Below, one piece after another: positions 1-34,964 of a DNA stretch of 34,964 nucleotides (position 1 is its first letter; each line of letters begins with the position of its first letter). This DNA is from Malacoraja senta. Lineage: Eukaryota. Location of the stretch: positions 62,001 through 96,964 of the forward strand of contig JAXLNO010003911.1 in the NCBI GenBank assembly GCA_038087875.1, in the 5' to 3' direction. The position numbers and the translations under genes are program-made. The notes below the pieces were generated by a model. That model was not told the DNA's origin and searched no databases. It saw only the letters and a program-made list of their open reading frames with translations.

Positions 1-357
1 CTGCAGAGACACCAAGTCTGCAGTCACTGGAAATATCATCAGCGGCTGGGGTGGTGAAGTTGACGTCCCGCCGCTACCCGCGGTCCCGCGGTCTTCTGTA
101 GCGGATCTCCCCGCGGACCGTCTAGTCTTCATTTTGTCCATATTTCTCGTTCAACTTGCAGCGACCCTGCAAAACAAGTTTGAACGAATACACGACCTCA
201 GAATAAGCTCTAGAACTTACCTGCGGGTCTTTTAACTTAACAGTGGCAGGAGCGACGCGCCTGTCAGCCAGTCGTGGCGCCATGCAGTAGATGTAATGAC
301 GCGCATGCGGGCTGGCGGGTTCTTCACGTAGTCACTCACTTGACTCCGAAGTGAAAT
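1..357 (-). mobile_element. 5' (left) end of a DIRS1-like YR retrotransposon, running off the window start
   Basis: 296-357 (tgacgcgcatgcg...cttcacgtagtcactcacttgactccgaagtgaaat) matches the DIRS terminus at 15988-16047. An ATG at 141 opens a frame (MDKMKTRRSAGRSATEDRG...) that stays open to base 1, in the position expected for gag. Confidence 0.8.
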
Positions 358-668
358 TGAAAGTTAAATAATGATCTTGCATGAAACTGTCTCCCAGGAC
401 GCGTTGCTTACTGCAGCTGTTCGCTGCTCCGGTCCCAGTCAGGATCCCTCTTTGCCCGCTCCTCTCTCACCACGGCTGATGGTGGCCGCATGCCGCCGAG
501 ACACAGGGTTGGTGAGCGGCGTTCTGGCGTTTGCTCTGGAATGTTCTCGAACATCTCACACATGAAAATATAAGTGTCATACATGTTATTACATATTGTG
601 CCACTGACAATTGTATCAGTTAGGATCCAGCATTGTAATTCAGCATAAGTGAGAAAATAAATGTTAAT

Positions 669-951
669 TTAAAAATTACTTGCCTCTTTGCTGCCTTGAA
701 GCTTCGGTGAAGATGGGAGGTTCTCATTCTTCCTCTTCAGTATCCTGCGTTGGGTAGACAGATGTTTCGGTGGGTTAGTGATGTCAAAGAGCGTTGGAAC
801 TGCATTCCAATTTAGCCTGTTCTTGGTTTGCTTGTGGGAAAACTGGTCAAGTTCGAAATGCTCAGAACAAAGACGGTAGTTATTTGACAAATACTCCGCA
901 GTTCGCTGTAGGAGATCATGTCGACGAGTATTCTGGACCCACTGTCGACAT
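669..951 (-). CDS. THAP zinc-finger gene, exon 2
   Basis: Acceptor tttcag at 952. Translates (R)CRQWVQNTRRHDLLQRTAEYLSNNYRLCSEHF...NAVPTLF, giving the C-x2-H and AVPT box of THAP. In phase with exon 1. Confidence 0.85.
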
Positions 952-975
952 CTGAAATTACAGAAAATATCATGC

Positions 976-1290
976 AGTCAATATGTTCTTATTCTACGTT
1001 AAATGACAGAGAGGTAGAAAGAAAATGCTCTTGAGGAAAAGATGTTTACAAGGATGTTGCCATGAGGCCTCGACTATACCTGGGACAAAGTGGAGCACCC
1101 AGCTCTGAACTATAGTGAGAGTTCGGGCAGACTTCATACAATTGTCAGTATAAAACAGAGTCAATATGTTCTTATTCTGCATTAAATAACAGAGAGGTAG
1201 AAAGAGAAGATTTTTACAAGTATGTTGCCATGAGGACTCAACTATCTGATCTCTATGATCTAACTACAGTGAGAGATTGAACAGGCTAAA
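976..1290. repeat. Imperfect tandem duplication (period about 183 bp) inside the THAP intron
   Basis: agtcaatatgttcttattct...gttgccatgagg.ctc.actat occurs at 976-1077 and 1159-1245. Confidence 0.8.
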
Positions 1291-1333
1291 TAACATTTTC
1301 AATATGCCACAGAAGTAATACATGTTTTCTTAC

Positions 1334-1443
1334 CTTTCCTCCTTAATGGGGAACCTGAAGAAAGACAAGTGGGGTCGCCTACATTGGTGATTGGAACAAT
1401 TTACTGCAGAGCAGAATGCAACACTAGTAGACGTGGACACCAT
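1334..1443 (-). CDS. THAP zinc-finger gene, exon 1
   Basis: ATG at 1443, MVSTSTSVAFCSAVNCSNHQCRRPHLSFFRFPIKEE, then the donor AG|gtaag at 1333. The C-x4-C and FFRFP motifs are typical of the THAP N-terminus. The intron is 382 nt, phase 2. Confidence 0.85.
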
Positions 1444-1586
1444 GGACAAAGCAAAGATACGAGTGCGGAGGGAGGCGGAAGCAAAGATCCTATCTTTGGT
1501 CGGAAGCAAGATGGACGGAAGCTGGTTACGGAAATGGGTCCTATAATTACCCATGAATCTGCCCATCACCGTACTACGTGTTTATC

Positions 1587-1663
1587 GCAGGAGTGGTCCA
1601 TCTTGCTCCGCTATAGGATCTTTGGTCAAAGATACTAGAGGAGCAAGATAGACCACTCCTACG
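1587..1663. repeat. Near-perfect palindrome, probably two head-to-head DNA transposon ends (CAAAG..., P-like)
   Basis: 1587-1624 is the reverse complement of 1627-1663 with a few mismatches. Both arms start CAAAGAT when read outward from the gt spacer at 1625-1626. Confidence 0.6.
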
Positions 1664-1937
1664 AAATCCAATGGAATGACGTGTAGTACGTATCGGAACG
1701 CAACGGAACGTCATTTCCACCATTTTAGGAATAAGATCCCGATCCCCGTTATGTCTCTCAGTTTAATCCACGTCAGTCCATTGGATTTAGCAGTTTATCT
1801 TGGTCTTTTAGCCTTCTATGTTAGACCATTATTATCTTTGTTTATAATAAATAAGGTGCTTCTTTTAAAAAATAATAAAAAGGGCAACTGCGTATAAAAT
1901 GGGCGACAATGCGCAATGAAAGGTCTCTGGACCACAT

Positions 1938-2002
1938 ATGACGCGTGTGCGGCTGGACGGGCTCTTCTTCACGTAGTCACTCACGTGACTCCGAAGTAAA
2001 AT
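1938..2002 (-). mobile_element. Orphan DIRS left terminus (65 bp)
   Basis: cttcacgtagtcactcacgtgactccgaagtaaaat (1967-2002) is 35/36 complementary to the ICR at 11543-11578. Confidence 0.85.
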
Positions 2003-2718
2003 TCCACAGATTCACAACTCTTTGGGTGGAAAAAGTCTTCCTCATCTCAGTCCTAAATGGCCGACCCCTTATTCTTAAACTGCGACGACCCCAACATAGG
2101 GATCATTTTTCCTGTATCTAGACTGTCCAATCCCTTAAGAATTTTATATGTATCTATAGGATCCCCTCTAATCCTTCTAAATGCCAGTGGATATAAGCCC
2201 AGTCGATCAATTCTTTCATCGCGCCATCCCGGGAATTAAGCTGGTGAACCTACGCTGTATTCCCTCTATGGCAATAATGTCCTTACAGAAATTAGGGAGA
2301 CCAAAACTGTACACAATACTCCAGGTGTGGTCTCACCAGTGCCCTGTACAACTGCAGTTGGACCTCCTTGCTCCTATACTGAAATCCTCTTGCTATGAAG
2401 GCCAACATGCCATTAGCTTTCTTCACTGCCCGCTGTATCTGCCTTCTTGTTCTTACCATCAAAGTGGATAACCTCACATTTATCCACATTATACTGAATC
2501 TTCCATGCATCTGCCCACTCACCCAACCTATCCATCAACCTGCAGCCTCATAGCATCCTCCTCGCAGCACACACTGCCACCCAGCTTTGTGCTATATACA
2601 AACGGAGATGTTACATTTAATTCCTTTGACTACAGTGTTAATATCTATTGTCAATAACTGGGGTCCCAGCACTGAGCCTTGTGGCACTCCGCTAGTCACT
2701 GCCTGCCATTATGAAAAG
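2003..2718 (-). mobile_element. CR1 LINE fragment (RT C-terminus) with internal deletions
   Basis: The minus ORF 2292-2522 contains QRAVKKANGMLAFIARGFQYRSKEVQLQLYRALVRPHLEYCVQFWSP. Confidence 0.9.
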
Positions 2719-2819
2719 TACCCAATGTCCTGTGTCCGCTCAGATCTGGCACCAGATAGGCAACACATCGTACTGTAGTCTCACCCATGGCCGCAGAAAC
2801 AGCAGAGTCCCCATCACTA

Positions 2820-3350
2820 TTTGAGCAATTTTGGATACCATATCTGAGGAAGGATATGCTGGCTCTGGAGAGGGTCCAGAGAAGGTTTACAAGAATGATC
2901 CCAGGAATGAGTAGGTTAACCTATGATGAGCGTTTGTCGGCACTGGGCATGTACTCGCTGGAGTTTAGAAGAATGAGGCGGGACCTCATTGATACGTACA
3001 GAATAGTGAAAGGATTTGATAGAGTGGATGTGGAGCAGATGTTTCCACCAGTGGTTGAGTCGAGGACTAGAGGGCGTAGCCTCAGAATTAAAGGATGTTC
3101 ATGTTGGAAGGAGAGGAGGAGGAATTTCTTCAGAGGGAGGTGAATCTGTGGAATTCTTTGCCAGAGAAGGCTGTGGAGGCCAAGTCAATGGATATTTTAA
3201 GGGATAGGTAGAACGATTTTTGATTAGTACGGGGTCAGGGGTTATGGGGAGAAGGCGGGAGAATGGGATTAGGAGGGAGAGATAGATCAGCAATGATTGA
3301 GTGGCAGAGTAGTCGATGGGCCGAATGGCCTAATTCTACTCCTATCACGG
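2820..3350 (+). mobile_element. CR1 LINE 3' fragment
   Basis: FWIPYLRKDMLALERVQRRFTRMIPG...RMRRDLIDTYRIVKG, followed by the CR1 3' UTR (gggccgaatggcctaattctactcc). Confidence 0.9.
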
Positions 3351-3408
3351 ATGACTTTATGACCACATGCTCCTCACTGCCCTCCACCTCTCGCACTCTT
3401 CCCTTCCC

Positions 3409-5536
3409 TGCAATGGAAGGCATTTAAAGACTGCATGGATGAACTACAAAAATTGTTCATCCCAGTTTGGCAAAATAATAAATCAGGGAAGGTAGTGCAT
3501 CCGTGGATAACAAGGGAAATCAGGGATAGTATCAAAGCAAAAGATGATGCGTACAAATTAGCCAGAAAAAGCAGCATACCAGAGGACTGGGAGAAATTCA
3601 GAGACCAGCAGAGGAGGACAAAGGGCTTATTTAGGAAAGGGAAAATGGATTAGGAAAGAAAACTGGCAGGGAACATAAAAACTGACTGCAAAAGTTTTTA
3701 TAGATATGTGAAGAGAAAGAGATTAGTTAAAACAAATGTAGGTCCCTTGCAGTCAGAAACAGGTGAATTGATCATGGGGAACAAGGATATGGCGGACCAA
3801 TTAAATTTGGTTCCGTCTTCACTGAGGAAGACATAAATAATCTGCCGGAAATAGCAGGGGGCCGCGGGTCAAAGGAGATGGAGGAACTGAGTGAAATCCA
3901 GGTTAGTCGGGAAGTGGTGTTGGGTAAATTGAATGGATTAAAGGCCGATAAATCACCAGGGCCAGATAGGCTGCATCCCAGAGTACTTAAGGAAGTAGCT
4001 CCAGAAATAGTGGATGCATTAGTTATAATTTTTCAAAACTCTTTAGATTCTGGAGTAGTTCCTGAGGATTGGAGGGTAGCAAACGTAACCCCACTTTTTA
4101 AGAAGGGAGGGAGAGAGAAAATGGGGAATTACAGACCAGTTAGTCTAACATCGGTAGTGGGGAAACTGCTAGAGTCAGTTATTAAAGATGGGATAGCAGC
4201 ACATTTGGAAAGTGGTGAAATCATTGGACAAAGTCAGCATGGATTTACGAAAGGTAAATCGTGTCTGACGAATCTTATAGAATTTTTCGAGGATGTAACT
4301 AGTAGAGTGGATAGGGGAGAACCAGTGGATGTGTTGTATCTGGACTTTCAGAAGGCTTTCGACAAGGTACCACATAAGAGATTAGGATACAAACATAAAT
4401 CACACGGTATTGGGGGTTCAGTATTGATGTGGATAGAGAACTGGCTGGCAAACAGGGAGCAAAGAGTAGGAGTAAACGGGTCCTTTTCACAATGGCAGGC
4501 AGTGACTAGTGGGGTACCGCAAGGCTCAGTGCTGGGACCCCAGCTATTTACAATTTATATTAATGATCTGGACGAGGGAATTGAAAGCAACATCTCCAAG
4601 TTTGCGGATGACACTAAGCTGGGGGGCAGTGTTAGCTGTGAGGAGGATGCTAGGAGACTGCAAGGTGACTTGGATAGGCTGGGTGAGTGGGCAAATGTTT
4701 GGCAGATGCAGTATAATGTGGATAAATGTGAGGTTATCCACTTTGGTGGCAAAAACGGGAAGGCAGACTATTATCTAAATGGTGGCCGATTAGGAAATGG
4801 GGAGATGCAGCGAGACCTGGGTGTCATGGTACACCAGTCATTGAAAGTAGGCATGCAGGTGCAGCAGGCAGTGAAGAAAGCGAATGGTATGTTGGCCTTC
4901 ATAGCAAGAGGATTTGAGTATAGGAGCAGGGAGGTTCTACTGCAGTTGTACAGGGTCTTGGTGAGACCACACCTGGAGTATTGCGTACACTTTTGGTCTC
5001 CAAATCTGAGGAAGGACATTATAGCCATAGAGGGAGTGCAGAGAAGGTTCACCAGACTGATTCCTGGGATGTCAGGACTTTCATATGAAGAAAGACTGGA
5101 TAGACTTGGCTTATACTCGCTAGAATTTAGGAGATTGAGAGGGGATCTTATAGAAACGTACAAAATTCTTATGGGGTTGGACAGGCTAGATGCAGGAAGA
5201 TTGTTCCCGATGTTGGGGATGTCCAGGACAAGGGGTCACAGCTTAAGGATAAGGGGGAAATCCTTTAAGACCGAGATGAGGAAAAACTTTTTCACACAGA
5301 GAGTGGTGAATCTCTGGAACTCTCTGCCACAGAGGGTAGTTGAGGCCAGTTCATTGGCTATATTTAAGAGGGAGTTAGATGTGGCCCTTGTGGCTAAAGG
5401 GATCAGGGGGTATGGAGAGAAGGCAGGTACGGGATAATGAGTTGGATGATCAGCCATGATCATATTGAATGGCGGTGCAGGCTCAAAGGGCCGAATGGCC
5501 TACTCCTGCACCTATTTTCTATGTATCTATGTATGT
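3409..5536 (+). mobile_element. 5'-truncated CR1 LINE with a 519-aa open RT segment (3878-5437)
   Basis: KSPGPD, NYRPVSLTS, YLDFQKAFDKVPH, GVPQGSVLGP and FADDTK motifs. The 3' stem ggtgcagg...cctgcacc and a (tatgta)-type tail end the element. Confidence 0.95.
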
Positions 5537-5832
5537 ACCTCTGTCTCTATCGCTCCCCCTACCCGCTCCCTCAAACCTCCTCCTCTTTCTCCCCACTCCT
5601 CTCCCCTCTGCACACTCTCCCTCTCTCTCCCCACACGTCCCCCCTCTCCCCACTCTCCTCCCCTCTTCCTTCATTCCTCCCCGACTCTCTCCCCACTCCC
5701 TCTCCACAAACCTGCAGCCTGTCTCTCCCCACAGTCCTCTCCCTCCTTCCCCACACTTCTCCCGCCCTCTGTCTCCGCACTCCCTCTCCCCCCCCCCCCC
5801 ACACACACCTGCACCTTCTCTCTCCCCACAGT
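5537..5832. repeat. C/T-rich minisatellite (ctctctccccacac-like units)
   Basis: Visible polypyrimidine low-complexity tract. Confidence 0.9.
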
Positions 5833-8800
5833 CTGCGAGTTTAAACATGGCGCTGAAACAAAGCCGAAGAGACAGACGTCAGGCAGAGCCGTGATTGTCG
5901 GGGACTCCATCGTGAGAGGTACAGACAGGGGTTTCTGCGGCAACAGGTGGGATTCAAAGATGGTGTGTTGCCTCCCTGTTGCCAGGATCCAGGACGTCAC
6001 GGACCAATTACAGGGCATCCTCAAGGGTGAAGGTGAACAGCCGGAAGTGGTACTACATGTCGGCACAAATGATGTCGGGAAGAAGAGGAAAGAGATTCTG
6101 CAGCGTGACTTTACAGAGCTCGGTAGAAGGCTAAAAAGCAGGATCTCCAGGGTGGTTATCTCCGGTTTGCTTCCAGTTCCTCATGCTGGAGAGGGCAGGA
6201 ACAGGGAGATAGGGGATCTGAAGGTGCGGCTGAGGAGATGGTGCAGGGGGCAGGGATTTGGATTCTTAGACCATGGGATCTGTTTTGGGGTAAAGGTGAA
6301 TTGTACAAAAGGGACGGGTTACACCTTAACTGGCGGGGGACCGGCATTGTGGCAGGCAGGTTTGCCATTGCTACACGGGGGGGGGGGGGGGGGGTTTAAA
6401 GTAAATAGTGGGGGGGGGGAGACAAACTGGAAATGCAAGGATGGAGTTAAAGGGAAAGAGAGTATAGGAAAAGTTAAGAAAGACACCAGAATTAACGGGG
6501 CAGAAAGCTCACGAAGGGATAGGAGAGTATGGCCAAGTGTAATAGGGATCGATGTGAAAGGTGAGGTGAGTAACGGATTAAAAGTATTATATATGAATGC
6601 ACAAAGTATAAGAAGTAAAGTAGATGAGCTTGAGGCTCAGTTAGAGATTGGTAGATATGACATTGTGGGGATTACTGAGACGTGGCTGCAGGAGGATCTG
6701 GGCTGGGAACTGAATATTCAGGGTTATACGTCCTATAGAAAGGACAGGCTGGTGGGCAGAGGAGGGGGGGTAGCTCTGCTGGTGAGGGATGGAATTCAGT
6801 CCCTTGCGATGGGTCACATAGGGACTGACGATGTAGAGTCTCTGTGGATAGAATTGCGGAATTGTAAAGGTAAGAACGCACTAATGGGAGTTATTTACAG
6901 GGCCCCAAACAGTAGCGTGGATATAGGGTACAAGTTGCAGCAGGACTTAAAACTGGCATGTAACAAAGGTAATGACACTGTGGTGATGGGTGATTTCAAT
7001 ATGTGGTATTGGGAAAATCAGATTGGTTCTGGACCCCAAGAAAGAGAGTTTGTAGAATGTCTCCGAGATGGATTCTTAGAGCAGCTTGTAATGGAGCCGA
7101 CCAGAGAAAAGGCAATTCTGGATTTAGTGTTGTCCAATGAACCAGATATGATAAGGGAACTCGAGGTAAAGGAACCGCTTGGAGGTAGTGATCATAATAT
7201 GATAAGTTTCAATCTGCAATTTGAGAGTGAGAAGGTTAAATCAGAAGTGGCAGTGATGCAGTTGAACAAAGGGCACTATGAAGGCATGAGAGAGGATCTG
7301 GCCAAGGTAGACTGGAAAGGGATCCTAGCAGGAATGACGGTGGAACAGACATGGCAGGGATTTCAGGGCATAATCCAGAAGACGCAGGATCATTTCATTC
7401 CAAAGAGGAAGAAAGATTCTAAGGGGAGTAGGAGGCAACCGTGGCTGACAAGAGAAGTTAGGGATGGAATAAAACTAAAATAAAAGATGTATAACACAGC
7501 AAAGAGTAGCCGGAAGCCAGAGGATTGGGAAACTTTCATAGGACAACAGAAGGAAACAAAACGGGCTATACGGGCTGAAAAGATGAAGTACGAAGGGAAG
7601 CTGGCCAGGAATATAAAGTAGGATTGTAAAAGCTTCTTTAGATATGTTAAGGGAAAAGGATTAGTAAAGACAAATGTGGGTCCCTTGAAGGCAGAAACAT
7701 GTGAAATTATTATGGGCAATAAGGAAATGGCAGAAGAGTTGAATAGGTACTTTGGTTCTATCTTCACTAAGAAAGACACAAACAATCTCCCAGATGTACT
7801 AGAGGACGGAGGATCTCGGGACGCAGAGGAACTGGAAGAAATTTGCATTGGGCGAGAAATAATATTGGGTAGACTTGAGCTGGAAGGGTTTTGGCCCGAA
7901 ACGTTGCCTATCTCCTACGCTCCATAGATGCTGCTGCACCCGCTGAGTTTCTCCAGCATTTTTGTGTACCTCCCATATTGGGTAGACTGATGGGAGTGAA
8001 GGCTGATAAATCCCCAGGGCCTGGTGTTCTGCATCCCAGGGTACTTATGGAGGTGGCTCTGGAAATTGTGGACGCATTGGTGATCATTTTCCAAATGTTC
8101 TATAGATTCAGGATCAGTTCCGGTGGATTAGAGGGTAGCTAATGTTATCAAGAAAGGAGCGAGAGAGAAAATGAGGAATTATAGACCAGTTGGCCCGACA
8201 TCGGTGGTGGGGAAGATGCTGAAGTCAATCATTAAATAAGTAATAACGGTGCATTTGGATAGCAGTAAAAGAATTGGTCCAAGTTAGCATGGACTTATGA
8301 TGGGGAATTCCTGCTTGACTAATCTTCTGGAATTTTTTGAGGATGTGTCAAGTAAAATGGATGAAGGAGAGCCAGTGGATGTAGTGTCTCTGGACTTTCA
8401 GAAAGCGTTTGATAAGGTCCTACACAGGAGATTAGTGGGCAAAATGAGAGCACATGGTATTAGGGGTATTGACATGGATAGAGAATTGGTTGGCAGATAG
8501 GAAACAAAGCGTAGGAATAAACGGGTCCCTGTCAGAATGGCAGGCCATGGCAAGTGGAGTGCCGCAAGGCTCGGTGCTGAGGCCGCAAATATTTACAATA
8601 TATATTAATGGTTTAGATGATGGGATTAAAAGTAATACTAACAAATTTGCAGATGACACAAAGCTGAGTGGCAGTGTGATCTGTGAAGAGGATGCGAGGA
8701 GGTTGCAGGGTGACTTGGACACGTTACGTGAGTGGGCGGATGCATGACAGATGCAGTATAATACAGATAAATGTGAGGTTATTCACTTTGGCGGCAAGAA

Positions 8801-9361
8801 CAAGGGTGCAGATTGTTATCTCAATGGTGTCAGATTAGGGAAAAGGGAAGTGAAACGAGACCACACCTGGGATGATGTGTGCAGTTGAGGACATCCTTGC
8901 TATTGAGGTAGTGCAGCGTCGGTTCACCAGGTTAATCCCTGGGATAGCGGGACTGTCATATGAAGAAAGATTGGAAAGACTGGGCTTGTGTTCACTGGAA
9001 TTTAGAAAGATGAGAGGGGATCTTATAGAAACATATAAAATTATAAAAGGACTGGAGAAGCTGGATGCAGGAAAAATGTTCCCAATGATGGGGGAGTCCA
9101 GAACCAGGGGGCACAGTCAAAGAATAAATGGGAGGCCATTTAAAACTGAGATGAGAAACAACTTTTTCACCCAAGAGAGTTGTGAATTTATGCAATTCTC
9201 TGGATGCATTTAAAAGAGAGTTAGATAGAGCTCTTGGGGCTAGCGGAATCAAAGGATATGGGGAGAAGGCAGGCACTGGTTAATGATTGTAGATGATCAG
9301 CCATCACAATGAAAGGCGGTGCTGGCTCGAAGGGCCGAATGGCCTCCTTCACCTATTTTCT
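5833..9361 (+). mobile_element. Near full-length CR1 LINE of a second subfamily: ORF1 SGNH esterase, ORF2 APE endonuclease and RT, disabled
   Basis: ORF1 has VIVGDSIVR and HVGTND, plus DGLHL in the shifted frame. APE has YMNAQSIRSK, ITETWL, GGGVALLV, MGDFN and SDH. RT has LDFQKAFDKV and FADDTK. Multiple stops, frameshifts and deletions. Confidence 0.93.
7876..7974 (+). mobile_element. 99-bp short element (Penelope-like pLTR / hammerhead-type repeat) inserted in CR1
   Basis: Flanked by a 14-bp direct repeat atattgggtagact (7862-7875, 7975-7988). Sequence matches the repeats at 30852-30946, 31356-31560 and 34755-34850. Confidence 0.75.
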
Positions 9362-9500
9362 ACCCTCCCACCCTCTCTCTCCACACTCCCTCTCTTTCCT
9401 CACACACCCCCTCTCTCCAGACGCTCCTAACATTTCTCTACAAACTACATCTCTCTCCCCACACTACTCCCAATCTCTCTCCCCACACACCTGTCTCATC
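9362..9500. repeat. C/T-rich minisatellite
   Basis: Same ctctctccccacac-type units as 5537-5832. Confidence 0.85.
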
Positions 9501-9769
9501 TTCGCCTAAGATGTGGAATAATAATACTGACACAATATCTACAGGTCACATTCCTTTGTCTCTGTGTTTATTATCTCCCCGGGCCATGGCCTCCTGCCCA
9601 CACCCTGCTTACACAGCGCACACCCGATCTGTCCTTCACGTCAGCTGATACAAAGGGCAAGATATTTGCATATCATTATCATAACTCATCGTCCTCTGGC
9701 AGCTTGTTCCATACACCCAGCACCCTCTATGTGAAGAACCCACCTCAGATTCCTGTTAATTTCTGAAAT

Positions 9770-9978
9770 ATTGGTCATACATTTGGTGCAAAAATGCTCC
9801 AAAATAAGGCTCAGAATGCATCAGAGAGCATCTAAAACCCCTGAGCTTCCAGGACCCCGGCATCGAGGGACTTCACGCTTCGCGCTCGTGATGTATGTAG
9901 CGCGCAGATTAGTTCACATTACATTTGTTGTAATCCTGTAATGTCACCCCCCTTGTTGAAAAGCTTCGTACGGGCCTG
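9770..9978 (-). mobile_element. Possible end of a non-autonomous hAT-like DNA transposon
   Basis: The minus strand begins CAGGCCCGTACG, a CAG start as in hAT termini. No partner terminus or TSD was found. Confidence 0.35.
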
Positions 9979-10310
9979 CTCCTCCCACTCTCTCTCCCCA
10001 CTCCCCCTCTCTATCCCCACGCTCCTCCCCCTCTCTCCCCACACCCCCTCTCTATCCCCACATCCACTCTCTCTCCCCACTCCCCCTCTCTATCCCCACA
10101 CTTCTCCCACTCTCTCTCCCCACTCCCTCTCTATCCCCACACTCCTCCCCCTCTCTCTCCCCACACCCCCTCTCTATCCCCACACTCCTCCACACTCTCT
10201 CCCCACTCCCCCTCTCTATCCCCACACTCCTCCCCCTCTCTCTCCCCACTCCCCCTCTCTATCCCCACACTCTCTCCCCACTCCTCCACATTCCCCCACC
10301 TCCCCTGCTG
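9979..10310. repeat. C/T-rich minisatellite array
   Basis: Repeated units such as ctctctatccccacactcc and ctctctccccactcccc. Confidence 0.9.
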
Positions 10311-10319
10311 TCCAACAGA

Positions 10320-11241
10320 GCCAGAATTGGTCACCCTGTCCCTACTGCTGCTGCAATATACCCCCGAGGGGCCGTCACCCCAATAGTATGCAGAAGGCAG
10401 TGCTTGTAAGAGAGGGGGAGAGCCACAGAGAGTCCTGCACTACCCGCTGCCTCTTCTGACGACCACCCATGTGGCTGAACCTCATTACGATCATGGCTGA
10501 TCATCCACAATCAGTACCCCGGCCCTGCCTTCTCCCCATTCCCCTTGATTCCGCTAGCCCCAAGAGCTCTATCTAACTATTTTAAATGCATCCGGTGAAT
10601 TGGCCTCTGCTGCCTTCTGTGGCAGAGAATTCCACAAATTCACAACTCTCTGGGTGAAGTTTTTTCTCATCTCCGTCTTCACCGCGTGAACCTACGCTGC
10701 ACTGCCTCAATAGCAAGGATGTCTTTCTTCAAATTAGGAGACCAAATTTCACATAATACTCCAGATATGGTCTCAGCAGGGCCCTGTCCAACTGCAGAAG
10801 GACCTCTTTACTCCTGTACTCAAATCCTCTTGTTATGAAGGCCAACATTTCATTCGCTTTCTCCACTGCCTGTTGTACCCACATCTTTACTTTCAGTGTC
10901 TGATGCACAAGGACATCCAGGTCTCGTTCCACTTCCCTTTTTCCCTTGGTTCTGGACTCCCCCAACATCGGGAATGTGTTTTCAGCCTCTAGCATGTCCA
11001 AACTCTTAATAATCTTGTATGTTTCAATAATATCACCTCTCATCCTTCTAAATCCCAGAGTATACAAGCCCAGCCACTCCATTCTCTCAGGATATGACAA
11101 TCCCACCATCCCGGGAATTAACCTTGTAAAGCTCCGCTGCACTCCCTCAACAACCCCTGATTTCTGTGCTAATCAAGAATCTTTCTACCTATGCCTTAAA
11201 AATATCCACTGACCTGGCCTCCACAGCCTTCTGTGGCAAAG
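10320..11241 (-). mobile_element. Patchwork of CR1 fragments (ORF1 piece, RT C-terminus, 3' UTRs)
   Basis: The minus ORF 10729-11142 (QRSFTRLIPG...QQAVEKANEMLAFITRGFEYRSKEV) has its segments out of order. CR1 3' UTR sequence lies at 10485-10570 and 11155-11241. Confidence 0.8.
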
Positions 11242-11467
11242 AATAGTAAGATTAAACGAGAACTTACCAGTTTGAAGTTTGATCTTTATTTTATGAGGAG
11301 TTACGTTGGTGATTACGTGAAGAACCCCGTCAGGGCGCATGCGCGTCAATCTTCAAAGCAGCGGTATGAAATCACAGACACCATAATTGAAGTAACAAAT
11401 TAAGATGATCAACATGAGAACTACCATTATGACCTTTTTTCTATGAGAGAGGGTTGGGCGTGGCGGG

Positions 11468-11578
11468 CACGTAATCACCAACGTAACTCCTCATAAAATA
11501 AAGATCAAACTTCAAACTGGTAAGTTCTCGTTTAATCTTACTATTTTACTTCGGAGTTACGTGAGTGACTACGTGAAG
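11468..11578. other. DIRS internal complementary region (ICR) copying the circle junction
   Basis: 11468-11545 is the perfect 78-bp reverse complement of 11242-11319. 11543-11578 is 34/36 complementary to 16012-16047. Confidence 0.93.
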
Positions 11579-11788
11579 ATTTTAAAGCTCTGATTTTTAT
11601 GCCGCAGATCAAAATCCCGGCTTCTCACTGCATCGATTGACTCTGAGTATCATCAATAATGCTGTAAACATGACATTGCATATCATGCAAAAACAAACAC
11701 TTTTATTTTGGGTCATAAAACAACCAATAAACCCTCTTAATGTAGGGGCAACAAACGAAACAGAATGAAACAGTATTGAAAACAGACT

Positions 11789-12750
11789 TTAAACAATAGC
11801 AACAGCACTCAATATTGAGTTGGCAAACAGCCCTCCATCGGCATTCGGCCGATGGTAGTATTGCTGAAACACAAGTTCATTTTTCCAACCTGCGGCTTTT
11901 AATATATGGTCGATGGGAATGTCCATCGCCCTGGCCGCGGATGTTGCTACTGCGCTAGTGGAATGAGATGTAAACACATAAATGTTAATTCCTGCCTGAA
12001 CCAACTCTTGCTTTAACCACCTTGAGATAGTCTGAACTGCCACTCTTTTATGTTGGCTTCTTGTAACTGAGAAATAATCCTGTTTCTTCTTGTCTTAAAG
12101 CCCTTGTGGCTTCAATGTAATGTAACAAATGTGTCCTTACACATAAACATGGAGCTGTAGGATATGCTGAGAACACAATCTTAAAACCTGTCACACCTGG
12201 CCTGCTTTGTTTGAGCAGGTCAGAAATATAAAACAGAACATTCTCTGTATTCACTTCCATTCTCTCGGACTGAAGTTTTTGGAAATTCTGCACTCTCTGT
12301 ACTGACACCAATGCCATTAGCATAGCCAATTTCATGGTTAATTTTAACAAAGTTATAGACCTGACAGGGACCCAATGACGAAGTATGTTACGAACAACAC
12401 TTACCTCGCAGATTACCATATACCTAGGCTTAGGCGGTTTGGAATTAAAGATTCCTTTCATCAACCTAGATATGAGAGGGTGAGAACCTATACTTTGTGT
12501 CCGTGTACCTATTACAAGATATGCCGACAAAGCACTTCTAGCTGTATTGATAGCAGTATAGCTAAGACCTTCATCATAATAAAGTGTAGATAAACTCTAA
12601 CACATTTTCAATAACTACAGTATCATATTGAATATTCTTTTGAACACAATATTGTTCCCATTTTTTTTTTCATGTCATATACTGTTTTTGAGTACTGTTT
12701 CTCCAGGCTGCAGTGAGTATATCCACCGTTGGCCTAGAAAGTCCTCGACC
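11789..12750 (-). pseudogene. DIRS tyrosine recombinase, frameshifted
   Basis: GSHPLISRLMKGIFNSKPPKPRY, KLAMLMALVSVQRVQ, TISRWLK, HSTS (usually HSTR), AAGW and FQQYY. Confidence 0.9.
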
Positions 12751-12896
12751 AATGTAAGGCATTCTTAAAACCTGCAAATTAACAGATCCATACCATCACA
12801 TAACGGATGAACTTAATGCGTTACTGGATGCTCCAGCAAATTCCTACTGTTTGGAATCGGCAAAAGGAGGTTGGATCGCTATCTGTAACATCAAAG

Positions 12897-13080
12897 GGAA
12901 CCATGGTTGAATCAGGCAATTTGGTATCACCAAAACCCCTGAAGCGGCATCCTGCTTGATTTTCTCAAACACCGACCTATGAGGCAGAATGGTGGGAAAA
13001 TGTACACAAACATATCATCCCAATTTAGTGAAAAAGCATCAATTGCCACTGCCCCTGGATCTGGTGCCTATGAAACATAT
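12897..13080 (-). pseudogene. DIRS N6-adenine methyltransferase-like domain remnant
   Basis: YVS*APDPGAVAIDAFSLNWDDMFVYIFPPFCLIGRCLRK, a 1-nt frameshift, then IKQDAASGVLVIPNCLIQPWFP. Confidence 0.8.
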
Positions 13081-13249
13081 TTTGGCCTTCCATATAGAAG
13101 TACTATGTTCTTGAACACATCCTGGTTCCACATCCACTCTGTGTTATGATGGAATTTTCGTGAGCTGCCATCTGGTACTACATTAAGTTTCCCTGGGAGA
13201 TAGATAGCTCCAATCCAAATCTCTCTATCCCTACTCCAGGTCCAATTGT

Positions 13250-14483
13250 ATTTGCCAACCTGTCACATGATAACAATTTGATTCCACCCATGTGATTCAT
13301 ATCAGCAACTGCTGTAGTGTTGTCTATTTTGCACTGCACATGCAAACTAGTTTAGTTAGTGCCATAAGCCTTGAGTCCATAAAATACTCTTGGTTAATTC
13401 CCCATGTTTGCAGAAGCAATGTTCATCTGTCTCCACCGCTGGATCTTGTATCAGTAGCACCCTACCCAAGTGCTCTGACATCTGTCTGCAACTCATGGAA
13501 GCTTGGTCCAATAACACTTTGGAACTACTAGTGGACACATGCTGAATCCACCATTGTACATCAGCAACAGCCTCTATTGATAGAAGCATAGGTCTATTAT
13601 AATGACCCCAATGTATCCTCAATGCTTGTTCCTTTGACCTTTGTAATTGTAGATAATAAAGTGGCCATATTGAACTGCTGGAAATGCTGCCAGCCATTAC
13701 CACAGCAGACTTGTCACCTGGCTAATTGAAGGCTGTGTGTTAGCAATTAACTTGATATAGCTCTTAATTAGCTCTACCCTTTTTTGCCTGGGCAAGGTCA
13801 CAATGATGTTGATTAAGTCCATTGTGAACCCAACTAGTCAATTTGTGTCACAGGTATAAATTTAGATTTCTCTGGATAGCTTATAAAGCCCAATTAAAAA
13901 TGGTTTTACCAACTGCCACTGATGCTTCAGCTGTTTCCTTTGATTGTCCTACAATCAAGATATTATCTAGTTAAGCCATGAACACATGACCTTGACTTCT
14001 CATCATGCCTAGAATAGGTTTTAACAACTTTGTAATACCTCTAGGAGCTGAAGAGAAACCATTAGGCAGTGGATTGTATTGGCATAATTGCCCCATCCAG
14101 CTGAATTTTAAATCTTCTATCCTGCAAATGAACAGACACTGAATCCGCATCTTTAAGATCTCCTTCACAAACGTTTCCATCTTAAAATGTCTATACCGTA
14201 CAAAAGGGTTAAGACTATTCAGGTCCGTATAATTCTGCATCCCCCCATCCTTTTTTGGTCTGGGAAAGATATTGGACACAAACTGATGGCTTTGGTAAAC
14301 TGCCTTAGCAATTACACCTTTATTACATAAGCTTGCAAGTTCCAGCTGAACTTCCAATTGTTCAGTGATACTGAAGTCAAACTCCTTTTTTGGAACATGT
14401 TGCATGGGTAAATCAGAATTTGCATTAAGCTTTATTTGATGCCCTTGAATAACCTTCAGTATAAACATATCTGAGGTAAACAT
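13250..14483 (-). pseudogene. DIRS reverse transcriptase and RNase H, disabled
   Basis: FVSNIFPRPKKDGG, DLNSLN, HFKMET and LPNGFSSAPR. The YLDD motif has decayed to *LDN, with TAA at 13973-13971. DVQWWIQH occurs at the RT/RH junction. Confidence 0.88.
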
Positions 14484-14539
14484 TTAATTGTATCACATTA
14501 GATCTGTCTACATGAGAACCAGACCCTCTTACCTCCTTA

Positions 14540-15950
14540 CCACCTGGCATTCTTCCCCGGCCTTGAGCTGGATATCTCACCTCCGTGGCGGTGCTACAGC
14601 CGAACGCCAACTGCGCTGCATCGTAGCTGGACTCGTCCCTTGCCCGGACCAGTCTGCTCCCTTATAGGGATACTTCCGCTTTGGTGAATATGTGGCTGCC
14701 GTCTTAGCCTCCTCCTCCAGCTCCTTCACCTGCTGTGCGAAATCCTCGCCAAACAGCTGTGCCGGTTGCACTGTGCCAGGCTGGCAGAGTGAAGCATATT
14801 TAGCATTGATGGTTGGTCTAATCGCATCTTGCGGAGGCAGTTGATCTCAAAGTGGGCACTCCACAATAGCGCCTTTTGTTGTAATTTGTCATGGCCTCTC
14901 CATCCACCATCCTGGCAAAGCTCGTTATACCAGATGCCAGCAACTTTAAAAATATGCTGGAGCTTCACATGCTCCTGGGCTTTCATTAGTATGCCCATCT
15001 TGCCCCAATTCTTCCTGTTCCCAACAGGAACTTTTAACAGTCCACAGTTGATTGGGGCTTCATACTTCGTTACTGTCTCATCCATTGTCAGCTCCTGTAG
15101 CTTATGTGAGACTTGGTAATTTATGCTGGTGGCAAGTTCCTCACCCAGAGGCTCACCAGCGTCCGACGACATGGCAAACTGTGCTGCACACGGTGTCAGC
15201 TCTGGCAGCTGCCTTCTCTCCCTTTGGAAGTCGTCGGACTCAGGGTCAGAGCGTATCTGCCCTTCTGCACTCACCTCTTGCAAAGAGGGTGCTTTCAAGC
15301 AGGCCTCTACTAGGCACTGCCAGCGGAGCCGTCCCCACGGCCTCCCGCCTGCACAACTCCTCCTGGAGTATGGCTTTATGAAGCAGACCTCTCCTAGGCA
15401 CTGCCAGCGGAGCCTTCCTTAAGGCTTCCCGCCTGCACAACTCCTCCTGGAGTGTGGCTTTATGAAGCAGACCTCTCCTAGGCACTGCCAGCGGAGCCTT
15501 CTCTATGACTTCCCTCCAGCACTACTCCTCCTGGAGCGTCTCTGTGGAGCAGCCCCTGTATGAGCTGCTCCTTTTGGATAACCGCTGGGGAACGGTATCC
15601 TGTCCCCGACGGGACTCTCGTGACCCGACTCTGCGGAGTCTATAGCCCTTACTGACTTGGGTTATGCCTACCGCCCGACTGGCGTTGGCTGTGTACCCGG
15701 CTGGGCACTTTGCCACGTCTGTCGCCGCACCGCTACCGGCTTGCGACTCCCCCGAGGTGACAGGCTGCCTTTCAGAGACTGCGTCCCGCAGCTCTCTCTC
15801 TCCTTGTCGGCAGCAGCCTGCACCTTTTCCTTGTTCCTGTATGTGTGGGAAAAAACACACAGAAACACTTTCTTTACTTTTCTCTAACTCCTCCAAAGTC
15901 TCCCCGACTTTGGTGGAGCTGTAATTACTCACCTGTAGCAAGAGCTCCAT
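14540..15950 (-). pseudogene. DIRS gag-like ORF1, fragmented
   Basis: EAPINCGLLKVP and QLFGEDFAQQVKELEE segments sit between the left terminus and RT. Confidence 0.65.
15292..15535. repeat. 84-bp tandem repeat (about 2.8 copies) in the DIRS gag region
   Basis: cctct.ctaggcactgccagcggagcc starts at 15304, 15388 and 15472. Confidence 0.95.
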
Positions 15951-16574
15951 GCTCCTGCTGCCGTTGTCGCCAATGCGTCAGACGTAATGACGCGCATGCG
16001 CCCTGACGGGTCTTCACGTAGTCACTCACATGACTCCGAAGTAAAATCAAGTGCTTAAAGTGCAAAACAAAAAGCCAGCAGGTAGATGCAGCACACAACG
16101 CAGAATGTGATTAGCATATTGGCGTTCAAAGTAGGTTACTATTGTAATTATGGTACATGATGTTGCTAAGGACATATCAGGAGCACTGTGCACAGCTTGG
16201 TCCTGAAATTTAAGAAAGGATATATTAATATTGGATATCAGCTAGAAGAGATTTCTGGAATAAGCAAGTATTGCCTAACTATGAATGGCTGAAATCACTG
16301 GTTCTGTGTCCCTTAGAGATGACAAGAAACAGAGTTAACCTTATGAATGTATTAAAGAGGCATGATGTGGTGGTGAATTGATGGATAATGCGTGGATATA
16401 TTCTAAAAGAACAGGGAATTGTGTCTTATGTGGAATAAGCACAGTAAAGGAGTTGAGGCCTCAGTCATATCAGTTGTTATCAACATAAATTGCTAGATAG
16501 CTCTAATTTGTACAAATGCAGGGCAGTCTATTGAGAATTTCTGTCATGTTTGATAAACTTAATTTAACTCTTCA

Positions 16575-16580
16575 TTTATT
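16575..16580 (-). terminator. Candidate polyadenylation signal AATAAA
   Basis: tttatt on the plus strand, just downstream of the candidate stop codon. Confidence 0.5.
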
Positions 16581-16631
16581 TCAGTTCCTGCATTTTAATC
16601 ACATCCATGAAATCTTCTACTCAGCGATTGG

Positions 16632-16672
16632 TTAGCAGTGCACGTTCTGCTTTGGTTGAATATTTTGATAAT
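16632..16672 (-). CDS. Candidate terminal (cytoplasmic tail) exon of the MHC class I-like gene
   Basis: Branch-like ctaat, then the polypyrimidine acceptor ttccctcctcag (16673). Phase 1 matches the TM exon and gives (D)YQNIQPKQNVHC*. AATAAA lies about 50 nt after the stop. Confidence 0.6.
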
Positions 16673-16802
16673 CTGAGGAGGGAAATTAAATATTAGACAA
16701 CAAAGAAATGGCATAGCAGAGAACAGAACTCAGAAAGATGCAACTAGTTTATTCGCTTTAACTGTTGATTCATCCCACATAACATCTTCCTTCCAGATAT
16801 AA

Positions 16803-17046
16803 AGGCACAGCGCAAGACACCTGGGTTTGATCCTGACCACGGGTGATGTCTGTACGGAATTTGTACCTTCTCCCTGTGACTGCATGGGTTTTCTCCAGGT
16901 GCTCCAGTTTCCTCCCACATTCCAAAGACAGATATGCAGGTTTGTAGGTTAATTGACTTGTGTCCCTAGCTTATGTGGGTGATCGTTGGTAGGTGCGGCC
17001 TCAGTGGGCCGAAGTGTCTGTTTCAATGCTCTCTCTCTAAACTAAA
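16803..17046 (+). mobile_element. V-SINE / HE1-type SINE
   Basis: Degenerate B box (gggtttgatcc) and the V-domain-like gttttctccaggtgctccagtttcctcccacattccaaagac. Confidence 0.8.
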
Positions 17047-17074
17047 CAAAAAACTCAATACTCCTTCAAATAGT

Positions 17075-17308
17075 TTCGTTCACACAAGTTCTATGTTATC
17101 TAACTTTCGCTTCCACATTAGGGTCAAATTACCGAGACCAATTAACCCATAAAACCTGTCATCTTTAGTATGTGTGTGAAAACTGGAGGACAGTGGAAAC
17201 CCATGCGGTCATAGGGAATACATGCAAACTTCACACAGCCGACAACCGAGGTTAGGATTGAACTGATGTGTATGACGCACTGAGGCAGCAGCTCTATCAG
17301 CAGCGCCA
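17075..17308 (-). mobile_element. V-SINE / HE1-type SINE, old
   Basis: Reverse-complement match to the same SINE body (ggaaacccatgcggtcatagggaatacatgcaaact). Confidence 0.7.
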
Positions 17309-18204
17309 CTCTGCCTCAGGTTGCATCATGTTCAGCACAAACGTTGTTGGACAAAGGACCTGTTCCTCTATTACAGGGGCATTCCCATTCACCGTAACAT
17401 TCAGCGAACTCAGCACCATTGGGTCACTGGAAATATTCCCTGCCTGACCATCAGATCCCTCCAGATCAGTCGGACAGACACCAGTTAGGCAGCATCTGCC
17501 TGCAAATGATTCATGTCCCTCAAACCCCTGCATCTCCATGCACCCACGAAGGTGCACCCCAGACGCCACCATCCCTGGCAGTGCTTTCCAGGCACACACC
17601 ACATAGTATGTAATACAAACTTGCCCTTTTTTAAAAACTGCAGCTTCTACCCTGCACTGAATATAATGCAATAAGTTAAATGCCATAGTAGGCATTTAGT
17701 TAATTGGGATAATTTTAGTCAATTTGGAGGTGTGATTGCAAATCTTGTACAATATCATAAACCAAGTAAAATGTGACAAAGTCAAAATGGCCAGCCACAA
17801 AGAACAGAATAATCATGAACATCAATAACATGTCAATAACTAGACTCTCCTAGCAGCAGCATGCTGTAAGGTTGCAAACTCGTTTGCTCCCTTAACATTT
17901 AACTTCCACTGACCACTCTTTCAATGTTACTGGTGACTATTTGACTTCAAGACACCGTCTAACTGTTCATAAAGTGTTGATAACACTTTTACACGCCTTA
18001 ATCGTGAAAAGGATGGAGACAAGAAGGAAAGGAGGATCCCCAAAGAAGGAACTGGGGAAAAGCCACAACCACAGCTGCAGCTTCTGATTCCAGCATCATA
18101 GAAGCAATATCGAAAATGAACGATGAATTGAAAAATGAGCTGAAAAATGAAATGAAAACAAGATTTGGCAGTTTGGAAATGGTGAAAGGAGTTTCGACCA
18201 AATT

Positions 18205-21200
18205 AGAAACATAGAAACATAGAAAATAGGTGCAGGAGTAGGCTATTCGGCCCTTCGAGCCTGCACCGCCATTCAATATGATCATGGCTGATCATCCAAC
18301 TCAGTATCCTGTACCTGCCTTCTCTCCATACCCCCTGATCCCTTTAGCCACAAGGGCCACATCTAACTCCCTCTTAAATATAGCCAATGAACTGGCCTCA
18401 ACTACCTTCTGTGGCAGAGAGTTCCAGAGATTCACCACTCTCTGTGTGAAAAAAAAAATTCTCATCTCGGTCCTAAAGGATTTCCCCTTAATCCTTAAAC
18501 TGTGACCCCTTGTCCTGGACTTCCCCAACATTGGGAACAATCTTCCTGCATCTAGCCTGTCCAACCCCTTAAGAATTTTGTACGTTTCTATAAGATCCCC
18601 CCTCAATCTTCTAAATTCTAGCGAGTACAAACCGAGTCTATCCAGTCTTTCTTCATATGAAAGTCCTGACATCCCAGGAATCAGTCTGGTGAACCTTCTC
18701 TGTACTCCCTCTATGGCAAGAATGTATTTCCTCAGATTAGGAGACCAAAACTGTACGCAATACCTCAGGTGTGGTCTCACCAAGACCCGGTACAACTGCA
18801 GTAGAACCTCCCTGCTCCTATACTCAAATCCTTTTGCTATGAATGCTAACATACCATTCGCCTTCTTCACTGCCTGCTGCACCTGTATGCCTACTTTTAA
18901 TGACTGGTGTACCATGACACCCAGGTCTCGTTGCATCTCCCCTTTTCCTAATCAGCCACCATTCTGATAATAGTCTACTTTCCTGTTTTTGCCGCCAAAG
19001 TGGACAACCTCACATTTATTCACATTATACTGCATCTGCCATGCATTTTCCCCACTCAACCAGCCTATCCAAGTCACCTTGCAGCCTCCGAGCATCCTCC
19101 TCACAGCTAACACTGCCCCCCAGCGATGTGTCATCCGCAAACTTGGAGATGTTGCATTCAAATCCCTCGTCCAAATCATTAATATTAGCAATGTTACAAA
19201 ATTTTGAGATTTAAAAAATAAAGTCTGCAATTTATCCCATCAGATAAAGCATAAAAAGAAGTTTAATTTGACACTTAATTCACTTTCATATCTTCAGTAT
19301 TAAAAAAGTTATGGCCATTATCATACTCAGAAATTAGCATCTAGTTCCCTATTGCTTTTCCATTGACTTAACACAAAAGCTGTGATCGAGGACAGTTAAA
19401 AGCCCATAACTTTCTTAAAAATTATGGTAACTGAAAGAAATTTTCAGGTATTATAGATTGAAGCATTCTGAAACAAATATGAAACAATCTTACTTCGAAG
19501 ACATGAAAGTAAAGCATATAATTAGTTAGTTACCTAATTGTAGCTAATTACAAAATTCAATTACTAGATCTAAACATCTATCAATTTCTTAAGAATAGAT
19601 TAACATTTTTAAATAGCCTAAGTGTCCAAATAACATTCACACAATAATTCACAATATAACATAATTTTTAAATCTAATTTTCATGAATTTACAGGCCAAA
19701 TGGAAGGAATTGAATGTTTAATACCTGTAAATTAATGGGGATTTAATTCATCTTGCGAGTGAGAATTACTGGAACGCGATCTTTTGGAACGTTCATTTGC
19801 GGTGAATTTAACCCCGTATTGGCATGAAAAATACTGCCGTTAATTCGGGGAATAAAATCACCGTGTCGCATGACAAAATGTGAATTAAAGGCTTCTTAAG
19901 AAGCACTTTTATACATTTAAAGAAAGCACTTTTGTTTACCTGTCCATTGTGTGAAATCCGTCCCCGTTATTGGCGTTGACGCTTCAGGAGCTGCTTTTAA
20001 AATGACTCTAGCGCTGACATTGATGATTTAATTTTAAAAAAAAATTCACAAATCGCCGGTAGGAACGATTTTGTCAGCGAAGTTTTGTACTCCAACAAAA
20101 TATTTCCAGGACAAGGGAGAAACCCGCGTTTTAACCCCGCCCCCCCCTTAAAGGCGCCAAAATCGCGCACACGGCCAGTGGCAGAATTACAGCGCGACTG
20201 AAGGTAAGTTTTGTAACATACCTATTAATATATATCGTAAATAGCTGGGGTCCCAGCACTGAGCCATAGCGGTACCCCACTAGTCACTGCCTGCCATTGT
20301 GAAAAGGACCCGTTTACTCCTACTCTTTGCTTCCTGTCTGCCAGCCAGTTCTCTATCCACATCAATACTGAACCCCCAATACCGTGTGCTTTAAGTTTGT
20401 ATACTAATCTCTTATGTGGGACCTTGTCGAAAGCCTTCTGAAAGTCCAGATATAACACATCCACTGGTTCTCCCTTACCCACTCTACTAGTTACATCCTC
20501 GAAAAATTCTATGATTCGTCAGACATGATTTACCTTTCATAAATCCATGCTGACTTTGTCCAATGATTTCACCACTTTCCAAATGTGCTGCTATCCCATC
20601 TTTAATAACTGATTCTAGCAGTTTCCCCACTACCGACGTTAGACTAACTGGTCTGTAATTCCCCGTTTTCTCTCTCCCTCCCTTTTTAAAAAGTGGGGTT
20701 ACATTAGCTACCCTCCAATCCTCAGGAACTACTCCAGAATCTAAAGAGTTTTGAAAAATTATCACTAATGCATCCACTATTTCTGGGGCTACTTCCTTAA
20801 GTACTGTGGGATGCAGCCTATCTGGCCCTGGGGATTTATCGGCCTTTAATCCATTCAATTTACCTAACACCACTTCCCGGCTAACCTGGATTTCACTCAG
20901 TTCCTCCATTTGACCCCCGGTCCCCTGCTATTTCCGGCAGATTATTTATGTCTTCCTTAGTGAAGACAGAACCAAAGTAGTTATTCAATTGGTCTGCCAT
21001 GTCCTTGTTCCCCATGATCAATTCACCTGTTTCTGACTGCAAGGGACCTACATTTGTTTTAACTAATCTTTTTCTCTTCACATATCTATAAAAGCTTTTG
21101 CAGTCAGTTTTTATGTTCCCTGCCAGTTTTCTTTCATAATCTATTTTCCCTTTCCTAATTAAGCCCTTTGTCCTCCTCTGCTGGACTCTGAATTTCTCCC

Positions 21201-21813
21201 AGTCCTCTGGTAGGCTGCTTTTTCTGGCTAATTTGTACGCTTCATCTTTTGTTTTGATACTATCCCTGATTTCCCTTGTTATCCACGGATGCACTACCTT
21301 CCCTGATTTATTTTTTTGCCAAACTGGGATGAACAATTGTTGTGGTTCATCCATGCAGTCTTTAAATGCCTTCCATTGCATATCTAAAATCAACCCATTA
21401 ATAATCAATTGCCAGTCTATCTTGGTCAATTCACTTCTCATACCCTCAAAGTTACCTTTCTTTAAGTTCAGGACCTTTGTTTCTGAATTAACAATGTCAC
21501 TCTCCATCCTAATGAAGAACTCAACCATATTATGGTCACTCTTGCCCAAGGGGCCACGCAAAACAAGACTGCTAATTAACCCTTCCTCATTACTCAATAC
21601 CCAATCTAGAATAGCCTGCTCTCTCGTTGGTTCCTCTACATGTTGGTTTAGAAAACTATACCGCATACATTCCAAGAAATCCTCTTCCTCAGCACCCCTG
21701 CCAATTTGATTCACCCCATCTATATGTAGATTGAAGTCACCCATTATAACTGTTTTACCTTTGTTGCACGCATTTCTAATTTCCTGTTTGATGCCATCCC
21801 CAACTCCACTACT
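18205..21813 (-). mobile_element. 5'-truncated CR1 LINE inserted antisense into L1 ORF1
   Basis: (agaaacat)n tail at 18205. Minus ORFs 18301-18936, 20225-20482, 20487-20909 and 20893-21828 carry CR1 APE and RT motifs. Same subfamily as 3409-5536. Confidence 0.95.
19186..20224. mobile_element. 1039-bp non-autonomous DNA transposon inserted in CR1
   Basis: Terminal inverted repeats tagcaatgttacaaaa / ttttgtaacataccta (14/16) and a 7-bp TSD ttaatat (19179-19185, 20225-20231). Removing it restores contiguous CR1 sequence. Confidence 0.88.
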
Positions 21814-23065
21814 TTGAAGGAAGTCCAAGGAAAACTCTTTGTTACAAGATGAACTTCGTGAACAAAAGGATCAAATTGATATCTTGCGCACCCTGGGACA
21901 GGAGAGAGATTTGAAGATTGAAAAATTGGAACGGAGAATGAATGAAAACACTTCAGCAATACAAGTCTAAAAATATGGACTTAGAAAACAGAAGCCGTCA
22001 TTTGAATTGACGAATTGTTGGTTTGCCGGAAGGCCAAGAAGGAAATAACGTTATAAAATATGCTTCTAAAATGATAAAGGAAACATTCAACATTGAGCAC
22101 AATGAAAACCTTCCGTTCATGGATAAGGCACACAGGATTGGGAAGAAATCCGGTAATAAACCGAGACACTTGATCATTCGGTTTCATTTTTTTCAAATGA
22201 AGAAGAATATTCTCCAGGCAACAAAAAAGTTGGGTGTGGTTGAATATGAAGGATATAAGTTTCGGTTTGTCCCTGATTATAGTTACGAGCTTTTGGAAAT
22301 AAGAAAGACTTTTTATAATGTAATGTCTGATTTGTATAAGAAAAAACTGCGCCCAGCTCTATTATTTCCAGCTAGATTGCGTATTCGGCTTTTCAATGGT
22401 AACTTTCGATTTTTTAACAGTCCTCAAGACGCCTCCAGCTGCGTCTGAAGAGCTACGACGAGGAAGGGGAGTAATTGATAGCTGATTAAGTTATAATTGG
22501 AGATTTACTGTTCCTATTTTGACAACATTTCGTTTGGTAATGATTAAGAATTTAACTGGACGAGTTGTTTTTCTTTTATATATATTCTTTTAAGAATTTC
22601 TTTGTTAATTCGTGTTCCCCTGTCGTTAGACAAACTAAGAGAACGCAGTTCTTGTTTTTCATATTTTGACCTTGGATAATAATAAGCAGCATTCCATGCC
22701 AGTCTGTATTTTTTTTCCTTCTCTCTCAAAGAGATAATAACAAATGTGTTATGACGTAGTGGTTAAATATTATTCATTTTATGCTGAGCGCTGTTACTGG
22801 GAGAGATGGGATTGGGGAGGGGATTAGGTAGTTTGCTGACTGTCTTTTGGTCAGTTTGGGGTTCTACAGGGGTGGGAGGGGGAAAGGGGGAGGGGTCTTT
22901 TGTTCCCTATTTTGTGATCTCCATTTGTGCAAATTCTGAACTACAAAATTGGCTGAAATATCGTCACTTCTGGTTCCGCCCTAGATTTTCCTTCTTCCAG
23001 TATTATGAACTTTTAGGCTTCAAGAAATTAACCCATTACATCCCACATGATTTTTTACAAGCAAT

Positions 23066-26000
23066 ATGGATAAAGTTACTAATTTCCTTTCATGAAATGT
23101 GAATGGCTTGAACCATCCCATTAAGAGGACATTTATTTTTAAAGTTCTTCACAGACTAAATGCTCAGATTATCTTTGTTCAGGAAACTCATGTAAGGCAA
23201 GATGACAAGTCACGATTTTTCAAGTTTTGGAGAAGACAGCAGTTTCATTCAAATTCACAGGCTAAGGTGAAAGGAGTCTCTATTTTTATTGACTCCTCAA
23301 TTCCGTTTGTTCACCATGAAACAATTTCTGATCCATATGGCAGATTCTTGGTGATTACCAGTGTCCTTTATGGGCAAAAAGTCATATGGTGAATGTCTAT
23401 GCACCAAATATTGATCACCCTGAGTTTTTTAAACAGTTAATTGCATCCTTTCCCAATTTAAATGACCACTTTTTAATAATGGGTGGAAACTTCAATTGCT
23501 GTTTGAATCCCTCGATTGATAGGTCTACATCTGATCATGTGCTTCCAAATATATCAGCTAATTTTATTAATTCTTTTTTACTTGACTCGGGAATGTTAGA
23601 AATTTGGAGATTCTTACACGCAAATGACAAAGAATTTTCATTTTTCTCTCATGTATATCATAGTTATTCTAGGATCGACTATTTTATACTAGATTCTCGG
23701 CTAGTTCCATCGGTCATTGCATGTGAGTATGATACAATTGCTATTTCTGATCATGCACCAGTGAAACTATTGATCAAACTACCTGATTCCAAGTTTAGTG
23801 CTAAACAATGGCGATTTAATGCTACTTTGCTTCAAGACTTAAACTTTATTAAGTTTATGAAAGATCAGATTGCTTTTTACTTCTTGACAAACTCTAATGA
23901 TGAGATATCCAATGGTATAGTTTGGGATGCTTTTAAGGCATATATTCGTGGACAAATTATTTCATACTCCGCGGGATTAAAAAAACAAACACAAAAAGAA
24001 ATACGCACATTGGCTGACGAGATTAAAGAAATTGATACAAAATATTCAAAAGCTCCTAGTTTAGAGCTCTATAAGAATAGAGTTGAACTTCAATTGAGAT
24101 ATGATTTGTTATTAGTATCACCGATTGAGAACCAGTTACTTAAAACCAAAAGTCAATTTTATATAAATGACGAAAAATCTGGTAAATTACTTGCTAATCA
24201 ATTGAAGCAGTGTTGGCCAAGCGTCAGATTACAAAAGTGTGTAAACGGGATGGTACAGTAACTGTAGACCATGACGAACTTAATAAATCCTTTCAGGAAT
24301 TTTATACCTCCCTATACCAATCAGATTTTCCTACTGATTCCAATATAATGCATGAGTTTTTAAAGAAACTGAACTTACCAAATTTACCATACAATGAGTC
24401 TCTGTTGTTAGATGAACCCATCACGGAAGAAATAGAGAAAGCAATTTTTTCAATGAATTCTGGTAAAGCTCCCGGTTTAGATGGGTTTACAGTAGAATTT
24501 TTTAAGCATTTCTCAAATTTATTGTCTCCATGGCTATGCAAGGTATTTAAAGAAGCCTTTTTAAGGAATAGATTACCACAATCTTTTTATGAAGCATCTA
24601 TTTCTTTAATTTAAAAAAAAGATAAAGCCCCTACTGAAGTGACATCATATAGACCTATATCACTGTTAAAAGTAGATTTTAAAATTCTTTCCAAAATATT
24701 AGCTATGAGATTGGAAAAGATTTTACCGCAAATTATCTCTGAAGATCAGACAGGTTTTATTAAAAATCGTTACTCATTCTTTAATGTTAGGGGATTAATA
24801 AATATTGTATATACAGCGTCTAATAAAACCCCAGAAAGTGTCATCTCACTTGATGCCGAGAAGGCTATTGATAGAGTAGAATGGAATACTTATTCAATAT
24901 ACTTGAAAAAGTTAAGATTGGTCCAAAATTTATCTCTTGGATCAAACTGATATATCTTATACCTCAGGCTTCTGTATTTACTAATAATCAGAGATCCCCT
25001 TTTTTCAGGCTCTTTCAAGGTACTAGACAGGGCTGTCCCTTAAGTCCTTTACTATTTGATATTGCTTTGGAAACTTTAGCCACTGCTATTAGGGAATCCC
25101 CTAATATTTTTGGTATTGTCCGCGGGAATAAGACACATAAGCTATCTCTTTATGCAGATGATCTGTTATTATTTATTTCTAACTCTGAGAAATCTATTCC
25201 GGCAATAGTAGCATTACTTAATCAATTCAGTAGTTTTTCTGGTTATAAACTAAATCTTAGTAAGGGTGAGCTTTCCCATTAAATAATTTTGTTTCGAGTT
25301 ATGGACAGTTTCCATTTAGATTGACTACTGAAAGTTTTACTTATTTAGGTATTAAGATCACCAAGAAACACAAGGATTTATTTAAAGCTAATTTGATTCC
25401 TTTAATTGACCATATTAAACATCAGTTCACTAAATGGTCACCAATGTCCTTATCCTTAATTGGCCGAATCAATGCTATTAAAATGTTCATTTTACCTACA
25501 TTTCTGTATTTATTTCAGACGATACCAATTTTTATTGCCAAATCTTTCTTTGATATTATAGACTAAAATTTCTTCATATATATGGCAGAATAAAAATCCC
25601 AGACTAGGTAAAAAATACCTACAGAAATCAAAAAAAGTTGGTGGTTTGGCAATGCCGAACCTTAGACTCTACTATTGGGCAGTCAATGTTCGTTATTTAA
25701 CATTTTGGACAAAAGATTTAGAAGATACCCAATGCCCTGGATGGATAAACCTAGAACGTGATTCCTTACAAGGGCTATAATTGGCTTCTATTCTGGGGAC
25801 CTCGTTACCTTTTACAATTACGAGATTGAATAAATATATGACGAACCCAATAATAAGACATACGTTCCGAATACGGTTTCAATTTCGTAAGTTTTTTGGA
25901 CGATCTGATTTTATCCAAATTTCTCTTCCAACCATCTAGTACTGATCAAGTTTTTTTGTTATGGAAGAGGAAGGGAATAGTAGCTTTTCGTGATTTGTTT

Positions 26001-26810
26001 TTGCAGGGTTGTTTTATGTCGTTCGAACAACTCCCCAATAAATATAACTTACCTAATTCACACTTTTTTAGATATTTACAAATTAGACAAAAGGAACTAC
26101 CCCTTTTTCCGCTACCACATCAACCCGAAATTTTGGATTTTTTTTTACAGTTAAACCCTTATCAGAAAGGATTAATAACGACTATTCATGAGTTGATTTT
26201 AAAATTACAAATAGATACATTTGATAAAATTAAGGATGACTGGGAAAGAGAACTCCAAATTTCTTTATCTATAGAGAAATGGGAGAGGATCCTTCAATTA
26301 GTTAATACCTCTTCAATGTATGCAAGATACGCTTTGATACAATTCAAGGTGGTCCACAGAGCTCATATGTCAAAAGATAAGTTAGCTCGTTTTTATGGTC
26401 ATATAAATCCTACCTGTGACAGATGTAACTCTGAAGTGGCATCACTGACCCATATGTTTTGGTCCTGCCCTCTTTTGGAAAAATATTGGAAATACATTTT
26501 TGATACTATTTCGGTAGTCTTAGGTATCGATTTACAACCTCATCCTATTACTGCAATTTTTGGGTTACCAATGTTAGATTCTATTCATTTGTCCCACTCC
26601 GCCCATCGGTTGATTGCTTTTACCACATAAATTGCCAGAAGATTTATTTTCTTTAAATGGAAAGATTCCAACCCTCCGACCACACTCCAGTGGTATTCTG
26701 AAACGATATCATGTTTAAATTTAGAAAAAATTAGAAGTGACATTGTTGAACCCTTGGTTAAATTTGATAAGACTTGGGGAAAATTTATTGAACACTTTCA
26801 TACAACATAA
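23066..26810 (+). pseudogene. L1 ORF2 (APE endonuclease, RT, C-terminal zinc knuckle) with stops and frameshifts
   Basis: S*NVNGLN, QETH, NVYAPN, SRIDYF, SDHAP, KAPGLDGF, YRPISLL, SLDAEKA, TRQGCPLSPLLF, YADDLL and CDRC...THMFWSC. Confidence 0.92.
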
Positions 26811-27296
26811 ATTGTTCCCTCTTTAACCGTTATAAAAAATATTTTACCTTCATAGGGTGGAACGGACTTGACGACAAACAGACTTAAATTGTTGAATTTC
26901 TCAGTTCAGATTCGGTTTTGCTCTGTTTTGTTTTATTTATTTATTTTATTTTTATTCTTATTTTATTATTATCAATTTTTAAAAACGTTTTTTTAGTTTA
27001 GGGGGGTTTTGTTTTTTCTTTTTCTTTTTGTCTTTTTATCTTTGCTTTTTTTTACATTCATGTTTCCTTTTAAAGATTTAGCGATATTTACATAGAGACC
27101 GAGAGGTCTATATTCATTGTGTATTTTGACACTGGTCTCGTATTAGGTTATACCTGTTATTAATGTGTTTAATCCTGATCCCTATATATCAATACCATTG
27201 TTATGATTATCATTATTCTTTTTGCTCTGTTTTTTATGTTTTATTTTTGTTTTTGTTTTTTGGAAAAAAAACAATAAAAAGATTTTAAAAGAAAGG

Positions 27297-27835
27297 TACT
27301 GAATACAAAAGTTGGGATGTTCTGCTACAGTTGTACAACATGTTGGTGAGGCCACATTTGGAGTATTGTGTTAAGTTTTGGTCACTCCACTATCGGAAGG
27401 ATGTCATTAACAGGGCCTGTGATTCAGGGAGAGGAAGAGAATGCTTGGACTTTAGTCCTTGGCACGCAAGAGGCTGAGGGGTGATCTTATAGAAGTTTAT
27501 AAAATCAAGGAGCATAGATAGATTGAATGCACAGAATCTTTTAACCAGCCTTATGTAATCAAGAACCAGAGGACTTAGGTTTAAGGTGAGAAGGAAACGA
27601 GTTACTCGGAACCAGAGGAAGTGGAAATATGGAAGAACATTCCAGGGGAAGGAGTTGAGGCAGGGACTTAAAAAACATTTAGAACACACTTGGACAGGTA
27701 CTTACTGTAGATAGGAAAGGTTCAGTGAGATATGGGTCAATTGCAGGAAAATTGTAGTTTAAACATGGCATCTTGGTTGGCATGGCCAAGTTGAGACAAA
27801 GGGCCCATTTCCATGCCGTATGACTCTATGGCTCC
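27297..27835 (+). mobile_element. Old CR1 3' fragment
   Basis: gtgaggccacatttggagtattgtg and aggggtgatcttatagaagtttataaaat are CR1 RT C-terminal sequence. Confidence 0.8.
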
Positions 27836-28379
27836 GTGGGCTTGAAAAGCCAATTCTTTTTCGTTTCACTGCTAAATGATAGTTAATCACCCTCACTAAT
27901 AGTGACCACAATGGCAGACCCATGACCATGACTGGTTTACAGTGATAATAAGCTAACCATTGCCTCAGTTCAAATATGCATGTCGTTGATGTTCAATGAC
28001 TAAATTGTTGCTGCATTCTTAGTTTTGGCAAGGTTCTGATCTGGGTGCTGGAGCTGTTAGACATCTTGATACCATGAAAGCAGAATCTCAATTTCAGGAA
28101 ATATACTTGCTGAATTGTGTCTCAGACCAGCAATGCCTGGGAACATTGTATTTTGAAGAGGAAATATTACACAACCAAGGCCAAGTGCTCGAGAAAGCTG
28201 CACCTCTGTTATTTCAATGAAAACTCTGCTCTTCATCCATCTTGTCATTTTGATCACCCAGTTTAGTTTATAATATTGTATAACATTTGCAATCAATTCT
28301 CACAGTTTATGACAATTACAGCTGGCGGGAAGATGCATCAGTCAATACCTTCTGTCTTCCAATTTAGTTTATTTAATAG

Positions 28380-28554
28380 AAAGATAGAAACATAAAAAAA
28401 TAGGTGCAGGGATAGGCTATTCGGCCCTTTGAGCCAGCACCGCCATTCAATACAATCATGGCTGATCATCCAAAATTAATACTCCGATCTGGCTTTTTCC
28501 CCATATCCCTTGACTCCCTTAGCCCTAGGAGCTAAATCTAACTCTCTCTTGAAA
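28380..28554 (-). mobile_element. CR1 3' UTR fragment
   Basis: aggtgcaggg...ttcggccctttgagccagcaccgccattcaatacaatcatggctgatcatcc. Confidence 0.8.
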
Positions 28555-28851
28555 ACAGTGATACAGTGTGTAAACAGGCCATTTGTGCCACCAAATCCAT
28601 ACTAACCAGCAATCACCCATTCATAATAGATTTCCCATCCACCCCTACACTATCAGGGTGACTTACCGAGGATGATTACCTGCACACCTGCTCATCTTTG
28701 GGATATGGGAGGAAACCGGAGCTCCCTGAGGAAGCCCACATAGTCACAAGGAGAACGTGCAAACTCCACGTAGACAGTACCCGAGGTCCAGATTGAACCT
28801 GGGTCTCTGGCGTTGTGAGGCAGCAGTTCTACCAGCTGCACTACCATGCTG
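28555..28851 (-). mobile_element. V-SINE / HE1-type SINE
   Basis: gggaggaaaccggagc...ggagaacgtgcaaactccac...gattgaacctgggtc is the reverse of the B box and V domain. Confidence 0.85.
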
Positions 28852-29194
28852 CATTACGTACAAACTCTAAATCCTACACTGACTTTCCCTTCCACTTGTT
28901 ATATTCAACACAATAACTCCTTTACACAGGAGGAAAGTGAACTGCAATTCATCACCTGAATATGTCTTACAACAGTGTGATCACAGGCAAGAAACCAGTG
29001 ATATAGATTACACTAAAACCCTGATCATCCAGCTCTCTTGGGATTTGGGAAATGGTAGAGTTTAAGGACTGCTGCATGTTACTCCAAACATACTTTAATT
29101 CAACTAATTTAAGCACTTGTTGAGCAAGTCAGTGGTTGAGGTGCATCTGTACACTACTATCAGACTTAAGCGGAGGAATACCCATTGTAATTTG

Positions 29195-29275
29195 CCTGAA
29201 GAGTCTCGAACCAGATTGTCACCTCTCCATGGTCTCCAGGGATGTTGCCTGACCTGCTGAGTTACTCTAGCACTG
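29195..29275 (+). repeat. Degenerate copy of the hammerhead-type short repeat
   Basis: cctgaagagtctcgaacc...gatgttgcctgacctgctgagttactctagca. Confidence 0.6.
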
Positions 29276-29335
29276 TCCCTCACAGTCTTTCCCAATCTTA
29301 TAAATCAAAAATAGTCAGCATCTTTCTACATCATA

Positions 29336-29620
29336 AAGAGTCATGGAAATATGCAGCATACAAACATGGCCTTTGTCCCACTGACCTGCACCAACCATTC
29401 ATGTACACTAATCCTATATTTGTCCCACATTGTCATCAGCTCTCCCCACATTGTATCATGCACAATCTAGGGGACAACTAACCTACCAAACAATGTTTTG
29501 GGGATGTGGGAGGAAACCAGAGCATCTGGGGAAACCCACATGGTCACAGGAACAACATGCAAACTCTACAGATACAACAGCCGATGTCGGGATTTAATTC
29601 AGGTCTCTGGCTCTGTGCTG
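29336..29620 (-). mobile_element. V-SINE / HE1-type SINE
   Basis: ggatgtgggaggaaaccagagcatctggggaaacccacatggtcacagg...catgcaaact. Confidence 0.8.
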
Positions 29621-29751
29621 TCCTGTTTCACATTGTAGTCCACCTGTCATGTTGTTGCTCATTCATTCGGCTTTCCACCTTGAACCATTTCTCCCACTAC
29701 TCACATTCCCACTTAATTTGGAGTTTTCCAGCAACAGCAGCCTTGGTGGCA

Positions 29752-30043
29752 GCTACTGTGTGCAGCGGTAGAGTTGCTGCCTTACAGTGCTTGCAGCACC
29801 GGAGACCCGGGTTCGATCCCGACTACTGATGCTGTCTGTACAAAGTTTGTACGTTCTCCCCATGACCGCGTGTGTTTTCTCCAAGATCTAAGGTTTCCTC
29901 CCACACTCCAAAGACGTACAGGTATGTAGGTTAATTGGCTTGGTGTGCGTGTATAGGATAGTGTTAATGTGCGGGGATCGCTGGTCAGTGCAGACTCGGT
30001 GGGCCTAAGGACCTGTTTCGTCACTATCTCTAAATTAAACTGC
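29752..30043 (+). mobile_element. V-SINE / HE1-type SINE with Pol III A and B boxes
   Basis: A-box-like gcagcggtagag, B box gttcgatccc (29811-29820), V-domain body and a ctctaaattaaac tail. Confidence 0.88.
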
Positions 30044-30094
30044 AACCAATCTGCCTCATAGCTGACTTGGATCATGAACAGTGCGAGCCCCCAA

Positions 30095-30410
30095 CAGAGC
30101 AGCACAGTGTCACAACTCGTAGAGCTGCTACCTCACAGCGACACAGACCCGGGTTCAATTTTGACCTTGAGTGCCATCTATGTGGAGTTTGCACGTTCTC
30201 CGTGTACCGCATTGGATCCCTCCAGGGGCTCCGGTTTCCTCACACATCCTAAGATGTGTCAGTTTATAGTTTAATTGGCCACTGTAAATTGCCCCTAGTG
30301 GGTGGGTGACTGGATGAGAAGGTGCAATGAGATAGAATTCATGAGAACAGGTGGTTGGTGGTTGGCATGGACACGGTGGGCCGAAAGGACTGCTTGCATG
30401 CTGTACTTTT
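30095..30410 (+). mobile_element. V-SINE / HE1-type SINE
   Basis: ccgggttcaattttgacc...tgtggagtttgcacgttctcc...ggctccggtttcctcacacatcc. Confidence 0.8.
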
Positions 30411-30660
30411 TAATGACTCATTGATATTTCTAGGATTTGGGGCAGTGAATCCATAATGTATTAAAAAAATTTACACTGAATTCACAATTTTTAAATATCT
30501 GATTATCAGAAACATTTAACAACAGCACAAAGGCTAGTTGACAGTGGTGACTGTCGAGGCATTTCAGGTGTAGCTGCTGCCTTATCCTACTTGAGATCGA
30601 TCATTTCTTCAAGCCCAATACCTTTACTAGCAACAGTGCATCACAATTTTTCCATCTTAC

Positions 30661-30768
30661 CTCTCCTCTTTTTTCTCCACCAAACAATTACTGCCAAGAC
30701 AATAGCCAGCAATATCAGCACACACACGGCAATAAGGCCTATGTGCCTGTCTTTCTTCCTATTTCCTT
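30661..30768 (-). CDS. MHC class I-like heavy chain, connecting peptide and transmembrane exon
   Basis: Acceptor ttatttttcag (30769) and donor g|gtaag (30660). 108 nt, phase 1-1. Translates (E)GNRKKDRHIGLIAVCVLILLAIVLAVIVWWRKKRR, a hydrophobic span followed by a basic stop-transfer cluster. Confidence 0.88.
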
Positions 30769-30851
30769 CTGAAAAATAAGAATGCATAATTTTACAAATC
30801 AATTGTTAAGCTGTGCAGCTAAATAGATGGGCACTGTCTGAAGACTTCAGA

Positions 30852-30946
30852 GTGAAGAAGGGTCTCGACCCGAAATGCCACCTATTCCTTTTCTCTAGAG
30901 ATGTTAACTGACCGCTGAGTTACTCCAGCATTTTGTGTCTATCTTT
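30852..30946 (+). repeat. Hammerhead-type short repeat (Penelope-like pLTR derivative)
   Basis: gtgaaga-a-gggtc-tc-gaccc-gaaa: stem II is intact between core-like motifs. Confidence 0.7.
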
Positions 30947-31261
30947 GGGGCTTTTCAAGGTATATAAGATGATATGGTGTTTTGAATCACGGAGTTCTGC
31001 AGCATGGCAAAGGAACAATATATGTTCTGTACAACTCTATGATATATGGCACCATCACAGCCACAACTTAATTCAAGAAAGAAGGTGAATTGGAAGCAGA
31101 AAGCTTTAACCCTATATAAACTAACATTTGTTTTGGGGAAAATGCTGGATTCCTTTCAATAATGGCAGAACATTTAAGTAATAACTAAACAATAAAGTGC
31201 ATTATCAGGGCATTAACAGGAAAATTGTAGAAATAAAGAGATGCAGATACTGATTTACACA

Positions 31262-31352
31262 AAAGCTTTAGTTTAGTTTATTGTCACATGTATTGAGGTA
31301 AAGTGAAAAGCTTTTGTTTCATGCTAACCAGTCAGTGGAAAGAATATACATA
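31262..31352 (-). mobile_element. Rex-Babar-type LINE 3' tail fragment
   Basis: Reverse complement of the gtgacaataaactaaac tail also seen at about 34219-34235. Confidence 0.55.
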
Positions 31353-31355
31353 ATA

Positions 31356-31560
31356 GACACAAAATGCTGGAGTAACTCAGCGGAACAGGCAGCATCTCTG
31401 GTGAACATGGATTCATCACCTATTCCTTTTCTCCAGAGATGCTGGCTGACCAGCTGAGTTATTCCAGCAATTTGTGTCCATCTTCGGTGTAAACCAGCAT
31501 TTGCAGTTTCTTCTTACACATGGACAGGCGATGTTTCGTTTTGGGACCCTTCTTCAAACT
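31356..31560. repeat. Minus-strand hammerhead-type repeat with a plus-strand copy nested inside
   Basis: The insert 31412-31517 is flanked by acatgga (31405-31411, 31518-31524). The host copy ends in agtttgaagaagggtcccaaaacgaaac on the minus strand. Confidence 0.75.
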
Positions 31561-32499
31561 TTGTTTGAGAAATTGATTAGAATTCTTTGAAAATGCAACA
31601 GGAACCCGTAGACAATGTATATTCGAGCAGCAGGTGTGAAAAGCCTAAAATTCAAAAACAAAATGATGGAAAAGCAGAATAGGTAACAAAATTGGAATGA
31701 GAAACAAAAGAAATACAATATATTGTAGAGATCCAAACGTCGTGAACAAATCAATGTTTTTTTTACAGAAATACAGTTTTGGCACACTCGCGTTTAGTAA
31801 GGACTTGAGCAAAGTTCCTGCCGTTATCGGGCACACCAGTTGACTGGCGATTAACTCATCACCAACTCCCACCAAAACCCTGTCACTCACGTGATAGTCC
31901 CAGCTCCCCTGACGAGGGTTCTAGCAATAAGTGGCCTGACCACCAGATGTCGCCACAATATCTGGATTTTCATAAGATATCTGATCAAGTGTTGCAAAGG
32001 CACATGGCTTATGACATTGGGGGTAATAATTAGCATGAATGGAAAAACAATTAAGAGCAAGCAGAGAGTTGTCTTAAAGGAGTGTTCAGGTTGGGAAACT
32101 GCAACTGCAGGTTGGGAATCATTGCAAGAAAGTGAACTACTTATCGTTGGTATTAAGAGCAGATGAAGGGACTGATGGCGCTGTAGCCTAGATTGCTGAT
32201 GATACATAGATAGGTTGGAAATTAAGTTCTGGAGTATGTCAACAGTCTTCAGAGTGAAACATCAGATTCCTTAGTTGTGCATTGTTCGAGGGAATCTTCA
32301 AAAGTGAACATTTGTGTAGGTTCGTGCAGCATACCTGGAATCAAACTAGTACGATCGCTGTTTGTCAGGCAGTTATATTTTTCGTTGCTGAATCTGTAAC
32401 TTGCGTCCTGGAACTTACTTCATTAGGTTTTGTTTTATTAATGCCAGATGTTTCAAAATACAGAGCAAAGGTTTTTGTATGCTATCCAAACAAATTATA

Positions 32500-33190
32500 A
32501 AACTATACATAAATACAAACTCAAAAACAATAGATAGAGCAAAGAGGAGGATACAGAGTACAGAATATAGTTCTCAGCATTGTAACACATCAGTTCCATA
32601 GACAATGTTCAATGTGCAATGAGGTTGAGGTGAATCGGGCTTTAAACCTACATTATGGAAGGACCCTTCCGAAGCCTGATAACAGGTGGAAAGGGGGTGT
32701 TCCTGAGTCTGGCAGTGCATATTTTCAACTTTCAGTACCTATTGCCTGATGGGAGCAGGAAGGAGGAATGACCGGGGTGGGATGAGTCTCGTTTTCCAAG
32801 GCAACCTGGTGTAGATTGGGTCAATAGTGGGAAGTCTGGGCTGTGTGATGATCTTTAACTCTTTGTATATTCTTGCAGTCTTGGGCAGTGCAGTTCCCAA
32901 ATCAAGATGTGATGCAACCCAACAACATGCTTTCTCTAGCGGCATCTATAGATGTTTGCTGGAGTCACCAGAGAAATGATGAATATCCTCAGTCTCCTGA
33001 GGAAGTAGAGGTGTTGGTGTGCCTCTTGGCTATGTGGCCAGTCCATGACCGAATATTGGATATATTCATTCCAAGGAACATGAAGCTCTCAATCATTTCC
33101 ACTTCGGACCATTGATTTGGATTGGGGCATGTACTCCCCCAGTGCCTTGCTGTTAATCACATCAAGATTCATTTATTATTTAAACATACC
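32500..33190 (-). mobile_element. Rex1/Babar-type LINE 3' fragment
   Basis: The minus strand has caacacctctacttcctcaggagactgagg (QHLYFLRRLR, compare QQRLYFLRRL) and degenerate downstream RT sequence. Confidence 0.7.
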
Positions 33191-33452
33191 TTTCATGGAT
33201 ATCACTTCCACCACTGAGAATCCCAAATACTCCTTCCTTGTATATTAGTTATTTATTTACTTTTGATAAATGTTCTGTTGACAAAGTCTTCTGCTCATGT
33301 GGAGAGTGGGTGCTGATTACGTGATTACTTAGAGCAACACCACTAAACAAAGAAAGTTTAAGCATCTTGGAATATGGGATGTATTCACGATGATTAAAAT
33401 GGATACAACAGAAGATAATGATTATCTATGAAAGAATATTTAACGTTCTTAC

Positions 33453-33719
33453 CCCAGATGATGATCTTCCCACCGGGCAGGCTGCTGTGATCGACATGAC
33501 AGGAATACTGTTTCCCATCATACGGATCATACTCAAGGACAGACCTTAGATGATATGTTCCATCGTTGTTGGGTATGACCCCAGAAGATTTGGTCTCAGA
33601 GACATGTTGACCATTCTGCAACCAGCTGACATTGATGGCCGGTGGGTAAAATCCAAACACAGTGCAGTACAGGACTGAATGATCATCAGGGCGGGCAGCG
33701 AGAGATACCTCAGGGGAAA
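33453..33719 (-). CDS. MHC class I-like heavy chain, alpha3 (C1-set Ig) exon
   Basis: Acceptor tgtcttgtag (33720) and donor g|gtaag (33452). 267 nt, phase 1-1. Translates xSPEVSLAARPDDHSVLYCTVFGFYPPAINVSWLQNGQHVSETKSSGVIPNNDGTYHLRSVLEYDPYDGKQYSCHVDHSSLPGGKIIIW, with C, GFYP, W, DGTY and YxCxVxHxxL. Confidence 0.92.
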
Positions 33720-33914
33720 CTACAAGACAGTAAGATGGTTATTTTCATCTTCAGTAAAACTTGCACAGTCACCCACCACAAAATATTCTTCAGTTTACTA
33801 CAACAACCAAGTTACTGTCCACATCTGCCCCATTTTGCCTCTTTCGTCCCATCAACCAACCATGTGGTTTAAAAGGGATTGTATGCTCCCTGTTAAGACA
33901 GTACACAAGAAAGT

Positions 33915-34235
33915 TTGAAAGTACGTACCATTAAAATCAGGAACAGCTTCTTCCCTGCTGTTATTGGACTACTGAATAATTCTCATGTAAGATAAGATGT
34001 TGCCCTGAACTTCCAACCAATCTCATTGTGATCCTTGCAACTCTTTTTGATCTGCACTTTCTCTGTAACTGTAATGCTATGATATTGTAACCCGATATTC
34101 TGCACTCTGAATATTTTTCTCTTTGCACGGATCTACTTGTGGATGGCTTGATTGCACATGTGTAGTATGATCTGATTGGATAACACACAGACAAACTTTT
34201 GACTATATCTCAGTTCATGTGACAATAATAAACTA
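33915..34235 (+). mobile_element. Rex1/Babar-type LINE 3' end
   Basis: aggaacagcttcttccctgctgttattggactactgaat (RNSFFPAVI.LLN) and the tail catgtgacaataataaactaatac. Confidence 0.7.
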
Positions 34236-34519
34236 ATACCATCGGCAAATCTTTTCACTAGGGCACATTATTGACAATAATAAATAATTGACAAGTTATG
34301 AAATGAGGGCCAATTGGGGAGGGGACAAGCTTAAAATTGGCCGTATTTTCACTCCACTTCAATAAGAGATAAAAGAGACCAGTCATTTGTTTACAAAATC
34401 TCTTTTTGCAGAGTGTGGTCATTCTCTGGCGCTCTTGACTCCGGAGATTTGTGAAGACAAACTCATTGGAAGTATTTAATGTGGCGGTAGTTAAACTTTT
34501 GAAAGATTGGAGAATTGAG

Positions 34520-34625
34520 TGCAATGAGGAACTGGCACCGAACAGGAGTTGATGCCTGAGGAACGTCAGCCATGGTCATATTGAATGGTGGGCCGGTTAG
34601 AGGACCAAATGGCTTACTCGGAAAC
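34520..34625 (+). mobile_element. Old CR1 3' UTR fragment
   Basis: cagccatggtcatattgaatggtgggccggttagaggaccaaatggcttactc. Confidence 0.7.
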
Positions 34626-34754
34626 TTGATAACCGAGGAGAAAATCAGGCTTCTGAATGATCGTTCCATAAGCTAGGGTTCTGTCCAATTGACCACTACC
34701 CCATTACAGACAGTGGACTTTGTTTATAGAACTATGTAGATGCTGGTTTAAACT

Positions 34755-34850
34755 GCAGATAGACACAAAATACTAGAGTAACTCAACGGGTCAGGCAGCA
34801 TCTCTGGAGAGAAGGAATGTGTCACGTTTCGTGTCAAAACCCTTATCTAA
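34755..34850 (-). repeat. Hammerhead-type short repeat
   Basis: The minus strand reads aagggttttgacacgaaacgtgacacattccttctctccagagatgctgcctgacccg. Confidence 0.7.
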
Positions 34851-34964
34851 TGGAACAGGTGTGCTACATTGCTGAGAACTATATGCCACACTCTGTACCT
34901 TCCCCTTTGCTCTACCTTCAGTACTTGAGTTGACTTGATCATATATATGTATGTTGTTATCTCA

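What the first reader, a model, noticed from the sequence alone, without database searches (positions are those of the whole stretch)
1938..2030. Two DIRS junctions fall at exactly the same nucleotide of a CR1 motif
Seen: the orphan DIRS left end reads ...gtaaAAT|tccacagattcac (2000-2013). The right end of the full element, 9 kb away, reads ttctgtggcaaag|AATagtaag (11229-11250). Joining the two flanks gives tggcaaagAATtccacagattcac, the uninterrupted CR1 sequence present in this window at 3140-3176 (reverse strand) and nearly so at 10615-10650. The full element's own left flank (caagtgc at 16048) is not CR1. Inference: either this DIRS family targets a specific site in the abundant CR1 RT tail (the NLWNSLP codons), or one insertion was split by recombination between DIRS copies or by duplication. 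Either way it is an unexplained coincidence at single-base resolution.
Basis: partly seen in the sequence, partly recalled or inferred. Interest (0 to 1): 0.75.

Follow-up and report, generated by a model that had tools for sequence, protein, structure and literature searches.

The report
Two DIRS insertions, same CR1 spot
Two different copies of a recombinase-using jumping gene (DIRS) in a skate genome sit at exactly the same base of a conserved motif in two different CR1 LINE copies, which hints that this jumping gene prefers that motif as a landing site, but only a genome-wide count can prove it.

Summary
The flank left of the long DIRS element (…ggcaaag|AAT, 11235-11244) and the flank right of the orphan DIRS end (AAT|tccacagattcac, 2000-2015) rejoin, with one shared AAT, into a sequence 24/24 identical to the intact CR1 site at 3140-3163.

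They are not two halves of one insertion. At diagnostic alignment columns the 5' half (2003-2723) sides 0:18 with the CR1 lineage of copy 2826-3345, while the 3' half (11152-11241, only 90 nt) sides 18:6 with it. The orphan DIRS end differs from the long element's ends (55/65). The long element also has its own left end, which matches its own internal complementary region.

So two separate tyrosine-recombinase integrations used the same ATT of GTGAATCTGTGG-ATT-CTTTGCC (the VNLWNSLP codons) in two CR1 lineages, both in the same orientation. In this window, two random ATT sites are homologous repeat positions with probability about 1-2 x 10^-4, or roughly 10^-3 for the junction pairs present.

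A site preference beyond the known 3-bp core is therefore the best reading. It rests on n = 2. The two other DIRS junctions here are not in CR1, and no other skate copies could be reached.

The parts
11242..16047 (-). DIRS1-like retrotransposon 'c3', 4806 bp, sense on the minus strand. Termini and internal complementary region (ICR) are complete; the coding region is decayed.
   Evidence: Stop-free pieces are collinear with a DIRS element in locus L001: gag-like, RVT_1 gene, RT_RNaseH region, tyrosine recombinase (tblastn E 1e-5 to 1e-37). The YR C-terminus gives a weak Pfam PF00589 hit. YR-piece homologues carry PF00589, best E 9e-45. Frames are broken into >15 pieces.
16011..16047 (-). Outer left end of c3 (sense strand reads ATTTTACTTCGGAGTCATGTGAGTGACTACGTGAAGA), with terminal ATT at 16045-16047.
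   Evidence: 35/37 complementary to ICR part 11543-11579 (I2). The inner ITR 15988-16010 is 23/23 complementary to 11326-11348 (I4).
11242..11348 (-). Right ITR of c3, including the 78-nt outer extension and terminal ATT (AAT on the + strand, 11242-11244).
   Evidence: 11242-11319 is 78/78 complementary to 11468-11545 (I1).
11468..11579 (-). Internal complementary region. It is the complement of the right end (11468-11545) and of the left end (11543-11579), overlapping in one ATT (11543-11545). It therefore records the circle junction ...cttact-ATT-ttacttcgg....
   Evidence: This geometry matches the DIRS1 model described in PMC3266345 and PMC7192593.
11152..11241 (-). CR1L: a 90-nt CR1 fragment directly 3' of the target ATT (sense CTTTGCCACAGAAGG...), of the lineage of copy 2826-3345.
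   Evidence: 78/90 identical to 3156-3243, against 63-64/90 to the other copies. Diagnostic columns 18:6. Homology ends at 11151/11152 against another CR1 fragment.
1936..2002 (-). Orphan DIRS left end 'c2'. About 65 nt are clearly homologous, and weak similarity runs to about 1898. Terminal ATT is at 2000-2002.
   Evidence: It is 55/65 identical to the c3 left end. Its terminal 39 nt are 95% identical to the c1 end. Nothing in 358-1937 resembles DIRS interior.
2003..2723 (-). CR1R: a 5'-truncated CR1 body ending exactly 5' of the target ATT (sense ...GTGAATCTGTGGA), of the lineage of copies 3409, 8888, 10482 and 18209.
   Evidence: It maps to reference positions 4478-5319 of copy 3409-5532. 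It is 74-80% identical to that lineage against 61% to copy 2826. Diagnostic columns 0:18.
3140..3163 (+). Intact ('empty') CR1 target site GTGAATCTGTGG-ATT-CTTTGCCA in copy 2826-3345, with ATT at 3153-3155.
   Evidence: 0 mismatches to the rejoined flanks. It codes V-N-L-W-N-S-L-P (read).
10620..10643 (-). Second intact target site, in copy 10482-10944.
   Evidence: 2 mismatches; ATT kept.
275..357 (-). Third DIRS left end 'c1', in the same orientation. Its body runs off the window start and its flank (358 onward) is not CR1.

Best explanation
Two independent DIRS1-like retrotransposon copies, from two sub-lineages of one family, each integrated by tyrosine-recombinase crossover between the single ATT of their circle junction and the same ATT of the conserved CR1 sequence GTGAATCTGTGG-ATT-CTTTGCC (codons VNLWNSLP near the end of the LINE reverse-transcriptase ORF). 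They did so in two CR1 copies of different lineages and in the same orientation relative to CR1. The most likely reason is that the recombinase, or the integration complex, prefers this CR1 motif beyond the 3-bp core, making it an insertion hot spot.

Shown here: the termini, the ICR and the one-ATT junction geometry; the exact rejoining of the flanks; the different lineages of the two CR1 halves; and the non-identity of the two DIRS copies.

Inferred: the preference itself, and the later events that removed the partner flank of each junction. The orphan end was truncated 65-105 bp inside the element. The long element's left flank is unique DNA, most simply because of a deletion by recombination (homologous or recombinase-mediated) between two DIRS copies lying in the same orientation.
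For: Exact junctions and 24/24 rejoining. ITR/ICR structure with overlapping ATT, as in the published DIRS1 integration model. DIRS identity of the long element. CR1 halves of different lineages: identities 86.7% vs 70% and 61% vs 74-80%, diagnostic columns 18:6 vs 0:18. The orphan end is 55/65 identical to c3, while the c3 ends fit each other and the c3 ICR at 113/115 and 23/23. Chance that two random oriented ATT sites of this window are homologous repeat positions is 1.1-1.7e-4. Three further ATT-bearing copies of the site are unoccupied, so 2 of 5 are occupied, against about 0.2% occupancy of ATT sites overall. An unchecked note from another window of this genome (s1-140790) reports two distinct DIRS elements abutting the same CR1 nucleotide.
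Against: Only two junctions support it. The two other DIRS junctions in the window (c3 left, c1 left) lie in non-CR1 sequence with no resemblance to the motif. Neither CR1 junction has its partner flank, so each needs an extra, unobserved rearrangement. There is no similarity between the circle junction arms and the CR1 motif beyond ATT (read). There is no hairpin signal at the site. The scan looked at many windows, so a 10^-3 coincidence is weakened by multiple looks. The one related element fetched from another organism (L001) is not inserted in a LINE.
Confidence: 0.5

Rival explanations
1. Two independent insertions at ATT sites that fall on the same CR1 nucleotide by chance. CR1 tails are very abundant here, and the recombinase needs only ATT.
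For: Published DIRS1 elements are described as needing only the trinucleotide. Two of four junctions are outside CR1. CR1 fragments fill much of the window. The scan read about 1200 windows of this genome, so rare coincidences will surface.
Against: The window-specific null is 1.1-1.7e-4 per pair. Same orientation and same base in two CR1 lineages. A second, unchecked report of the same kind exists elsewhere in the genome.
Confidence: 0.22
2. One insertion into a single, mosaic CR1 copy (body of one lineage, tail of another), later split. For example, a circle carrying that CR1 recombined into a head-to-tail DIRS junction, or there was a duplication plus DIRS-DIRS exchange. This would put the 5' half 9 kb upstream of the 3' half.
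For: The flanks rejoin perfectly. The order D-end/CR1-5'half ... CR1-3'half/D is a circular permutation of a simple insertion. LINE lineages can swap tails at conserved stretches (general knowledge, not tested here).
Against: All five other CR1 copies in the window are of one type on both sides of the site. Diagnostic columns are 0:18 vs 18:6. The orphan DIRS end is 15% different from c3, while c3's own repeats are 113/115 identical, so the orphan end is not c3's lost end. The model needs at least two further events.
Confidence: 0.12
3. The right-hand junction is not a DIRS integration into CR1. Instead, a 5'-truncated, template-switched CR1 mosaic (11241 down to 10482) has its 5' end abutting the DIRS terminus, or the DIRS later entered at that boundary.
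For: In sense orientation the block reads as four same-strand CR1 pieces in the wrong order (reference 5319-5410, 5030-5234, 4793-5052, 5267-5468). This looks like serial template jumps. The far flank of c3 is unique DNA.
Against: It needs the CR1 5' truncation to fall on the very base used by the other DIRS junction. The other junction (a 3'-cut CR1 body abutting a DIRS end) cannot arise in this way.
Confidence: 0.08
4. Assembly artefact: repeats were joined wrongly, producing false neighbours for DIRS ends.
For: The region is a dense patchwork of repeats. No read-level data are available.
Against: There are no gaps (0 N). The junctions fall exactly at element termini with an intact ATT, which is what recombination gives, not a collapse inside repeats. 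The DIRS ends involved are 13-15% different from each other, so an assembler would be unlikely to confuse them.
Confidence: 0.05

Closest known systems
DIRS1-like tyrosine-recombinase retrotransposons (Dictyostelium DIRS-1; vertebrate DrDIRS1, XtDIRS, TnDIRS1)
   Same: Inverted terminal repeats with unequal outer extensions. An internal complementary region that is the complement of both ends joined. ATT at both termini, overlapping in the ICR. No target-site duplication. Gene order gag-like, RT/RNase H region, YR. Integration is modelled as crossover between the 3-bp junction and an identical genomic trinucleotide (PMC3266345, PMC7192593).
   Different: The cited papers name no target requirement beyond the trinucleotide for vertebrate DIRS1-like elements, and they state that YR specificity has not been tested experimentally. 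Here two copies share one position in a LINE motif.
Dictyostelium DIRS-1 preference for inserting into existing DIRS-1 copies
   Same: A YR retrotransposon that lands preferentially inside another repeat, a 'safe' site (PMC7192593).
   Different: There the target is the element itself, in centromeric clusters. Here the candidate target is a different class of element (a LINE), at one defined nucleotide.
Site-specific retrotransposons that home to repeats (R1/R2 in rDNA, Tx1L in Tx1D, microsatellite-specific LINEs)
   Same: Sequence-specific insertion into a multicopy target, which spares genes (from general knowledge, not tested here).
   Different: Those use endonucleases and target-primed reverse transcription. 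Here the enzyme would be a tyrosine recombinase acting on a circular or ICR-bridged DNA copy.

Membership tests
DIRS1-like retrotransposon (DIRS order) | Encodes a tyrosine recombinase instead of an integrase or endonuclease | tested here: met
   The pieces 12596-12051 and 12094-11792 (minus strand) match YR proteins carrying PF00589 (best E 9e-45, 46% identity). The direct Pfam hit is weak (E 9e-4, below the curated cut-off). tblastn to the L001 YR gives E 1e-37. The gene is broken by frame changes.
DIRS1-like retrotransposon (DIRS order) | Reverse transcriptase / RNase H block upstream of the YR | tested here: met
   The L001 genes with RVT_1 and RT_RNaseH align collinearly to 14069-13828 and 13661-12639 (E 3e-10 and 1e-23). 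Direct Pfam scans of the decayed pieces found nothing.
DIRS1-like retrotransposon (DIRS order) | Inverted terminal repeats plus an internal complementary region matching both outer ends | tested here: met
   78/78, 35/37 and 23/23 inverted pairs at the expected places.
DIRS1-like retrotransposon (DIRS order) | Same trinucleotide at both termini, complementary to the ICR junction; no target-site duplication | tested here: met
   ATT (sense) at 16045-16047 and 11242-11244. A single ATT at 11543-11545 in the ICR. The flanks share nothing else.
DIRS1-like retrotransposon (DIRS order) | Methyltransferase-like domain between RNase H and YR (separates DIRS1-like from Ngaro and VIPER) | not tested
   The region 13350-12640 aligns to the L001 pol product, but no domain-level test was made.
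CR1-like LINE | LINE reverse transcriptase ORF with 5'-truncated copies | tested here: met
   A 556-aa open piece at 3767-5434 hits RVT_1 at E 1.8e-31. Copies are truncated at various 5' points.
CR1-like LINE | Placement in the CR1 clade rather than L2, Rex1 or another clade | not tested
No phylogeny or library comparison was run.
Site-specific (target-homing) retrotransposon | A large share of genomic copies at one target sequence | not testable with these tools
   Only 2 of 4 junctions in the window are at the site. The skate genome is not in any searchable collection.

The most novel reading that the evidence does not exclude
This skate DIRS family homes to a roughly 20-bp sequence in the conserved RT tail of CR1 LINEs. 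Its tyrosine recombinase would then recognise the motif around the ATT core, so a YR retrotransposon uses another retrotransposon as a multicopy safe landing pad. That would give the first defined natural target sequence for a eukaryotic retrotransposon recombinase.
Probability: 0.45. Interest if true: 0.65.

Novelty: new variant of a known kind. Interest (0 to 1): 0.45.

Why it matters
How DIRS recombinases choose targets is not known. The cited literature names only a 3-bp match and says the specificity has not been tested experimentally. A defined, multicopy target motif would make this testable, for example with a circle-junction substrate against the CR1 motif and mutants of it. It would explain DIRS/CR1 nesting in cartilaginous-fish genomes. 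It would also add a recombinase-based case to the list of retrotransposons that home to repeats. If the census shows no enrichment, this is an ordinary pair of nested insertions.

Tried and rejected
1. Split single insertion. Rejected on the CR1 lineage test and on DIRS end comparison. Simple reciprocal exchange between direct DIRS copies also cannot place the CR1 5' half upstream of the 3' half.

2. The 1645-bp stretch 358-2002 as a complete short DIRS derivative sitting head-to-tail on c1. Its 358 end looks only about 65% like a DIRS right end by eye. It has no right ITR or ICR and no similarity to DIRS interior. Dropped.

3. A hairpin or inverted-repeat recombination site (CTGTGG-N9-CCACAG) at the CR1 motif. 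Single-strand DNA folds are no better than shuffles, and the pairing is not kept in all copies. Dropped.

4. Extended similarity between the circle-junction arms and the CR1 motif. Only about 4 of 13 in-register matches on each side, read by eye. Dropped.

5. Getting more copies of the family. The YR-piece protein search gave nothing above 46% identity apart from two short fragments on contigs of about 1 kb. A scan of metagenome contigs with the conserved left-end motif gave 0 hits.

6. One related element from an unidentified eukaryote (L001). It has the same architecture and ATT ends, but its flanks show no LINE RT similarity.

7. Literature searches for DIRS target preference. These found only the trinucleotide model and the DIRS-1-into-DIRS-1 preference.

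Full report
**What is there**

The window comes from a skate genome (earlier notes) and is a dense patchwork of CR1-like LINE fragments (self-comparison; map against copy 3409-5532). It holds three DIRS left ends, all in the same orientation with the element sense on the minus strand:
- c1 at 275-357, whose body runs off the window start;
- c2 at about 1936-2002, an orphan end;
- c3, whose left end is at 16011-16047.

c3 spans 11242-16047 (4806 bp). Its termini are complete:
- The right end 11242-11319 is 78/78 complementary to 11468-11545.
- The left end 16011-16047 is 35/37 complementary to 11543-11579.
- The inner ITRs 11326-11348 and 15988-16010 are 23/23 complementary.

The two ICR parts overlap in one ATT (11543-11545). 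The ICR therefore records a circle junction ...cttact-ATT-ttacttcgg.... This is the DIRS1 geometry described in PMC3266345 and PMC7192593, where integration is a crossover between the 3-bp junction and an identical genomic trinucleotide, without target duplication.

The interior of c3 is collinear with a DIRS element fetched from another organism: gag-like, RVT_1, RT_RNaseH region, YR. The YR piece finds PF00589 proteins at E 9e-45. The frames are broken into more than 15 pieces, and direct Pfam hits are weak or absent. So c3 has complete ends but decayed coding sequence. Its nearly perfect end/ICR repeats suggest that a defective copy was mobilised fairly recently.

**The observation**

- ...ccgaagtaaAAT|tccacagattcac at 2000-2015;
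- ...tctgtggcaaag|AATagtaag at 11230-11250;
- ...gtaaAAT|caagtgc at 16045-16054.

Rejoining the two CR1 flanks with a single AAT gives a string identical at 24/24 positions to the intact site GTGAATCTGTGGAATTCTTTGCCA at 3140-3163. It differs at 2 positions from the site at 10620-10643. On the sense strand the site codes V-N-L-W-N-S-L-P near the end of the LINE RT ORF. The RT identity of these copies was confirmed with RVT_1 at E 1.8e-31. Both DIRS copies have the same orientation as the CR1 they abut.

**One insertion or two?**

An alignment of all CR1 copies covering the site shows two lineages: copy 2826-3345, and the group of copies 3409, 18209, 10482 and 8888.

| Fragment | Position | Identity to copy 2826 | Identity to the other group | Diagnostic columns (2826 type : other type) |
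|---|---|---|---|---|
| 3' half beside c3 | 11152-11241 | 78/90 | 63-64/90 | 18:6 |
| 5' half beside c2 | 2003-2160 | 61% | 74-80% | 0:18 |

The diagnostic columns are those where copy 2826 differs from a unanimous other group. All five other copies are of one type on both sides of the site, so a mosaic CR1 is not suggested by anything in the window.

The DIRS ends point the same way:
- c2 is 55/65 identical to the c3 left end. It shares sub-lineage features with c1, and their terminal 39 nt are 95% identical.
- c3 has its own left end, which fits its ICR and its right ITR.
- The geometry, with the CR1 5' half lying 9 kb upstream of the 3' half on the plus strand, is a circular permutation that a single exchange between direct repeats cannot produce.

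I conclude that these are two independent integrations.

**Chance or preference?**

The window has 1768 oriented ATT sites. Comparing the 12+12-nt contexts of all site pairs, 1.1-1.7 x 10^-4 of pairs are homologous repeat positions. With three insertions (3 pairs) or four junctions (6 pairs), this gives roughly 10^-3.

Seen another way, 2 of the 5 ATT-bearing copies of this CR1 site are occupied, against about 0.2% occupancy of ATT sites overall. Two further copies have ACT in place of ATT and are empty.

The scan read about 1200 windows of this genome, 69 of them with notes mentioning DIRS. Multiple looks therefore weaken the figure, but the expected number of such coincidences stays well below one. 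An unchecked first-reader note on another piece of the genome (s1-140790) reports two distinct DIRS elements abutting the same CR1 nucleotide. I could not see its sequence.

Points against a strict preference:
- The left flanks of c3 and c1 are not CR1.
- I found no extended similarity between the circle junction and the motif.
- There is no hairpin signal at the site.

**What happened to the partner flanks?**

c2 is cut 65-105 bp inside the element. The 1.6 kb that follows contains a spliced THAP-domain gene (Pfam THAP E 2e-11) and has no DIRS similarity.

The c3 left flank is unique DNA close to an exon of an MHC class I-like gene (note s1-140134). The simplest route to this state is a deletion by recombination between two DIRS copies in the same orientation, either homologous or recombinase-mediated at the left junctions. 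That would remove the CR1 5' half. This is inference, not shown.

The 90-nt CR1 piece beside c3 is itself followed by three more same-strand CR1 pieces in the wrong order. So a template-switched CR1 mosaic is a minor rival for that junction.

**Limits**

No other copies of this family could be fetched:
- Protein search gave at most 46% identity, apart from two short fragments.
- A motif scan of metagenome contigs gave none.
- The one related element examined (L001) has ATT ends and a similar right-end motif (GGTAAGT.CTCGTTTAA), but its flanks are not LINE.

The papers found say that the specificity of DIRS recombinases has not been tested, and that DIRS-1 tends to insert into itself.

**Verdict**

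The split-insertion reading is rejected. A site preference for the CR1 motif is the best reading at about 50%, with plain coincidence and a mosaic-CR1 single event as the main rivals. The decisive test is a flank census in the skate assembly.

Noticed in passing
window 296-358 and 1938-2003, with 669-1443 between them: Two DIRS left ends lie in direct orientation exactly 1645 bp apart. Their terminal 39 nt are 95% identical and both are followed by T. They bracket a spliced THAP-domain gene on the minus strand (Pfam THAP E 2e-11). I do not know whether the bracketed stretch moved as a unit, for example as a recombinase-made circle integrated at the c1 junction.
   Followed up: partly
window 10482-11241: Four CR1 fragments lie on the same strand but in the wrong order (reference positions 5468-5267, 5052-4793, 5234-5030, 5410-5319, reading the plus strand). 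This looks like serial template switching or nested truncated insertions whose remainders are missing.
   Followed up: partly
window 3409-5532 and 18209-21380: Two CR1 copies in inverted orientation are 93-95% identical and have the same 5' truncation point. The second copy is interrupted by a 1038-bp insertion at 19186-20223. This could be a segmental inverted duplication rather than two insertions.
   Followed up: no
window 15297-15548: Three tandem 84-bp units (77-100% identical) lie inside the gag-like region of the DIRS element.
   Followed up: no
window 15840-15935 and 170-235 (minus strand): Both DIRS 5' regions carry a GT...AG intron-like stretch just after the left ITR (cagGTGAGT...acAG and cagGTAAGT...gcAG). 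Earlier notes on this genome discuss DIRS splicing.
   Followed up: no
L001 9150-9192 versus window 11242-11275: A DIRS relative from an unidentified eukaryote shares the right-end motif GGTAAGT(T)CTCGTTTAA and ATT termini with the skate element, although its recombinase is only 46% identical. The terminal sequence appears more conserved than the protein.
   Followed up: partly
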